From the IMG/VR virus record IMGVR_UViG_3300028596_000009, positions 32,001-96,000 of that record: a DNA stretch of 64,000 nt. The stretch is one strand, 5' to 3'. The stretch is from a virus. Both the position numbers and the translations under genes were made by a program. The notes under the pieces were generated by a model that was given only the letters and a program-made list of their open reading frames with translations, had not been told where the DNA came from and searched no databases. Positions 1 through 64,000 of this stretch are shown one piece after another; the stretch's first letter is position 1, and the number at the start of each line of letters is the position of its first letter.

Positions 1-661
1 CGTTCGAGGACATGGACTACAGCGCCCACCCGGCGCTCCAGGATCTGGGCCGGGGCACGATGCTCGCCGCTGGACGCCTGCTGTGGGAGAAGGACGTCAA
101 GCTGTCGTCGGACAACCTGAAGCGAGCTGTGCTGGCGTTCTACGGCTACCTGATGGACGAGAACACCTTCGCCTGCTCCGAGGACCAGAAGTTCATGGAT
201 GCAATCGACGTGCGCAAGTTCGGCGCCTTCCTGGTGGACGAGATCGCCAAGAAGGTCACCGACAACAAGATCCACGAGTTCCAGCAGCGCGGCTGGTACG
301 TCGTGAAGCTGCGCGCCAAGCACGCCGGAGTCGACGAGAACGACGAGGGCTACTACATCTTCACCGACGCGGCCATCGCCAAGTAACAGCACACCAACCG
401 GAAAGGGAAGACGCACATGCCGAAGATCGAGATCGAGGTTCTGTACACCCGTCTGGTGCGAGAGGAGGGGTCCGCCGTCATCACGGTGAACGTTCCGGCC
501 GCCATCGCGGACGACGAGAACGAGATCCAGGGATGGCTGGACGAACAGATTGAGGAGAACAAGATCGACGTGATGAAGGACATCTACAAGCACGGTGAAC
601 TGTCCGACGAGGACGAGCAGATCCAGGTCGACGAGGTGCATCTCACGGAGTAACGGTGGTG

Positions 662-711
662 GCCCAGCCCTTCGCAGGGGGTTTTGCGGGGTTCGAATCC
701 CCGTCTGGGCG
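662..711 (+). ncRNA. D-arm-less tRNA-like element
   Basis: GCCCAG (662-667) pairs with CTGGGC (705-710); T-arm GCGGGG-TTCGAAT-CCCCGT; small CCC-TTCGCAG-GGG hairpin; intergenic. Confidence 0.45.
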
Positions 712-2336
712 CGGAAAGGAGACGTCTCATGGATGAGAACGAAGAGATCACTCGGCGTCTGGGCAGGATCAAAGCAGAGAACGAGTGGATCCGGGCCAAC
801 CCGGAAAACCCTTCGTGCCGGGGCTGTAATCGCCGGGAGCTGGCCGACAAGCTCACCGGCGGGATCTGTGTTGAATGCCAGGACACGGTGAACTACCTGC
901 GCACCGGATGCCGGTTCGCGGAGACCTCCGGCTGCACGCATCCGGACTGCCAGATGCCGTTGGATCCGGACGAGTACCCGCTGGTCGAGATGTTCAACAG
1001 GGGTGAGATCCAGTGAGTGAGCTGTTCGTGGCCCAGATCGATGGAAACACGTTCCTCTCCCCGCAGGAGGTGGAGGAGTACTACGAAATGATGGCCGAAA
1101 GGGCTCAGGCAGAGGCCGAAGAAACCTACTAGGATCCACCTGGAAACCGGATAAGGAGAAGGACATGTTGAACATCAAGTTCCGCCAGGAGGGCGGCCCG
1201 GCGATGGATGTCTTCGTCGTCAAGAAGACGTACGACAGCATGGTGACCAGCGCCCTCACCACGAGCGGCTACATCCTGGAGATCGCCGAGGTCGAGAACC
1301 CGTGGCAGGCCGTCGCCGTCAGTACCCTGGACCGGGTGGACTCCAAGTCCGGCGACGGCATGATGCTCCTCGTCAGCCCGCAGCAGTTCGGTCCTGAGAG
1401 GCCGGTGGAGATGGTACTGAAGGCGATCAGCATCTACTCCCCGCAGGTGGCCAACGACACATGGCGGACGATGCACCGGCCGGTCCACCACGAGACGCAG
1501 GACCGCTGATGTTCCAGGTCCCCAAGTACCGGCCTGGAGGGTTCGAGATCGAAGTCTGGCCTCCCGAGGGAACTCAGGTTCCGATCCTTCCGCTCATGGC
1601 GGTCGGTCAGATGATCGCAGAAGCCACCCACTCGAAGCCCTTCCGGATCACCGAGGTCACTGTGCGAGAGCACCGTGCCCCCGACAGCGCACCGTTCAGC
1701 TTCTACTACTCGTACCTCTACGAGGTCGTCGAGGTGGATGACTGATGGGCATCTTCCGGGACCAGGCCCGCAACATCGCGACGTCGGCCGTCGTGTCGGC
1801 AACTCTGCCGGAAGAGATCAACCAGGCGAAGGACGTTGTCTGGGAAGCGTTGCCGGAGAACATGAAGGCCGCCGTCGCGGTCTCGTCGATAGCGGCCTCG
1901 ATCGCGTACGGGGCCATCAAGGAGAGAGGACAGGAGCAGGCATGAGCAGCACGGCCAAGAGCAACGAGCGACTGATGGCGTTCTTCAGCAACCTGGCGGC
2001 CACGCTGGAGCGGGAGGGCGGCATTTTCCAGGATGACAACCTGACCCCGGTCGAGGTGAAGTCGGCCGTCGGGTTCTTCCGGGCGCGGGCCCGTGAGCAC
2101 GAGCAGCGGATGCTCGAAGCGGAAGCCCGGGACCGGGTCAACCAGCAGAACAACGAGAACTGAAGGAGAAGGATCATGGGCGTCTTCAAGCGTGGCGGCG
2201 GTTCCAGCGGCTCCGGCAACAGCGGAACCTCGACGAACCGCGACCCGTACATCAGCGGCAACCGGGACGACTGGAACAACCGGCCGAAGTCCGACGGCGA
2301 GAACTTCAAGACGGACAAGAAGGACAAGGACAAAAA

Positions 2337-3188
2337 GTGACGCAGCGTCGGATCCTCTTCGCCGGAGACACCCACGGGAACTTCGGCCACATGCAGTTCC
2401 TGTTGAACGTCGCGGCGAAGGAGGATGCCGACGCGGTATTCGTCCTCGGTGACTTCGGCATCTGGGACCACGACGACCAGGGCTCCTTCACCGACGCGGT
2501 CAGCAAGTACAGCGTTCGAGCGGGCAAGCCGGTGTACTTCCTGCCGGGCAACCACGAGAACTACGACCTGCTGGAGCAGTGGGAGAAGGAGAACGACCGG
2601 GACGAGGACGGCTTCGTCATCGTCAAGCCGAACGTCCTGTACTCGCCTCGCGGCCACCGCTGGTCGTGGGGCGGGGTCCGGTTCATGTCGCTGGGCGGCG
2701 CGTACAGCGTCGATCTGGACGCACGGAAGAAGGAGGACGCGGCAACTCTGGAGGGCGCTCGGCGCAAGGTCGGCGTCGGGCACAGGGTAAATGCCAGGCA
2801 GCGCTACCTGCTGAAGTTCGGTCACTACCTGTGGTGGCCGCAGGAGGAGATCACCGAGGACGATCTGGTGCACGCACTGCGTCCGGGCGCGGTGGATGTG
2901 CTGCTGACGCACGACAAGCCGCGCGACTCCGACCCGGGCTGGAACAGGAAGGACTTGTTCCGGTGCCACCCGAACCAGGACAAGATCCAGAAGGTGGTCC
3001 ACGCCAAGCGGCCTCAGGTTCTGCTGCACGGTCACCTGCATCATCCGTACGAGCAGATGGTCGGTCAGACCTGGGTGCGTTCCCTGAACTGCGATCCCGA
3101 GGCTTCGCTGAAGTCGGGTGGTTCGGGTGACCGGCACAGCTCGTACACGGTGATGTCGTTCGAGAACGGCTCGGCCGACTTCGCGTGA
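2337..3188 (+). CDS. Calcineurin-like metallophosphoesterase
   Basis: Motifs GDTHG, LGDFG, PGNHE, THD, HGHLH. Confidence 0.9.
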   Translation: MTQRRILFAGDTHGNFGHMQFLLNVAAKEDADAVFVLGDFGIWDHDDQGSFTDAVSKYSVRAGKPVYFLPGNHENYDLLEQWEKENDRDEDGFVIVKPNVLYSPRGHRWSWGGVRFMSLGGAYSVDLDARKKEDAATLEGARRKVGVGHRVNARQRYLLKFGHYLWWPQEEITEDDLVHALRPGAVDVLLTHDKPRDSDPGWNRKDLFRCHPNQDKIQKVVHAKRPQVLLHGHLHHPYEQMVGQTWVRSLNCDPEASLKSGGSGDRHSSYTVMSFENGSADFA

Positions 3189-3198
3189 TCCGTACATG

Positions 3199-3226
3199 GG
3201 GCCGCCTGCCTTCGGGTGGGCGGCCC
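3199..3226 (+). terminator. GC hairpin with TTCG loop after the phosphoesterase
   Basis: GGGCCGCCTGCC-TTCG-GGTGGGCGGCCC. Confidence 0.55.
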
Positions 3227-3626
3227 TCGGCTTATCAGAAACGGTGCACACGTTCTCCACCGCTCAGCACCCGGACAGAAGAGGAGAGATGGAACTCAAG
3301 AAGTGGCTGGGGATCGGAAAGGCTTCCCCCGAAGAAGAACTGAAGTGGCCGCAGAGGCAGATCGAGGCCATTCGCCGTGATCCCAAGAAAATCGTGACCA
3401 TCTACAGGTGTGCGTCCATGAACGGGGCGATTCGCGAGGCGCAGAAGATCAACCTCGGACTGGAGTCGCTGTTCGATTCGTCGACCTTCTGGGCTGGGTA
3501 CCTGCGCGACGAGAAGGCCCGGGATTACGTGGTGGTCCTGGGGCTTCGCAGTCACCTGCCGGAGGGTTGGCGCAAGTTCGTCACCGGCGCCTGACCGGTT
3601 ATCAGAAACGGAAAAAGGAGAAGGAC

Positions 3627-4187
3627 ATGACCACGTTCAGCGCGAAGAACAAGCTGACCCGGTTGGAGCGCGTACCTGTGCCGATGGACCGCTGGCACAA
3701 GGACCACTGGTCGATGCTGGCCTACCTGGAGGTGGGTGAGGTCGACTACCACGGCATCGTCGACTGGGACCACGTGCGTGTCTCGGAGAAGAACTGGGGC
3801 GGCGTCTACAAGGCGCGCTCGGGATGGGCCAGGAGCAACTTCGACAAGGACGGCGCCGACTACGGGCTTCGGGTGCGTGGGGAGGGCAACTTGATCTTGC
3901 GTCAGATGGGCCACTGCGAGGTCGACGCCATCATGGACATGGTCGACGCCGGTCTGGTGGTCATCGAGCTGCCGAAGCTGGCCAAGAGCGGCGACTACTA
4001 CCTGAAGCCGAACGGTACGCCGCTCTCGCGGCCCGGAGACCCGGATCCGGCGGACGAGCCGGACGACATGGACTTGCTGCCGTACTCGGCGTTCCGTCTG
4101 ACCGAGCGGGGTCGCGAGATCGAGAACCGGCTCCGGAAGCACAAGGCGGACGGCCAGAACTACGGCACGTTCAAGCCGGAGGTCTGA
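3627..4187 (+). CDS. Hypothetical phage-type protein
   Basis: AAGGAGAAGGAC RBS, GC3-biased ORF. Confidence 0.7.
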   Translation: MTTFSAKNKLTRLERVPVPMDRWHKDHWSMLAYLEVGEVDYHGIVDWDHVRVSEKNWGGVYKARSGWARSNFDKDGADYGLRVRGEGNLILRQMGHCEVDAIMDMVDAGLVVIELPKLAKSGDYYLKPNGTPLSRPGDPDPADEPDDMDLLPYSAFRLTERGREIENRLRKHKADGQNYGTFKPEV

Positions 4188-7100
4188 CGGTGAGGAAGTT
4201 TCAGACCGTGAGCGACCCGAGACTGGGTGCCGACTGGGTTCTCCGGCGGCGCCGGATGATGCTGGCGGAAATGCGGCCGGTCATCGATAACGAGTCGATG
4301 GGGCCGGTCCCTGATTCTCCGGCCCGGTTCGACTTCTTCTGTGATCTGCGGACGGCTGCCGGTGTGCACATGGGTCCCCTCGGCAGCGCGTACGGGGAGG
4401 ACGACGAGGCGCCGGAGAACGGCGAGATCGTGAAGGTGAACGGGATCCCTGTCCGCGTGCTGAAGGTGACGACGCTGATGCGGAGCGACTACAGGCTCGT
4501 CCGCTACGAGATCGAGATCGAGAGGGCTACGGCATGAGCGAGGCCGAGGAGAAGTTCAACGAGGAGTTCGCCCTCGTGGCGGGTTCGATCTTCGAGGACA
4601 CGATCGTGAGCCTGGAGGATGCCGAGGAGTCCGTGCGGGACCTGCTGCGGGCGCACGCCGCACTGCTGGCGGAGAGGATCCTGGCCAACACCCAGCACAT
4701 CCGCTACGGGTGTGCCACGGACTACGCCGAGCGCTACTCGAAGTTGATCACGAAGGAGGGAGAGGAATCGTGACCCGGCGCGAGGAGGTGATCCAGGGCC
4801 TGATGAAGGGCGAGATGTCCCGGGAGGAGGCGAGCAAGCTGGTGAAGGAGCTGTGCGAGGAGTACCGCTCCGAGGGGTGGAGTGAGGGCTACGACGAGGG
4901 CTACAGGCAGGCTGAGCGCGACGCCGAGTGAGATTCATGACGAGAGGAGAGCTGTGAACAAGGTGACGATCCCCGAGGGGGTCGAGGGGTTCTCCCTGGC
5001 GCAGGAGGAGGGCCAGCATTTCGTGTTCCTGGCCTCTGCGGAGGACGGAAACTACGTCATCGTCTGTGCCGATTCTGACGGATTCGTCCTGATGCGGTAC
5101 GCGGTAAGGCGCAGCGGTTCGGTGTGCGTCACCCAGTCCCTGGAACTCAGCTCGGACGACTTCTCCGAGGTGTTCGGCCGGATGCTGGACCTGGACGCGA
5201 AGGTTTCGGAGAGGGGAAGCAAGCATGCGTAAGGTGGCAATCCCGAAGGGCGCCGAGTGGATCGGCCTGGAGGGTATGGCGGGCCGGTTCTACCCGATCG
5301 CCCTGGCGGGCTCGGTGGTTCTGGTGGACGACTTCGGCTCGGTGTGGGCAGAGCTGTTCCACACGGATCGAACGAACCTGCTGTTCCGCACGTTCCAGCC
5401 CATGAGTGACGCGAACGTGAAGTCGGCGTTCTCGTACCTGATGGAGGACGCCAGGTAGGGGCCCCTTCCCGGGTCCTCCGGCCCTGCTGTACAGTCCAGC
5501 TCACAAGACCCGTCCGGCCTCTGCGTGCATGCTGCCGGGTTATGGATGACCGAAGGTCCACTGGTGCTCAGGCCGGTGGGCCTTCGTCATTTCCTGGTTC
5601 AGAGTACCCGCCAGCGGGTATTGAGTTTCCTTTCGACCGTCCCTGCTGTGACATTTTTACGCTTTAGAAAAGAGGCAGAAACTAGGCCCCGAATCAGTCA
5701 GGAGAATCTTGGTGCGTTTCATTCACTTAGCCCAGTGTGCGGCCTTCTCACTGTTTGCTCTGGTCACCACCTTCGCCCTCGGGTATGCCCTCAGCAGGGA
5801 TCTTGTCCCATCGGTGATCGTTGCAGTTGCATGCTCGGCCATCACCCTCCTCTACACGGGCACGGTGTACTGTTGGCTTTACCGCCGCACGCGTGCTGGA
5901 ATCCACCGGAAGTCACGGTAAGATCTTTGCGTTAACGTGGTGGGAAACACCATTGATGATGCAGAGAAAGGGGACACACTGTGGCCCGAGTACGTGATGT
6001 TGTTGTGCGTGACGCCCCCGATGGTCCCCCCGGACAGGGTGTGTACACGACCAAGCTCCAGGCGCTGGCCGTGGATCCGACCAAGACGGTGGTCGACGCA
6101 CGGTTCGACACCCTCAAGGCCGTCGAGGACGCCGCATTCCGCGTGAACAGCGGACAGCGGAAGGACTGGCCGAACGACAAGTACTACGCCGCGTTCGACT
6201 ACGACATCGCCGACGAGTCGATCGAGGGCAGCAGCGCCGGGAAGTGGCTGCTTCTGATCGGTCTGAGGGAGCACGCCCCGGTCGGCTGGCAGCCGGTGAT
6301 CAATGCCCCCGGCAGCCGCAAGCGGCGGAAGTCGGCCAAGGCGGAGACAGAGATCGAGCAGAGCGTCGAGCAGGACGCCGACGAGCAGTCCGAGGCGGAG
6401 AACGCCGCCTTTTTCCAGGAGCCGACGGAGTAGAACCTCTGGTTCACCTTGCGGTAGCCGCAGAGCCCATCCTCACGGAAAATGAGGGTGGGCTTTGTCG
6501 TTGCCATCGTCTAGTTGACGGAGATCGAATCGTTCTGACGTGCGTGTTCGCCCTGTCACGCTACGTGAAGTCACCTTGCGGACCTGCGAGTTGACCAAGG
6601 AAAGACTCAACTTCCCTACCGGTTTCCGAGTTCTACTCCCAAGGTGATTCGATGGAACCTGGCACACGAGGGACGTACCCGTGGCACATGCGGTACCTTC
6701 GGCTTGCCGACACAAAAACGATCCTCCCGGTCGGGGGGTTTCCGGTCACACGGGGAATGAGTCTCACCGGGTCAGCGCAGGGGAGTGGGGATGGCAAGAC
6801 CTTCGGGGCCGCTGAGGAGATACAGCGTCTACTGTGTGTGGCCGGTGCATCCCGGCCAGTGGAGGCTGACGGTCGACATGATCGACGGACCTACGGCAAG
6901 AGAGAGTGCGGCGGCACTGCGGAGGATGAACTACCCGGTACGGGTTGTCACGATTCTGCTCCGCCCCACCACTGCCCGGACTCTCGAAGCACGTTTCCTG
7001 GCCGCCGAATGGGACAGATACGGCAGGGTGGTCTACCGCTACGACGGCGAATACGCCAAGTACGTGGCACCGTGGGCTCTGGGGGAAGAGCCCCTGGAAA

Positions 7101-7287
7101 AGGAGAAGGCCGGTGGAGCAGCAGGAAGGATCGTTCGACGACCTCGTGAGCCTGGTGGAATCGCTGCCCGACAGAAGCGATGACGTGATGTGGCCGGTGC
7201 TCGACGACTACGACTACGAAGAGCGCGACTGAACATCAGGGACCGGTCCTTCGGGGCCGGTTCCGCTTTATCGTGAGGGAACAGACG

Positions 7288-7746
7288 ATGTCAGGAGCCC
7301 TCATGGCCAGCACTTTCCAGCTCATCGGCAACTACCTGAAGCCGGACGGTTCTCCGCACAGCGGTTTCATCACCATCACCCCCGAGCCGGTCTCCGTGCA
7401 GGACTCCGGTGTGGGCGGCGTGGTCACTCTCCAGACGACGCGCATTGAACTCGACAGCGAGGGCGGCGTGTACGTCGATCTCCTCGACCCGAACGACCCG
7501 GGCCTGACGCCCGGCGGCGCGTCCGGCAATCCGTGGTCCTACTGCATCCGCGAGTCGCTTCAGGGATCGGCGGTCATCGGCTGGTGGCTGCGTCCGCAGA
7601 ACATCACGCCCGTCACCGATCTCGCCACGGTGGAAAGGTCGGATCTGACGGTGGTCCGCCCGGCGGACTGGTTCCCGCACCACTGGATCGACTCCGCCGC
7701 ACAGGCCGGACGCATCTCGCCGACGATCGGTTTCCTCAATTCCTGA
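7288..7746 (+). CDS. Possible virion/tail-accessory protein
   Basis: GNYLKPDGSPHSGFITITP...LDSEGGVYVDL pattern resembles N-terminal domains of actinophage tail-associated proteins (recognised from memory). Confidence 0.4.
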   Translation: MSGALMASTFQLIGNYLKPDGSPHSGFITITPEPVSVQDSGVGGVVTLQTTRIELDSEGGVYVDLLDPNDPGLTPGGASGNPWSYCIRESLQGSAVIGWWLRPQNITPVTDLATVERSDLTVVRPADWFPHHWIDSAAQAGRISPTIGFLNS

Positions 7747-7867
7747 GAAGCGGAAGGGGAACACGACCGACTCCCTCTGAAGCCGTGTTCCCCTCCTATC
7801 GCTTCGAGCTGCCTGAGCGATGGGACGATTGGATCATCTGGAATCGCTTAAGGCAAAGGAGTGCACG

Positions 7868-8377
7868 GTGACGTCCTACCCGAATGTGTGCGGTGGCTAC
7901 GGAATTCCCGGACCGCCTGGACCGCCCGGCGCTCCACTCGCCGCGACCGGCGCCGCCCTGTATCTGACCTCTCCGGTGTCCGGCATCACGACCGGTGTGC
8001 CGACACTCCTGTCCCCGATCGCGGTGGAGTACGAGCACGGCGTGGTGGACACAGAGACGTCGCCGCTCGCTGTGCTGCTCTCCATCCCGGGCCTGTACCT
8101 CGTGGAGGCGAGGGTGGTGTGGACCGAAGATCCCGGCGAGGTCGCCGAGGGCACGGTGCGGACGATGACGGTCAGCCTGCCCGACGGCGTGGTGCCGACA
8201 CTGACCCGTTCCTCCGGAGGTTCGACCACGACGCAGAGCTTCACGCGGGTGATCGAGGTTCTCTCGCCCGGCGCCGTCGGCATGCTGTCGGTTTCGCACA
8301 TGTCGGCCGAGACGCTGTCGGTGGCCTCGGCCCGGTTCAGCGTGACTCTGCTCGGTGAGGTGGAAGGGCCGTCCTGA
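7868..8377 (+). CDS. Short collagen-like stretch plus beta-rich (C1q/TNF-like) domain protein
   Basis: GIPGPPGPPGAP followed by a beta-strand-rich domain (IPGLYLVEARV). Confidence 0.45.
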   Translation: MTSYPNVCGGYGIPGPPGPPGAPLAATGAALYLTSPVSGITTGVPTLLSPIAVEYEHGVVDTETSPLAVLLSIPGLYLVEARVVWTEDPGEVAEGTVRTMTVSLPDGVVPTLTRSSGGSTTTQSFTRVIEVLSPGAVGMLSVSHMSAETLSVASARFSVTLLGEVEGPS

Positions 8378-8494
8378 CCAGCATGTTCTGATCCGTCAAC
8401 AGCCCTCGTTTCCGGGGGCTGTTCTGCTTCCTAGGGGCGTTGTCAGTGGCGGGTGAGAGAGTGGAACCACTGCCTGAGGGAAGGGGAAAACACC

Positions 8495-9556
8495 ATGGCG
8501 GGGAACCAGAACTACATCAACCACGTCGCGCTCGTCCTCGACGCCAGCATCTCGATGGCGCACCTGAGCCGGAAGGTGATCGAGGTCGCCGACCAGCAGA
8601 TCACGTACCTGGCCCGCCGTTCCCAGGAGCTGGACCAGGAGACCCGGGTCACCGTGTACGTCTTCGACGACGAGGTGCAGTGCGTGGTCTACGACAAGGA
8701 CGTGCTGCGGATGCCGTCCATCGCCACCCTGTACCGGCCGAGGGGGAACACCGCTCTGCTCGCCGCCACCCTGAAGTCGCAGGCGGAGCTGGCGGAGACG
8801 GCGCAGCGGTACGGTGACCACTCGTTCCTCACCTTCGTCCTGACCGACGGCCAGGAGAACAGCTCCCACCGCGCCGAGGGCTACCGTCACCTCATGCAGC
8901 ACCAGCTCCGGGCGGAGGTGGCGCAGATGATCCAGACGCAGGACGACAACTGGACGCTGGCCGTTCTCGTGCCGGACCAGATGGGCAAGCGTGAGGCCAT
9001 GCAGTGCGGCTTCCCGAAGGACAACATCGCCATCTGGGATGCGACCTCGACGCGCGGCATGGAGGAGGCCGGGGAGGTCATCAAGCAGGCCACCGAGAAC
9101 TTCATGCAGGCGCGCACGCGCGGCATCCGGGGCACGAAGTCGGTGTTCTCCAACGGCGCTGAGGCCGTCAACGCGAAGACGATCCAGTCGGCCGGTCTGA
9201 AGGCCGTGGACCCGAAGTCGTTCATGCTGGTGCACGCCACGAACGACGGCGTGATGCGCAACCCGGCGATCCGCGAGTGGGTCATGAACGAGGCCGGGCA
9301 CACGTACCGGACGGGGATGGCCTACTACGAGCTGACGAAGTCGGAGAAGATCCAGCCGCAGAAGTCGGTGATGGTGATGGACAAGAAGACGAAGAAGGTC
9401 TACGGCGGCGAGGAGGCCCGAAACCTGCTGGGCCTGCCGGACATGGAGGTCCGCGTGAAGCCGGACTTCAACCCGGACTTCAAGATCTTCGTGCAGTCCA
9501 CTTCCACGAACCGGAAGCTGGTGGGCAACACTCAGGTTCTGCTCATGACTCGATGA
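8495..9556 (+). CDS. von Willebrand factor A domain protein
   Basis: MIDAS motif VLDASISM, G-T(A)L, LTDGQENSS. Confidence 0.85.
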   Translation: MAGNQNYINHVALVLDASISMAHLSRKVIEVADQQITYLARRSQELDQETRVTVYVFDDEVQCVVYDKDVLRMPSIATLYRPRGNTALLAATLKSQAELAETAQRYGDHSFLTFVLTDGQENSSHRAEGYRHLMQHQLRAEVAQMIQTQDDNWTLAVLVPDQMGKREAMQCGFPKDNIAIWDATSTRGMEEAGEVIKQATENFMQARTRGIRGTKSVFSNGAEAVNAKTIQSAGLKAVDPKSFMLVHATNDGVMRNPAIREWVMNEAGHTYRTGMAYYELTKSEKIQPQKSVMVMDKKTKKVYGGEEARNLLGLPDMEVRVKPDFNPDFKIFVQSTSTNRKLVGNTQVLLMTR

Positions 9557-9581
9557 GCAGTTGCATGGAAAGGAGAGAAAG

Positions 9582-9860
9582 ATGCAGGACGCCGAGGCGA
9601 GGGTTCGCAAGGCTCTGAAGGTGCTGATGGAGGACGGCTCGATCGATGGCGCACACCACAAGATGTGGGTGATCGACCAGGCGGTTCGTGCACTGACCGG
9701 ATGCCCGGAGGAGATCGTGAAGGTCATGACGAGTGCCGGTACGGAGCGTACGTACGAGGAGCTGGGTGAGTCCGAGGAGTACCGGCTTCTGATCGCCGAC
9801 TTCTGCAACGGTGAGGAAGGGCCGGAGACGTACACGTGGGACACCGGCATCGAGCCGTGA
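9582..9860 (+). CDS. Conserved phage hypothetical protein
   Basis: IDGAHHKMWVIDQ...WDTGIEP signature, RBS. Confidence 0.65.
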   Translation: MQDAEARVRKALKVLMEDGSIDGAHHKMWVIDQAVRALTGCPEEIVKVMTSAGTERTYEELGESEEYRLLIADFCNGEEGPETYTWDTGIEP

Positions 9861-10409
9861 ACACCTCGGAAAGGGGAAGGAAATGATCCACCCGGCGAAC
9901 AGGATGCTGTCGACGAGCAGGTCTCTCGACATGGAGGAGAAGGTCGAAAGCCTTGAGAATGAACAGGAACGGCTGAAGGTCCTGACGGAACCGGTCAGGG
10001 CGATCGTCGAGATCCCCATGGAGAATCTTCCCGACAGTGACAGCCGGTGGGACAAGGTCTCCGAGGCTTCGGCCTGTCTGGGTATGATCGCTGACGAGCT
10101 TCGCGGGAGGCACGATCACACCATCAAGGGCTTCTACACCCTCGGCAGGGTGACCATCTCGCATGAGCTGTGGGCGCTGGCTCTCGACGGAGCGGACGCG
10201 CTGATCAAGGCGCACAACCATCCGGACATCTCGGCGGGATGGAGCCTGGAGAAGCAGCACAAAGAGCATCTGGGAGAGGTGAGGCGCACGCGGCGACAGA
10301 TCCTCTCCAGGGAGCCGGTAACCAGGTAGCCTGAGTCTGCGCGACCAACGCACTGGCACTCATGCCACGCTAAGGGGCCTCCACGACGGTGGGGGCCCTT
10401 TTTCGGTTG

Positions 10410-10871
10410 TCACTTCGTGGTCGCCGTGACATCCATGTCGGGGTACCTGGACTTCACCTTACGAACGAGCTGGACGTACTTCTCTCGCGGAAGGAACTGC
10501 TGACCACGAGAGAGGGCAGATCTGGCGCGGGCAGGCGTATCGATCGGGTAAGAGCGATCCTCAGGGAAGGCGAACTTGGTGGACGACAGGGCGTTGCGGC
10601 GCTTGGCGTTGAGAGGCGCCTCGCACATCTCGCTGTCCCAGTCGTCCCAGTCGTTGTCCATGCTGTGACCGCCCATGTGCCGGTCGTCGCGGGGCGCGAA
10701 GTACTGGAGCAGGAAGGCGAGGTCGTCCGAGCTGATGGACTCGGTGATGTTGGAGTTGACCGCCTCGCGGGGGCGGATCTGCGGATCGGTGACAGGCTGC
10801 GGCGCTCGCTGCGGAGGTGCCGTACGGGCCTTCGCCATGTAGGCGAGTGACTGTGCGTCGTATCCGTTCAT
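10410..10871 (-). CDS. DUF6582-like protein
   Basis: C-terminal FAFPEDRSYPIDTPARARSALSR motif. Confidence 0.55.
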   Translation of the reverse strand: MNGYDAQSLAYMAKARTAPPQRAPQPVTDPQIRPREAVNSNITESISSDDLAFLLQYFAPRDDRHMGGHSMDNDWDDWDSEMCEAPLNAKRRNALSSTKFAFPEDRSYPIDTPARARSALSRGQQFLPREKYVQLVRKVKSRYPDMDVTATTK

Positions 10872-10906
10872 GTCCCAAAGGTAAGGCTCTGGAATACGAT
10901 ACGGCT

Positions 10907-11617
10907 ATGGCCGATTTCATCATGATCATCCCCACCAGGGGACGCCCGCACGCTGTCCGTCAGCTCGCCGAGGCTTTCTCCCTGGCGTGCACCGCTGACA
11001 CCTGTCTTCTCATAGCCGTGGACAGCGACGATCCCGAACTTCCCGCCTATGAAGAGGCGGTGGTTTCCTCCCGCGAGGTGTTCGCCGGAATCGACCTGAC
11101 CGTGCGCCCGACGCCCGGCAACATGGCGACCGCGCTGAACATGGCGGTCGAGGTGGCGCTCAACGACTATCCGGACGCCAAGGCGTTCGGCTTCATGGGC
11201 GACGACCACCGCCCGAGGACGACTTCATGGGACGCGCGTTATCTGGAGACGCTGGTCGGCACTCCCGGAATCGTGTACGGAAACGACCTGATTCACGGAG
11301 TGAATCTGCCGACGCAGTTCGCGGTTTCCGGCGAGGTCGTCCGAGCGCTGAAGTTCATGTCCCCGGCGGGGCTGCGGCACATGTACATCGACAACTACTG
11401 GCGGGACATCGGACGCCTGACGAAGAGCCTGACGTACGTCTCGGACGTGGTGGTCGAGCACATGCACCCGGTGGCCTCGAAGTCGGAGTACGACGAGGGC
11501 TACGAGCGGGTGAACGCGCCGGAGGTCTTCGCGCACGACGCGGCGGTGTACGAGAAGTACATGAAGGAGCGGTCCGACGCCGATGTGGCGACGATCCTGA
11601 CGGCGATCGGCCGGTGA
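10907..11617 (+). CDS. Glycosyltransferase, GT-A fold (GT2-like)
   Basis: IIPTRGRP N-terminus, VDSDDP, FMGDDH, YIDN, VEHMHP. Confidence 0.85.
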   Translation: MADFIMIIPTRGRPHAVRQLAEAFSLACTADTCLLIAVDSDDPELPAYEEAVVSSREVFAGIDLTVRPTPGNMATALNMAVEVALNDYPDAKAFGFMGDDHRPRTTSWDARYLETLVGTPGIVYGNDLIHGVNLPTQFAVSGEVVRALKFMSPAGLRHMYIDNYWRDIGRLTKSLTYVSDVVVEHMHPVASKSEYDEGYERVNAPEVFAHDAAVYEKYMKERSDADVATILTAIGR

Positions 11618-12165
11618 TCAGGCTTCGGCCGAGGTGGTCGGACGAGGATCTGAAGAGGATCTACGCCCGGCCGCACGACCACCGGAAGTGGCGTGACCAT
11701 CATCTGCGGATCGGCGTGACGACGGCAGTCGGCGTATGGATGGCGGATCAGGGTCTCGGATCGGCGGCCGACCTGTCGTGCGGGAACGGCGCCGTGCTGA
11801 ACGCGGTGAAGTCGACAACGAAGTTCTACGGCGACTACGCGCCGGGGCACAGGTACACGGGCCCGATCGAGCAGACGGTGGAGCAGATCCCGCATGTGGA
11901 CCTGTTCATCTGCTGCGAGACGCTGGAGCACCTGGACGATCCCCTGTCGGTACTGGAGCAGATCCGGGCGAAGGCTTCGATGATCCTTCTGTCGACGCCG
12001 GTGGACAATTGGGGCGACACAAACGAAGAGCACTACTGGTCCTGGTCGAAGAGCGACGTAGACGGACTGCTTACGAAGGCCGGGTTCCGGCACTGGCTGT
12101 ACACCGAAGTGGATCCGCGCCCGAGCGAGGGCCCCTACAAGTACGGAATATGGGGTTGGCGATGA
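11614..12165 (+). CDS. Class I SAM-dependent methyltransferase
   Basis: ADLSCGNG, ETLEHLDDP, LSTP. Confidence 0.8.
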   Translation: MIRLRPRWSDEDLKRIYARPHDHRKWRDHHLRIGVTTAVGVWMADQGLGSAADLSCGNGAVLNAVKSTTKFYGDYAPGHRYTGPIEQTVEQIPHVDLFICCETLEHLDDPLSVLEQIRAKASMILLSTPVDNWGDTNEEHYWSWSKSDVDGLLTKAGFRHWLYTEVDPRPSEGPYKYGIWGWR

Positions 12166-13046
12166 AGAAGGCACTGGTGACGGGCTCGACGGGGTTCGTC
12201 GGTCGGCACATGACCGAGGCCCTGACCAAGAAAGGCTACGAGGTGGCGCTGTGCGACATCGCGGATGCGCCTCCCAGGGATGCTCTGGATCTCTTCCATG
12301 AGGACACCACGGTCTACGACCTGGTGGTCCACGCGGCGGCCACGGCTCCGCACCGGATGGCGATCGACAACGTGCCGCTGAACCTGGTCTACGACGCCCA
12401 CCTGGACGCAGCCATGTTCGAGTGGGCGGTGCACACGAAGCAGAAGCACGTCGTGTACCTGTCCTCGTCGGCGGCTTACCCCGTGGAGTTGCAGAGGCGC
12501 GGGCTGACGGACCGGCTGCGGGAAGGCGACATCGACCACACTCGTCCGGAGCCGGGTGACGCGGCGTACGGCACGGTGAAGCTGATGGGCGAGAAGATGG
12601 CCCGCGAGGTGGACCGGTCCGGCCTTCCGGTGACCGTGGTCCGCCCGTTCTCCGGATACGGCGAGGACCAGGGGGAGAACTGGCCGTTCGGCGCGTTCAT
12701 CGGCCGGGCGCTGCGCCGCGAGGACCCGTTCACGATCTGGGGCGATGGTTCGCAGACGCGGGACTGGGTGCACATCGACGACGTCGTGGGTGCGATTCTG
12801 GCGCTGGTCGACGAGCAGGTCTACGGGCCGGTGAACCTGTGCACAGGGGTCGGTACCTCGATGGTGGAGGTCGTCCGTGAGGTGTGCAGGCAGGTCGGTC
12901 ACGAGCCCGCCTTCGACATGAAACTGGATGCGCCGGAGGGTGTGCACTACCGGGTCGGTGATCCGGCGCTGCTGAACCAGTACTACATGCCGAAGGTGTC
13001 GCTGGAGGAGGGCATCGCGCGGGCGCTCAGCGCACGAGGGAAGTGA
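12162..13046 (+). CDS. NAD-dependent epimerase/dehydratase
   Basis: VTGSTGFVG, SSSAAY, YGTVK (YxxxK), RPFSGYG, GDGSQTRDWVHIDD. Confidence 0.93.
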   Translation: MKKALVTGSTGFVGRHMTEALTKKGYEVALCDIADAPPRDALDLFHEDTTVYDLVVHAAATAPHRMAIDNVPLNLVYDAHLDAAMFEWAVHTKQKHVVYLSSSAAYPVELQRRGLTDRLREGDIDHTRPEPGDAAYGTVKLMGEKMAREVDRSGLPVTVVRPFSGYGEDQGENWPFGAFIGRALRREDPFTIWGDGSQTRDWVHIDDVVGAILALVDEQVYGPVNLCTGVGTSMVEVVREVCRQVGHEPAFDMKLDAPEGVHYRVGDPALLNQYYMPKVSLEEGIARALSARGK

Positions 13047-13968
13047 CCGGGCCGTAGTCGGCGTCGAGGTCGGCCCACGTGTAGTCGCGGGTGATCTCGT
13101 CGGAGAGGGCGTTGAGGTCTTCGGCCTTGAGGCTGAGCAGGTGGTGCGCCCTCTCCTCGACGGTTCCGGTGAGTTCGTTGCCGTGGCGGTGCGGCCCGTT
13201 GTTGATGCCGTCGCGGGTGTTCTCGTTGTTGCAGGCTCCTCCAGCACAAGGGGCGCTGACGTACCCGGCGTGGTAGGCCCGGTTGACGACCGGGTACACG
13301 GTGGTGAGGTTCATCCGGCGCCGGACGCGGCCGAAGGCTCCGTCGATCCCAGCCCATTCGTGGGGCCCGCAGGGGTGGTCGCGGAACACGCGGGCGTTGT
13401 AGGCGACCATGTCGTCCAGGTAGCTGAGTGGCAGCCACTTGAGGATCCTGGCCAGCATCTCGGTGCGAAAGCTGATGGCGACGGTGGGGGCGTAGGGCCT
13501 GAGGGTGGCGAGGCTGTGGTCGGAGGGGTGGAACGGCATCTTGGGCTGCGGCGTGTAGGCGGTGGTGCAAAACGCCTGGGGGTTCAGCCGGTGCGCGGTG
13601 CGGTGGTAGTCGAAGTAGTGCTTGTTGATGAAGATGTCGTCCTCGATGGAGTGGACGAACTCGGCGCCGTACTCCATCGACTCGTGCAGGGCACACAGGA
13701 TGTTCCGGGTGGGGCCGGGATTGTGGTGCGGTTCCCGTTCGATGAGTTCGACGTTGTCGGCGCCGACGGCTTCGGCGAATTTCCCGATGGGCGGGTAGAT
13801 CTCGTCGTCGGCACCGTGGTCGATGTTGATCCGGTAGTGGATGCCAGTTCGGTGTGCGAGGGCGAGTCGAATCAAGGTGGCGCGCAGGAAGTCGGGCCTT
13901 CGCCAGGCGATGACGTTCACGACTTCGGTGGGGCCCGCTTTCGGGTACGTGACATGATTGATCGACAT
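13027..13968 (-). CDS. GT-A glycosyltransferase-like protein (paralog of 17877..18776)
   Basis: AWRRPDFL, IEDDIF, TVYPVVNRAYHAGY. Confidence 0.7.
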   Translation of the reverse strand: MSINHVTYPKAGPTEVVNVIAWRRPDFLRATLIRLALAHRTGIHYRINIDHGADDEIYPPIGKFAEAVGADNVELIEREPHHNPGPTRNILCALHESMEYGAEFVHSIEDDIFINKHYFDYHRTAHRLNPQAFCTTAYTPQPKMPFHPSDHSLATLRPYAPTVAISFRTEMLARILKWLPLSYLDDMVAYNARVFRDHPCGPHEWAGIDGAFGRVRRRMNLTTVYPVVNRAYHAGYVSAPCAGGACNNENTRDGINNGPHRHGNELTGTVEERAHHLLSLKAEDLNALSDEITRDYTWADLDADYGPVTSLVR

Positions 13969-13995
13969 CGCCCAACCCTAGCTGTGGGGTCCGAC

Positions 13996-14319
13996 ATGAG
14001 CCTGATCGATGTTTCTCCTGCGGTGATGGCCCGGCGCCTGACCGAACTGGCCGGACCGTCCCTGGTGTTCTTCCACAAACAGGGCTGTTCTCCATGTGCC
14101 GCCGTGATGCCGCAGGTGCGTGAGGTGGCGGGCCGTTTCCCCGGGGTCGACGTGTTCACGGTGGACGTGACGGATTCGCAGGCCGGTGTGGAGGGTTACA
14201 CGGGGTCCGGCACACCGCTGGTGGTGCTGTTCGACGCGCGGGGCCTGGAGGAGTGGCGCTGGCGCGGGGGTTCAGTGACGGCGGACAAAATGGCCGCGCA
14301 GATCGAGGAGGTCGTGTGA
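13996..14319 (+). CDS. Thioredoxin-family protein
   Basis: FFHKQGCSPC (CxxC) and GTP cis-Pro loop. Confidence 0.8.
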   Translation: MSLIDVSPAVMARRLTELAGPSLVFFHKQGCSPCAAVMPQVREVAGRFPGVDVFTVDVTDSQAGVEGYTGSGTPLVVLFDARGLEEWRWRGGSVTADKMAAQIEEVV

Positions 14320-14620
14320 GCGTGACGACGGCTCTGGTGCTGGTGGTCGGGATCCTGGGCGTGACCCTGTCGATGGTGGTGGGTGTGGCGGCCCGGTCTG
14401 CGGTGAGGATCGCAGAGATCCGGCGCGGTCAGGATCCGGCGCGGCGCACCTGACGGACTCGGCCGCCCTGTGCCATCCTGGTGTCCGCAGGATCCCATGT
14501 TCCTCTCGGTGGTGCTCAGGGGCTCCTGCTCTCCTCGGACCCTCGGCTTCGGCCGGGGGTTTCCGTGTGTCCGGGCATGGAAAAACCCGGCCCTCGAAGG
14601 ACCGGGCTGGTAGGCGGAGT

Positions 14621-15094
14621 TCAGTCCTTGGACTTCTCCAGTTTCTCGTTGCGGGCCCTGGCGTAACGCATGATGTCCATCGGCCGGTAGAGCGGCGTGC
14701 CGTCCTGGAGGTGCATGACCACCTCAGGGAAGTCGGGGTCCTTCTTGGCAAGCTGGGCCACGCGCTGACGGGATACGCCGAGCCAGAAGGCGATGCTGCT
14801 CTGCTTCTCCAGGTCGTCCGTCTCGGTCGGCTGCTCGTAGTCCTTGATCTCCATGTGGGCGATCGGCTCGTCGCCGTGGCCGACGGTCGAGAGGTACTTC
14901 CGTGCCTGCTCGGCGGCGGTCCTGGTGACCTCGTCGAGGGTGTCGGCGTCCTGTTCCCACATGAGAGTGAAGGACTTGAGCGGCCCGTTGTAGGTCAGGC
15001 CGCTTCCGGTGACCCCCATCAGTGCGCTGATCTTGTCGTCGTCCATGTCCTCGGGGAACGGGGCGAAGGTGACGCTTACGGCCCAGTTGGGCAT
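14621..15094 (-). CDS. AlpA/excisionase-like HTH DNA-binding protein
   Basis: IAFWLGVSRQRVAQLAKKDPDFPE. Confidence 0.7.
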   Translation of the reverse strand: MPNWAVSVTFAPFPEDMDDDKISALMGVTGSGLTYNGPLKSFTLMWEQDADTLDEVTRTAAEQARKYLSTVGHGDEPIAHMEIKDYEQPTETDDLEKQSSIAFWLGVSRQRVAQLAKKDPDFPEVVMHLQDGTPLYRPMDIMRYARARNEKLEKSKD

Positions 15095-15326
15095 GCGAGT
15101 CCTTTGTCGGTCGGATGACTTCGACGGGACCGTATCGAGGGGGTTGCATGGACGTCAAGCCCCTGCAAGGAGAAGCCGCCCCGTCTGTCGCACAAGGCGG
15201 CTTTCCCGTACCACCAGGTCCCGGCAAGGACATGGTGTTTCCTGCTGGCCTGGCAACGGAGAAGGCCCACTCGCACAGTACAGATTCAGGTGGTGGTCGT
15301 CCAACTCCTTGGTTTGTTCGGGGAGA

Positions 15327-15521
15327 TCAGTCGCACCCTCCGCCGGAGGAGCCGGAGTCCGACGAGCTGGACGAGGAGCAGTCGGAGGACGACGAGGAGC
15401 TGAACAGGTTGCCGGTCGAGGCGAAGTGGCTGGCCTCGTCGGTGTAGGTGGTGGTCGGCCGGTACCCGTTCCGGCGCTTGCGGGCCTCTTCTTCGCGCTT
15501 GGCGCGCTCGTTCTTGGTCAT
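15327..15521 (-). CDS. Small protein with Ser/Gly-rich tail
   Basis: Ends SSSSSSDCSSSSSSDSGSSGGGCD. Confidence 0.5.
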   Translation of the reverse strand: MTKNERAKREEEARKRRNGYRPTTTYTDEASHFASTGNLFSSSSSSDCSSSSSSDSGSSGGGCD

Positions 15522-15660
15522 GTGACGAGGATGCCCGTCCCGGCGGGGACTCCATACTCCTCTTGAGCTAGTTCAGAGGTACGGTTCTGTGTGGAATCGG
15601 GTGTGGTCGGTGACGCGTAGTCTGGCCTTCTCCCCGTCGTCAACGAAAGGATGAAAGCCG

Positions 15661-16566
15661 GTGAGTTCACCGACCGTCCACCTGATCAGCAACGACAACG
15701 GCGTGGGCCTGAGCACCGACATGCAGCTCCTGGAGGACATGCTCACCGCAGCCGGATATGCGGTGCGGCGGTTCCACTGGAAGCAGACGGTCATGCCGCG
15801 CTGCGACATAGCCATTTTCCTGGAGCTGTACAACCACGCTCTGGCCAGGTACGCCGACAAGAAGATCGGCATTTTCAACCTGGAATGGTTTCCCGTCGTC
15901 TGGCGCCCTTACCTGAAAACGTTCGACCAGCTCTGGGCCAAGTCGCTGGAGGCGCAGGATGTTTACCGGCGCTACGGTCTCCCGGCGCATCTGACGGGCT
16001 TCATGACGCGCGACCTGTACGACCCGTCGGTGAAGAAGAAGCCGCACTGCCTGCACCTGCGGGGCAAGTCGTCACTGAAGGGCACCGAAGCGGTGCTGTC
16101 GGCGTGGCAGACACACAAGGATCTCCCGCCGCTCACGATCATCTCCGCCGATCCGCTGAAGGTCCCGGCCAACGTTCGTGTGCTGCCGAGGATCCCGCAG
16201 GAAGCCCTCGTGCAGGAGATGAACTCCCACGCAATCCACGTGTGCCCCTCGAAGTCGGAGGGCTGGGGCCACTACATCACCGAGGGCATGTCGACCGGCG
16301 CGCTGGTGGTGACGACCAACGCCTCGCCGATGAGCGACCACGTCCAGCCCGGCCGGGGCTTCCTGGTTCCGGTGCGCGGGGGGATGGCCCGGCACATGGC
16401 CCGCGAATATCACGTGGCGGCCGACGACCTCGCGGACACGGTTCGCCTGGCCTCTTCCCTTCACCCGGCACACCGCCACTCGGTGTCCACCCAGGCGCGG
16501 CAGTACACGCTCGACGCCACCGCCGCCTTCCAGATGAAGGCGCTGGAACTCCTGAAGGAGCTGTGA
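15661..16566 (+). CDS. Glycosyltransferase, GT-B fold (GT4-like)
   Basis: KGT...CPSKSEGWGHYITEGMSTGALVVTT (ExxxxxxxE motif). Confidence 0.85.
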   Translation: MSSPTVHLISNDNGVGLSTDMQLLEDMLTAAGYAVRRFHWKQTVMPRCDIAIFLELYNHALARYADKKIGIFNLEWFPVVWRPYLKTFDQLWAKSLEAQDVYRRYGLPAHLTGFMTRDLYDPSVKKKPHCLHLRGKSSLKGTEAVLSAWQTHKDLPPLTIISADPLKVPANVRVLPRIPQEALVQEMNSHAIHVCPSKSEGWGHYITEGMSTGALVVTTNASPMSDHVQPGRGFLVPVRGGMARHMAREYHVAADDLADTVRLASSLHPAHRHSVSTQARQYTLDATAAFQMKALELLKEL

Positions 16567-17174
16567 AGCCCATGCACATGAACGAGCTGCTGAACGGTGA
16601 GCTGGAGAGACTGGCCGAGAAGCTGGGGAAGAAGGATCTGCGGATCCTGGAGACCGGCTGCATCCGCAACGGCGGCGAGCAGTACCGGATCAACGACGGC
16701 TGGTCGACGTGGACGTTCGCCAAGTGGGTGCAGGCCAACGGCGGCATGTCGGTCTCGGTCGATCTGGACGTGTCGGTGGCACACATGGTCCTGATGCGTG
16801 ACGGCCTGATGGACGAGGGTCCGGGCCTGGAGCCGACGCAGGAGGGGACGATCCTGACGAAGGGCGTCGAACTCCATCAGGGCTACAGCGTGGATGTCCT
16901 GGCGAAGCTGATGGCCTCCGGCGACTGCCTGTTCGACGTGATCCTGCTGGACAGCGACAACGACCCGAACCTGATCCTGCACGAGTACTTCATCGCCAAG
17001 CACCTGCTGGACGACGGCGGCATCATCCTGATCGACGACGTCGGCGGCACGGAGGGCGACGCCACGAAGGGCGATGCGATCGTCCCGTGGGCGCAGACCC
17101 ACTCGATCCCCTACCGGACGCTGACGCGGACCGGCGACGGCTACGTTACGAGCGTCGTCGTGCTGGACGTGTGA
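16563..17174 (+). CDS. Class I SAM methyltransferase (Methyltransf_24-like)
   Basis: ILETGCIR, DVILLDS, GGIILIDDV...KG. Confidence 0.75.
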   Translation: MKPMHMNELLNGELERLAEKLGKKDLRILETGCIRNGGEQYRINDGWSTWTFAKWVQANGGMSVSVDLDVSVAHMVLMRDGLMDEGPGLEPTQEGTILTKGVELHQGYSVDVLAKLMASGDCLFDVILLDSDNDPNLILHEYFIAKHLLDDGGIILIDDVGGTEGDATKGDAIVPWAQTHSIPYRTLTRTGDGYVTSVVVLDV

Positions 17175-17217
17175 CATGAAGAAGCCCCGCAGACTGCACC
17201 TCTGCGGGGCTGTGTGC

Positions 17218-17523
17218 TCACGGGTCGACGTGGGCGCCGATGTACTCGATGTCGAGAACCTGGATCTCGCCGGTGCGGTCCCCGTAGGCCCAGACTATGC
17301 GTTCGCCGCCTGGTCCTGTGCGGATGTAGGAGATCCAGCAGTTGGCGCGCCCGAACGGCTTGCCGGTGGCCTGGTGCGACTGGAGCGAGGGGTATGCGGG
17401 TCCTTCGTTCTCCAGCAGGTTCAGGGCCTTCTTCATCTGCTTGATCTTGCCCTGATTACCGGACTTCTGGATCTTGGCCCGTCCGGCGTGGGCTCGCCTG
17501 GTGAACGCCAGTTGGAATTTCAC
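17218..17523 (-). CDS. RelE/ParE-superfamily toxin
   Basis: FQLAFT...YPSLQSH...ERIVWAYG...IEYIGAH; translationally coupled to the upstream antitoxin. Confidence 0.7.
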   Translation of the reverse strand: MKFQLAFTRRAHAGRAKIQKSGNQGKIKQMKKALNLLENEGPAYPSLQSHQATGKPFGRANCWISYIRTGPGGERIVWAYGDRTGEIQVLDIEYIGAHVDP

Positions 17524-17804
17524 TCGTCCCTCATCTTGTCGAGGCGGGCGAGGTACTCCTCCAGGTTCTCGTCCAGGTCCCGCCGGATCATCTCCCCGGA
17601 GCCCGGGGTGTCGGACTGCCGCAAGATCTCGGCACCGGTCCGGCCGAACGCGGTTTCCACGGACATGATCGGCACGACTTCGACGCGGACCGGGGTCAGC
17701 TCGATGTGCCCGAAGTCGTTGATGCGGCCCTCGTACAGCCCGTGTCCGTCGGTCAGGGACTTGGGCAGGGTGGCCCGGCCCTTGGAGTCCAGCTTGATCA
17801 GCAT
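17520..17804 (-). CDS. AbrB/MazE-type antitoxin
   Basis: IKLDSKGRATLPK swapped-hairpin motif, acidic C-terminus, overlaps toxin start. Confidence 0.7.
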   Translation of the reverse strand: MLIKLDSKGRATLPKSLTDGHGLYEGRINDFGHIELTPVRVEVVPIMSVETAFGRTGAEILRQSDTPGSGEMIRRDLDENLEEYLARLDKMRDE

Positions 17805-17876
17805 GTCGTACCTCCTTCTTCGTGGAGGAGCAGGCTACCACCCACAGTGGTCTAGAGGGAATGAGGGATAGAGGGA

Positions 17877-18776
17877 ATGGATCTCGTGCTGGTGCCGCTG
17901 TGGAAGCGGCCGGGCTTCGCCCGCGCGTGTCTGAAGCGTCTGTCGGCCGCCGCCGCGCAGTACGACGGGAACCTGATGTTCCGGTTGCTGCTGGACGAGG
18001 GCTACAGCCCGCTGGTGGAGAAGGAGGCCGTCGACTTCGCCACGAACGAGAACGTCTTCGCCGACGTGACGGTCCGGCCCAAGCGGTACGGGCGCGGCAA
18101 CTCGTACAACATCATGAAGGCGCTGGCCGACGCGTCGACCGGACCGTGGAAGCGGGTGCACATCGTCGAGGAGGACATCTTCGTCTCCGACGGCTACTTC
18201 GACTTCCACCGCCGCACCCACGCCCTCGCGGGCGACTCGGTCTTCGCCATCTCCGCCTGCCGCAACCAGAACGAGCCGACGCCTGAGCCGGGCGCGCCGC
18301 ACCTGCGGTGGTGGAGGTACGCCGACGACGAGAAGATCCCGGACGAGCACTGGGAGACGGTGTGGCGGCACACCTCGTACCAGTCGCTGGGCGTGTCGCT
18401 GCCGATGGACTCGGTCCGGGCGGTCGTGCCCCACGTGACGGACAAGTACTTCTTCGACCCGGTCGGCTACTGCCGGAAGTACTTCCCGGGCTCCGAGATA
18501 CCGGCGCCGCACGCGGAACAGGACGGTGTGCTGAACCGGCTGCGTGAGCGGGCGGGCATGTCGACGGTGTATCCGGTGGCGCCGAGGGCGTACCACGCGG
18601 GGTTCACGGGCTACAACCGGGCGGGGGTCGCGGCGATGGACGGTTCTCCGGCGGAGCAGGCGGAGGCGTTGCTGAGGATGAACTCGGCGGAGCTGAACAG
18701 CATGGCGTCACACGAGTTCCGTGACCATGAGGTGGTTCCGCTGCACACACTCCGGCCGGTGCGGCGTATGGTGTGA
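17877..18776 (+). CDS. GT-A glycosyltransferase-like protein
   Basis: PLWKRPGF, HIVEEDIFV, TVYPVAPRAYHAGF. Confidence 0.7.
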   Translation: MDLVLVPLWKRPGFARACLKRLSAAAAQYDGNLMFRLLLDEGYSPLVEKEAVDFATNENVFADVTVRPKRYGRGNSYNIMKALADASTGPWKRVHIVEEDIFVSDGYFDFHRRTHALAGDSVFAISACRNQNEPTPEPGAPHLRWWRYADDEKIPDEHWETVWRHTSYQSLGVSLPMDSVRAVVPHVTDKYFFDPVGYCRKYFPGSEIPAPHAEQDGVLNRLRERAGMSTVYPVAPRAYHAGFTGYNRAGVAAMDGSPAEQAEALLRMNSAELNSMASHEFRDHEVVPLHTLRPVRRMV

Positions 18777-19567
18777 GTGCTGCCAGGGGCCGTGGGCTTC
18801 TGGAAGCGGGGCCGGAGAACCTGGGGCAGACCGGGTTCCCGGCCTCGCGCTTTTCCCCGGACATGCTCGCGGCGGAGCCGGATGATTCCCCCCAAGGACC
18901 GACTCCGCCGCTGTGCAACGAGGCGAGCGAAACGTAGCACGCACCCGTTCGAAAACACCACTCTGACCTGTGACGTTTCATCAGGTCCCGGAAAAGCGGA
19001 ACGGCCCGCACCAGGAAGGTGGGGCCGTAACCTGCGCAAGCTCATGACCTGCGTCGTGCAATACATCTAGAAGAGAAGCCGCTCGGGGAAGTTTGCGAGA
19101 CGAAACCGGGCGGTTTTCTCGTGGCAGGGAAGTTGGATAAATCTTGGCGACCCCCTACCATGTGCCGACTGTACCAAGTGGCTTCCTGTCGGTCCAGAAC
19201 CCGTCAGACGAGCTTCACCCAGTCGGCGCCGATCCAGTGGATCAGGGAGATCGACTTCAGCTCGCGCAGGTCGTCGTCGCTGTAGTCGAAGTCGTCGAGG
19301 CCGGTGACCTTCACGTCGTCGAACGCCTGGCAGGTGAGCCGGACGAGGGCCACGGTCGCGGACGGGCTGACGCCGCTCCTCAGGACCGACATGCCAAGGC
19401 GGCCGATCGAGTCCGCGTGGCTGGTGTCGTTGAGGAAGCCGACGGTGTTGATCCGGGTGGTGCTCATCGTTTTCTCCTTCCGTGCCGCGCGTTTCGCGAC
19501 AGGAGGAGCATGTCGTTTCCCGCTGACGGACGGTGCCCACTACTGGGCACGGAGTACGTGACGGCGG

Positions 19568-19813
19568 TCACGTCCGGGCGGCGGTCACGCAGGCGTCGAT
19601 GAACGCGGTCTGGTCGGTGTCCTCGTCGTAGAGGTCGATGGACCGGGAGATGCAGGCGGCGTACTGGTCGGCGCTGACGCCTTCGTAGTCGACCGGCGCT
19701 CCGGGGTTTCTGATGGTCTGCCCGTAGTCGCGGCCGACGTCCTCGGGGGCGGTTCCGCATCCGGCGAGGAGGAGAAGAAGGGCAGCGACGGCGGCAGGGC
19801 GTATGAGTCTCAT
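19568..19813 (-). CDS. Small lipoprotein
   Basis: Signal peptide with lipobox LLAGC. Confidence 0.65.
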   Translation of the reverse strand: MRLIRPAAVAALLLLLAGCGTAPEDVGRDYGQTIRNPGAPVDYEGVSADQYAACISRSIDLYDEDTDQTAFIDACVTAART

Positions 19814-20033
19814 GGTGTCCCGGTTCCGATCTTGACAGGTGATCGGAAGACTATCGGTGCACATGGAAAAGCCGGGTGATGTAAGCCTGTGAACCGACGC
19901 GCCAACATCGATCCACACATCACCCGGCTGGATGCAGCCACCCTAGGTGCCAGTAGAGCCTAGAGGGGGTTTCCCGAGGTGAACCTAGCAGGAACCGAGC
20001 CGGTTTCCAACCCGGTCCCTACCGGTTTTCGAA

Positions 20034-21308
20034 CTAGACCTCGGTGCGGAGGAGGTCGTTGGCCTTCCGGCGGTTCTCGTCGGCCTCGCGCCAGGCCCTG
20101 AGGGCGGAGGTCTCGGTCTCCGGCGGCTCGGTCATCTTGAACCGGGTGGCCACGGCCTGGCGGCACAGGGCCCTGGCGGTGAGCGCGTCGGTGGTCTCGA
20201 CGACGTCGTTGCCCTTCATTGCCGTCTTGGTGCGGGGGCCGGTGGCGGCCTGGGTGTTGCAGAAGAAGCAGCCGCCGTTGACCGGGTCCTTCTTCGGCGC
20301 CTGCTGGTGACCGGGGTGGTTGCACAGGGGGACGACCGGCTTGGGCGCGTCGGGCAGGCCGCCGAGGTGCCGGGCGTACCAGGTGGGCACGGCGCCGGGG
20401 TTCTTGGCCTTGGTCGGGTCGATGAGGGGCTTCAGCCAGGTTCGGAGGGTGTCCTCGGTCCACCCGGCGTCGAAGGCTTCAACCACCGATTCGGCCAGGA
20501 AGCCGTAGGAGCCGTTCTGGAGGCCGTTCAGGCCCGGGAGGGTCCCCAGGAACCCCAGAGCCCCCAGCAGGGCCTCCTGGACCCCGTCAGTGGCCTCCTC
20601 GAAGGCAGCCCGCCCGGCGCTCCACTCCTCCGGCGGAGCCGAGGGGGTGTGCTTGTCGTCCCTGCCCTTCATCTCCTCCTCATCCTCCAGCGGCGCCTCC
20701 GGCGTCGCGTCGTGCGAACCCGCACCGACGGAGGAGGGAGGAGGAGGAGTGTTCTTGCCTGCCTTCAACGGAGTAAAGGCATGGTCTTCTACGAAGGGAG
20801 TCTTCTTATGTGCCCGATCGGCCTGACCAGGATCAGCCTGATCAGGAAAACCGAGGATAGGTACAAATCCCCCACCCTCCACCTGTGCAGGAAAATCGCA
20901 TTCAGGCTCTGACCTGGGCGTTTCCTTGGCGGGCTCCGAGATTTCCAGACCCTTGGCCAAAAGTTCGTTCAGCGCGGGAAGTCCCTGCGGCATGTCGGTC
21001 AGCAGGTAGACGGCCTGTCCCAGGTGACCCTTCTCGTTTCGCTCGCGATCACGCCTCAGGTAACCCAGCTTCTCCAGCTCGGCCAGGCCGGTGGAGACGG
21101 CATTCGCACCTCCAAGCCCAGCCGCCACCATGGCGGCCACCGAGAATCCGAACCCGTCTTCGTGCGTGAGCGACCACGCGAGGATCCCGCGCGCCTTCGC
21201 GCTGAGACGGCGGTCGCGGAGGGCGCCGTTGTAGATCTGGGTGAAGTGCTTGCCGATGACATCGGCGCCCATGGGGCCACGCTTCAGGCGGCCCGGGTAA
21301 CTGCTCAT
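20034..21308 (-). CDS. Winged-helix replication-initiator-like protein
   Basis: FTQIYNGALRDRRLSAKARGIL...LAELEKLGYLRR N-domain, low-complexity linker, C-terminal Cys/His motif. Confidence 0.7.
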   Translation of the reverse strand: MSSYPGRLKRGPMGADVIGKHFTQIYNGALRDRRLSAKARGILAWSLTHEDGFGFSVAAMVAAGLGGANAVSTGLAELEKLGYLRRDRERNEKGHLGQAVYLLTDMPQGLPALNELLAKGLEISEPAKETPRSEPECDFPAQVEGGGFVPILGFPDQADPGQADRAHKKTPFVEDHAFTPLKAGKNTPPPPSSVGAGSHDATPEAPLEDEEEMKGRDDKHTPSAPPEEWSAGRAAFEEATDGVQEALLGALGFLGTLPGLNGLQNGSYGFLAESVVEAFDAGWTEDTLRTWLKPLIDPTKAKNPGAVPTWYARHLGGLPDAPKPVVPLCNHPGHQQAPKKDPVNGGCFFCNTQAATGPRTKTAMKGNDVVETTDALTARALCRQAVATRFKMTEPPETETSALRAWREADENRRKANDLLRTEV

Positions 21309-21462
21309 CAGTACCTCTTTCGGTGGAGAGGCACCGCAGCTCACGTGGTTTGGCACGCGTCAAGCGTGGTACGTTCCGGGTGGTCGGATGTCCCGGATCC
21401 TCGTGATCTGCGGTGCCAAACTCTAAGGGCTCAGGAGTGCGAATCCTGGGCCCTTTGGCATG

Positions 21463-21744
21463 TCAGAACTTGTTGGGGGTGTTCGTCGGAATGTACTCCG
21501 TGAACACGATCTTTCCGTTCCCGTCGAGCGTCCTCTTGCGCAAGAGGTAGCCCGCCTCCTCCAGTTCGATGAGCGACGTCCTCACCGACTCGGGGCCGCC
21601 AAGTCCGGCCTCCTTCATCCTCTTCATGGACACGAACAACTGGCGCTCCCGCGCCCAGAGAAGCCACACAAGGACCCCCCTGGCCTTGGCGCTCAGGTTC
21701 TTGTCGGTGATCGCGGTCTCGCTCACGAGTACGGGCTTCGGCAT
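21463..21744 (-). CDS. Short wHTH paralog of the initiator N-domain
   Basis: DKNLSAKARGVL...LIELEEAGYLLR. Confidence 0.7.
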   Translation of the reverse strand: MPKPVLVSETAITDKNLSAKARGVLVWLLWARERQLFVSMKRMKEAGLGGPESVRTSLIELEEAGYLLRKRTLDGNGKIVFTEYIPTNTPNKF

Positions 21745-21799
21745 GTCTTCCTCCCTTTCCGGTGATCACCATACAGACCGACCTGGATCTTGGGTAGGG

Positions 21800-21843
21800 G
21801 TGGTCGGATTTCCGTCTACCCCCGTGACGTGGTCGGATTTCCG
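21800..21843. repeat. Direct repeat GTGGTCGGATTTCCG x2 (third variant at 21380)
   Basis: Copies at 21800-21814 and 21829-21843; GTGGTCGGATGTCC at 21380-21393. Confidence 0.75.
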
Positions 21844-22017
21844 GCCCCCTATCTTGACCTGCGGTTTTGTGCGGAGAGTGGCAGGTCGACTACAGGACGA
21901 CCCGGCGTGTTGTGACGGGGGTCACATGAGCACATGAACGCCCAGGTCAACCGGCCGTTACGGTTCATATACACCCCGTGAATCCCCGATTCCGGGTGCC
22001 CAGAAACGCCTTGGCGG

Positions 22018-22059
22018 TTGTCTAACGTCTCGACCCGATGCTAGCTTGGTCATCGTCAA
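22018..22059 (+). promoter_or_regulatory. Sigma70-type promoter with operator-motif variant
   Basis: TTGTCT-N18-TAGCTT; TTGGTCATCGTCAA at 22046-22059. Confidence 0.5.
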
Positions 22060-23369
22060 AGCGACACGGCAGCAACAACAAACGAAGGAGACAGACATGG
22101 GCTGGAAGGACTGGACGTCCAGCGGCGCCGAGAGCACCGAGACGATCGAGCAGACCGTCCGCGACATGCACGACGAGCAGGACGACGGCCCCCTCCCGGG
22201 CACCGAGGACAACAAGTAGTTCGCCACCGGCAACGGGGCGCCTGTCCACCGAGACGGGCGCCCCACCAGGAAGGGAACACCATGAACTTCAACATCGTCA
22301 CCTTCGCCCTGGCCAAGGGCTACGCCGCCGTCACCGGGGCACACAAGGAAACCCACGGTGGCACGGACCCCGCGCTCTCCGTCTACAACCACCGGCGCTC
22401 CGTCTTCGCGGCGAACCGGGGCGAGAACCCGAGAATGGCATCCCGGGCCACCGGCTCTGCGGGCGTCGCCATCGACAAGAAGAACCTGTCCGGCGCCATC
22501 TGGTTCGCCGACGACTACGCCACCGAGTACCAGGCGGTCGAGGAGAACCTCATCCACGTCCGAGGCGGAGGCAACATCTACTTCGCGGACCTCGTGCTCG
22601 GCATCCCGCAGCTCATCGCCGCTGTGCCGGTCGGCGTCTGGTCGATGAAGGAGGAGGAGGTCAGCTCCTACCTCTCCATGGGCAGCGTCCTGGCGTCGGG
22701 CTCCAGTCCGGGCATCGCCTACCAGGAGGCCGTCGTCGCCCTGAAGAAGCTGCGCGCATGAACGACGAAACTCCTCCGTTCCGGTTCAGAGCCGAGCGGA
22801 CCATCCACGTCGGACTCCACGAGCGAGGCGTGCAGGCACTCGACCAGATCACCCAGATGACCGATCTGGTCGAGGAGGACGCGGTGAACATCGCCCTCCA
22901 GGCATACGCCCTGATCGTCGAGAAGCTGAAGGAAGGCAGCGACGTCGTCTTCCGTCACCCCGAGGGGCCCAACAGCAAGCTGTCGATCTCCTACTGGAGC
23001 GAGCCGTGATCGAGACCCGCAACGGTGAGGTCATCAACCCGAACCGGCCCCGCTGGATCGAGCACAGTGACATCCGGCGCCGTACCGACGTCACGCCCTA
23101 CCAGGCAACGACCATCCGCGACGCCATGGCGCGGGGCAGCCAGGTCAACTACTTCACAGGAGTCGACGACACCCGCCCCGGCAGCAGACCGGCGGTCCGC
23201 GAGACCGACCTCACCGTCTTCCTGTGCCCTCTTCTGAGGATGGGCCGCTACGCGGTCCGTGTGCAGTGCGAGACAGGGTGGTGGATCCGGGACTTCGAGT
23301 CCGAAGAGGCCGCTATCACCTACCAGAACTCCGAGCGCAACCGCCTCGCCATCTGACAGGAGAACATCC

Positions 23370-24518
23370 ATGAACGAGCCCACCTTCTACAAGGTCGACA
23401 CCGACATCGACGCGCTCTACCCGTACGACTCGCTCGATGACCACACCGTCCTGCACATCACCGACCAAGTGTGGGGCGACCCGCTGGAGGACGGCGGCGA
23501 CTTCTACGGGCAGAACGTGGCGCGGGCCAGCGACGAGGAGCACACCCGCTGGACCGAGGCGTACCAGACCTTCCTGACCAACATCGGTGAGGTCGCCGCC
23601 CGCCGTGACGCCGCCCAGGAGGCGTACGAGAAGGCCCTGAAGGAGTGCGAGGAGGCAGCGGGCACCATCTGGGCCGCCTACAAGGGCACCGTCGACCGGA
23701 TCCAGGCCCGCAACGACGAGGTCGAGGGGATGCGCGAGGCGCACCGTCTCAACGAGATCTCCAAGCAGGAGATCGCCGCGAAGATGGCACAGGACGCCGA
23801 GGACGCCGAGCTGGGCCCCCGGACCTGGGTCACCTACCACCCGAACTCGTCCGAGGTGAAGGTCTCGCCGACCATGCTCCAGCCGGTGATCCACCTGGCC
23901 GTGTGCCCGATGGTCGCCGACAAGGTCGACCGGAACTACCAGATCAAGTACCACTACGCCCGCCGGGACAGGGTGCAGGACGTCCTGCTCGAAGGCGCCC
24001 CGCTGATGAGTGACGGGCGGGCCACCCGGGACCGTGTGCCGACCAAGCTGTGCGGCCGGTGCAAGCCCCACGCCAGCCTGAGCGAGGCGCTGGGCGAGGT
24101 GTTCGACAACTGGCTCGTCGAGGTCGAGTCCGTCCAGGAGCCGATGCCGAAGACCGGCACGTACAGGCAGGTGGAGTTGCTCGCGGGGAAGCTCGGGCTG
24201 GCTGACGAGTGGAGGGACGTCTCTCGTCGCAAGGACGGGTACACCATCGTGTTCGACCGGTCCTTCCGCGCCGAGCGCCTGATCGAGCCGTACGAGCTGC
24301 TGCTCGGCTGGTCCATCTTCGACGAGTACGGCAAGTCCGTGGTCAGCATCGATCACGAGGACAAGCTGGAGCGCCTGATCGAGGAGCTGCCTGCTCGTGG
24401 GTTCATTGCGCGGCACATCAACGAGCCGCAGTCGTACCGCACGGACGGCCGCCAGTGCCTGTCGTCGGTGGCCGTGCGCCGGATGACGAAGCACGAGATC
24501 CGGATGTACAAGGGCTGA
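23370..24518 (+). CDS. Hypothetical coiled-coil protein with possible Zn site
   Basis: Long GC3-biased ORF; HLAVC...CGRC. Confidence 0.7.
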   Translation: MNEPTFYKVDTDIDALYPYDSLDDHTVLHITDQVWGDPLEDGGDFYGQNVARASDEEHTRWTEAYQTFLTNIGEVAARRDAAQEAYEKALKECEEAAGTIWAAYKGTVDRIQARNDEVEGMREAHRLNEISKQEIAAKMAQDAEDAELGPRTWVTYHPNSSEVKVSPTMLQPVIHLAVCPMVADKVDRNYQIKYHYARRDRVQDVLLEGAPLMSDGRATRDRVPTKLCGRCKPHASLSEALGEVFDNWLVEVESVQEPMPKTGTYRQVELLAGKLGLADEWRDVSRRKDGYTIVFDRSFRAERLIEPYELLLGWSIFDEYGKSVVSIDHEDKLERLIEELPARGFIARHINEPQSYRTDGRQCLSSVAVRRMTKHEIRMYKG

Positions 24519-25595
24519 CCAGCCCGCGTTTACCGGGCGCCTGGACCGAACCGGGCGCCCGGCCCCACACCACTGAGAGCGGAGCGGAATGGCCATCACG
24601 ATCGGAAGTGACCCGTACCACCGGCCCCGGAGGACGGCCCTGATCACCGTCCACCTCGCGTGCAAGTGCACCACCAAGACGCGGGTCGTACCGTTCCACG
24701 GCGCCAAGTTCGGATGCGGTTCAGGTCTGGGGCATGGCTACCAGGTCGACTGGGTCCAGGCGGAGCAGCCCAACGGAATCACGATCATCAACAGGAAGAT
24801 GCGAGGAGAGAAGTGATCACCTACGACGACGAGCCGGTCCTGTGCACCTTCGAGTCCCGGCCCGGAACGCTGGAGACGCCACCGGAGTACTGCGACGAGG
24901 AGGTGGCCGAGACCGACGAGTACTGCCCGACTCACCGCCAGCTCGTGGCCGACATGGAGGCGCTGGAACTGTGCCGCTGCGGTCACACCTTCAAGCAGCA
25001 CCAGGGTCCCGAGGGGCTGGGCGGCGCGCAGTGCAAGGTGTGCCCCGGCGACTCCGAGCGTTCCTGGCGCCACCCCTTCACCCCGAACGATCAGGAGGAC
25101 TGACATGAGCAAGCACATCCTGCGCCACGACGCCGCGACGATAACGCCGGTGAAGTGCCTGAAGTGCGGCGACATGATCGTCTACAACGGCAACTTCTAC
25201 TGCAACTCGATGGACGCGATCGGCTTCGACAAGGAGAAGCGCGACATCTACATCATCCCGGGATCGTGCGACTGGGCCCTCCAGCAGCCGCCTACCCGCC
25301 GCAAGGACCGCGAGATCGAGATCGCTCTGCATGCGGCGGGCCGGTACCCCAGCAACGAGTACCTGATGGAGGACTGATGGCCCGCAAGGTTGCGCGAGTG
25401 TCAGTCCGCGATGTCGAAGTGACTCTCATCTGCGGCTGCCGAATCCTCCTCTGTGAACGACCGAACTCTCCAGGCTCCAAGCTCGCATGCCCGAACAAGC
25501 TGGGCCACGGCTACAACCTCGAATGGGTCAAGTGGCGCGACGTCAACACCGAGGCGTCCGGCGACAACCCCATGAGTACGAAGGAGATCTGAACC

Positions 25596-25997
25596 ATGAA
25601 CCGCACCGAGTACAGCATCCTGCTGGACGCCATGATCCCGCCGCAGATCGACAGCTACGCCTTCCGTGAGGGCCCCCGCATGCTGACGCTGCTGCTGGGC
25701 TACACCTGCGACCGCAGCACTTTTCACGTCTACCTGAAGGACAGCCTGATCCACCGCCTCGTGTTCGACGAGAAGGCGCAGGGGTCCGTGGTCCGCTCCT
25801 ACGACTACTTCCGCGCCTGGGACGCGCTGCGCCTGGTCCCGGACAAGCGGGTCTACCCCGAGTCCACCACGGCCCTGATGGCCCTGCTGCTGAAGCGGTC
25901 CGGCGCTGACGTTCCGTACCTGCCGTTCGACGACAACCGGTTCAAGCGCGTCGAGAACTTCCACCTGCACGCCTCGATCCGTGAGGAGATCGGGTGA
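25596..25997 (+). CDS. Hypothetical protein, tandem paralog 1
   Basis: TLLLGYT..FHVYLKDSLIHRL. Confidence 0.7.
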   Translation: MNRTEYSILLDAMIPPQIDSYAFREGPRMLTLLLGYTCDRSTFHVYLKDSLIHRLVFDEKAQGSVVRSYDYFRAWDALRLVPDKRVYPESTTALMALLLKRSGADVPYLPFDDNRFKRVENFHLHASIREEIG

Positions 25998-26163
25998 ACC
26001 GGGACGAGATCCGCGCCATGATCCGCGAGGAACTGGTGGCCGTCCTGAAGAACCTCGCCAGATCCTCCACCGCCGTCTGGGACTACAACACCGAGATGTG
26101 GGGGCCGCCGGACATGGAGAGCGTGTTCCACAGCGCGGCCGACGAACTGGAGAGGAGGCTGAC

Positions 26164-26553
26164 GTGAACCGCGAGCAGCTCGCCACCGTGCGGACCCTGG
26201 GCGGCAAGGCCCAGACGATCCGTGCCGACGATCTGGTGCACGACCTGGACCGGACTCTGCTCGTCGGCTCGATGGCCAACGGCCACGGTATCCACATCTA
26301 CCTGAAGGGCCACGAGATCCACCGGCTGGTCCACGACCACGCCATGGGTCTGAGCGAGTACACCCACCGCCCCACCTGGTTTGTCGGTGAGCTGGTCCAC
26401 GGACACTGCTTCCGGGCCGAGTGGTCGGACTTCGACTTCGTGTGCCAGGCGGCGGCGAAGGGGGCCTGGTTCTTCTGGCTCGGGTTCGTCGACTCGCTGT
26501 ACCGCCAGTCCTGGCACAGGGACTTCCAGGGACCGATCAGGGAGGAATTCTGA
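26164..26553 (+). CDS. Hypothetical protein, tandem paralog 2
   Basis: RTLLVGS..IHIYLKGHEIHRL. Confidence 0.7.
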   Translation: MNREQLATVRTLGGKAQTIRADDLVHDLDRTLLVGSMANGHGIHIYLKGHEIHRLVHDHAMGLSEYTHRPTWFVGELVHGHCFRAEWSDFDFVCQAAAKGAWFFWLGFVDSLYRQSWHRDFQGPIREEF

Positions 26554-26948
26554 TGGACCTCTCCGAGATGGAGGAGGTGGAGAGGATGAAGAATCCCGAC
26601 ACCATGATCACGTGGGACGCCACCCCTTCCCTGCACGAACGGACGCTTCTGTGCGGCGTGACCACGCAGCGCGAGGTGTTCCATGTCTACCTCAAGGACC
26701 GTCTGATCCACCGCTTGATCTACCGGTCGGACACCGACCAGGTCATCGACTACGCGGCCTACCCGGCGTGGAATGCGAACCGTCTTGTGCCGGAGGGCGG
26801 CATGGTCCACCCCGAGTACACCTCGGGCGCTTTCGCCCGGGAGCTGGCCGCCCGGAACGTGGAGTTCGAGTTCGGGCCCTACTTCGACCACCTGTACTGC
26901 GAAGCGCGGAGACGTGACTTCCAGGCCAGAACCAAGGAGGAATTCTGA
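26553..26948 (+). CDS. Hypothetical protein, tandem paralog 3
   Basis: RTLLCGVT..FHVYLKDRLIHRL. Confidence 0.7.
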   Translation: MDLSEMEEVERMKNPDTMITWDATPSLHERTLLCGVTTQREVFHVYLKDRLIHRLIYRSDTDQVIDYAAYPAWNANRLVPEGGMVHPEYTSGAFARELAARNVEFEFGPYFDHLYCEARRRDFQARTKEEF

Positions 26949-28550
26949 TGGAACGCAAGGACATCTACGTCGGTATGAAGGTCAAGGTCTTCGACGTCAA
27001 CGGGCGCCGCCTCGGTCAGCCCGACGAGGGCTGGGACGGTGAGGTTGTGGCCGTCCGGCGCACCAAGTGCGACATCGAGTACGGCAGCGGCGACCCGCGC
27101 CAGCGGACGTTCGACATCGACAGCCAGCACGTCGAGGACAACTACCGACACCGCTACTTCCGGACGCTGGAGGAGGCCGAGACGGTCGCACGCACCAGCG
27201 CTGCCCGTGCGGTCATCAACGACAAGATCGTCCGTGAGGGCATGTCCCGCATCCCGCTGGAGAAGCTGGAGGCCATCGCCGCCATCCTCCAGGAGGAGAC
27301 GTGAGGCGCCGGGCGCTGGAGCGCAAGGGGACCTGCCGGGTCTTCTGGGGATCCCACGGATGCTCCAAGCAGCGCGGACACATTGGGCAGCACGTGTGCT
27401 CCACAGGGTGCATCCCGTGCCCTGAGCAAGGGGCGTTCGGATCGGACTGGAACGAACAGTCCTACGCCGAGCAGCTCCAGGACTGGAGGCGGCACCGCGC
27501 CGCCATCGGCAAGCCGTCGGATCTCGACCGGGATCCCTGGTGAGCCACTGGTACGGGGCCTTCTGCCCCACGTGTGCCGCCTTCAGCAACACCATCAGGT
27601 AACACCACACAGGAAAGCGAGAAAGACCATGGGTTGGCTCAAGCCGTCCTCGTCCACCACCACCACCACCGAGGGGCAGTCCCCCACCGTCGGCGCCAAG
27701 CAGGACGCCAAGGTCAAGAAGAACGAGCGCGACGGCATCACCTTCTGGTCCGAGTCCACCTCGGAGAACAAGGCGCCGGAGGTCAAGAAGTGAGCGACTA
27801 CAACGAGCCGGTTCCGGACGTTCCCGACCTGGGCGCCGAGCTGGTCCAGCAGTGTCACGACCTGCACGCGGCGATGCACGCGGCGATCGATGCCCGCGAG
27901 GAGGAGCAGAAGTGAGCGAACAGCCGGACTGGTCGAAGTTCCCCGACTCGATGCTCGTGGCCGTGGCCGGGGAGATGGCTCTGGAGCGGAAGCACTCCGA
28001 GGAGTTCGCCGAGGCCCTGCGTGCGATCGGCTTCCCCGAGACCCTGGCTGCGGTTCGCGAGGGCAGGGTCAGGCCGTTCATGGAGGCCGTCGAAGAGGAG
28101 TGGGCGAACCTGAGCGCCGAGGGGGAGCAGGGCTGATGGGCTTCAAGGTGAACTGGTCGAACTACCCGGCGACCGCTGCCCGGGTCGAGGAGAAGAAGTT
28201 ATCGGCGGAGGCCGGGCAGTACCTGGCCTCGCAGTCCGGTGAGGAGTCGTCCGGCAACAGCCAGGCGCATACCGAGGAGGGGGAGGAGTGACGCTCGACC
28301 GCATCCCCGTGAACCACGGACACAGCGAGGACGGGTCGACGGGCGGCGGTTCGGATACCACCGAGCCGGACGGACATCCCGAGGACTGACCTCGGCACAC
28401 AGGACGCGGCTGCTGAATGTCGGCGGTCGCGCCCACCCGTGCCTGACACTTTCTAACCGGAGACGGTTGCGAAGTGTCGGTGCGTGTGTCACTATCTACT
28501 TAGACGATCGCCAAGGGGAACGGCGGTCCAAGGAAACGGAGAAAGAACAG

Positions 28551-29186
28551 ATGACCACGGTTGACTTCAACAAGCACCTCGCGAGCGGCAACTCGCTCAC
28601 CCTCGACGGCCACATCCGACTGGGCGCCGCGTGGGACGTCTCCTCCCGGGGTCAGGGCGGCCTGAAGGGCATGCTCTCCCGCTTCGTCGGCGCCGACATC
28701 GACGCGGTCGCCCTCATCGTGGAGAACGGCCAGCCCACCGCTCTCGCGGGCCTGAACAACAACGACCCGCTGGACAACGGTTCCGTCCTGCACTCCGGCG
28801 ACAACGAGAACGGCAAGGCCGACGGCGACGACGAGATCATCGACCTCCACCTCGGCCGCATTCCGTCCGGTGTCGACAAGATCTACCTCGCCATCACGGC
28901 CTACAAGAAGATCAACCAGGCCATGAACAAGATCACCGGAACGTCCGGCTTCGGCGGCGCCGACAACCCCAAGTTCAAGCTCTACGACATGGCCTCCGAC
29001 GCCAAGAACCCGATCTTCACCGTGAAGCCCCCGATGACCTCCACCGAGAACACGTGGGTCATGGGCGTTCTCACCCCCACGCCCGGGAAGCCCGGCTTCT
29101 GGGAGCTGACGAAGGTCGACAAGCGCATCGACGTCAAGTACGACGACCGCGACGACCTCGTCCGCCAGATCATGGCCTCCGCCTGA
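28551..29186 (+). CDS. TerD/TerZ-family stress protein
   Basis: LGAAWD, DIDAVA, HSGDNENGKADGDDEII. Confidence 0.85.
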   Translation: MTTVDFNKHLASGNSLTLDGHIRLGAAWDVSSRGQGGLKGMLSRFVGADIDAVALIVENGQPTALAGLNNNDPLDNGSVLHSGDNENGKADGDDEIIDLHLGRIPSGVDKIYLAITAYKKINQAMNKITGTSGFGGADNPKFKLYDMASDAKNPIFTVKPPMTSTENTWVMGVLTPTPGKPGFWELTKVDKRIDVKYDDRDDLVRQIMASA

Positions 29187-29273
29187 CCTGCGAGTCCTCT
29201 CCGTCTTCGGCACACCGCCGGAGGCGGGGGGAATCCGCAGATCATCGCGGTACAACCGAAGGAGAAAGACAGC

Positions 29274-29939
29274 ATGGGTTTCTTCACCAAGAAGGACAAG
29301 GACATCCCCGCCGACATGGGTGCGCTGGTCGAGAAGGCCCGCATCTCCCTGGTCAAGCACGGCATCGGCGACCTGAAGGCGGCCGTCTACCTGGTCCTGG
29401 ATCACTCGGGATCCATGTCGAGCTACTACCGCAACGGTGACGTGCAGAAGCTTGCCGAGCGGGCGCTGGGCCTGTCGGCCAACCTCGACGACGACGGCAT
29501 CGTGCCGGTCGTGCTGTTCGCCGACCACGCCGAGAAGATCCAGGAAGTCAGCGTCACCGACTACATCGGCGCCGCCGAGCGGCTGTCCTCCCAGGCGCAG
29601 TGGGGAGGTACCAACTACATCGCCGCCATCGACGCCATGGTGGAGCACTACGGGAAGTCCGGCTCCACCGACCCGGCCCTCGTCATCTTCCAGACCGACG
29701 GCGACCCCGCCTTCAGGGCCGAGACCACCGAGAAGATTCGGTCGCTGCGCGGCAAGAACGTCTTCATCGCCTTCGTGTCCTTCGGTTCGAGCGTGCCCTA
29801 CCTCAACACCCTCGACAACCTCGGCACCGGCCGCGAGGACATCGTCTCGCACTTCAGGGCGCCGAAGCCGTCGCAGGTGACCGACGAGGAGCTGTACGAC
29901 GGCATCACCGGCGAGTTCGCTCGGTGGGTCAAGAGCTGA
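29274..29939 (+). CDS. Ter-associated vWA domain protein
   Basis: LVLDHSGSM, WGGTNY, FQTDGDP, LDNL. Confidence 0.85.
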   Translation: MGFFTKKDKDIPADMGALVEKARISLVKHGIGDLKAAVYLVLDHSGSMSSYYRNGDVQKLAERALGLSANLDDDGIVPVVLFADHAEKIQEVSVTDYIGAAERLSSQAQWGGTNYIAAIDAMVEHYGKSGSTDPALVIFQTDGDPAFRAETTEKIRSLRGKNVFIAFVSFGSSVPYLNTLDNLGTGREDIVSHFRAPKPSQVTDEELYDGITGEFARWVKS

Positions 29940-30038
29940 TTTCGCATCAGAAACACCTAGTAACACCCGCTGAAAAGCGGTAGGGTTCCACTACTTCCTG
30001 ACGGCATCGGATGGCGAAGGCCGGTGTCGTCGGGTTCA

Positions 30039-30112
30039 CGAGATGTAGCTCAGCCTGGTAGAGCACCGCCCTGATAAGGCGTTTGTCGCTGGTTCGAATC
30101 CAGCCCTCTCGA
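30039..30112 (+). tRNA. tRNA-Ile(GAT)
   Basis: Cloverleaf, loop CTGATAA, GGTTCGAATCC; one acceptor-stem mismatch. Confidence 0.85.
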
Positions 30113-30177
30113 CAAGGAACCCGCCCTCGGCTCCCCCGGGGCGGGTTTCGTCATATCCGGACAACGAAAGGACCGAC

Positions 30178-30930
30178 ATGCAGGAAGTTATAGGGGGGTT
30201 CGTCAAGACACTCGAAGAGTTCGAGACGCATCTGAACCGACACGGCTGGACGACCTCGCGCGAGGAACTCCGGTCCAAGGACAAGCCCCTGCTCAAGCAG
30301 ACCGTGACAGGGCGACAGGGCGAGTTCTGGGCCCGAGCCGTCTACACGCGGCGCAAGGTGGAGACCGACGCCGACCAGATCCACTTCGACTACACAGGCG
30401 CCTACCTGCCCGAGGGCGGGGACCAGCCACGGTGGTCGGTGTTCAAGACCTACGACGACATCATGCGGTTCGTCCACGAGTACGACATCACGCTCCTGGT
30501 GGCTTCCGGGCCCCCACCCACGCCGAAGTCCCATCAGTGCAGGTGCGGGAAGGTCCGTCACACCAAGGCGATAGCTCACGGGATCCTGCGCAAGTCGCAG
30601 CGAGAACGGCGCCGCATGGGACCGAGCAGCAACCGGATGGAAGAGCGGGTCTACGCCTGCCCGACCGACAGCAAGGTCTTCCATCTGACCTCACGCAAGC
30701 ACTGGACCGAGGAGACACCCGAGGGGAGGGAGAAGACCGATGGGCGCAGCACCGGCGATCCGGATGCCAGCGGAGTTGGAGCAGTTCGACCGGCGGATAC
30801 GGCTGATGGGGTGGGCGACCGAGCGGTGCCTGGAAAGGGACGACGTCAACCTCAGGTACCGAAGGCACGTGACCGCTCGCCGGGGCGGCTTCCGGGTGAA
30901 GGTCCTGATGGTGAAGAAGGTGATGTCTGA
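30178..30930 (+). CDS. Hypothetical protein with Cys/His Zn-finger-like C-domain
   Basis: CRCGK...YACPTDSKVFHLTS; 3' end overlaps the next gene. Confidence 0.6.
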   Translation: MQEVIGGFVKTLEEFETHLNRHGWTTSREELRSKDKPLLKQTVTGRQGEFWARAVYTRRKVETDADQIHFDYTGAYLPEGGDQPRWSVFKTYDDIMRFVHEYDITLLVASGPPPTPKSHQCRCGKVRHTKAIAHGILRKSQRERRRMGPSSNRMEERVYACPTDSKVFHLTSRKHWTEETPEGREKTDGRSTGDPDASGVGAVRPADTADGVGDRAVPGKGRRQPQVPKARDRSPGRLPGEGPDGEEGDV

Positions 30931-31303
30931 CGGATCGTCGATCACCAACACCTGGCATCTCGGCTCGTACACCTTGAGCGGCAAGCCGCACTGGTGCTAC
31001 CTCAGGAGCGAGTACGACATGTGGGCCTTCGCCGAGACCTTCGACACCAGCCTGCTGATCTCCCCGTTCACCCACGAGCCTGTCATCTTCCGTGTGCCGC
31101 CTCCCGCACCTCCTCCGGAGAACGTCTCGAAGTGCATGTGCGAGAAGGAGGAGCTGACGGAGCGGGAAGCCCGTGAGGCTGTCGAGCAGGCGCTGATCCG
31201 CAGGGTCCTGCGGGGGTCAAGGAGACGCCAGGAGCGATCCCACTACCCGTGCCCCACTCAGCCCAAGGTTTTCCATCTCACGTCCCAGGAGGACAGGTAC
31301 TGA
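30740..31303 (+). CDS. Paralog of the previous gene
   Basis: CMCEK...YPCPTQPKVFHLTS. Confidence 0.65.
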   Translation: MGAAPAIRMPAELEQFDRRIRLMGWATERCLERDDVNLRYRRHVTARRGGFRVKVLMVKKVMSDGSSITNTWHLGSYTLSGKPHWCYLRSEYDMWAFAETFDTSLLISPFTHEPVIFRVPPPAPPPENVSKCMCEKEELTEREAREAVEQALIRRVLRGSRRRQERSHYPCPTQPKVFHLTSQEDRY

Positions 31304-31581
31304 TGAGTGGCACATCAAGGCGCCACCGGCGTCGCGATCCTCACTGGAGGACGCTTCGCGACCTGCTCAACGACGGGCGCCCAGGCCCCACGGCTGCGCA
31401 GATCACGCACACCCTCTTCGACGCCGGGGTGACCTCTCCGGAGAAACTGCGCCGGATGACGCCCGCTGAAGTGAAGGCGATCGAGGGCCTGGGGGCCAAG
31501 GCGCAAACCCGAGTGATCTTGCTCAGGAAACGTCTGGACGACGCGGCTCGATCCAGCACCGACACGGACAAGGAGAACTGA
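31303..31581 (+). CDS. HhH / RNA polymerase alpha-CTD-like protein
   Basis: LFDAGVTSPEKLRRMTPAEVKAIEGLGAKA. Confidence 0.55.
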   Translation: MSGTSRRHRRRDPHWRTLRDLLNDGRPGPTAAQITHTLFDAGVTSPEKLRRMTPAEVKAIEGLGAKAQTRVILLRKRLDDAARSSTDTDKEN

Positions 31582-32361
31582 CATGAGCGCATGGTCCGAC
31601 CGTTTGATGCAGGGCTCTCGCGCCAGGATCGTCGATCACGGCAACGGAGTAGTCGTCCACGGATCCGGCGAGCCGGTGCTGTCCGTGCTGGACGTCCTGG
31701 GCGCCGAGCTGGAGGACATCTTCGTCATCGGCATCAACGACCGGTGCGGATCCCTGGTCGTCCCCACCCAGGAGAAGGCGGAGCGCCTGGGTGTGCTGAT
31801 GAACCCCGCCTACAAGGTGAAGATCAAGGCTCCGGAGCGAGGTACCAACTGGAAGGTCGACTACGACCAGAGGAACCTCGACGGCACCGTGGACAGCAAC
31901 TTCATCATCAACGTCACGCTGAAGGACGGGCGTGTCGTCATGAAGGACGGCAAGTGGATCGAGAAGGAGAACTGACATGGCGGAGCTGACGAAGGTGAAC
32001 CTGAAGAGCGGCTCGTTCTTCAACCTCACCGGCATCACCGAGCAGGAGCGCTCGACCCTCGCGGTGGCGCTCGACGTGCTCACCAAGAACTTCCCGCAGG
32101 GAAACCCCGAGGTGTCCCGGGCCGTTTCCCTGATGAAGGCGCTCGGCGTGGTCTTCCCGGCACAGAAGGGCAACGGGCGATGAGCGACGCGCTCTGGTAC
32201 GACAACCACACGCTGCCCAAGAGATTCGACCTGTGCAGGCTGAGCAGCCGGGAGCGTGGGCTGATCCAGGACGGCCTGGCCGCCCTGCTGGCCGCTCTTC
32301 CCCAGGGGCACACCCTCCGTACCGAAGTTGCCGACCTCATCACCGCCCTGAAGGGGGACTC

Positions 32362-32640
32362 GTGAACCTGACTCGCCCCGAGAAGCCCGCCAGCGGCCCG
32401 TACAGGGTCCAGTTCAGTCCGGAGGCCCTCAGGCTCCTGAACGGCCTCCCGAAGGACCGTCGTGACGAGCTGACGGCCTACATCGACAGCAACGTGGCTG
32501 AGGATCCCTACGCGCAGGGCGACCCGTCCTTCGTGCGGGATCGGCGCGTCCTGTCCGTCGGCAGTGTCACGATCACCTGCATGGTCACCGATGTCACGCG
32601 CATGGTGACCGTGATCGACTTGACCGACGTGCCGGAGTGA
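32362..32640 (+). CDS. RelE-fold-like protein
   Basis: YRVQFSPEALRLLNGLP...DPY...VTVIDL. Confidence 0.5.
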   Translation: MNLTRPEKPASGPYRVQFSPEALRLLNGLPKDRRDELTAYIDSNVAEDPYAQGDPSFVRDRRVLSVGSVTITCMVTDVTRMVTVIDLTDVPE

Positions 32641-33024
32641 ACCGTGAGGAGCGTGAGCGTCGGTTCCTGCTTCCCCGTGGGGATGAGTCGCGGGAGATAC
32701 TGCTGCGAATAGCACAGATGAAGCCCTACGAAAGAGGTGACGATGACCACGCTCCTGGTCCACAGGGTGTCGCTCGACGAGTACTCCGACATGCGTGAGG
32801 CGGAGATGCTCACGTGCTTCCTGAACACGGGCAACGAGATTCTTCGGATCGGTCCGGATGATCGCGTCGATCCGTGGAAGGAGATCGAGAGGGTCGCCGC
32901 CGAGACCGGTGACGACGAGGTCGTCATTGTGAGGAAGTGCCTGGATTGAGCCCCATAAGGAGACCGTGCCGTCTGTTTCTCCGGCTACCTCGCCAACCCC
33001 GGCTGGGTAGGTCCGGAGGAATCC

Positions 33025-33195
33025 ATGAAGAACAGCGCACACCGTCGCTGGAAGGGCTGCTGCCTGTTGTGTGCCGTGGGCAGCGGCAAGGTGAAGGGCT
33101 TCGGCCGTCACGCGAAGGATCCGTTCGCCGTCCGTCGCGCGGTCGGAAAGTCGCGGCGTCTGACCAGGAAGTACCTCGGCGACTACGAGAACTAG
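33025..33195 (+). CDS. Small basic CxxC protein (not in ORF track)
   Basis: GGAGG RBS; MKNSAHRRWKGCCLLCAVGSGKVKG... Confidence 0.55.
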   Translation: MKNSAHRRWKGCCLLCAVGSGKVKGFGRHAKDPFAVRRAVGKSRRLTRKYLGDYEN

Positions 33196-33383
33196 TTGCA
33201 AGATTCCTGAAGAACGCCTAACCTCTTTTTGGGGATACCGCGCAGGGGCGCCACTGCTTACTCAACAGGGGCGCCCCGGCTTGGAAAGCTCTTCGGAATG
33301 GTCAGTTGCCTAACGGCAACTGTGTGGGATGGCTACCCACATTGCAGTACGGACGCTCCGGTATCGAACATCGGGGCGTTTAT

Positions 33384-33465
33384 GGGGACTGTGGCGGAAT
33401 TGGTAGACGTTGGTGGTCGAGGGTGCCTCCCTGGCCGTGCGGGTTCGAATCCCGTCAGCTCCCCC
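33384..33465 (+). tRNA. Degenerate tRNA-Leu-like gene
   Basis: Leu-type D loop GGCGGAATTGGTAGACG and GGGTTCGAATCCC; anticodon arm pairs poorly. Confidence 0.55.
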
Positions 33466-33498
33466 TGGCCGTTGAATGCGAGGATGGCCTCTCGCGCT

Positions 33499-33575
33499 GG
33501 GTGTGTAGTCCAACAGCAGAGACAGCGGCCCGAACGCCGTGACAGTGCCGGTATCGAATCCGGCCACACCCGCCA
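33499..33575 (+). tRNA. Atypical tRNA, 6-nt anticodon loop (CCGAAC), encoded CCA
   Basis: GGGTGTG/CACACCC acceptor, GCGGC/GCCGT anticodon stem. Confidence 0.6.
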
Positions 33576-33648
33576 GCCCTCGTAGCTCACTCGGTAGAGC
33601 AGCTCCCTCGTAAGGAGCAGGCAGCAGGTTCGATCCCTGTCGAGGGCT
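33576..33648 (+). tRNA. tRNA-Thr(CGT)
   Basis: Canonical cloverleaf, loop CTCGTAA. Confidence 0.9.
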
Positions 33649-33727
33649 CTGGGTGACCGTGGTGTCCGCAACGCACACCGATCGTATTTCGGAGGAGCGG
33701 GCCGACCCCGCCGGTTACCCTGCACAA

Positions 33728-33817
33728 GGACAGAGCTTGCGTCGTTGGCCAGACGCGGGGTGTCGTACGCACCTTGCCCCGACGGGGGCTCCGGAGGTTC
33801 GAATCCTTCTCTGTCCA
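33728..33817 (+). tRNA. Atypical tRNA-Tyr(GTA)-like, class II
   Basis: GGACAGA/TCTGTCC acceptor, enlarged D stem, loop TCGTACG (C33), variable arm GCCCC-GACG-GGGGC. Confidence 0.6.
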
Positions 33818-33888
33818 CGCGGGCCCCATATGGGGCGACAGGGCCAAGTGGGCCCCTGCTCGTTCGAACCGAGGAGAAAGCCCACCCA

Positions 33889-33961
33889 GGATCTGTAGCT
33901 CAGGAGTGAGAGCGCTCGCCTGAAAAGCGAGAGGTCGATGGTGCGACTCCATCCGGATCTA
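33889..33961 (+). tRNA. tRNA-Phe(GAA)
   Basis: Loop CTGAAAA, T loop TGCGACT. Confidence 0.85.
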
Positions 33962-34107
33962 CGCTAGGGACCCACCAGACTGGATATGGGATGGGCGCCG
34001 GTGAAGGCATCGGACATATGGGCGCAGGCCCCACCCGATGAGATAGCCCGGCTCCATGTGGGTGCGCGGCTCTGTCGACGGACAGGGACGTAGGAGAGTT
34101 CAGTCAC

Positions 34108-34182
34108 GCCTTCGTAGCTCAGCCTGGTCAGAGCACTCGCCTGTCGAGCGAAAGGTCGCCGGTTCGAATCCGGTCGAGGGCG
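34108..34182 (+). tRNA. tRNA-Asp(GTC)
   Basis: Loop CTGTCGA, G73. Confidence 0.88.
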
Positions 34183-34250
34183 CGCCCCATAGGATCCTCC
34201 TGTGACACCTGGCGGTGACGGCCCCGGTGTGTGCCCGGTAAGCACACGAG

Positions 34251-34321
34251 GTCCCTGTAGCTCAGTTGGTACGAGCACCCTCAACGGTGGGAGGTCGCCG
34301 GTTCGACCCCGGCCAGGGACA
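34251..34321 (+). tRNA. tRNA with truncated anticodon loop (identity undetermined)
   Basis: Perfect acceptor/D/T arms; anticodon arm CCCTC-AACG-GTGGG. Confidence 0.65.
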
Positions 34322-34394
34322 CGATGAAGGTGAGGGGTACCGTCACGTGGGAGAGAGACCCGTAGGCTGGTCCTTCTGGAAGAAACCCCCTCAG

Positions 34395-34467
34395 GCTCCT
34401 GTAGCTCAGTGGATAGAGCATCCGCCTTCTAAGCGGAGGGTCGCTGGTTCGAGCCCAGCCGGGGGCA
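34395..34467 (+). tRNA. tRNA-Arg(TCT)
   Basis: Loop CTTCTAA, canonical arms. Confidence 0.92.
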
Positions 34468-34597
34468 CCGAGTCAGTCGGCATCGCGGTAACGCCGCAGG
34501 GAATCAGGACAAGTGGTGATTGGTCCTGCATGGTGGCCTACATTCTCTGCGGGACTGGCTCTCCATGGGCCTTCTGGGTCATGAAAACGTACTGCAC

Positions 34598-34670
34598 GGT
34601 CTTGTAGCTCAGCGGATAGAGCGGTCGTCTCCTAAACGACAGGTCACTGGTTCGAATCCAGTCAGGATCA
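34598..34670 (+). tRNA. tRNA-Arg(CCT)
   Basis: Loop CTCCTAA, canonical arms. Confidence 0.92.
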
Positions 34671-34752
34671 CGGGTCTTCGGCGGTTTGTTGGCACAGCAC
34701 CGAGGACTAGGGCGGGGGCGTCGGCATAGGGCGTTCAAATCCCCGCCCGCAC

Positions 34753-34827
34753 TGGGGTGTGGCTCAGATGGACAGAGCGCCGATTACAACTCGGAGACCG
34801 CAGGTTCGAAGCCTGCCACCCCAACCA
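34753..34827 (+). tRNA. Atypical tRNA: Pro-like body, 4-bp anticodon stem, apparent ACA anticodon, CCA end
   Basis: TGGGGTG/CACCCCA acceptor; CCGA-TTACAAC-TCGG. Confidence 0.65.
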
Positions 34828-34883
34828 GGGCCCCCGGCGACTGGACCCCCCGGGGGCCCTTTCCCATGGAAAGGGGAGAGGGC

Positions 34884-35366
34884 ATGGCCAAGTTCGTCCG
34901 CATCGAGGCGGAGCTGTTCACCGGGATCGCCTACTGGGCCCGGATCGAGTACTACGAGGCCGGTCCGGGACATGTCCACGTGATCGACGACTACCGGGAT
35001 TACGCGGAGTACATCGCGCCGGGCGCCGAGACCTCCCTTCAGGGAGTGTTCATGCGCGAGTCCGGCGAGTGGGGTGAGATCTGGATGCCGTGCCCCGACA
35101 ACGTCGAGTTCGTCGCCAAGGGCGCCATGCTGGCCTCGCTGCGCAGCCACGCGGAGGGATGGGACGCGTACCTCCAGCCCACCCTGAGCTTCTTTTTCGA
35201 CAACACCGGCAGCGTGTTTCCGCTGGCCATGGAGGACATCTCGTCGGCTCTGTCGCACAAGATTCCCATCGGCTCGTACGTTACCTTCGAGGCGGCGAAG
35301 GATGCCGTCGGTGTCCACGCCAGGCCGTACGACGGGGAGAAGCGGCGCGTTCCGTACATCTGGTAA
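34884..35366 (+). CDS. Hypothetical protein
   Basis: RBS GGAAAGGGGAG, open frame. Confidence 0.65.
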   Translation: MAKFVRIEAELFTGIAYWARIEYYEAGPGHVHVIDDYRDYAEYIAPGAETSLQGVFMRESGEWGEIWMPCPDNVEFVAKGAMLASLRSHAEGWDAYLQPTLSFFFDNTGSVFPLAMEDISSALSHKIPIGSYVTFEAAKDAVGVHARPYDGEKRRVPYIW

Positions 35367-35372
35367 ACCGGC

Positions 35373-35401
35373 TTGCGGTGAACGACCGCCAAGGGTAATG
35401 T
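35373..35401 (+). promoter_or_regulatory. Sigma70-type promoter for the Y-RNA/Ro locus
   Basis: TTGCGG-N17-TAATGT. Confidence 0.6.
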
Positions 35402-35410
35402 CTTCCTTGC

Positions 35411-35481
35411 ACACCGGCACGATCGACAGCGGCTACTTCAATCGGTGAACTCACGCCGCAGTCTACTTTTTGGTCGGGTGT
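35411..35481 (+). ncRNA. Y RNA-like unit 1
   Basis: CGGCACG...CGGCTACTTC...GCCGC...CTTTTTGGTCG with closing stem. Confidence 0.65.
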
Positions 35482-35588
35482 CACGGGCCTCCTGATGGGG
35501 AGGCGGCACGAAGGTAACGGCTACTTCACTGGTAATGAAACGACGCCGTCACCGTCTTTTTGGTCGTCACCTCTTCAGGAGGCCCGTG
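35482..35588 (+). ncRNA. Y RNA-like unit 2 with anticodon-like loop CTGGTAA
   Basis: 14-bp perfect closing stem 35482-35495/35575-35588; same core motifs as unit 1. Confidence 0.7.
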
Positions 35589-35751
35589 CTGCTGAGATGG
35601 ATGCTCGGCACGCAGGCATGCGGTTACTTCCACTGTTAATGGGGTGGTTGCGGGTTCGAATCCCGCCGGGCCCTTCGGGACCTGTAGCTCAACGGCAGAG
35701 CACCTTGTTACCGCCGCCGACTTTTTGGCCGAGCATCCTTCTGAGCAGCAC
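35586..35751 (+). ncRNA. YrlA-like Y RNA containing a circularly permuted tRNA domain
   Basis: 11-bp stem 35599-35609/35728-35738 enclosing anticodon arm (CTGTTAA), T arm, TTCG-closed acceptor stem and D arm; adjacent to the Ro60 gene. Confidence 0.85.
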
Positions 35752-35756
35752 AGACA

Positions 35757-35790
35757 CCCCAGTCCGATTCCGGGCTGGGGTTTTCCTTTT
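35757..35790 (+). terminator. Intrinsic terminator between the Y RNAs and Ro60
   Basis: CCCCAGTCCG-ATTC-CGGGCTGGGG-TTTTCCTTTT. Confidence 0.7.
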
Positions 35791-35806
35791 GGAGAGGGGA
35801 AAGAAC

Positions 35807-37405
35807 ATGGCTCGCATGAACAACAAGCTGACGGCCGCGTCGCTGGTCTCCAGCGTCACCTCGGTCGCTCCGGCGGTCACCGCGCAGGGCGGGAAGGGGT
35901 ACACCAGGGACGCCAAGTCCGAGCTGTACCTCCTGGCCATCGCGAACTTCTACAACCAGGACACCTTCTACGAGACCGGCGACAAGCGCGACACCCGGTT
36001 CGCGGAGCTGGTCAAGAAGGTCGCGGTCGAGGATCTCGACTGGATCTCCAGCATGGCCGGGTGGCTGCGCTCGGGCGCCAACATGCGCACCGCGTCCCTG
36101 GTCATGGGTGTTGAGGCCGTCAAGGCCCGGCTGGACGCCCGGCTGTTCGAGGGCAACGCGAAGCTGCTGAACAGCGTCATGCAGCGCGCCGACGAGCCGG
36201 GCGAGGTCATCGCCTACTGGCGCTCGAAGTACGGCCGCACGCTGCCGGAGCCGGTCCTGAAGGCCCTGAAGTGGTCGGTGTCGCGGCTGTTCAACGAGCG
36301 GTCGTACCTCAAGTGGGACTCCTCCGCCCGGGGCATGTCCTTCGCGGACATCCTGCGGATCGTGCACCCGGACCCGGTGGCGGTGTGGCAGGACAAGCTG
36401 TTCAAGGCGATCCTCGACCGGTCCTTCGGTAACGAGGCCGACCTGGAGGGCCTCGACGTCCTGAAGCAGAACAGGCTCTGGCGTGAGCTGGTGGCCAGTG
36501 ATCCGACCTGCAAGCTTCTGCTCGACCCGGGCTTCATCAAGAGCGCGGGGCTCACGTGGGAGGACGTCCTGTCGGCGCTCGGCTCGAAGGTCAACAAGAA
36601 GCTCCTGTGGGAGGCGATCATCCCGTCGATGGGCTATATGGCCCTGCTGCGGAACCTCAGGAACTTCGACCAGGCCGGGGTGAGTGACGAGGTGGCCTCC
36701 GAGGTCATCGCCAAGCTGACCGACCCGGACGAAGTGGAGCGCTCCCGGCAGATGCCGATGCGGTTCTACTCGGCGTACAAGGCGGCGCCGTCGCTGCGCT
36801 GGGGCTACGCCCTGGAGAAGGCGCTGGAGATGACGCTGAAGAACATCCCGAAGCTGAAGGGCCGCACCCTCATCCTCGTGGACTCCTCGGGGTCCATGTC
36901 CGAGTCCTTCTCGAAGGACGGCTCGGTGCACCGGTGGGACGCGGCGGTGCTCTTCGGCGTCGCCCTGGCCCGCGAGTGTGCCGACGTGGACGTGGTCTCG
37001 TTCTCCTCGGGCTACTGGGGCGGACGCAGGCTCACCATGAACTTCCCGCTGGTGAAGGGGGAGTCGCTGCTGTCGGCGCTGAAGCGGTGGGAGAAGGACG
37101 GCTACTTCATCGGCGGCGGCACGGACACGGTGATGGCGCTCCAGGCCAGCTACCGGGACCACGACCGGGTGGTTATCCTGACCGACGAGCAGGCCGGGCA
37201 CGACGGCATCGAGGTCAGCAACGCCATCCCGGCGAAGGTGCCGCTGTACACGTGGAACCTGGCGGGCTACAAGGTCGGCCACGCGCCGTCGGGTTCGGGC
37301 AACCGGCACGTCTTCGGCGGCCTGACGGACAGTGCGTTCACCCAGATCGCCCTGCTGGAGAACCGGCGTGCCGGTTCCTGGCCGTGGCAGGTGGTGGGAG
37401 ACTAG
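35807..37405 (+). CDS. Ro60/Rsr TROVE-domain RNA-binding protein with C-terminal vWA
   Basis: DAKSELYLLA, FYE, QRADEPGE, MGYMALLRNLRNFD, LVDSSGSM, LTDEQ. Confidence 0.92.
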   Translation: MARMNNKLTAASLVSSVTSVAPAVTAQGGKGYTRDAKSELYLLAIANFYNQDTFYETGDKRDTRFAELVKKVAVEDLDWISSMAGWLRSGANMRTASLVMGVEAVKARLDARLFEGNAKLLNSVMQRADEPGEVIAYWRSKYGRTLPEPVLKALKWSVSRLFNERSYLKWDSSARGMSFADILRIVHPDPVAVWQDKLFKAILDRSFGNEADLEGLDVLKQNRLWRELVASDPTCKLLLDPGFIKSAGLTWEDVLSALGSKVNKKLLWEAIIPSMGYMALLRNLRNFDQAGVSDEVASEVIAKLTDPDEVERSRQMPMRFYSAYKAAPSLRWGYALEKALEMTLKNIPKLKGRTLILVDSSGSMSESFSKDGSVHRWDAAVLFGVALARECADVDVVSFSSGYWGGRRLTMNFPLVKGESLLSALKRWEKDGYFIGGGTDTVMALQASYRDHDRVVILTDEQAGHDGIEVSNAIPAKVPLYTWNLAGYKVGHAPSGSGNRHVFGGLTDSAFTQIALLENRRAGSWPWQVVGD

Positions 37406-37754
37406 TACCACCCGTCATCTCTCTGGCGGTGTCGAACCCCCTTGGTCGCTGGCCAGGGGGGTTCTTCATGTTCCACTGCTCCTGTGACTTGACGATGACC
37501 AGGCTCTTGTTAGATGATGGCCATGTGGAAATGACCCACGTGGAAAGGAGTGAAAGTGCCGTTTCTTCTCGGCGCTGGAGCGGGTCTCCTCGGAGGCATA
37601 GGGACGTATCTGGAGTGGCTGAGCGGCTGGGGAATCCCTGGTCACCACCTTCCTGCGGCCCTCGCCGTCGGCGGAGTCCTGTTCCTCATCGGTATCATCT
37701 TCGGGGTGGGAATCTTCATCCTCGGAGACCAGTAGAAAGAGGTAGAACGTGCCC

Positions 37755-38108
37755 ATGGAATTCGTCAGTGCGACCGCCGTGGCGGCGTACCTGGGCGTCA
37801 CAGCCGGATCCGTGCACAACTGGTGCACGAACCCTCCGGAAGGGTTCATCGAGCCCGACGCCGTCACCAGAGGGATCGACGGCAAGGTGGTCGCCCGCTC
37901 CTGGTTCCCCGAGAAGCTCCCGCAGATGCGCGAGTGGATGGAGAACCGGCTCAAGCTGGAGACCGAGATCGACAAGGCCAACCACTGGTCCCTGGTCAAC
38001 GAGGGCCTGAAGTCCAAGCGGGAGACCAAGCGCCGCAAGAAGCTCGGCATCTCCGATGGCCAGACGGCCATAGGAGTGGAGAAGTTCACCGGTGACGGTG
38101 GGCAGTGA
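37755..38108 (+). CDS. HTH (excisionase/MerR-like) DNA-binding protein
   Basis: SATAVAAYLGVTAGSVHNW. Confidence 0.65.
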   Translation: MEFVSATAVAAYLGVTAGSVHNWCTNPPEGFIEPDAVTRGIDGKVVARSWFPEKLPQMREWMENRLKLETEIDKANHWSLVNEGLKSKRETKRRKKLGISDGQTAIGVEKFTGDGGQ

Positions 38109-39733
38109 AGATACCTCGGCCTTACCAGTACGACATGATCCGCAGGCTGAAGAAGGACAACTCCGTCCTGATCGGCGCCGACATGGGAACAGGCAAGACC
38201 CTTGTCGCCGTGGAGATGATCCGGCATCTTCCGCCCGCACCGCGCGTTCTGTACATAGCGCCGAACAACACGCACAACCAGGTGATCGAAACGGTCGCCG
38301 AGCAGTTCCCTTCGCTCGAAGGATCCCCGTACCTGCGCAAGGTCGGCACACCGAGAGCGGACCCCGAGAGCTGGCAGCAGATCCTGGCGAAGAAGCCCGG
38401 CGTCTACGTCATCGGGTGGGAAGCGATGCACGGCGTCGTGCCGAGGGACATCCGCCTGAAGCACACGGCGAAGGGCAAGAAGGATCCCGACGTCACGGTC
38501 AAGGCGATCACCGAATGCATGAAGACCGGTCTCGTTCCCCCGTGGAACAAGGCAGGTACCTGGGACATGGTGGTGCTCGACGAGTCCCACCGGGTCCAGA
38601 ACCCGCACTCGCTCAACAAGAAGATCGTCAAGCAGATCAAGTCGATCTATAGGGTCGCGATGTCGGGCACACCGTCCGGCAACAAGCCCGAGGGTCTGTG
38701 GTCGACGCTCAACTGGCTCTGGCCGGACGAGTACCCGTCCTTCACCCGCTGGAAGGACTTCTACATGGAGTTCGAGGAGCGGGTCATCGGGCGGGGCATG
38801 ACGGTCCGCACCATCGTCGGGGAGGCGGCTCCCGGAGCCACCTGGCTGGACATACCCAACGCGATACGGGTCCGGCTGGAGGACATCGGCGTCCACCTTC
38901 CCGACGTGATCGAGCGCAGGGTCTATGTGCCGATGACCACGGAACAGCGCAAGGTGTACGACGACTTCGAGAAGCAGGCTATGGCCTGGATCGACGAGCA
39001 GCCGTACGCAGCACCGCTGCCGATCGAGAAGAGGATCCGCCTGAGGCAGGCTTCACTCGGCCCGCTGAAGGTGATCAAGAAGACCAAGCGCAAGGAACTC
39101 TGGATCGATCAGGGTGACGTGCACAAGGACTTGGTCACGGTCCTCGACGACGAAGGCAAGGAGTACACCGGCCGCGCCGTGAAGGTGCTCGATGCCCTGG
39201 GCTACTCATCGCTGGTGCTCTTCGAGTACGAGGAGGACCAGTTCGAGTTCCAGGAGAAAGCCGAGCACCACAAGGTCCAGGCCATCAGGGAGATCATCGC
39301 AGACCTTCCCCCGGGTGCTCCGGTCCTGGTTTTCACACACTCTGCCCGCTGGGCGCACCTGGCCCATGGCCTTCTGTCGAAGGCGAAGCTGGGTGAAGTG
39401 CGGGCCTGGACCGGTGAACTGAACCAGTCTCAGCGTGACGAGCTGAAGCTGGCGTTCGGTAAGTCGGTGAGGATCCTGATCGCGGTCATTCCGGCCGTGG
39501 CCGAGGGAATCGACGGCTGGCAGAACGTGTGCCGTTATGAAATCTGGGCCTCGAAGGCGGAGAACGCCCTGTTGAACGAGCAGGCCAAGGCGCGTCTTCA
39601 CCGTCCCGGACAGAAGTCCCCTGTGCAGCGATGGCTCATCCACTCGGAGAATTCCATCGACGACGGGGTGGAAGAGCGCCTGAACATACGTGGCCGTCGA
39701 CTGATGACCATGTACCGGGACGACCTGAAGTAA
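38105..39733 (+). CDS. SNF2-family (SF2) helicase
   Basis: GADMGTGKT, LDESHR, MSGTP, EGIDG, QAKARLHRPGQ. Confidence 0.92.
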   Translation: MKIPRPYQYDMIRRLKKDNSVLIGADMGTGKTLVAVEMIRHLPPAPRVLYIAPNNTHNQVIETVAEQFPSLEGSPYLRKVGTPRADPESWQQILAKKPGVYVIGWEAMHGVVPRDIRLKHTAKGKKDPDVTVKAITECMKTGLVPPWNKAGTWDMVVLDESHRVQNPHSLNKKIVKQIKSIYRVAMSGTPSGNKPEGLWSTLNWLWPDEYPSFTRWKDFYMEFEERVIGRGMTVRTIVGEAAPGATWLDIPNAIRVRLEDIGVHLPDVIERRVYVPMTTEQRKVYDDFEKQAMAWIDEQPYAAPLPIEKRIRLRQASLGPLKVIKKTKRKELWIDQGDVHKDLVTVLDDEGKEYTGRAVKVLDALGYSSLVLFEYEEDQFEFQEKAEHHKVQAIREIIADLPPGAPVLVFTHSARWAHLAHGLLSKAKLGEVRAWTGELNQSQRDELKLAFGKSVRILIAVIPAVAEGIDGWQNVCRYEIWASKAENALLNEQAKARLHRPGQKSPVQRWLIHSENSIDDGVEERLNIRGRRLMTMYRDDLK

Positions 39734-41562
39734 CCCTCAGAAAGGGGAAAGACGAGGGATGAACGAAGTACCGATCGAGAACTTCCCGCCTGCCGTGTGG
39801 GGGATGTACAGCAGCCTCGTCGATGAGACCGGAGTAGAGCCGCTCGTCCACCGCAACGGATTCGGACGGATTGTGGTCAGTCACGGGAACGACCGGGTGC
39901 GTGCGATCGTCACGTACAAGCTCGTCGGGGGCAAGTGGAGTTGGCACAGCTCCACCCTCACGATCGACGGCAGGAAGGTCCCGATTGCGCAGGGAGGGCC
40001 GTCGCAGTACGCGGAGATCCTCAAGGATCCTGACTACGGGCGTCACCGGTGGACTCCGAAGAAGGCCAAGAAGGCCAAGCTCCCCAACATGAGGGAGATT
40101 CCCGAGGAACAAATGGAATACATTCCCCAGGATGCGGCGGATTTCTTCAAGGGCCTGAGGGGCAAGCTGGTCGATCCGGATGCGTCGGTCACCGTGCACA
40201 TGAGCGAGAACAGCGAGTACATCGTCCGCGTGCACCACCCGAAGAAATTGTCGGTTTATTTTTTCCTGTCCGCCCACGTTGGCAGGTGGTACCTGGACCG
40301 CCAGGTGACGGTGAACTCCACCGGCTACGACGTGAGTAGCTGGCACGACAACTCCCTCGATGACCTGATCGACGAACTCCTGGGCACCATCTCCCGGGAA
40401 GCGCAGCGGAGCTACCTTCCTCAGCGCCGCGAGCACGCGCAGGCCGGAATGAGCAACTCGGTGTCGGTCCGCAAGTCCACCGTATTTCGCATCTAAGGAG
40501 AAAGACATCATGAGCAACACCGACGAGTCCCGCTGCACCTGCCGCTTCAAGGGCCGGGCGCCCGCCGTGGACCTGTACGCCGGAAGCCACTCGCCGTGGT
40601 GCGGAGCCTGGTGCACCTGCCCCGGCGGCCCCCGCAAGAACCTCGCCGAGCACAACCTCGGCTGCGGCGCGCTCGACCAGGTCGAGGAGGCGTGATGGCC
40701 GTCGCCGACGACGCGAAGTGCACCTGCGGCAACGCGGGCAACCCCACGGTCATCGACGGCTGGTACCCCTCCCACCGGCCGTCGTGCATGGCCTGGTGTG
40801 ACTGCCGACTGCCCGGGGTTCCGATCCTCGGCAACTTCCACCGGACCGACTGCGGAATCTACGAAGGGATGGAGGTGGAGTGATGTTCCACTACCACACT
40901 ACCTACACGCTGCCCCGGGACTACTCCTGGGTTCCCGTGAAGATCGTGAATGCCTCTCTCGGCGTGAAGAACGTCCGCGCTCTCAGTGACCACGGTGACT
41001 ACGTCCACATCGAGGAGAAGGAACTCGACTACTTCCACGTTGAGGCGATACACGCCGACCCCTTCTACGTCCCCCGCCCACAGCCCTACTCGCTCGACAT
41101 CCTGGCCTTTCCCGCCCGGTTCCCTTCCAGGCTGCACGCCACTTCGGGACGGAGCTTCACCAACGACTTCGGTCTGCATCTGATGCGCTCCACGGGAACG
41201 AGCAACCCGGAGAAGGTGACCGCAGACCAGCTTCCCGGCGTCGCGGAGCGGATGATCGGCGCGATCGTCATGATGCAGGTCCGGCACGTCGTGAGGGACA
41301 ACGAGGTCTACGACAGGCTGGACGGAAAGCCCCACCCCGTACCGAACCGAACCATCCAGGTGCTCACCTCCTGGGGCTGGCTCAAGGGAGAAGTGCCCTG
41401 GCGCGCGGTGAAGACCCTCATGGACGACGAAGTGAAGACCGGTTCGACGATCGAAGTCGCCCTGGGCATGGGGATGGGAACCGTCACCGCCTGCTGGATG
41501 AACGGCCGCTGGGAGCACGCCGCTGCCGACCTTCGTACCAAGAACCGGAAGTAGGAGGAAGC

Positions 41563-41946
41563 ATGATCGAGGCAGTCGCCGTCGACTTCGACGGAGTCAT
41601 CCACAACGCGGACAACGGCTGGCAGGGCGGCGTCATCTACGGCGACCCGCTCCCCGGATCCCTGGACGCCCTGCGTGAGCTGATGAAGGACCACCCGGTC
41701 TTCATCATGACGGCCCGCCCGAACCTGGTACCGGTCGCCGAGTGGCTGAAGAACTTCGGGTTCGACACCATCACCCAGGACGCGTACGACAAGGAAGCCA
41801 AGGAACGCTGGCACACCAGGGACATCCTGCTCGTCACCAACGTCAAGCTCCCGGCCATCGTCTACATCGACGACAAGGGCTACAGCTTCAAGTCGTGGAA
41901 CGAGGGCGTCGTCGACTGGGTGAACCGCATCGCGAAGAAGCCGTGA
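41563..41946 (+). CDS. HAD-superfamily phosphatase/nucleotidase
   Basis: AVDFDGVIH, MTAR, KLPAIVYIDDK. Confidence 0.85.
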   Translation: MIEAVAVDFDGVIHNADNGWQGGVIYGDPLPGSLDALRELMKDHPVFIMTARPNLVPVAEWLKNFGFDTITQDAYDKEAKERWHTRDILLVTNVKLPAIVYIDDKGYSFKSWNEGVVDWVNRIAKKP

Positions 41947-42836
41947 GCGGGGCCCTCTGTACGTGCTCCTGGAGCCCCGTCCACGGATGGGTCGTGTGCC
42001 AGGAGTGCTGCAACTCCGAAGTGGGCTGTGCCCACCTGACGGAAGATCTGGAAGAAGAGGAAGAGCCGTGAGCATCAAGGACTGGATCTACCGCGTCATC
42101 GGCAACGAGAACGACGTGACGTACGTGGTGGACGACGAGGCCGAGGAGCCGGTCGCCTACAGCTCCGGAGGCGTCTTCATCGTGAAGAGCACCGGCCAGG
42201 CCACCGCGCCGGAAGGCAGTACGGCCAACACCGGCTTCAGCGGTTCGTTACCGCGAGGACGGAAGGTCGTCGTGGAGAACACCGGCAACGCCACCGCGAC
42301 CGGCGGCGGATACGCCAACTCGGGCATCGTCTACAGCGACAAGAAGAGGAGGCAGAAGTGAGCCGCAGCGGATCGATAACCATCGCCTACGGCTTCTACC
42401 TGCGCAACTACGACGGCGAGTGGATGATCCAGGAGTCCGAGGACGACTGGGAGTACGAGTTTCCCTGGGTGCGGGGCGTTGAGGAGTGCCTGAGCGACGA
42501 CGGTGAGCTGGCCTTCTTCATCAAGTTCCTTCTCCGCCAGCTCCCTGAGCCGCCGAGTGAGAGCTTCCTCGCCGAGGGCGAGGGCGACTCGTACCACCTC
42601 AACAAGCTCCTGACCGAGCTGACCGGCCTGAGCCTGGAGGCTTTCGGCTTCGAGAACAGCAGGATCCTCCTGGCCTCCGGTCCCGTCGCCGAGCACTACA
42701 CCTGGGGCCCGGTCGACATCGACGAAGAGACCTTGAAGGTGTCCGACGCGGCCCGTGAGCGTTTGGAGTGGGTCCGGAGGGTTCTCGGGTGCACACCGGT
42801 GGACAAGCCCGGCATCAAGGTGATGGCGAGCTACGG

Positions 42837-43553
42837 ATGAACGGCAAGGCGCACGCAGCGATAGGCGCCACCTCGCCGCTGGTCCTCATCACGGCCGGAG
42901 CGGACCTCGGTCAGCTTCTGGTCCTGGCGGGGATCGCGGCGGGGGCCGCCCTCGGGCCGGACATCGACCATCCGAACGCCACCGCCACGCGGGCTCTCGG
43001 AACCGCTGTCCACAAGTCGGTCCACACCCTGTCGAAAACAGTCCGCTGGGCAACTTCGACGAGGGCGGACCGGGCGGCGGCGGCACAGTGGGAATCGCTC
43101 GGAAGGGACGCCGATCACAGGGCTCTGACGCACACCGGTGTTTCGGCTCTGGTGGTCGGGACGGCCGGATTCTTCCTGTCACTTATCCCGTTCGGTTCGG
43201 TGGCTGTGGTAGCCCTGGGCGGGTGGCTGGTGGGGAACCTGGTGAAGCGGACCACGGCGCCGGTCGTGTGCATCGCGCTCACTGGACTGGCCGTCATGTG
43301 CAGCGTCCCGGCGTGGATGGCTGCTTCGGCTGTCGCGCTGGGCTGGCTGTCCCACGTCCTCGCGGACGCCTGCACGATGGGCGGGGTGCCGCTGATGTGG
43401 CCGATGCGGCGGGACGGGAAGCGGTGGAAGCACACGCGCTTCCTCGGAAAGATGCTTCGCTCGGGTGCTTCCTCCGAGTGGGCCGTGGCGATGGGATTCA
43501 TCGTCGTCCTGTCCTTCCCGTTCACAGTAGTGATGCTCACGCCCTACCGCTGA
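42837..43553 (+). CDS. Membrane-bound metal-dependent hydrolase (YdjM-like)
   Basis: H...PDIDHP...HRALTH...SHVLADACT..GVP with TM segments. Confidence 0.85.
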   Translation: MNGKAHAAIGATSPLVLITAGADLGQLLVLAGIAAGAALGPDIDHPNATATRALGTAVHKSVHTLSKTVRWATSTRADRAAAAQWESLGRDADHRALTHTGVSALVVGTAGFFLSLIPFGSVAVVALGGWLVGNLVKRTTAPVVCIALTGLAVMCSVPAWMAASAVALGWLSHVLADACTMGGVPLMWPMRRDGKRWKHTRFLGKMLRSGASSEWAVAMGFIVVLSFPFTVVMLTPYR

Positions 43554-45178
43554 CCTGCGGAAACATCGAGGAAGCACCGAGGAAGCAGTTCAAGGAAACA
43601 CGGAAACGGAGAAGGAAACATGACGTCGTACGCGACGGTTCTGTACGGGTTCAAGATGGAGAACGACGGGTTCTTGACCGACGGCATCCACGATAAGTGC
43701 GAGCTGGGCATGGAGCTGAAGCAGGCGGTGGCCTTCCACCTCCGTGAGGAGCTGGGAACCATCATCGACGAGAAGCCCGTGAAGGTCGCCCGCTTCGACG
43801 ACCACGTGGAGCTGCTCCGCCAGGAGACCGGCCTGTGGGTCGAGCCGTGGGGCGAGAAGACGTGCTTCATCACCATGATCAAGATGTGCCACGTCGGCGG
43901 CGAGTTCGAGCCCAAGCGCATCCCGCTGAACACCCCTGGCCCCGGAACCCTCCACGAACTCCTGGGGGCGGCTTCGAAGGCGGGAATCGACATCGACGTT
44001 CAGGAGCCCGCCTGGTTCCTCCTGTCCGGCAGCGAGTGAAGGAGACGGCGATGAGCGGAAATGCGAGGGCGAAGCTGTTCTGCGGCACCGAGCTGGACTT
44101 CTGCACGACCGACGAGATGGACGAGGACTACGAGAGGGACTACTCGGACGTGGGCGTGTACGCCCGGCACATCGCAAGGTCGATGGACGAAGGTCCGCTC
44201 GCCGACAACTTCAACGAGGAGACCCTCGCGGAGCAGTACGGCCTGCGGGTTCTGATGGCCGACAACAGCCTCTTCCTGGCGATCGAGGACAGCGTGACCG
44301 AGGTCAGCGGCAACGGCATCCACGACGTGAACTCTCTGGCCTACTCGCGGCGGTACGAGGAGCTGCTGGGATTCGCCCTGCTGAGGATCGACAACTCGGA
44401 GACCCAGCCGAAGTGGCTGCTGGCCACCGACTGCAACTGACCCACGGAAAGGGGACAGACATGAAGGCGAAGTTCTTCTACGGAGTGAAGCTCGACCACA
44501 CCAACTACCCGAGCGGCGTCACGAAGCTGCTGGAGAAGTGGGGCAACCCCGAGGAGGCCCTGTCGATCCACCTGCTGAAGGAGGGCGGGTACACGATCGA
44601 CAACGAGTACGACGCGGAGGAGGAGCTGGCCAGGAAGACCGCGATCCGCGTGCTCGACCTCGGGGACTTCGGCACCTACCTGGCGCTGGAGAAGGCGATC
44701 ACGTCCCTCGACTCGCACGGAGTCACCAAGGCCGACATGGCGCCGACGGAGCTGGGAGAGCAGCTTCGGATGGAGGTCTATGCCAAGCGGCTCGGCACCA
44801 ACGCCCTCGGAAACACCGGCTGGAGCCTGTGGGGCGACCACGTGTGAAGTGCTTCCTGCCGCTTCCGTGGTGCTTCCTCCTCATCGGGGAAGCGCTGCGG
44901 TGGACAACAGGAAACACCTGCTGACCTGCGGAAACACAAGGAAGCAAGGGAGGAAGCATGGAGGAACAGGAAGACTGTGCCGCTCTCGCGGAAGACTGGT
45001 TCCCCGAAGCCAGCGAGGAAGCACTGGAACTCGCGACCGAGACTCTCACCCACATCATGAACAACCCGTTCATGCTGGTCGACGACGCACAGATCGAACT
45101 TCTGATGAGGCTGGCCACCTTCGCCGACGCGGGCGAGAAGCTCGCCATGGAACTCATCAAGAGCCGGAAGGAAGCACC

Positions 45179-45400
45179 GTGAACCGCACTGAGATCGAGA
45201 ACCTCTTCACCTACCACCCGCCGTTCGGCAGCCAGCCCGACCGCTACATCGAGATCCGTCAGATGGCCTTGGAGTTCGCCCTCCGCCTGGAGGAACTGTG
45301 CCCGCCGTCCGACGAGCGCAAGGAAGCGATCCGGCACATCGACTACGCGGTGATGCGGGCCAACGCCTCCATCGCCCGGCACGAGACGGAGGAGCAGTGA
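45179..45400 (+). CDS. Acb2/Tad1-like helical-hairpin anti-defence sponge
   Basis: IENLFTYHPP...Y..IR...CPPSDERKEAIRHIDYAVMRANASIAR. Confidence 0.6.
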   Translation: MNRTEIENLFTYHPPFGSQPDRYIEIRQMALEFALRLEELCPPSDERKEAIRHIDYAVMRANASIARHETEEQ

Positions 45401-45932
45401 GCGACCGCAAGTACGACACCTGGCACAACGTGTACGTCGGGGACCGGGGCTGGGCGATCGGAGGCCACCGGCCGGACTGCCCCACCCAGCCGGGCAACCC
45501 GGCGTCGTACAACTGCCTGACCTACGCCAACGTGCGGGACTACGCCCGGAACTACCCGGAACTCCAGGTCATCACCGACGGCGCCTACCGGATCCGCTAC
45601 TGGCACAGCGACGAGGAGCCCGGCGGCGGCTTCGAGATCGAGAGGATGGGCTGAGTCATGCGCAGCTACGACGAGTGGCACGACCTGTATATCGACGGGG
45701 ACGGCGAGTGGAGCCTGACCCACCCCATCGCCAAGTGCCCGTCCTACCCCGACGGCCCTGAGCCTGGCGACACCGCCTACGGATGCGGCACGGAGGACGT
45801 CATGGGCGTCCACGGCACCGAGTACCCGGAGCTGGCCAAGCTCAAGGAGGGCCACTACCGGATCCGCTACTGGGGCGAGACGTCTCCGGTCGACGGGGAG
45901 TTCGAGGACGGCTTCGACGTGGAGGTGGCCGG

Positions 45933-46355
45933 GTGAAGCCGCTCGTCATCCTGGTCACCGGCTCCCGGGACTATACCGACCGGGCCTTCGTGTACGCGGC
46001 GCTCGGGCGGGCCCGCGAGTTCTACAGCGACCGCCGGATCATCGTCCGTCATGGGCTGGCCAAGGGTGCGGACACTCTGGCCAGCGACTGGGTGCAGTCC
46101 ATCGGGAACCACCGGCTGGTCGACGAGGATCCGCACGACCCGAACGACCACGGTCCGTGGCCTGCCGCCGGGATGATCCGAAACGCGCACATGATCCGGC
46201 TGGAACCGCGTCCCGACTGGTGCCTCGGCTTCGTCAACCGGTGCCGCAGGCCGCAGTGCAAGAACCGGCAGCTCCACGGATCGCATGGCGCTGAGGGGTG
46301 CCTGGAGATGGCCGAGAGGGCGCAGATCCCCTTCAAGGCATGGAGAACGTTCTGA
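45933..46355 (+). CDS. SLOG/YspA-like (DUF2493) nucleotide-binding protein
   Basis: ILVTGSRDY, HGLAKGAD, AGMIRNAHM, SHGA. Confidence 0.8.
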   Translation: MKPLVILVTGSRDYTDRAFVYAALGRAREFYSDRRIIVRHGLAKGADTLASDWVQSIGNHRLVDEDPHDPNDHGPWPAAGMIRNAHMIRLEPRPDWCLGFVNRCRRPQCKNRQLHGSHGAEGCLEMAERAQIPFKAWRTF

Positions 46356-46381
46356 TCTGAGCCTTCTGGAAGGAGAAGGGC

Positions 46382-47257
46382 ATGGAGCAGCTTGAGATTT
46401 TCTTCGAGGACAACGAGATTCTGAAGCAGTACGAGGCGATACCGGCGCCGCTTCAGCGCAAGCTGGAGACTCACTTCGCCACCCTCGTGGCGTGCGTGTC
46501 GATGAGGAAGACGCCGTTCCCCGCGCACCGCAACCGTGGTGTTTCCATCACGGTGGAGAACCCCAGGACCACGGTCGTCGTCCATGCGACGCGGGTGCAG
46601 GGCGGCGTGGAGATACTCGGTGTCATCGCCCGGGTCCGCACCCCGGACCAGCAGGAGGACTACCGGGCCGAGCGGGGCGTGGACTGCCCGTTCTGCGGCG
46701 CCGGGAAGGGCAACGCCTGCGTGGGGACCGACGGGCATGTCCTGACCTACGTCGGCACACGGAAAGACAAGCGACGTACCCACGCTGCCCGCCGCGAGCT
46801 GCACCAGACCGGCTCCGTGAAGAGGTTCAGCGGGGTCCAGAAGTCCATCCCGTTCATGACGGCTTCGGGGATCCGTAACGAGATGGCCGACGGCCGGGAC
46901 TCCGACTGGGCTGAGGTGTTTGACCAGTACAGGAACATGTACGACTCCGTCGAGATGGCCGACGGGCTGGTGGACGGCGCGATGCGGGTGATCGAGAAGC
47001 ATCACCCGGACCATCTGTGGTCGCCGTCGAAGTTCTGGAACCTGATGTGCGAGCACATCAGCGGCCCGCACGAGAATCCCGATCGGATGATCGTGACGAT
47101 GATGGGCAGGAGCCTGAGGCTCGGCATCATCACGCAGAAGCAGCACGACTACTACCTGCGCATGGGGGTCAGGGGCTACGCCGCGTTCGTCGGCCTGGAC
47201 TTCGCCCCGCACCCGCTCGGCGGCTTCGTCGCCGTCCGCAGCCTGAAGGGAATCTGA
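46382..47257 (+). CDS. Multidomain protein with central Zn finger
   Basis: CPFCGAGKGNAC...THAAR. Confidence 0.6.
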   Translation: MEQLEIFFEDNEILKQYEAIPAPLQRKLETHFATLVACVSMRKTPFPAHRNRGVSITVENPRTTVVVHATRVQGGVEILGVIARVRTPDQQEDYRAERGVDCPFCGAGKGNACVGTDGHVLTYVGTRKDKRRTHAARRELHQTGSVKRFSGVQKSIPFMTASGIRNEMADGRDSDWAEVFDQYRNMYDSVEMADGLVDGAMRVIEKHHPDHLWSPSKFWNLMCEHISGPHENPDRMIVTMMGRSLRLGIITQKQHDYYLRMGVRGYAAFVGLDFAPHPLGGFVAVRSLKGI

Positions 47258-48917
47258 TGGGGCTGAACATCGACGGCGTGACGAAGTGGAGCTACGGCGC
47301 CTTCAACACCTGGCGGGCACAGATCGCCCATCACGAGGGGTTCACGTTCTCCGAGATGGAAGGGTGCGGCGGCGTGCGCCCCTGGAGCGAGGTCGACTCC
47401 GTCCTGCTGCCCCTGCTGGACCACCCGGACGACGACGGTGAGCTGACCGCTGCGGAGTGCGCGCAGATGCACACCTACCTCCGTGAGGTGGTCGACAAGC
47501 TGTGGCCTTCCTGGCAGTACGACGGGCTGGGGGAACGGCAGCGGGGCCTGGAGCTGGCGGACGCGATGAAGGAGGCCGCCGAGGGCGGCTGGAGTCTGGA
47601 GTTCCAGTGAGAACTGCCCTCGTGACCGATGGCCTGTCGTCGAAGGATCTGATCGACCACCTGCGTGCAGCCGTGGGGGCTGCACAGGATGAGAGGAGGG
47701 GAACGATGAGCACCGAGATGATGGTCTACGTGGCGGTGCGCTGCCCGCAGGCGCCGACGGCGGACCAGTTGTCCGCGCTGACTCGGAACATCAACGGGGA
47801 GATACGCCACAGTGAGCACACCGGGCTGCTGGAGATGTACTGGCGTGTGCCGTCCGAGCGGCTTCTGGGCGTCGCGTCCACGGTGCCGAAGCTGGTGTCG
47901 CAGACGCTGACGACGGCCTTCAGGGACGAGCCGGAGGTCGTCTCCCTGAACGTCATTTCCACAGCGAAGCAGTAGGGAAGCAAGGAAGCGGGTGCTTCCG
48001 GGGAAACAGGAAGTACCCACAGGAAGCGGGGAAACCCGCAGATCAGGAGGCATGTGATGGCGACCGGACCCGAGCACTACGCCGAGGCCGAGAAGCTGCT
48101 GGAAGCGGAGAAGACCCTCTCCGCGAAGAACACCGACCTGCGCAACCTGACGGTCAACAAGGCCCTCGCGCATGCGGTGCTGGCCCTGGCCGCCGCGTCG
48201 GCGCCGACCTCGACGACCCAGGCGGAGAAGTGGTCGCGGGTGATCCGGTGAGCGCACTGGCCAAGGGGACCCGGGCGCTGAGCCATGTGTTCGCCAAGGC
48301 CCCTGCCGGTACCTACGTGCTGTTCGCCGTGGACCGGGACGACTCCGGCTCCGGACGGGGAGCCCTGGATGAGATATCCCTGGCCCGGGACGGCAGGAAC
48401 ATCCTGGTCAGGAACGGCTTCAGGGGCGTCGCCGAGACCGTGGGCAAGTCCATGGACAGCCTGAACGGCGGCTACCTGGTGCTGACCGGCGGCGACTTCA
48501 CCTCCGAGAACAACCCGCGTACGTCCTGGGTCTGGCAGGTGCTGGCGGGGTCTCTCCTCCCGCTTTCCGGCGACGCGGCCTGGGACGTGCTCCAGCACTA
48601 CCCGACGGCGCAGGGGTACGTGTGGCTGTCGAAGGAGACCAGCTACGAGGACGCATGGGCTACGACATAGACCCGGACCGTCATCTCCTCGCACTGGCCT
48701 GCGGATTGGCCACGGGGATGGTGTGCGTCGTTGCCTGGATCGTGGTGGAACTCCTGCGTTCTTAACCATTGCGAAGAAGCGTGCAAACGCCCGGATGGAA
48801 GCGGCCCGCCTCTGCATTTCCGGTCGAGGAAGCAGGGTTTCCTGGCAGGAAGCGGCGTGGGAAACTGATTCCATCCGGGCTTTTGCTTGGAAGTAACTCT
48901 CTGGAAAGGAGGAACTG

Positions 48918-49442
48918 GTGAAGAAAATGAAAGCAAGGCTGGGCTGGATTCCCAGTGGCGCCAAGGGGTCCACCGAGGAACTGTTGAAGTGGATCGACAG
49001 CGGCCAGGACAAGGAACTGTCCAGGAAGAAGCTGACCTTCTGTGCGTGCGTTGCTGGCGGTGCCGTGCTGCTCGTCGTGCAGGTTCCCGTGGTCGGCCCC
49101 ACCGCGATTGTGCTGGGCGCGCTGGCGGTATTCGCCTGGTTCGACAAGACCCCGCAGGAGGAGATGAGGATGCGGTTCTCGGACTTCAGCACGGAGTCCT
49201 TCGTCATCGGCGACGAGCAGGTGCCGGGCATGGAGGTGCTCTGGCGCTACATCCAGGCCCATCCCGGCAAGACCCCGGCCGAGCTGGCCGAGTACCTGTC
49301 GCAGGCGCCCGGTTCCCCCACGGTCAGCCCGCGCCTGATGGCCGGTGTGATGACCGAGCTGGGCATCCCGATCCCGCGCCAGGAGCAGCCCCAGGCCCCC
49401 GTCGAGAAGCCCGCCGAGGAGCCGGAGCCGGTCAAGGAGTAG
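48918..49442 (+). CDS. Membrane protein
   Basis: Two TM segments followed by a helical cytoplasmic domain. Confidence 0.6.
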   Translation: MKKMKARLGWIPSGAKGSTEELLKWIDSGQDKELSRKKLTFCACVAGGAVLLVVQVPVVGPTAIVLGALAVFAWFDKTPQEEMRMRFSDFSTESFVIGDEQVPGMEVLWRYIQAHPGKTPAELAEYLSQAPGSPTVSPRLMAGVMTELGIPIPRQEQPQAPVEKPAEEPEPVKE

Positions 49443-50857
49443 CTTCCGGCGCCTCTCTGTCCAATAGATCTGTCTATCCACTCCCCTCCTCTCGGCGGGT
49501 GTGCCCCCTCAAAACAAGATGCGCTGGTCAGCGCTGTGACGTGGGACGAGACCCGGGAAAAGCCGAGAAGTGGGGGACAGGATGGACAGATCTAGTGGGT
49601 CTGTTTAGTGGACAGACTTGCGGTAGCCTTTTCCGCATGGATGAGGAGACGAAATCTGAGATCCGGCGCCGTAGTTTCGCGGCCTGGTACCGCTTCTACG
49701 AAGGAACCGAGGGCGGGCCGGTCGACTCGGTCGAGGTGGTCGAGGTGAACGACAAGTACTACGCGGCCGTCCGGCATGCCGGAAAGCTGCGGGCGGTCTT
49801 CCGGGTCCGCAACGACCTGAAGCTGAAGCGCCTGTTCAAGTGGCCCAAGGTGATCGTGTGACTGTCACATGGAGCTTGTTGTGCCGGTCTGATCCCGTGA
49901 GGTCGGCATATAGGTTCCCGTTAAGAGCGCTGGGGAGTTCGTGATGGACGAGGACATCGATTACGGGGACGAAGATGACCTGACGGGTGATTCGGAGGAG
50001 GCCGTTGCGCGGCCTCTCACTGAGACGGAACTCGCTGAGGCCGAAGAGAGGAACCTGGTACGCAGGAAAGTCGAGATAGAGGCCATAAGAGGCTTCCCGT
50101 GGGCCTCCTGCCCCGTCTGGCAGGAAGACATCCCGCCGGAAGACCGTGATCCTCCGTGGCGAATTCCAGGACAGCGTGCTTCCGGGTACTTCCGGATCGA
50201 TGAGATCGAGCGCTTCCTGCTTCTCGGGGACCACCCGCTTAACGAAAGCAACGAGTAGAAGGAAGAAGCAGTGGGTCTGGGGAATGCAGTTCTTCGTATG
50301 TTCGGCTGGAACGTCAAGGTCGGTGCTTCCGGCGATGTGGAGCAGGTCGCGGACGGCCTTTCGGGGAGCGTGGTCGTGCGGCCCAACGGCAGAGGCGGCA
50401 CGAAGGTCGAGGTGAAGTCGGACTCGGGCAAGTGGGTGCTGGACCACTTCGAGTGCGAGAGGTGCGGCTTCGACCGCTACGGCACGTCTTGCACGCGCAC
50501 GAAGGACCGGGGTTACCGGGTGACCTTCACCTGCACGGAGTGCGGGCACGTCGAGCAGTACTTCCAGCGGGAGGTCTGACGGGGCAAAACACGACAGAGC
50601 GTCAGGTAGGTCCGGGCGCACGACACGCCCCACCGCACGACTGAGAAGATCCGCTTCTGAGAATTTTCATCGGCTCGTTTCCACCGCTTCCCCCGGGTGC
50701 TTCCATCTCTGACCTGGGGGTTTCGTGTTTCCCAGGAAGTGCTTCCAGCCATGAGGCACCCTGTTTCCACCACGTGCTTCCTGATGGTCCGTTGACAAGG
50801 AAGCGCCGTCGCTTAGATGATGGCCAAGTCCAAACGGACTGGAAACGGAGACAAGAC

Positions 50858-51940
50858 ATGATGAAGTTCTGGAAGTCGGGTGAGGCGGCGAAGACGCCCG
50901 CCAAGCCCACGACGCGCAAGAAGCAGCAGCCCGAGGTGGAAGCGAGGATGAACGTGGGAGCGTTCCTCCTGACCCCACTCGGCGGCTTCCTGTCCGGTTG
51001 CTCGCTGCTGTGGACCGCCTTCTCGGTCACCGATCTCCTGGGCATCGGGCCGATGGGTCTGACCGTCGCGCTGACGCTCGACCTGATCTGGCTCGTCATC
51101 ATGTACGCCACGCACAAGGAGATCCCGTTCTATGGAAGCCTGACCGCCACTCAGGCCATCGGATGGATCTTCCTCGTCGTCGTCGTCGTGGCCCTCGCCT
51201 GGCACGGCGTCAGCCTGGAGGGCAAGGAGATCCTCGGGTACACGGTGAGCAGGAACGCTTCGCACGCCATGGCCATCATCGGTCCGATCCTCCCGCTGGG
51301 TTCGAAGATCACCTGGGTTCTCGTGAGCGCCGCGTACAAGAAGGCGGAGCAAGAGGCGAACAACCCGGAGGGCTACACCGAGGAGCAGCTCATCGCTCTG
51401 GAGGAGATGGAGCGCGAGTCGAAGTTCGAGGAGGCCGAAGCGGAGAAGGCCCTGGAGGCCAAGCGCCGCAAGCACAAGCTGGAGCTGGAGGAGATCCGGA
51501 TGGGCGGCGAGAAGACCCGCGCCCGCAACGACGTCAACTTCGAGCTGGAGCGGGCGCGCATCGAGCAGGCCACCAAGCTCCGCAACGAGATGCCGGTGGA
51601 CCTGGTCCGCATCATCCAGGGCGAGGTCGAGCAGCCGGTCCTCCCGGCGCAGGCGCAGGCCCCGGCCCTCATGCCGGTCCGTACGATTCCGGCGGCGAAG
51701 GAGAGGGAGCGGACCGAGGTCACCGTCTCCATCACCGACCTGAACGAGGACCAGCGCAAGGCCCGGACGCTCGTGGTTGAGTACCTCCTGCTCAAGCAGA
51801 AGGACCCGACCTACAGCCAGCGGAAGTTCGCCGCCGACAAGGGCATCTCCAGCGGCTGGCTCAACAAGCTGATCACCCGGTACGGCCCGTCCATCGAGAA
51901 CGACGAACTGAGCGACGGCGACGAGGCCATCACCGGCTGA
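50858..51940 (+). CDS. Spd/DUF2637-like membrane + coiled-coil + C-terminal HTH protein
   Basis: Four TM helices, coiled coil, SQRKFAADKGISSGWLNKL HTH. Confidence 0.6.
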   Translation: MMKFWKSGEAAKTPAKPTTRKKQQPEVEARMNVGAFLLTPLGGFLSGCSLLWTAFSVTDLLGIGPMGLTVALTLDLIWLVIMYATHKEIPFYGSLTATQAIGWIFLVVVVVALAWHGVSLEGKEILGYTVSRNASHAMAIIGPILPLGSKITWVLVSAAYKKAEQEANNPEGYTEEQLIALEEMERESKFEEAEAEKALEAKRRKHKLELEEIRMGGEKTRARNDVNFELERARIEQATKLRNEMPVDLVRIIQGEVEQPVLPAQAQAPALMPVRTIPAAKERERTEVTVSITDLNEDQRKARTLVVEYLLLKQKDPTYSQRKFAADKGISSGWLNKLITRYGPSIENDELSDGDEAITG

Positions 51941-52028
51941 CCTTCGCGCGGTACCACCACGGGCCCCTGCGGGGCGTCACTCGGCACACCGCAGGGGCCC
52001 TTCCATGTCCAAGGAGAGGAAGAGAACG

Positions 52029-53093
52029 ATGAGCGACAACTGGCTCGAAGACATCATGCGGGGCAACGCGGCCACCCCCGAGGCGGCGTTTGAGAAGAAG
52101 GCCACGGCGACGGTTCCCAGGCCGCGTCCGTCCGGGATGCCGACCCACCCGAACGAGTGGGGCTCCGGCGGCAAGGTGAACCTGCTTCCGGGTGAGGAGG
52201 AAGCGCCTGCTTCCCCTGCTTCCGATGCCGCTTCCTCGGTGTCGGCCAACACCCCCGAAGAGGACGGTGAGCTGCGGAAGCGCAAGGAAGCGAAGAAGAA
52301 GCGCCCGCTTCCCCCGATGCCGAAGCAGCCCCCGACCGTCCACGAGAACATCGCCTCCGGCGAGCCGGAGAAGGAAGCGGAAGGGGAAGCGGGAAGCGCC
52401 GGGGAAGCGGACGGCGAGGAAGCACAGGAAGCGGTCGACGAGGAGACGAAGGGCCGCATCCGGTCCGCTCTCGCCAAGGCCCGTACGGTGACCGGTTCGG
52501 CGAAGGAGAAGGTCTCCGAGAAGACCAAGCCGGTCAAGGACAAGGTCGTCAATGAGATCGACCCGAAGAAGGCGCAGAAGTGGTCGCTGCTGTGGGCCGG
52601 TGCCGCTTCGTGGGTGATCTCGCCCGGTACGCTCGCTGCCCTCTACGACCGGGCGGTGATGCTGTTCGGCTCGTGGACGGAGAGCTTCCCGAGGGCCGAG
52701 TTCCTCAACTCCGGCGGCATGCCGCATGAGTGGGATCTGCTCCAGGGTCCCGCGTGGTGGGTTCGCAACACCGTCCAGGACGCGTTCGAGGCCGGTGTGA
52801 CGAGCGACCTCCTTGCCGCGCTTGTCGTGGGCGTGGTTCCGACGGTCGCGCTCATGCGCGTGAACCACCGGATCGTCAGGTTCTTCCTGGTGGTGGGAGT
52901 TGCGTACTTCGTCGGCTTCCAGTGGTTCCCGCAGTGGTGGGAGGTCTACATGGCGACCTTGGCCGCCTGTGCGTACTATGGCTGGACGATGGCCAACCGG
53001 ATTCAGTCCGCGTTTCTGGCCTGTATGTTCCGTGTTCCCGTGGCGGCGATTGTCTCGGGATCCATCCTCTACTCTCCGGGGGCGATTTTCTGA
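52029..53093 (+). CDS. Membrane protein with disordered N-terminus
   Basis: Pro/Glu-rich N-half, multi-TM C-half. Confidence 0.65.
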   Translation: MSDNWLEDIMRGNAATPEAAFEKKATATVPRPRPSGMPTHPNEWGSGGKVNLLPGEEEAPASPASDAASSVSANTPEEDGELRKRKEAKKKRPLPPMPKQPPTVHENIASGEPEKEAEGEAGSAGEADGEEAQEAVDEETKGRIRSALAKARTVTGSAKEKVSEKTKPVKDKVVNEIDPKKAQKWSLLWAGAASWVISPGTLAALYDRAVMLFGSWTESFPRAEFLNSGGMPHEWDLLQGPAWWVRNTVQDAFEAGVTSDLLAALVVGVVPTVALMRVNHRIVRFFLVVGVAYFVGFQWFPQWWEVYMATLAACAYYGWTMANRIQSAFLACMFRVPVAAIVSGSILYSPGAIF

Positions 53094-53635
53094 TGGCGCT
53101 GGATTCGATCGTGGCTGCGGCACCGGTCGTGCAGATGCAGTCCAACCCGAACAGTTGGTTCGGAAACGCTGGTTCCGCCTTCGTCGGCGTCGCGTTCCTG
53201 CTGTCCGCTTTCATGCTGGCCAGGTCCGACGAGGCGAAGGGGATCAAGCCCAAGGGTCCGTGGGGACCGTGGCTCGCGAAGAAGCTCGACCACGTCAAGT
53301 GGGACTGGAAGTCCCTGATGTCGTGTCTGTGGGGCTTCTTCGGTACCACCGCCCTGCTGGGTTCCGTCGGTGTCCTCGGCAACCTGTCCCGCTGGTTCCA
53401 GGGACTCTTCTCCTGGATCAAGGACATCGAGTTCATCGCCAACGTCGGCATGGCCGGTGTGTGCCTCTTCATCCTGCTCATGGTGTGGAGGCGGCAGAAC
53501 GACAACATCAGCGACGTGCGCTGGGGCTGCGTCATGGGCCTCGCGTTCCCGCTCGGCGGCGGCATCTGGCTTCAGGCATCCCTCGCCGTCGGCAACATGC
53601 TGGTCAACATCATGAACGGGATCCCCAGGGCATGA
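53093..53635 (+). CDS. Multi-pass membrane protein
   Basis: Several hydrophobic helices, coupled to neighbours. Confidence 0.65.
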   Translation: MALDSIVAAAPVVQMQSNPNSWFGNAGSAFVGVAFLLSAFMLARSDEAKGIKPKGPWGPWLAKKLDHVKWDWKSLMSCLWGFFGTTALLGSVGVLGNLSRWFQGLFSWIKDIEFIANVGMAGVCLFILLMVWRRQNDNISDVRWGCVMGLAFPLGGGIWLQASLAVGNMLVNIMNGIPRA

Positions 53636-54129
53636 ACATGAGGGCGGGTGGCTACTTCGTCCTTGCCTTCTTAACTCTCGGCGCCGGTCAGGCCGTGTTC
53701 GGATTCTTCGACGAAGTCTCCGGCGCCGAGGGTGGGGCAGGGATCACAGTCTCCAGTGGAGTTGGGGGAGCAGCCTCCGACAAGCAACTGAACGCGTGGA
53801 TCAATGACGCGCTCAAGGTCATGAAGCAGGAAGGGATCCCTGGAAGCTTCAACGGAATCAAGCGCAACGTCATTCGTGAATCGGGCGGTAATCCGACCAT
53901 CGTGAATGATTGGGACATCAACGCCAAGAACGGAACACCTTCAAAGGGTCTCCTTCAGGTAATCCAGCCAACCTTCAACGCCTATAAGCTTCCGCAGTCG
54001 GCATACGACCGGGCCGGAGTCAAGGCAAACGCGAACAGCTTGACTGACCCCATTGCCAACATTGTGACCGCGTGCAACTACGCAGCGGCTCGGTACGGCT
54101 CCATGGACAACGTCAACGGTCCCTACTGA
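53632..54129 (+). CDS. Secreted lytic transglycosylase (SLT domain)
   Basis: RESGGNP, NDWDINAKNGTPSKGLLQVIQPTF, NYAAARYG. Confidence 0.9.
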   Translation: MNMRAGGYFVLAFLTLGAGQAVFGFFDEVSGAEGGAGITVSSGVGGAASDKQLNAWINDALKVMKQEGIPGSFNGIKRNVIRESGGNPTIVNDWDINAKNGTPSKGLLQVIQPTFNAYKLPQSAYDRAGVKANANSLTDPIANIVTACNYAAARYGSMDNVNGPY

Positions 54130-54142
54130 TCAAGGAGAGGCG

Positions 54143-54886
54143 ATGCCTCCAGCTCCCATTCCCGAAGCCAGGGCGCGAGCCCTGATGATCAACACCGGTC
54201 TGACCCCGCGAGTTCCCTATCCGGGATCGAACCGTCCCTGGCCCTGCCTGTGCATGACTTGTGGGTCGGAGTGCTCTCCCCGCTACAACAGCATCCAGCA
54301 AGGGCAGGGAGGTTGTGGGAAATGCGGTCGATCCGCCAAGAGGGAGACCGAGCTTCTGTCTCTGGGTCCAGCGGCGATAGATCGGATGGTTTCTCTGGGT
54401 CTGCGGCCGGAAGAGCCGTACTTGCATGCCGAAACGCCATGGCTGTGTACCTGTCTGAAGTGTGGCAACAGAATTCGCGTCTCCTACAACAACTCGGTAC
54501 ACCGTGATCGGGGGTGTCCGTACTGTCACGAGACGAAGCATAATCTCGGAACTCCAGCGCAGGTCTACCTGATAGGGAACTACGGGCTGGGTGCTGGAAA
54601 AATAGGCGTCACTCATGGAGGGTTTCGATCCGGCGCCTTCTCACGGCGTGGATGGAAGGTCGTCAACACGGTCGAACTTGCCAGGCGGATTGACTGCTAC
54701 AGGATCGAGAAGGACTTCATCCACTGGTTGCACACAGAGGGAGCTTTCCCCTTCCTGTCTCAGAGTCAAATGGCGGGCCTGGACGGTTACACTGAAACAT
54801 TTTCGACAGAGATGATCAACCTAGATCAGGCCGATCGGAAACTTCGTTCTTTGCTGAACAACCTGGGACTTCCTTGTCCCTCGTAG
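54143..54886 (+). CDS. Zn-ribbon-repeat putative (homing) endonuclease, GIY-YIG/T5orf172-like
   Basis: Two PWxCxCxxCG...GCxxC repeats, then VYLI...KIGVT...IEK. Confidence 0.6.
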   Translation: MPPAPIPEARARALMINTGLTPRVPYPGSNRPWPCLCMTCGSECSPRYNSIQQGQGGCGKCGRSAKRETELLSLGPAAIDRMVSLGLRPEEPYLHAETPWLCTCLKCGNRIRVSYNNSVHRDRGCPYCHETKHNLGTPAQVYLIGNYGLGAGKIGVTHGGFRSGAFSRRGWKVVNTVELARRIDCYRIEKDFIHWLHTEGAFPFLSQSQMAGLDGYTETFSTEMINLDQADRKLRSLLNNLGLPCPS

Positions 54887-55745
54887 GGATGGTTTCCTAC
54901 AGAGGTTCGAATCAAACCGCTTCAGCGAAACCATCAGCAACACTGGCCAGAAGGAGTCGGTCGTGACCGAAGAAGAACGTGACGCCGTGGCCGACCTGCT
55001 GCCGGAGAACATGAGCCTGTGGGACTTCGAGGACGAGATCGAGCACTTCGGACATGCCACCCTCGACTGGTGGATGGACCAGCTCGGCCACGGTCCGAAG
55101 TCCCCGGGACACCGCTGCTGCAAGACCTGCGGCTGTGCGACCACCTGTCTGGCAGGCGCCTTCTACGAGGCGACGGTCTCCACGATCCTGCGGGAAGTCG
55201 ACAGGCTCGGCCTGCTGAAGAACCCCGAGGAGGGCAACGTGAGCGATTCGCTCGTGCACAGGAAGTTCCGCCACCACGACAGCCGGATCCCGCGCTTCGC
55301 CACGGTGTGTGCCGAGTTCCTGCACCCGGTCACCGAGGCGCCGATGGTCACCTACATGCAGAGCAGCTCGCTGCGCGGCGAGGAGGAGCCCGTCTTCTAC
55401 ACGACACATCGCCGCGAGTTCAAGCAGTGGTTCCCCCGAGAGACCGAGAACTAGGAGAAACGATGGAGATCAAGAACATCACGCTCAACGACGGCAAGCC
55501 GGTCACCGTGCTCGCAGAGTTGTCGTTCGATGAGGCCGTCTACCTGGGCCTCGTCACCGGCAGCATGAACTGGGACATGGCAGAGAAGATCCTGCCCGAC
55601 GCAGGGCCCAACGCCAGCAACAACATCTACGACTGCGTGAGCGATCTGCTCAACCGCTTCTACGAGGGCGGGATCCGTGAGGCTGCCCGGTACGCGACGC
55701 GGTACGAGTGGCCGCCGAAGAAGACCGAAGGGGAGCGATGAGGTC

Positions 55746-56006
55746 ATGGTGTTCCAGCAGTCGGCACAGAAGGAACTGGAGCGCCTGAGGAAGAAGGACC
55801 GTCAGGCGTACATACGGATCCGGGGTCTGCTCGCCGAGGTGTCCCAAGGCAGAGGCAAGATCCTCAACAACAAGGCGACCGAGGTGCACGGGTGCAGGTC
55901 GCTGCGATCCGGCAAGCTCCGCGTCATCTACCGGCCCGGCCCGGATCCCGAAGTCCTCTACGTCGGCTACCGGCGCGAGGTCTACCACGGCAACTGCAAC
56001 AACTGA
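55746..56006 (+). CDS. RelE/ParE-family toxin-like protein
   Basis: FQQSAQKELERL...RSLRSGKLRVIY...VLYVGYRREVY. Confidence 0.75.
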   Translation: MVFQQSAQKELERLRKKDRQAYIRIRGLLAEVSQGRGKILNNKATEVHGCRSLRSGKLRVIYRPGPDPEVLYVGYRREVYHGNCNN

Positions 56007-56990
56007 GGAGAGACGTGCCCTGCATGCACTGCGTAGCCGACCGGATCAGCACCGGATCGGGACAAGTCCTTCCGGCGCTCCGGAAGAAGCTGCCCCTGGA
56101 GAGGTTCGGCAGGAAGACCAGGTTCCTCGTGATGCCCGCTGTTCTGACGGGTGTCTTGATACTGGCCTTCTCGAAACCGCCTTCCCTGTGGGTGATCGTT
56201 CCGCTCTGGCTTTTCTTCGCTCACCGGTTCGGATACGTCCGGCACATCCACGAAGCGGAGGAGAGCGATGACGGAGAAGAAGCCGAAGGATCCGCCGAAG
56301 AGGCCGAGGATTCCGGCGACCGTACTGAAGGACAGCAGTCCGAAGAAGCACGGGAAGGCGGTTTTACCGCATCTCGACACTAGATGAACGCCACTGGATT
56401 TCACGATCCGTTGGCGGTAGGGTTTCTCTCGTTGGACCGCCTCGGCCGATACCCGAGGCGGTTCGATTTTCGTACTGGAAAGTCCTGGAAAGGGGACAAG
56501 ACATGAAGAAGATCGACACGCAGGTCAAGAGCTTCACTCGCGCCATCAAGAAGCTGTACCCCGGCATCTCCGACGACACCGCCGCCGAGGCCGTCAAGGC
56601 GCTGTACATCCTCGTCATCGACTTCAAGCTCACCGAGGACGACGACGCCTGGACCCTGTACGAGGCGAAGATCAGCGATCTGGCCGACGCAGACGCGGAC
56701 GGCTGGGCGGCCGAGATGGTCAAGTCCCGCGTGAACCGCGCCCGCCCGTTCTACGACAAGGCCATCGCCACCGACTCCGACCCCGTCGAGGTCATCAAGG
56801 CTATGTGCGGCCTGTCCGAGCAGGCGGCCTGCGACCTCGTCAACGCCTTCAAGGACGAGGACTCCCAGAAGCCTTCCATCCCGGCCCCGGCCTCCGACCC
56901 GTTCAACACGGACGAGGAGTCGAAGGACGAGGAGAAGGAGGAGCAGTACGCGTAACCCCTCCGCACAGGTTTGCGGTCGTCGTCAGAGAG

Positions 56991-57019
56991 GTCCCCGCTT
57001 CGGCGGGGACTTTCTTTTT
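56991..57019 (+). terminator. Intrinsic terminator
   Basis: GTCCCCGC-TTCG-GCGGGGAC-TTTCTTTTT. Confidence 0.8.
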
Positions 57020-57413
57020 GTCCGAAACCAGCCCATCATGTTGCGTGAGCAGAGGGAGGAAGATGGGCTGAATCTTGGCACTTTCGCCTCGGGCGTACCG
57101 CGAGGAACGAATCGAAAAACTGACCAGGGAGTACCACGAATTGAGGGAAGAGTACCGAAACGCGTTTCCGTGGGAGCAGCCGCGCATCGCGGAGCGGGCA
57201 CAGGACATCCAGGACGAGATCGAGGAGCTGAAGAAGCCGACGGCCCTGGAGAGGCCCAGTGGCATCAAGGCGGCGTACGCGGTGGCCGTGGTGTTCATGG
57301 CGTACGGCCTGCTCGTGGGCTCGTACGGGACCTTCACGTTCGGGGTGTTCGCCCTGATCGTGGGCCTGGTCGGCGCGGCCCGGAACATCTGAGACGTCAT
57401 CCACTGGCAGACA

Positions 57414-57442
57414 TTGACAGCCAGTTGGCCATCGTCTAATGT
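57414..57442 (+). promoter_or_regulatory. Sigma70 promoter overlapped by the 15-bp operator
   Basis: TTGACA-N17-TAATGT with TTGGCCATCGTCTAA at 57425-57439. Confidence 0.8.
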
Positions 57443-57467
57443 AGTCATCACAAGGAAGGAGGTGCCG

Positions 57468-57635
57468 GTGGAGTCCACCGACAAGGCCAGAACCGAGAGG
57501 ATCACCATCCGCTTCACGCAAGCGGAGAAAGCGGAGATCGAGGCTATGGCCCGTCAGGAAAACCGTAAGGCAGCGGACTTCGCCCGCCTGCTGATCCTCG
57601 CGCACATCGAGCGCAAGAGGACGATGCCGGGGTGA
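57468..57635 (+). CDS. Ribbon-helix-helix (CopG/MobC-like) regulator
   Basis: RTERITIRFTQAEKAEIEAMA...AADFARLLIL; AAGGAGG RBS. Confidence 0.75.
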   Translation: MESTDKARTERITIRFTQAEKAEIEAMARQENRKAADFARLLILAHIERKRTMPG

Positions 57636-57875
57636 ACGAGGAGGTCCACATCCGGCTTTCCGGTGGCTCAGGCTTACCGGTCTGCTGGACAAAGAACGGC
57701 CCGCTGGCCGTGGACAACCTGACCGGCATCAAGGAAGAAAGCACCTGCGACGACTGCATTGCGCTTCAGCAGGCGTTCCAGGAGTTCGAGGACGCGGCAT
57801 CCGAGCTGCTCCTCGACCAAGCCAGGATCAACAAGATCCTCGGCGAACTGTGATCCCTCGGAAAGGGGAAACGGC

Positions 57876-58331
57876 ATGAACTTCACCAAGGCTGGTGCCT
57901 ATGCGGTCGCGGGAACGCTGAGCGCGACCCTGCTCATCTCCGCCTGCTCCTCCGGCTCGGTCTCGGGCCCGGTGCAGTCGAAGCAGGTCGACACCTGCGA
58001 GACCCTGTCGATGGAGCCGATGGCCTCGGTCGTCGTCACCAAGGGCAAGCCCGGCGGGGGCGGCTCCAAGTCCTCCAGCTCCGGCGGCGGCTCGGGCAAG
58101 ACCACCAAGAAGGTCGACACCAACAAGCCGTCCAAGACGAACGGTTCGACCGGCGGCTCGGGCAAGACCGGCGACTCCGGCAAGAAGTCCAAGAAGCCGA
58201 AGACCTGCTCGACCGAGTACGAGCTGATGGTCACCGACAAGGAGGACGGCGTCATCGAGCAGGATGTCACCTCCGAGGAGTACGCCCGCTGCGACGTCGG
58301 CGAGCAGTACCCCGCCTGCAAGGAGAACTGA
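57876..58331 (+). CDS. Lipoprotein with Gly/Ser/Lys-rich linker
   Basis: Lipobox LISAC; C-terminal YARCDVGEQYPAC. Confidence 0.7.
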   Translation: MNFTKAGAYAVAGTLSATLLISACSSGSVSGPVQSKQVDTCETLSMEPMASVVVTKGKPGGGGSKSSSSGGGSGKTTKKVDTNKPSKTNGSTGGSGKTGDSGKKSKKPKTCSTEYELMVTDKEDGVIEQDVTSEEYARCDVGEQYPACKEN

Positions 58332-59979
58332 CATGGACAAGGACATGGCCAAGTACGTCCTGAAGGACTGGACTGTTCTGGTCGGCTCCGTCGTGACCAG
58401 CGTCGAGCTGTTGTGCTTCGTCATGGTCTGCAAGGTAGGAGGCATGGCGGAAATCTCCTACGTCGGCCTCCTGCTGGTCGCCAGCTTCGCAGCGTGTGGC
58501 TACCTCGCCGCTGTCGCCTCGACCGAGTATGAGGAGGGCCGGTGAGCAGGGAGATGGCTCGTTACGTGGCTGGCATGATCGGCGGCTCGGCGTGGTTCCT
58601 GTGGAACCTGCCGTACATCGACTCCTTCAACTTCATGTGTCTGATGTGCGCGGTCATCTGCGGATGGGGCGTACTCAAGACGCTGAAGAAGGGACGTCGG
58701 TGAACCTGAAGAAGGCTGACGAGGAGGCCGCCAAGGGCGTCGCGGTGCGCGACATCATCGCGGACCACCGGGCCACCGTCGAGAACCTGAGGATCCTCTG
58801 GTACGCCATGCTCCTCCTGTGGGCGGCGAGCGTCGTCTTCGAATGGGCGCCCGGCCGGACCGGAGGATGCATCGGACTCGTCGTCACCTCCATCGTGGAG
58901 ATCGTGTACAGGCGGAAGAAGTTCAAGTAGTCCCTTGGAAAGGGGAAACGGTGAAGATACGCAAGCCTTCGGGTGATGCCCTGCTCGTGATGGGCGGAGG
59001 GTCCCTGATGACCTACCTCGCGATGCTTCTGACCGGCAGTGAGACCTGGATGGCGGACGTCATGATCGTGGCGGCGACCGTGTTCATCCTGTCCGGCCTG
59101 TACGTCGGCTCCGGCAAGTCCGATGGCCAGACCGACGCATGACGAAGTAGCGGAGATCGCGCAACTGCGCAGAGAAGGTGACCTCGGCTCGTACATCCGC
59201 AGCCTGGCTGGCCTCAAGGTCAAAGCCAGGCCGGAGTACCAGGCAATCCAGTGCCCGTTGTGCGGCGCCCCTCCCAACCAGTCCTGCACCGGACTGCGCG
59301 GGAAGCGCCTGGGTGCCGGAGTGCATGAGGCCCGGATCGGCGCGATCTCTCCGCAGGAGGTGACGTCGATGGGTGGAGCATGGCCCGTCGGTCTTCCCAT
59401 GGAAAGGGAGAATGACGAAGTGAACCTGAACAACGAGCAGGCTGTCAGAGCTGCCGCCCTGCAAGCGGCGGCCGTCACGGTGGCGTCCATCAACGGCGAC
59501 GAGAACGACGTGATACTGCTCGCCGAGGAGTACGCCGCGTACATCCGGGGCGGCCCGGCCAGTTTCCAGCGCAACCCGGACGAGGAGTTCTCGAAGCCGT
59601 CCGAGGCGTGGGCCGAGCCGGACCCGGCGTCCATGGCGCAGGAGTTCGCGACCAGCGGCTACAACGCCAGGACCAAGGAGGAGTTCGGCAAGGTCTGGAA
59701 GGCCGCGAGCGACGCCGGGGTCATGGGGACGGTGGTGATCCTCAGCGACGGTGAGCAGCAGGAGCTGGGGGCGTACCTGACGGTGATGGCGGCCAAGTTC
59801 AAGGATCCGAACCAGGTCTCTGACCCGAACCGGTCTTCGGAGCGGGAGAGGGCCCGGCAGACGATCCGGTCCGACATGGGCCTGTAGGTCCATCTGGCTG
59901 AACCCCTCGCCGGATGTGCTCTGACGAGGGGTTTTCCTGTACCCCGCCACGACTTAATCTGTACTGTCAGGTACACTCA

Positions 59980-60009
59980 TTGACAGTCAACAGGAATCAG
60001 ATGTAGGGT
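59980..60009 (+). promoter_or_regulatory. Promoter with palindrome over the -35 box
   Basis: TTGACA-N18-TAGGGT; TTGAC-A-GTCAA palindrome at 59980-59990. Confidence 0.65.
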
Positions 60010-60038
60010 TCCGAACAGAAAGTATCGGTGAGGTCAAC

Positions 60039-60473
60039 GTGAACACACGGGAAAACGTCAGCGAGTCCGTCCGGGCCCTGATGGGACTGCGTGGGATGAA
60101 CAGCATGTCTGAGCTGGCAGAACTGCTCGACGTGCACCCCGAGTACATGCCCCGCAAGGTCCGGGAAGGGCGGTGGACCCTGGAAGACCTCGACGTACTG
60201 AGCGAGATCTTCGAAGTCACCCCCGCCGCCCTGGTGTCCGGCGAGAACCTGGCCCAGCGACCCACCTTCCCCGGCAAGCAGCGTCTCTTCGAGGTCATTT
60301 TCACCCTCGAAGGCGGAGCAAAGCTGGTCTGCCTGGAGGAGGCGGGAAGCAGCGGAGACGCCATCAAGTCCATCACCGGCGTCTGGGCCCCGCCCGAGGA
60401 GGTCACCAACATCAGCACCAAGGAGAAGAGGTACTTCCAGGTGCACATCCCCTCCCTGGAAGGCCAGCGGTGA
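60039..60473 (+). CDS. XRE/Cro-like HTH protein
   Basis: MSELAELLDV...GRWTLEDLDVLSEIFEVTPAALV. Confidence 0.75.
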   Translation: MNTRENVSESVRALMGLRGMNSMSELAELLDVHPEYMPRKVREGRWTLEDLDVLSEIFEVTPAALVSGENLAQRPTFPGKQRLFEVIFTLEGGAKLVCLEEAGSSGDAIKSITGVWAPPEEVTNISTKEKRYFQVHIPSLEGQR

Positions 60474-60809
60474 TACCCCACTTCGAACCGGCCAGCAATC
60501 CGTTCGACGGTGACGACACCGAGACGCCCGAGTCCTACGCCGCACAGACCTGTGCCTGTAAGGAGCCGGACGTCTGGATGGAGATCAGCGAAGGCGATCT
60601 GGTCTGGGGATGCGACGGCTGCAAGAAGCCGATGAGCGACTGGTTCACCGAGAGCGTCCTGATGAACCCCATCAAGGTCTCGTACACGGTCGAGCCCGGC
60701 TGCTGCACCTGCAACATGTTGGACCAGTTTTCCTGCGACTGCGATCAGTGGCCCGTGGTGAAGCCGGTCATAGGAGAAGGATGATTCAGCACATAGGAAG
60801 GAACACCCG

Positions 60810-62336
60810 GTGAGTGACCTGAAGCCGACCGACGAGCAGCAGGCTGTCATCGACGCCGCCAACGAGGGCGAGACGTTCGTGGTGGACGCGGTCGCCGGTT
60901 CCGGTAAGACCTCGACCCTTCGGATGGCGGCCGAGGCGATGAGCGACCGCAAGATCCTCTACCTGGTCTACAACCGGGCCGCCTCCGACGACGCGAAGAA
61001 GTCGTTCCCGAAGAACGTGGACGTCAAGACCACCTCGGCTCTGGCCTACCGCGACTACGCGGGTGACTACGGGCACCGGCTGATCAACGCCCCGTACGTT
61101 CCCGCCCGCCAGACGGCCCGCCTCCTCGGCATCAACGAGCCGGTGCGGCTTGGCGAGAACATGATCTACCACCAGAACCAGATCGCGCAGTTGGCTGTCG
61201 ACACTGTCGACAACTACGCCCGGTCCGCCGACGTTCAGGTGAGCGAGAAGCACGTCTCCACCAGGGACATGCCGCTGGGTCTGACCCAGGTCCAGGTCGA
61301 CTTCCTCAAGATCACGGCCGCCAAGTGGGCCGAGCAGCTCTGGGAGGAGGCGATCGTCCCGGCGAGCAGCCACCGTTTCACGTTCGACTACGCCTTCAAG
61401 CTGTACGCGATGGCCGACCCCGATCTGTCGCACTACGGCGCCATCTTCATCGACGAGGCGCAGGACTCCAACGACATCGTCGAGCACTTCCTGAAGAACC
61501 AGTGGACCCAGAAGGTGGTCGTGGGAGACCCCGCGCAGCAGCTCTACGGCTGGAGGGGTGCGGTCGACATCATGGGCCGGTTCGACGGTCCGCGTCTGCC
61601 GCTGACTCAGGCATGGCGCTTCGGTGAGGAAGTCGCCGAGGAGGCCAACAAGTGGCTGGAGCACACCGGTACGAAGATCAAGGTGCGAGGCAACCCGCAC
61701 ATGGACTCCCTGGTCCTCGACACGGTCTCCCCGCACCCGAACGCGGTACTGTGCCGGACCAACGCCGCCGCCGTGGACCGGGCTCTGTTCTACCTGGACA
61801 ACGGCCTGAGCGTGGCGGTGGCGGGCGGTACGGACAAGCTGCTGAAGCTGGCCTTCGCCGCCGGTGAGCTGTACAAGGGCGAAGGCACCACCCACCCGGA
61901 GCTGATCGCCTTCAGTACCTGGCAGGAACTGGTCGACTTCACCGAGGAGACCAGCGGCAGCGATCTGAAGGCACTCGTCAATCTCATCCAGATTCACAAG
62001 CCAGGCGGCATCCGCGCGATCTGCAACCGGCTCGTCCCGGAGACGAAGCTGGACGCGAAGAAGATGAAGGTGCCCTTCGAGGGTGAGCCGGACGTGGTGA
62101 TCTCGACGGCACACAAGTCCAAGGGCCGCGAGTGGGGGACGGTTCAGATCGGCGAGGACTTCGAGGTGCCGATGCCGGTGAAGGACCCTCTGACCGGCGA
62201 GGCGGGCCCGGGTCCGATCAAGAGGGCGGACGCGATGCTGCACTACGTCGCTGTCACCCGTGGACGCCAGGCCCTGCACCGGGGCAGTCTCTCCTACATC
62301 GACGGCTACGCGGACGTTCCTCAGGAGACCTGGTGA
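60810..62336 (+). CDS. UvrD/Rep-like SF1 helicase
   Basis: AVAGSGKT, IDEAQD, VGDPAQQLYGWRGA, STAHKSKGREW, YVAVTRG. Confidence 0.93.
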   Translation: MSDLKPTDEQQAVIDAANEGETFVVDAVAGSGKTSTLRMAAEAMSDRKILYLVYNRAASDDAKKSFPKNVDVKTTSALAYRDYAGDYGHRLINAPYVPARQTARLLGINEPVRLGENMIYHQNQIAQLAVDTVDNYARSADVQVSEKHVSTRDMPLGLTQVQVDFLKITAAKWAEQLWEEAIVPASSHRFTFDYAFKLYAMADPDLSHYGAIFIDEAQDSNDIVEHFLKNQWTQKVVVGDPAQQLYGWRGAVDIMGRFDGPRLPLTQAWRFGEEVAEEANKWLEHTGTKIKVRGNPHMDSLVLDTVSPHPNAVLCRTNAAAVDRALFYLDNGLSVAVAGGTDKLLKLAFAAGELYKGEGTTHPELIAFSTWQELVDFTEETSGSDLKALVNLIQIHKPGGIRAICNRLVPETKLDAKKMKVPFEGEPDVVISTAHKSKGREWGTVQIGEDFEVPMPVKDPLTGEAGPGPIKRADAMLHYVAVTRGRQALHRGSLSYIDGYADVPQETW

Positions 62337-63090
62337 CAGTACCGGAAGATAAGGTGCAAACCATCCGTTCCTTCCTCGAATGGGCTGGAAAGAACGGCGT
62401 GCATCTCGCGATGCATGGGCGCCCTCCGTACGGCAAGGAGGGCACCTGGTTCCTCGACGACAGGGAGCGGGAACGGCTCATCGCCTTCCACCTCCTGGAG
62501 ACGGAGAAACGCCATGGCGTGCACCCTTCCGGACTGCAAGGTGTGCGAGAAGACCCGGACTCACCCGGCGTTCAGGCTGGGTGACCGACAGCTTCTCGAA
62601 CTGATCAAGAAGCAGCGCATAGTCATTCCCCGGCAGCGGGGCTGACTTCGACCGGGGCCGTCCACAGTGGGCGGCCCCACCCGGAAAAGGAGAAAGACCA
62701 TGGCCGACGGCGGAATCCACAACCCCAACCCCTGCCCGCAGTGCGGCGGGAGCCAGCCCAGTCACGCGCCCGGCTGCCCGAACGGGAGCTGACGGCGATG
62801 GGCAAGTACCACTCGACGCACGCCGAGTACGTTCTCGATCAGATTGTCCGGTCCATCACCACCAACACGATCCCCGGCCTCGAACTGTCCAAGAAGTATG
62901 CCTGGAACCTGTTGGGAGAGCTGGCCAACGGCTTCGGTGAGTACATCACCAACGTGATCGACGATCCGGAGACCCCGGAAGAGGACAAGATGCCGTTGCG
63001 CAGGGCATCCGTCCTGTTCCACCAGATGATCCTCGACGCGCGAAAGGAAAGCATCCAACCGCTTCTGGACAAGAAGAAGGTGAACCCCTG

Positions 63091-63678
63091 ATGTGGTTCC
63101 AGGGCAGCTACTACGTCTCCCTCGACACCGAGTTCATCTCCAACAACCTGACCCGCACCGGCACCCTGTCGATCGGCCTGGCCACCGAGGAACACCGCGC
63201 CTACGGCGTCAACGGACTCGCCGACACCGAGATGCGGGGCCTCGACCCGGACAGCAAGGAGTGGATGCGGGCCAACGTCTGGCCCCACCTGCCCGGCGGC
63301 AGCCCGGAGAACTTCGACCGGTCCAACTCGGCCGTCGCCACCCCCGAGGGCCTGGCCAACCTCGCCGAGAACTTCTTCGGCAAGGTCATGGATGAGGTGA
63401 ACCACGACATGGACAAGGTCGTGGTGGTCGCCCTGTGCGGGGCGCAGGACATGGTCCGGCTGCACGGCCTGTGGGATCACAACTGGGCCATGATGCCCCG
63501 CGTCATTCCCAACTGGTTCCGCGACATCGCCGACATGCGTCGCCGTGCCCACCTGAGCAGCGACCAGCTTCCGGTTCGCAAGAGCGGTGAGCACCACGCC
63601 CTGCTCGACGCGGTCCACCAGCTCGACCAGGTCCGCTTCATCCTGGAGAACGACCCGATGAACGAGGAGGTCTTCTGA
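63091..63678 (+). CDS. DEDDh 3'-5' exoribonuclease (RNase AS/Rv2179c-like)
   Basis: SLDTEF, WMRANVWPHL, HHALLDA. Confidence 0.8.
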   Translation: MWFQGSYYVSLDTEFISNNLTRTGTLSIGLATEEHRAYGVNGLADTEMRGLDPDSKEWMRANVWPHLPGGSPENFDRSNSAVATPEGLANLAENFFGKVMDEVNHDMDKVVVVALCGAQDMVRLHGLWDHNWAMMPRVIPNWFRDIADMRRRAHLSSDQLPVRKSGEHHALLDAVHQLDQVRFILENDPMNEEVF

Positions 63679-64000
63679 TGGGCATCCGCAGCTTCTTCGG
63701 GTTCTCCTCCGAGGGCAACGACACCATGGGTCCGGCCGGATCCGAGGCGCAGGAACAGGTCCGGCGCGACCGGTTCGAGAACTCCGGGCAGGCCAGCTCC
63801 GGTACCGGCTACTCGGATCCGGAGATCATCACCAACCCGGTTCCCCGCCAGCGAAGGTCCCACCGGGACTGACCGGCACACCACCCCAGGGGCGTTCCTT
63901 CACCGGGGCGCCCCTTCCCATGAGGAGAGATCCGTGAAGTACCGAGCCGTCCTGAACACCACCGCCTCGTGCACCGTGACCTTCGAGGCGCCGGAGAACG

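What the first reader, a model, noticed from the sequence alone, without database searches (positions are those of the whole stretch)
35373..37405. Ro60 operon with three tandem Y-RNA-like units that display tRNA anticodon loops
Seen: one promoter (TTGCGG-N17-TAATGT) precedes three units sharing CGGCACG...CGGYTACTTC-[insert]-RCCGY...CTTTTTGGYCG. An inner helix shows compensatory changes (GAC/GTC, GGT/ACC, GGC/GCC). The inserts differ. Unit 1 has TTCA-ATCGG-TGAA. Unit 2 has TTCA-CTGGTAA-TGAA, a canonical 7-nt anticodon-type loop (Thr GGT). Unit 3 has a whole circularly permuted tRNA: TTCCA-CTGTTAA-TGGGG (Asn GTT), T arm, TTCG-capped acceptor stem, D arm. A terminator and the TROVE gene follow. 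Known: bacterial and phage YrlA RNAs next to Ro60 mimic tRNA D/T/acceptor arms, but as I recall them the Ro-binding stem replaces the anticodon arm. Inference: this is a modular Ro60-scaffolded array presenting non-chargeable anticodon decoys, for example against host anticodon nucleases or tRNA-modifying/sensing enzymes.
Basis: partly seen in the sequence, partly recalled or inferred. Interest (0 to 1): 0.92.

Follow-up and report, generated by a model that had tools for sequence, protein, structure and literature searches.

The report
Phage Ro60 gene with three Y RNAs
A large soil actinophage carries a Ro60 RNA-binding protein gene preceded by three partner "Y RNAs". One of them is a back-to-front tRNA look-alike that keeps a full anticodon arm; this RNA-protein pair is a known kind, but the anticodon arm was not described in the papers I could read.

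Summary
Three tandem units (about 35409-35481, 35485-35585 and 35586-35752) share a 5' handle, the motif GGYTACTTC, a hairpin and a 3' CTTTTTGGYCG. A promoter-like site precedes them; a terminator and a TROVE/Ro60 gene (35807-37405) follow.

This is a phage Ro60-Y RNA locus with two short YrlB-like RNAs and one YrlA-like tRNA mimic. It is not peculiar to this phage. About 160 Ro60 loci from actinobacterial chromosomes and actinophages carry mostly 1-3, up to 6, such units upstream of Ro60.

Covariation in 89 units shows what the hairpin before the T arm is:
- Its inner 3 pairs, plus 2 pairs made with the two bases that follow the D arm, form a 5-bp anticodon stem with a 7-nt loop (consensus CUNNNAA).
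- The domain is therefore a complete, circularly permuted tRNA, with the Ro60 handle leaving from inside the anticodon stem.
- Chen et al. 2014 noted this hairpin as a "V" (variable) arm.

The triplet changes about as often as the acceptor cap loop and the flanks, which I take as unconstrained, and it includes stop anticodons. The same design sits in host chromosomes. Other notes of this scan report similar Ro60-linked arrays on other DNA. Verdict: a new member of a known kind, with a useful structural refinement.

The parts
35373..35401 (+). Promoter-like site: TTGCGG (35373-78), 17-nt spacer, TAATGT (35396-35401)
   Evidence: Read from the sequence. It is not called by the E. coli-type scan. 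A TANNNT hexamer is enriched at this fixed distance before the first unit of arrays: 81/158 first units against 16/227 inner units. Satis and Frankenweenie carry the same hexamers.
35409..35481 (+). Y RNA unit 1 (short, YrlB-like). Handle CGGCACG at 35415, GGCTACTTC, hairpin TTCA-ATCGG-TGAA (35437-49, 5-nt loop), CTTTTTGGTCG at 35466-76
   Evidence: The fold of the whole transcript gives a separate long-stemmed unit. It aligns with 85 short units from other loci.
35485..35585 (+). Y RNA unit 2 (short, YrlB-like) with a long basal stem (CACGGGCCTCCTGA / TCAGGAGGCCCGTG). Its hairpin TTCA-CTGGTAA-TGAA (35525-39) has a 7-nt anticodon-type loop
   Evidence: Among 143 short units, 47 have 7-nt loops (7.9 expected) and 32 of those have U at loop position 2 and a purine at position 6 (1.05 expected).
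35586..35752 (+). Y RNA unit 3 (YrlA-like): a long basal stem and Ro60 handle carrying a circularly permuted tRNA-like domain
   Evidence: Rfam YrlA scores 40.4 bits, E 1.6e-7, below the gathering score of 69. My own model R1 scores 119.6 bits, E 4e-30. Fold.
35628..35704 (+). tRNA-like domain of unit 3, in order: UU linker 35628-29; CCA 35630-32; loop CUGUUAA 35633-39; UGG 35640-42; GG 35643-44 pairing with CC 35703-04; variable loop 35645-49; T arm 35650-66; acceptor stem capped by UUCG 35667-84; TA; D arm 35687-35701; A26 at 35702
   Evidence: Sequence. The composite anticodon stem is supported by covariation in 89 homologous units and by an analysis anchored on the arms that does not depend on the alignment.
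35756..35791 (+). Intrinsic terminator-like hairpin (11 bp) plus T tract, between the Y RNAs and the Ro60 gene
   Evidence: Equivalent hairpins stand at the same place in Satis, BRock, Kela and Frankenweenie.
35807..37405 (+). Ro60/Rsr-like protein (TROVE + vWA), 532 aa; the RBS GGAGAGGGG lies upstream
   Evidence: Pfam TROVE 1.4e-19. phrog_850 1.2e-51. PDB 9KOP/9L5Y 2e-24. It is 50-56% identical to Ro60 of actinobacteria and IMG/VR phages from residue 1. The longer in-frame ORF from 35495 overlies units 2 and 3 and is not the gene.
37434..37464 (+). Terminator-like hairpin after the Ro60 gene

Best explanation
This is the Ro60 (Rsr)-Y RNA module of a large actinophage.

Shown or strongly indicated:
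- One promoter-like site precedes the three RNA units, a terminator follows them, and the Ro60 gene lies just downstream.
- Each unit has a long basal stem and a conserved handle (5' GGCACG-NN-GG... paired with ...CUUUUUGGYCG).
- The handle corresponds to the published Ro60-binding region of bacterial Y RNAs.
- Units 1 and 2 are short YrlB-type RNAs that end in a hairpin.
- Unit 3 is a YrlA-type tRNA mimic.
- In this actinobacterial and actinophage branch the mimic is a complete, circularly permuted tRNA. It has a T arm, a closed 7-bp acceptor stem, a D arm, a 5-nt variable loop and a 5-bp anticodon stem with a 7-nt CUNNNAA loop.
- The anticodon stem is composite. Two pairs come from the strand after the D arm and three from the incoming 5' strand. 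The Ro60 handle therefore leaves the tRNA body as the third arm of a three-way junction.

Inferred, by analogy with D. radiodurans, Salmonella, M. smegmatis and Thermus phage phiLo:
- The precursor is cut into three Y RNAs, and each binds the phage Ro60 ring through its handle.
- The distal module tethers or gates partner proteins that recognise tRNA shape, such as an exoribonuclease like PNPase, or RNase P, the CCA-adding enzyme, or tRNA-modifying or repair enzymes.
- The phage thereby redirects RNA turnover or repair during infection.

The triplet in the loop is not read as an anticodon. Only the loop's shape is conserved.
For: Locus anatomy.

Family:
- TACTTC occurs 188 and 197 times on the Ro60 strand upstream of Ro60 in 80 bacterial and 81 viral loci. 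It occurs 12 and 10 times on the other strand.
- 240 units were classed as tRNA-like and 146 as short.
- YrlA-like Rfam hits lie upstream of Ro60 in all 7 GenBank actinophage loci examined.

Structure:
- 95.9% of cells are paired, against 74.7% in shuffles and 34-47% when partners are slid.
- Pairs 42:28' and 43:27' are 97% paired, with changes on both sides in 32 and 27 sequences.
- Pairs 30:40 and 31:39 covary.
- The acceptor stem is 7 bp and all 7 pairs covary.
- The rival local pairs 27:43 and 28:42 are only U-G or U-A and never change on both sides.

Loop in 109 non-redundant units: U33 79%, A37 79%, A38 83%; positions 34-35 carry 0.13-0.20 bits; 37 distinct triplets.

Known biology:
- YrlA and YrlB lie upstream of rsr and come from one precursor.
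- M. smegmatis YrlA, which has a 7-bp acceptor stem, is cut by RNase P and receives CCA (PMC4201824).
- Phage phiLo Ro60 binds two upstream Y-like RNAs and host PNPase (PMC12135203).
- The closest solved structure to the window's protein is that phage Ro60.
Against: - No transcript, processing or binding data exist for this phage.
- Rfam YrlA does not reach its gathering score on unit 3 (40.4 against 69).
- The handle differs by one extra base from the published GNCGAAN0-1G motif.
- The partner of the tRNA-like domain is unknown even in the model organisms.
- The three-way-junction fold rests on covariation, not on probing or a structure.
- About a third of the tRNA-like units in the family lack a 17-nt arm, so the arm is not obligatory.
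Confidence: 0.75

Rival explanations
1. Anticodon-decoy array. The Ro60-bound RNAs present non-chargeable anticodon stem-loops that soak up, or sense, host anticodon nucleases or anticodon-loop-binding enzymes, and so protect the tRNA pool of the phage or host.
For: - The loops copy the anticodon-loop frame (C32, U33, A37, A38; 7 nt) on a 5-bp stem. This holds in tRNA-like units and in a third of short units, far above shuffles.
- Different units of one array carry different triplets.
- The locus lies next to a 10-tRNA cluster.
- In phage Kela an RNA ligase gene abuts Ro60.
- The literature links Ro60 with a tRNA-like partner to RNA repair (PMC7824862).
Against: - The same design is common in host chromosomes.
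- Triplet positions 34-35 change about as often as the acceptor cap loop and the flanks, not faster (31-34 against 22-33 parsimony changes).
- Stop anticodons CTA, TTA and TCA occur 6 times in 109, about the random share.
- U1 and many short units have loops of 3-6 nt.
- About a third of tRNA-like units lack the arm.
- No nuclease partner is encoded nearby in the window.
Confidence: 0.13
2. Working split tRNA. After RNase P cleavage in the acceptor cap and CCA addition, as in M. smegmatis YrlA, unit 3 becomes a two-piece tRNA-Asn-like molecule. It is aminoacylated, and it delivers or senses an amino acid while held on Ro60.
For: - All four arms, a 7-bp covarying acceptor stem and a GUU loop are present.
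- GTT is the commonest triplet in the family, 18 of 109.
- M. smegmatis YrlA gains CCA in vivo (PMC4201824).
- The model R1 scores tandem tRNA-Asn junctions highly.
Against: - The triplet drifts freely and includes stop anticodons.
- The cap in the window is a stable cUUCGg tetraloop with no encoded CCA.
- There is an A-C mismatch at 3:70.
- No evidence exists for charging of any Y RNA.
Confidence: 0.03
3. Decayed tRNA genes, or a structured leader. The units would be remnants of the neighbouring tRNA cluster, or an attenuator that only regulates Ro60 translation or transcription, and not stand-alone RNAs.
For: - The units lie just downstream of a tRNA cluster, separated from it by one ORF (34686-35366), and upstream of Ro60.
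- A terminator stands between them and the gene.
- GenBank annotators called some homologous units tRNAs.
Against: - The helices covary strongly and the order of parts is fixed across about 160 loci in many genera and phages.
- The handle is shared by short and long units and matches the Ro60-binding region.
- Homologous RNAs in M. smegmatis are stable and bound by Rsr (PMC4201824).
Confidence: 0.03

Closest known systems
YrlA (Y RNA-like A; Rfam RF02553) of S. Typhimurium, M. smegmatis and mycobacteriophages (Chen et al. 2014, PMC4201824; Wang et al. 2018, 10.1101/312249)
   Same: - It is encoded next to Ro60/rsr on the same strand.
- A 5' handle resembles GNCGAAN0-1G.
- The conserved YUAY motif is present (UUAC here).
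- The T arm, a closed acceptor stem-loop and the D arm come in that permuted order.
- The acceptor stem is 7 bp, as in M. smegmatis.
- A stem-loop precedes the T arm, the 'V' of Chen et al.
- Bixzunavirus phage Alice gives a full-length hit to my model with the same pairs.
   Different: - Salmonella YrlA 'lacks the anticodon loop', and its anticodon-stem equivalent runs straight into the Ro60 stem.
- Here the hairpin stacks on two covarying pairs to give a 5-bp stem and a 7-nt CUNNNAA loop, and the Ro60 handle leaves as a side arm.
- The Rfam model reaches only 31-47 bits on these RNAs, against a gathering score of 69.
YrlB / Yrn2-type short Y RNAs (Salmonella, M. smegmatis, D. radiodurans; PMC4201824)
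   Same: - A second, shorter Ro60-bound RNA is encoded beside YrlA.
- It is made from the same precursor.
[quoted passage not shown]
   Different: - The window has two such units.
- In this family the terminal hairpin follows the same UAC-UUC motif as in YrlA.
- In about a third of cases the loop is a 7-nt anticodon-type loop.
Thermus phage phiLo Ro60 with Yrl1 and Yrl2 (PMC12135203; PDB 9KOP, 9L5Y)
   Same: - The phage encodes its own Ro60, with Y-like RNAs just upstream of the gene.
- The paper reports binding of the RNAs and formation of a complex with host PNPase.
- It is the closest solved structure to the window's protein.
   Different: - No tRNA-like or anticodon feature is reported for Yrl1 or Yrl2.
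- That phage has two RNAs, not three.
D. radiodurans Yrn1
   Same: Chen et al. 2014 modelled a possible 'anticodon arm' with a 5-bp stem in this Y RNA.
   Different: - Its loop has 6 nt.
- The arms lie in a different orientation.
- The authors judged that it evolved independently.
Circularly permuted tRNA genes of Cyanidioschyzon merolae and some archaea (recalled from my own knowledge, not checked here)
   Same: The 3' half is encoded before the 5' half, with the acceptor ends joined by a short linker.
   Different: Those genes are processed, through a circular intermediate, into normal chargeable tRNAs. Here the break carries a Ro60-binding stem and the acceptor stays capped.

Membership tests
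YrlA-type bacterial/phage Y RNA (unit 3) | Encoded within about 2-4 kb of a Ro60/TROVE gene on the same strand | tested here: met
   Unit 3 ends 55 nt before the Ro60 start codon, on the same strand.
YrlA-type bacterial/phage Y RNA (unit 3) | Ro60-binding motif GNCGAAN0-1G near the 5' end, in a basal stem formed by the 5' and 3' ends | tested here: inconclusive
   The window has GGCACGCAGG in U3, GGCACGAAGG in U2 and GGCACGATCG in U1. The family consensus is GGTGCG(C/A)AGG. That is one base longer than the published motif. The basal stem covaries (helix 1).
YrlA-type bacterial/phage Y RNA (unit 3) | Nearly invariant T and D stem-loops with a closed acceptor-like stem-loop between them | tested here: met
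   The T loop (GGTTCGAATCC) and the D arm (AGCTCA..GG..AGAGC) are present. The acceptor helix is 96.9% paired and all 7 pairs covary.
YrlA-type bacterial/phage Y RNA (unit 3) | Conserved YUAY motif before the V region | tested here: met
   UUAC lies at 35624-27. TAC is invariant in alignments A2 and A3, but those units were selected by the word TACTTC. Its strand bias of 188:12 and 197:10 is independent of that selection.
YrlA-type bacterial/phage Y RNA (unit 3) | Score at or above the Rfam RF02553 gathering threshold | tested here: not met
   40.4 bits against 69, with E 1.6e-7 over the full model length. Relatives score 31-47 bits. The shortfall falls where the hairpin replaces the model's long stem.
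YrlA-type bacterial/phage Y RNA (unit 3) | Bound and stabilised by Ro60 | not testable with these tools
   This needs immunoprecipitation and northern blots or RNA sequencing.
YrlB-type short Y RNA (units 1 and 2) | [quoted passage not shown] | tested here: met
   The handle and 3' motif are shared with U3. Each folds as a single long hairpin. They align with 85 short units of other loci. Binding was not tested.
Canonical tRNA gene | Cloverleaf in the normal 5'-to-3' order with free acceptor ends and a conserved, meaningful anticodon | tested here: not met
   ARAGORN does not call U3. The Rfam tRNA model gives 22 bits against 29. The order is permuted, the acceptor is capped by UUCG, and the triplet is not conserved among orthologous units.

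The most novel reading that the evidence does not exclude
In Actinobacteria and their phages, Y RNAs are complete, circularly permuted tRNAs, probably born from a tandem tRNA-Asn junction. Their conserved anticodon stem-loop is itself the functional bait. Ro60 would hold out tRNA and anticodon-arm look-alikes to enzymes that attack, modify or repair anticodon loops. The particle would then work as a decoy, sensor or repair platform in the contest over tRNA between phage and host.
Probability: 0.15. Interest if true: 0.8.

Novelty: new member of a known kind. Interest (0 to 1): 0.5.

Why it matters
The partner and purpose of the tRNA-like domain of bacterial Y RNAs have been open since 2014. 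These data show that in a large branch (Streptomyces, Nocardia, Amycolatopsis, Dactylosporangium and many actinophages) the mimic includes a true anticodon-arm equivalent. Its loop frame is conserved and its triplet is free. That narrows the search to factors that read the whole L-shape or the anticodon-loop fold rather than the anticodon itself.

The work also yields three practical items:
- A covariance model that finds these RNAs where Rfam's YrlA model falls below threshold.
- Annotation errors to fix in GenBank phage records: tRNA-Ser(gct) in Alone3, tRNA-Arg(tct) in VanLee, tRNA-Pro(tgg) in Frankenweenie, and small CDSs laid over YrlA in phage Alice.
- A plausible origin, from tandem tRNA-Asn genes 4-5 nt apart.

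For phage biology, it is one more case of a phage carrying its own Ro60 particle beside its tRNA cluster.

Tried and rejected
1. The outer two pairs are rejected. The 5' TT is invariant and gives only U-G or U-A, with 8-20 mismatched sequences per pair, while bases 42-43 covary with the two bases after the D arm.
2. The classical long anticodon stem (post-D strand 27'-31' with 39-43). It is rejected beyond the second pair: 29':41, 30':40 and 31':39 are only 6-16% Watson-Crick.
3. De-permuting units and running ARAGORN. It called 101 of 109 as tRNA, but also 92 of 109 with a shuffled arm, so the test does not discriminate.
4. Faster-than-background change of the triplet. There is no excess over the acceptor cap loop and flanks.
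5. RNAalifold on the MAFFT alignment of short units recovered only the basal stem, because the hairpin region is misaligned. I used an alignment-free hairpin count instead.
6. The Rfam gathering search found only tRNAs in the window.
7. The supplements of Chen 2014, the 2020 Annual Review and Burroughs & Aravind 2016 are not held. I therefore could not inspect published M. smegmatis YrlA drawings or earlier decoy proposals.
Phage Alice and a Nocardia genome served as stand-ins.
9. Neighbouring genes gave no RNA ligase or nuclease partner in the window; they are TerD, vWA-TerF and an SNF2 helicase.
Full report
**What is in the window**

The window belongs to an IMG/VR virus record of 166.8 kb. 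Earlier notes of this scan call it a large soil actinophage. The layout on the + strand is:
- A cluster of ten tRNA genes at 30039-34827.
- One ORF with no family match (34686-35366).
- A promoter-like TTGCGG-N17-TAATGT at 35373-35401.
- Three RNA units.
- A terminator at 35756-35781.
- A 532-aa TROVE + vWA protein at 35807-37405.

The protein matches Pfam TROVE at 1.4e-19 and phrog_850 'RNA-binding protein' at 1.2e-51. Its best solved relative is the Ro60 of Thermus phage phiLo (9KOP/9L5Y, 2e-24). The in-frame ORF that starts at 35495 overlies units 2 and 3. Relatives align from residue 1 of the 35807 start, so 35807 is the real start. Chen et al. report the same kind of over-extension for M. 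smegmatis.

**Checking the observation**

- CGGCACG-N8-9-GGYTACTTC occurs three times in 64 kb, at 35415, 35504 and 35606, with 0 expected.
- CTTTTTGGYCG occurs three times, at 35466, 35556 and 35721, with 0.06 expected.
- The 388-nt stretch folds into three separate long-stemmed units plus the terminator, at -188 kcal/mol and z = -7.5.
- Rfam's YrlA model matches unit 3 end to end at 40.4 bits (E 1.6e-7). That is below its gathering score of 69, and the mismatches fall where the model expects a long stem but the sequence has a hairpin.

**Relatives**

I collected Ro60 loci from three sources:
- GenBank actinophages BRock, Alone3, Satis, VanLee, Trax, Kela and Frankenweenie.
- About 90 IMG/VR contigs.
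- 80 actinobacterial genomes, including Streptomyces, Amycolatopsis, Nocardia, Dactylosporangium, Micromonospora and Nocardiopsis.

All have Ro60 proteins 40-56% identical to the window's. Upstream of Ro60, the word TACTTC occurs 188 times (bacteria) and 197 times (viral) on the gene's strand. It occurs 12 and 10 times on the other strand. Most loci hold 1-3 copies, some up to 6. I classed 240 units as tRNA-like and 146 as short. A three-unit array is therefore ordinary for this family.

A TANNNT hexamer lies 34-41 nt before the TAC of the first unit in 81 of 158 arrays, against 16 of 227 inner units. This supports one promoter per array. In BRock and Alone3 the array instead follows directly on a tRNA-Asn gene.

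**What the hairpin is**

I took 109 non-redundant tRNA-like units that have 17 nt between TAC and the variable loop. This is the dominant class; 109 of 169 parsed units fall in it. Their loop has this composition:

| Position | Result |
|---|---|
| Loop form CTNNNAA | 60 of 109 |
| U33 | 79% |
| A37 | 79% |
| A38 | 83% |
| Positions 34 and 35 | 0.20 and 0.13 bits |
| Distinct triplets | 37 |

An alignment of 89 units (A2) was scored against explicit structures. Overall, 95.9% of cells pair, against 74.7% in shuffles and 34-47% when partners are slid.

The decisive results are these:
- Bases 42 and 43 pair with the two bases that follow the D arm and base 26. They are 97% paired. Pair types are GC 54, AU 25, CG 5, UA 2 for one pair and GC 59, CG 18, AU 7, UA 2 for the other.
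- The inner three pairs of the hairpin covary. Pair 30:40 is CG 57, GC 15, UA 5. Pair 31:39 is AU 59, CG 10, GC 3, UA 3.
- The post-D strand does not pair beyond its second base.

The anticodon stem is therefore composite. Pairs 27'-28' with 42-43 come from the 3' side, and pairs 29-31 with 39-41 come from the 5' side. They are stacked through the continuous strand 39-43. The Ro60 handle leaves between them, so the fold is a three-way junction. With a 5-nt variable loop, a T arm, a 7-bp covarying acceptor stem and a D arm, the domain keeps standard tRNA numbering throughout.

In the window the pairs are CCA/UGG (35630-32 with 35640-42) and GG/CC (35643-44 with 35703-04), with loop CUGUUAA.

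**Relation to the literature**

Chen et al. 2014 (PMC4201824) describe YrlA next to Ro60 in more than 250 bacteria and 22 phages. [quoted passage not shown] They show that M. smegmatis YrlA and YrlB lie upstream of rsr and come from one precursor. They also show that YrlA, with its 7-bp acceptor stem, is cut by RNase P and receives CCA.

Wang et al. 2018 state that Salmonella YrlA 'lacks the anticodon loop'.

So the hairpin and the UUAC motif are known. What I did not find in any held paper is two points:
- In the actinobacterial branch the hairpin is an anticodon-arm equivalent with a 7-nt U33/A37/A38 loop.
- The two pairs that show this covary.

I could not see the published figures or supplements. 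Bixzunavirus phage Alice belongs to the mycobacteriophage group known to encode Ro60. It gives a full-length hit to my model (69 bits) with CUC-AUUGAAA-GAG and the AG/CU pairs.

**Short units**

Alignment-free hairpin finding on 143 non-redundant short units gave the following:

| Measure | Observed | Expected from shuffles |
|---|---|---|
| 7-nt loops | 47 | 7.9 |
| 7-nt loops with U at position 2 and a purine at position 6 | 32 | 1.05 |

Loops of 3-6 nt are also common. Unit 2 (CUGGUAA) fits the anticodon-type class. Unit 1 (AUCGG, 5 nt) does not. [quoted passage not shown]

**Is the triplet under special selection?**

I built a tree without the loop columns and counted parsimony changes per column:

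| Column | Changes |
|---|---|
| 34 | 31 |
| 35 | 34 |
| 36 | 21 |
| 37 | 17 |
| 32 | 10 |
| 33 | 5 |
| 38 | 4 |
| Acceptor cap loop and flanking columns | 22-33 |

The first two triplet positions change about as often as the acceptor cap loop and flanks, which I take as unconstrained. They do not change faster. Stop anticodons (CTA, TTA, TCA) make up 6 of 109, about the random share.

The simplest reading is that the shape is conserved and the identity is not. Position 36 is T in 61% of units. Together with A37 and A38, this is the signature of the tRNAs that receive t6A37. That point rests on my own knowledge and is only an idea.

**Distribution and origin**

My covariance model R1 scores unit 3 at 119.6 bits and VanLee's unit at 121.9 bits. 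It finds full-length hits in 5 of 151 evenly sampled Actinomycetota genomes at E <= 1e-10. G086's full-length hit (61.8 bits) falls within the score range of the tRNA-Asn junction hits and was not inspected, and G042's only hit is such a junction (8 of 151 in all). Ro60 is patchy in this phylum. One of the five genomes, G051 (82.9 bits), is flagged unpublished, so that one count rests on it.

The partial hits (model positions 33-109, 62-70 bits) are all junctions of two tandem tRNA-Asn(GTT) genes 4-5 nt apart. That arrangement already contains, in the right order, an anticodon arm, T arm, acceptor strands joined by a short linker, and a D arm. GTT is also the commonest loop triplet, 18 of 109. 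This suggests the domain arose from a tandem tRNA-Asn junction. It is an inference, not a shown result.

**Function**

Nothing here tests function.

By analogy with published systems, each RNA should bind the phage Ro60 through its handle. The distal module should tether or gate tRNA-shape-reading partners. Published examples include PNPase in D. radiodurans, Salmonella and phage phiLo (PMC12135203).

The decoy idea remains possible, but four observations weigh against it:
- The design is present in host chromosomes.
- The triplet changes no faster than the unconstrained positions.
- Many units have non-anticodon loops.
- The window encodes no linked nuclease or ligase. Kela does have an RNA ligase beside Ro60.

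**Other work in this scan**

Other notes of this scan report similar arrays of anticodon-arm RNAs around Ro60-like genes in unrelated phages. Another reader of this same genome independently noted the permuted tRNA-Asn in unit 3. I treated these as leads, not as evidence.

**Verdict**

The locus is a new member of the known Ro60-Y RNA kind. The functional claim is unproven.

Noticed in passing
L002:1190-1263 (Alone3), L004:1120-1191 (VanLee), L007:991-1081 (Frankenweenie), L187:972-1311 (Alice): GenBank features tRNA-Ser(gct), tRNA-Arg(tct) and tRNA-Pro(tgg) just upstream of Ro60 overlap full-length hits of my Y-RNA model (50, 122 and 69 bits). They are most likely Y-RNA tRNA-like modules, not tRNAs. 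In phage Alice two small CDSs (gp218, gp219) overlie the YrlA hit.
   Followed up: partly
L188:55-206, L189:55-206, L190:73-225, L183:1455-1606: Actinobacterial genomes carry two tRNA-Asn(GTT) genes in tandem only 4-5 nt apart. The junction scores 62-70 bits with the permuted Y-RNA model, which suggests an origin for the YrlA tRNA-like domain.
   Followed up: partly
window 33385-34827: The tRNA cluster upstream holds odd members by ARAGORN: an 81-nt tRNA-Pro(agg), a 91-nt tRNA-Tyr, a 'tRNA-???' with a 2-base anticodon at 34251-34322, and tRNA-Cys(aca). Only 7 of the 10 reach the Rfam tRNA threshold.
   Followed up: no
L001:3492-3655 and L002:3383-3615: Sub-threshold manA RNA (RF01745) matches (49.7 and 47.8 bits; gathering score 55.2) lie between tRNA-Lys genes downstream of Ro60 in phages BRock and Alone3.
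   Followed up: no
window 28239-29939 and 38105-39733: A TerD-domain protein and a vWA-TerF-like protein lie upstream of the tRNA cluster. An SNF2-type helicase follows the Ro60 locus.
   Followed up: no
L022:148 and L023:151: Two low-GC IMG/VR phage contigs with a distant Ro60 (27-28% identity) also carry ...CGAAGCAGCAAATACGGTTACTTC... near the gene. The GGUUACUUC motif therefore reaches beyond actinophages.
   Followed up: no
L006:475-1227: In Streptomyces phage Kela an annotated RNA ligase gene sits directly between the Y RNA array and Ro60.
   Followed up: no

Follow-up and report, generated by a model that had tools for sequence, protein, structure and literature searches.

Arrays of a short GGAARC word at seven loci of a large actinophage genome are linked to the gene for a predicted membrane-anchored helix-turn-helix protein

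The RHH-type ParB protein omega of plasmid pSM19035 reads arrays of heptads that serve both as operator and as DNA-handling site (PMC9499535, PMC2441792). In the transfer systems of Streptomyces conjugative plasmids, the binding sites of SpdA2 (sps) and of TraB (clt) lie within or next to the binder's own gene (PMC4170104, PMC4447253). SpdB2 of pSVH1 is an oligomeric protein with four transmembrane (TM) helices whose binding to dsDNA was reported to be non-specific; pore formation, peptidoglycan binding and a role in intramycelial spread are known for it from experiments, and homologues are present on actinophages (PMC4447253). Among phages, the membrane protein p16.7 of phi29 anchors phage DNA at the membrane and binds ssDNA and the terminal protein, according to the account given in PMC4974454, which cites Serna-Rico 2003.

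The DNA studied here, a window of 64,000 nucleotides (positions 32,001 to 96,000 of the virus record IMGVR_UViG_3300028596_000009), to which all coordinates refer unless stated otherwise, belongs to a large soil actinophage; the complete record comprises 166,823 bp (about 167 kb), with an estimated completeness of 88%. A previous sequence-only reading had treated it as a plasmid-like element. This view has to be given up, because the 166.8-kb record carries the hallmarks of a tailed phage (a terminase, tRNAs and an endolysin), with the phages Satis and JustBecause as its nearest relatives; it also shows kinship with the lytic-looking phages of the BK cluster. Most genes in the region 43400-52450 are without a family assignment, and XRE proteins are encoded elsewhere in the genome. 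To our knowledge, almost nothing is known about regulation in large phages of the Streptomyces type, and the arrays described below provide a concrete and testable regulon in which one word occurs at seven loci.

The word GGAARC, or GYTTCC in the reverse orientation, occurs 301 times in the 166,823-bp genome, and 66 of these copies fall into the 9,051 bp of the region 43400-52450, a density of 7.3 per kb versus 1.5 per kb in the remaining genome. Up to eight copies are found within 130 bp, whereas the corresponding maximum in order-4 Markov simulations had a mean of 3.1 and was 4 at the highest (n = 40); nine clusters with at least five copies per 130 bp are present in the genome, versus none in any of the 40 simulations. 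The enrichment that the sequence-only reading had suspected is therefore borne out genome-wide, far above a Markov background, as is the occurrence of both orientations, and its five hand counts proved to be exact (six copies at 43559-43619, eight at 44851-44957, six at 47976-48035, eight at 50677-50804 and 14 at 52184-52432). It had overlooked four copies at 43417-43472, five at 48797-48865 and 9-12 at genome positions 150905-151117. The word is 6-7 bp long [GGAARC(R)] and its copies are non-contiguous, with a variable start-to-start spacing of 6-13 bp that peaks at 9-12 bp between copies of the same orientation. Each array also contains a single copy of a second conserved element, the box CTGACCTG[CG]GG, whose genome strand is the same throughout; this box may instead be the true site at which another protein nucleates.

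Five of the seven arrays are found at operon heads, where they abut Shine-Dalgarno (SD) sequences or start codons or overlap a promoter spacer, a layout that is operator-like and not centromere- or clt-like. In array 1 (IG1; 43550-43619, + strand), the box CTGACCTGCGG (43550-43560) is accompanied by six forward copies of GGAARC at intervals of 8-13 bp, the last of which adjoins the ATG of gene 43620-44039; this layout is kept in the relatives L003, L004 and L005. Its distal part (43417-43472, no strand assigned), with two forward and two reverse copies of GGAAGC, lies within the 3' end of a YdjM-like gene (42837-43553). In array 2 (IG2; 44851-44957, + strand), three reverse copies are followed by five forward ones, with the box CTGACCTGCGG at 44921-44931, and the last copy adjoins the start codon (ATG) of gene 44958, which opens an operon with an Acb2/Tad1-like gene (45179-45400). 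Array 3 (IG3; 47976-48035, + strand) carries five forward copies, one reverse copy and one GGAAGT between a stop codon at 47975 and gene 48057-48251. Array 4 (IG4; 48783-48886, + strand), upstream of gene 48927-49442, is a conserved 104-nt hairpin with four to five copies of the word (48797-48865) and a T-run behind it. Array 5 (IG5; 50655-50857, + strand) precedes the HTH gene discussed below as its control region. It begins with the invariant 15-mer TTCTGAGAATTTTCA (50655-50669), continues with seven reverse copies (50677-50781) and the box CTGACCTGGGG (50709-50719), and contains a sigma-70-like promoter (TTGACA at 50792 to 50821) with one forward copy in its spacer (50799-50804); a further forward copy stands beside the SD sequence (50841-50846), and 82% of the alignment columns are identical across six relatives. 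The array upstream of terL lies outside the window (genome 150905-151117; 9-12 copies) and shows the same genome-strand layout as the other arrays, although terL is on the other strand.

Syntenic metagenomic relatives, whose proteins are 50-70% identical, have arrays in the five corresponding intergenic gaps and within the corresponding gene, and each genome writes its arrays in one dialect, GGAAGC here and GGAAAC or GGCAAC elsewhere. The counts are 38 GGAAGC to 14 GGAAAC in the genome studied here and 16 to 1 in L015; GGAAAC and GGCAAC number 34 and 6 in L003, and 23 and 8 in L004.

The sixth array (52184-52432) is embedded in the low-complexity N-terminal third of the coding region for a 354-aa protein (52029-53093, + strand); it comprises 14 copies in both orientations and the box-like TGAGCTGCGG at 52268-52277. 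The unusual GAA codons attributed to these copies are readily seen: GAA represents 9 of the 17 Glu codons in the array part of this gene, versus 16% genome-wide. The DNA of array 6 follows the dialect of the respective genome, so that the encoded peptide shifts from Ala-Ser to Val-Ser and from Glu-Ala to Glu-Thr (AS/EA here and in L015, VS/ET in L003, L005 and L139, ET/AT in L004). Since the in-gene array tracks the dialect despite these amino acid changes, selection acts on the nucleotides, and a single trans-acting reader is implied. Array 6 thus represents a strong case of a DNA signal overriding protein sequence within a gene. The last two genes of the operon (53093-54129, + strand) encode a membrane protein of 180 aa, weakly matched by a holin family, and a 165-aa SLT lytic transglycosylase; their synteny is kept in L003-L007, L015 and L139.

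The gene located directly downstream of the eight IG5 copies at 50677-50804, a position already recognized in the sequence-only reading, encodes a 360-aa membrane protein (50858-51940, + strand) that we regard as the candidate reader of the arrays. In agreement with that reading, it is predicted to comprise four TM helices (about residues 27-168) and a long coiled coil (175-244), followed after a disordered linker by a C-terminal HTH domain (residues 297-347 approximately, nt 51746-51898) of the tri-helical build seen in sigma-70 region 4 and LuxR-like domains, with helices at 297-315, 321-328 and 332-347; the C-terminal 55 residues are predicted at pLDDT 84-88. The top rows of a Foldseek search with the C-terminal domain are nearly all HTH DNA-binding domains, but with E-values of 0.3 or worse; these weak matches include region 4 of an ECF sigma factor bound to a GGAAC -35 element. 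A PDB profile search with the HTH region yielded only a match at E 0.04, to a phage immunity repressor, and Pfam and NCBIfam searches with the entire protein and with residues 285-360 returned no family match. DUF2637 did not match the protein, while precomputed hits of PF27080 (SpdB_N) to the N-terminal domain are mostly marked 'weak' or 'faint' and are unmarked for the L139 and L143 homologues.

The arrays, which are non-random, conserved, selected at the nucleotide level and written in one dialect per genome, are linked to the 50858 gene across very distant phages. Orthologues with about 24% identity in the BK/BM Streptomyces phages Satis, JustBecause and Frankenweenie share the TM/coiled-coil/HTH build and the promoter type, and each is preceded by six to seven GGAAG/CTTCC words in 230 bp, versus about one expected (P 4e-4 to 5e-5). 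No other 120 bp in a 50-kb stretch of Satis are as rich in GGAAG/CTTCC as this site. L142 encodes a more distant homologue, and all seven GTATC/GATAC words of its 2-kb contig fall within 250 bp upstream of the gene. Tight GGAAAC arrays were not found anywhere in the Satis genome, including the region upstream of terL, which indicates that the spread to other loci is specific to the clade of the present phage. Three of seven other homologue lineages examined lack a clear upstream array (weak in L140, none in L141 and L143). The GGAAGC/GGAAAC dialect is not mirrored by any residue of the recognition helix; Ser versus Ala/Gly at helix position 2 was considered as the determinant and ruled out, since L139 combines Ser with the GGAAAC dialect. 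Co-occurrence by itself carries little weight, as many other phage genes have this phyletic pattern. Gene 50858 lies between the two densest arrays (11 and 14 copies), and together with the GGAAG clusters upstream of the distant orthologues this makes an array read and tethered by the 50858 protein a reasonable model; this part of the earlier proposal finds support, while its centromere/transfer part lacks it.

The GGAARC(R) words quite possibly represent dsDNA binding sites for one phage-encoded protein, most likely through the C-terminal HTH of the 50858 protein; this is our preferred, though tentative, explanation. From the patterns described above we infer reading on DNA, the identity of the reader and an effect of binding. 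Each HTH would bind one hexamer in a monomer-like fashion, which would explain why orientations are mixed and why the spacing is as loose as 6-13 bp, and an oligomer formed through the coiled coil would gain affinity from rows of many weak sites. At its own promoter, sites upstream of, within and just after the TTGACA...GATGAT core would provide autoregulation. At the five or six other arrays (three operon heads, the hairpin gap, the interior of the next gene and the gap in front of terL), binding may repress or time the operons and hold stretches of phage DNA at the membrane. Autoregulation combined with membrane tethering by the HTH protein is the leading, still unproven, model.

Like p16.7, the 50858 protein is a phage-encoded integral membrane protein with a C-terminal part predicted to bind DNA, and both contain a coiled coil; p16.7 has one TM helix and no known sequence relation to the 50858 protein. 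We know of no report that p16.7 reads a specific word, and of no arrays in phi29. If the membrane HTH protein reads the arrays, it would be a sequence-specific counterpart of p16.7 and of the plasmid Spd proteins, linking phage gene control, DNA localization and possibly spread in the mycelium. The dialect differences among relatives offer a natural basis for a specificity swap. A further-reaching version, in our view unlikely, holds that an oligomer of the membrane-anchored protein pins all seven array loci (its own, those of the anti-defence and small-protein operons, and that of the terminase gene) to the membrane, coupling gene timing to DNA placement and perhaps, with the co-encoded membrane proteins and the lytic transglycosylase, to passage across hyphal cross-walls, with word and reader co-evolving (GGAAG, GGAAAC, GGAAGC or GTATC by lineage).

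The arrays could, with a lower but appreciable probability, be operators for a soluble phage or host transcription factor that sets up a temporal class of operons, with terL, the Acb2-like operon and the membrane/SLT operon among its members; the gene for the HTH membrane protein would then be no more than one of the targets. The five arrays at operon heads fit such operators, the 9-12 bp peak in same-orientation spacing is as seen with head-to-tail binders, and the genome encodes other candidates, namely a weakly Cro-like protein (37755-38108), an HTH_26 protein (60039-60473) and two Phage_zn_bind_8 proteins (46382-47257 and 59123-59887). Differing dialects among closely syntenic phages are, however, hard to explain with a host factor, array 6 lies within a coding region, where there is no operon head to control, and of all the array loci just the one preceding the HTH membrane gene is retained in the very distant BK/BM Streptomyces phages.

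It is rather improbable that the words act chiefly in RNA, where GYUUCC would pair with GGAARC to form terminator-like hairpins or to sequester SD and start sites in read-through transcripts; the ribosome-binding site of the lysozyme gene of phage T4 is masked in early mRNA in a comparable way. IG2, IG3 and IG4 fold far better than shuffled sequences (z -3.7, -3.6 and -4.05), and in IG2 the copy close to the SD/AUG is the predicted partner of the first reverse copy (mean pairing probability 0.76 at full length versus 0.46 when truncated). The IG4 hairpin (-62.7 kcal/mol), which is more stable on the + strand, shows compensatory changes at 11 pairs in four sequences and a T-run in three of four relatives; judged by its sequence, this covarying stem with a T-run behind it has the make-up of an intrinsic terminator or structured RNA. 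The hairpins of arrays 2-4 and the covariation in IG4 suggest that the signal may be used partly at the RNA level. However, structure in IG1 and IG5 does not exceed that of shuffles (z +1.1 and +0.2), the six forward copies of IG1 have no partner nearby, and the reverse copies of IG5 lie upstream of the promoter. Furthermore, IG2 folds more strongly on the non-coding strand (z -4.5 versus -3.7 on the + strand), pairing partners vary between relatives, the U form, which tolerates wobble pairing, is not favoured among the reverse copies, and an Rfam search found no family match. Array 6, which has no start codon nearby, and the terL array with its retained genome-strand layout speak against a role confined to translation or to the transcript.

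The first proposal, that the arrays form a centromere or a clt-like transfer site through which a plasmid-like element segregates or spreads along hyphae, is very improbable. The arrays do resemble omega/parS of pSM19035 (PMC9499535) in their word of 6-7 bp, 4-10 repeats, direct and inverted copies and presence at several promoters of one replicon. They differ in that omega heptads are contiguous, with at least four gapless copies required, and are read by a small soluble RHH protein that acts with a ParA, while here the start-to-start distance varies, no ParA was found and the candidate reader is a phage membrane HTH protein; of the features of type I partition, short-repeat arrays are present, with variable instead of contiguous spacing. 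The position of sites in and next to the gene of the putative binder is reminiscent of SpdA2/sps and TraB/clt (PMC4170104, PMC4447253). However, sps consists of one 12-bp palindrome, and clt, located at or after the traB 3' end, is built from 8-bp TRS direct repeats that are read by an FtsK-like pump, not from 6-7 bp words in both orientations at seven loci. The SpdB_N hits and the SLT gene at the operon end also point in this direction. Spd membrane proteins are oligomeric, have four TM helices and contact DNA, and the operon here is translationally coupled with a cell-wall enzyme nearby; the domain order of SpdB2 differs from that of the 50858 protein. In the 88%-complete record, no matches were found to PF01656 (CbiA, Walker-type ParA ATPase; E<=0.01), PF02195 (ParB_N) or PF01580 (FtsK/SpoIIIE-like translocase, TraB), and no tyrosine integrase, serine recombinase or resolvase; the Satis annotation includes an FtsK-like gene. 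The centromere/transfer reading therefore lacks support; the genome, moreover, belongs to a tailed phage with lytic-looking relatives in the BK cluster.

Least probable of all are recognition sites for replication initiation or pac-like packaging, for which speak the array directly upstream of terL, the box on the same genome strand in every array and the multi-copy hexamers that flank the pac site of phage P1, and against which stand the seven dispersed sites, six of them 65-75 kb from terL, the lack of an adjacent initiator or small terminase gene, and BK phages whose homologous terL has no array.

The hexamer GGAARC and its complement GYTTCC occur 301 times in the genome, and 66 of these copies fall into the 9 kb at positions 43400-52450, which corresponds to 7.3 copies per kb as compared with 1.5 per kb elsewhere. 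This excess over background passed a Markov-order-4 test: nine clusters with at least five copies per 130 bp are present, while none occurred in 40 genomes simulated with a Markov-order-4 model, and the peak of eight copies per 130 bp compares with four in the simulations. Every cluster count made by hand in the sequence-only reading could be reproduced. Two clusters had been overlooked (four copies at 43417-43472 and five copies at 48797-48865), and an array of 9-12 copies is situated beyond the window, in the gap just upstream of the large terminase gene terL, which is on the other strand (array at genome positions 150905-151117). Of the clustered copies, 85% have a purine as their seventh base, and the start-to-start spacing of copies in the same orientation ranges broadly from 6 to 13 bp, with 10 and 12 bp as modes. 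A separate signal is provided by GATAAG/CTTATC (z ~19) and TGATAA (z ~12), which are strongly enriched in intergenic DNA genome-wide.

According to a simple codon-bias gene call, the region has few intergenic gaps, and arrays occupy five of them (IG1 to IG5), in front of genes 43620, 44958, 48057, 48927 and 50858, respectively; a further array lies in the low-complexity N-terminal third of gene 52029-53093, the next gene after 50858. IG1 to IG5 and the gap before terL are the only gaps that hold at least five word copies. Within the arrays, forward copies are proximal and reverse copies distal, and in IG1 and IG2 the ATG directly adjoins the last forward copy. An 11-bp box, CTGACCTG[CG]GG, is present once each in IG1 (43550-43560), IG2 (44921-44931), IG5 (50709-50719) and the terL gap (genome 150982-150992), always on the genome + strand, and the variant TGAGCTGCGG is found on the same strand inside gene 52029-53093 (52268-52277). 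CTGACC was rejected as the −35 hexamer of the downstream gene, since it is only 29-37 nt away from the ATG in IG2. The promoter in IG5 is sigma-70-like (TTGACA, 18 bp, GATGAT); seven word copies are located upstream of it, one in its spacer and one beside the Shine-Dalgarno sequence. The control region of gene 50858 also contains an invariant 15-mer, TTCTGAGAATTTTCA (50655-50669), and the invariant sequence AGGCACCCT (50750-50758), both kept in six or seven relatives, the distant contig L139 included; these are probably sites for another factor. The operon headed by IG2 (gene 44958) includes gene 45179-45400, whose 73-aa product bears an Acb2/Tad1 hairpin domain (PF24729, E 6e-14) and may act as a sponge that sequesters the cyclic nucleotides of defence signalling. 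A 26-nt inverted repeat (49461-49598; arms 86 nt apart, 85% complementary) was noted in the intergenic stretch ahead of gene 49637.

Eight relatives of the gene 50858 product were recovered from a set of 5.8 billion proteins, and their metagenomic contigs are fully syntenic over ~20 kb [L003 (149 kb), L004 (118 kb), L005-L007, L015 and L016]. Despite protein identities of only 50-69%, the relatives carry arrays in these five gaps as well as within the counterpart of gene 52029-53093. Column identity in IG5 is 82% across six genomes, well above that of coding regions, and the array and box upstream of terL are kept in two contigs whose terL is 80% identical. The most informative result concerns the preferred word variant, or dialect, of each genome: GGAAGC is the main word in this phage and in L015, GGAAAC in L003 and L005, while L004 uses GGAAAC plus GGCAAC. 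The in-gene array matches the dialect of its own genome, and the encoded peptide differs, with Ala-Ser and Glu-Ala here vs. Val-Ser and Glu-Thr in L003, L005 and L139; nine of its 17 Glu codons are GAA, a codon used for 16% of Glu genome-wide. Because the in-gene array follows the dialect at the price of a changed peptide and with an excess of GAA, selection must act on the nucleotides of the arrays, which implies that one reader serves all arrays of a genome, its preference having drifted between lineages. A scan of viral contigs for three spaced GGAAAC copies yielded 119 loci, of which tblastn linked none to this phage, and the 360-aa protein encoded by gene 50858 found no match in such contigs.

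Gene 50858 (50858-51940) is flanked by the two densest arrays. Its product starts with a basic N-terminus and four TM helices; a coiled coil of 70 residues comes next, and a disordered linker then leads to a three-helix HTH at the C-terminus, predicted with pLDDT 84-88. Almost all structural neighbours of this HTH are DNA-binding domains of the HTH type, including an ECF sigma region 4 on a GGAAC −35 element, but all are weak hints (E 0.3 or worse); Foldseek gave no row at E ≤ 0.001 for the HTH-only model, and the whole-protein model retrieved generic helical bundles only. Orthologues with ~24% identity are encoded by Satis (gp105), JustBecause (gp103) and Frankenweenie (gp114) (tblastn, small database). 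The two genes that follow likewise have orthologues in these phages. The gene 50858 orthologues share both the TM/coiled-coil/HTH build and the promoter type. Each of the three is preceded by 6-7 GGAAG/CTTCC words per 230 bp, where ~1 is expected (P 4e-4 to 5e-5), and the spot upstream of Satis gp105 is the densest 120-bp cluster of these words within a 50-kb stretch; GGAAAC arrays were not found elsewhere in Satis, upstream of terL included.

Only ~60 clusters of this family came out of a profile search across 1.84 billion representatives. Five further homologues were inspected (L139 to L143). L139 carries the full GGAAAC design, in-gene array included. All seven GTATC/GATAC words of the 2-kb contig L142 are found at most 250 bp upstream of its distant homologue (L142:397-587), the same layout as here with a different private word. 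The array upstream of the L140 homologue is merely vestigial, and the homologues of L141 and L143 have no upstream array. The box CTGACCTG[CG]GG occurs twice upstream of the L140 homologue, where GGAA words are almost absent. A covariation of the recognition helix with dialect (Ser vs. Ala/Gly) was contradicted by L139, and none of the recognition-helix residues tracks dialect among the homologues compared.

In the best-supported model, the HTH of the membrane protein would read single hexamers and its coiled-coil oligomer would gain avidity from the arrays; at IG5 this would result in autoregulation, while at the other arrays operons would be repressed or timed and the DNA held at the membrane. 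We propose this tentatively, at somewhat short of an even chance, because three homologue lineages are without arrays and none of the residues in the recognition helix varies with dialect. Foremost among the rivals is a soluble protein that would regulate one temporal class of operons, a reading which we consider rather unlikely; candidates are the Cro-like product of 37755-38108, the HTH_26 protein 60039-60473 and two zinc-finger proteins.

That the words function at the level of RNA is improbable in our estimate. Compared with shuffled sequences, excess folding was observed for IG2 (z −3.7), IG3 (z −3.6) and IG4 (z −4.05), and the conserved 104-nt IG4 hairpin (48783-48886; −62.7 kcal/mol), partly made of words, is probably a real terminator-like structure, given its 11 covarying pairs and its T-run. 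Ahead of it lies a conserved micro-ORF that encodes a hydrophobic peptide of ~30 aa, ends at 48766 and is absent from every gene call. Rfam returned two chance-level rows only at E ≤ 1. Binding to duplex DNA is likely the main mode, since neither IG1 nor IG5 is more structured than shuffled sequences, the non-coding strand of IG2 folds better, pairing partners vary among relatives, the reverse copies of IG5 lie upstream of the promoter, and no start codon is close to the in-gene array. On the last point, a translational operator was also rejected as the sole explanation. RNA structure we take to be a secondary or local effect.

The virus record comprises 166,823 bp (64.7% GC; CheckV completeness 88%), of which bases 32001-96000 form the window, and ~307 mostly small and co-directional genes (simple codon-bias gene call). 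Ten tRNAs are present in the window, and the genome encodes a Ro/TROVE protein, SNF2 and UvrD helicases, an amidase endolysin and a large terminase split by intein sequence. Its nearest cultured relatives are Streptomyces phages of the Satis/JustBecause/Frankenweenie group (184-200 kb), with amino-acid identities of ~41% for the helicase and ~57% for the terminase. The region found no counterpart by megablast in the phage and plasmid collections, and a search for DUF2637 was negative as well. Neither an integrase, resolvase, ParA-type ATPase, ParB or FtsK/TraB, nor a sigma factor (sigma-70 r2 or r4) or WhiB was detected in the 88% complete genome. Given the phage gene content and relatives and the lack of these genes, the element is a large actinophage and not a plasmid. 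The centromere or transfer locus proposed in the sequence-only reading lacks every required partner gene in this record and is very unlikely, and a role as origin or pac site is more improbable still. An ECF-sigma promoter with GGAAAC as the −35 element was likewise discarded, as the genome has no matching sigma gene, no −10 sequence is conserved at constant spacing, and the tandem copies extend to the ATG.

The closest working parallel is provided by the omega heptad arrays of pSM19035, in which a single short word, present at several promoters and in either orientation, serves as operator and DNA-handling site (PMC9499535); the phage arrays, however, are not contiguous and come without ParA. 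As in SpdA2/sps and TraB/clt, sites lie inside or beside the gene of the binder (PMC4170104, PMC4447253), here a candidate one. The gene 50858 protein is reminiscent of SpdB2, an oligomeric protein with four TM helices that is reported to bind DNA and to have homologues on actinophages (PMC4447253), and of phi29 p16.7, which anchors phage DNA at the membrane (PMC4974454). On the tests run, the system cannot be filed under any of these families; we regard the arrays as putative operators or tethers that are dispersed, bear a dialect and are associated with a membrane HTH protein of a large lytic-type actinophage.

Two side observations concern inteins. The 1142-aa terL product (L001:2471-5900, − strand; genome ~147471-150900, outside the window) has two intein-type insertions, one immediately following the Walker A GTGK and one after the Walker B DEA motif, and a LAGLIDADG_3 match, and Satis terL aligns to it in two pieces (69% covered). 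The UvrD-like helicase, 508 aa and without an intein here (60810-62336), contains one in relatives (779-799 aa, Intein_splicing matches; L004:18420-20759, L005:18443-20842).
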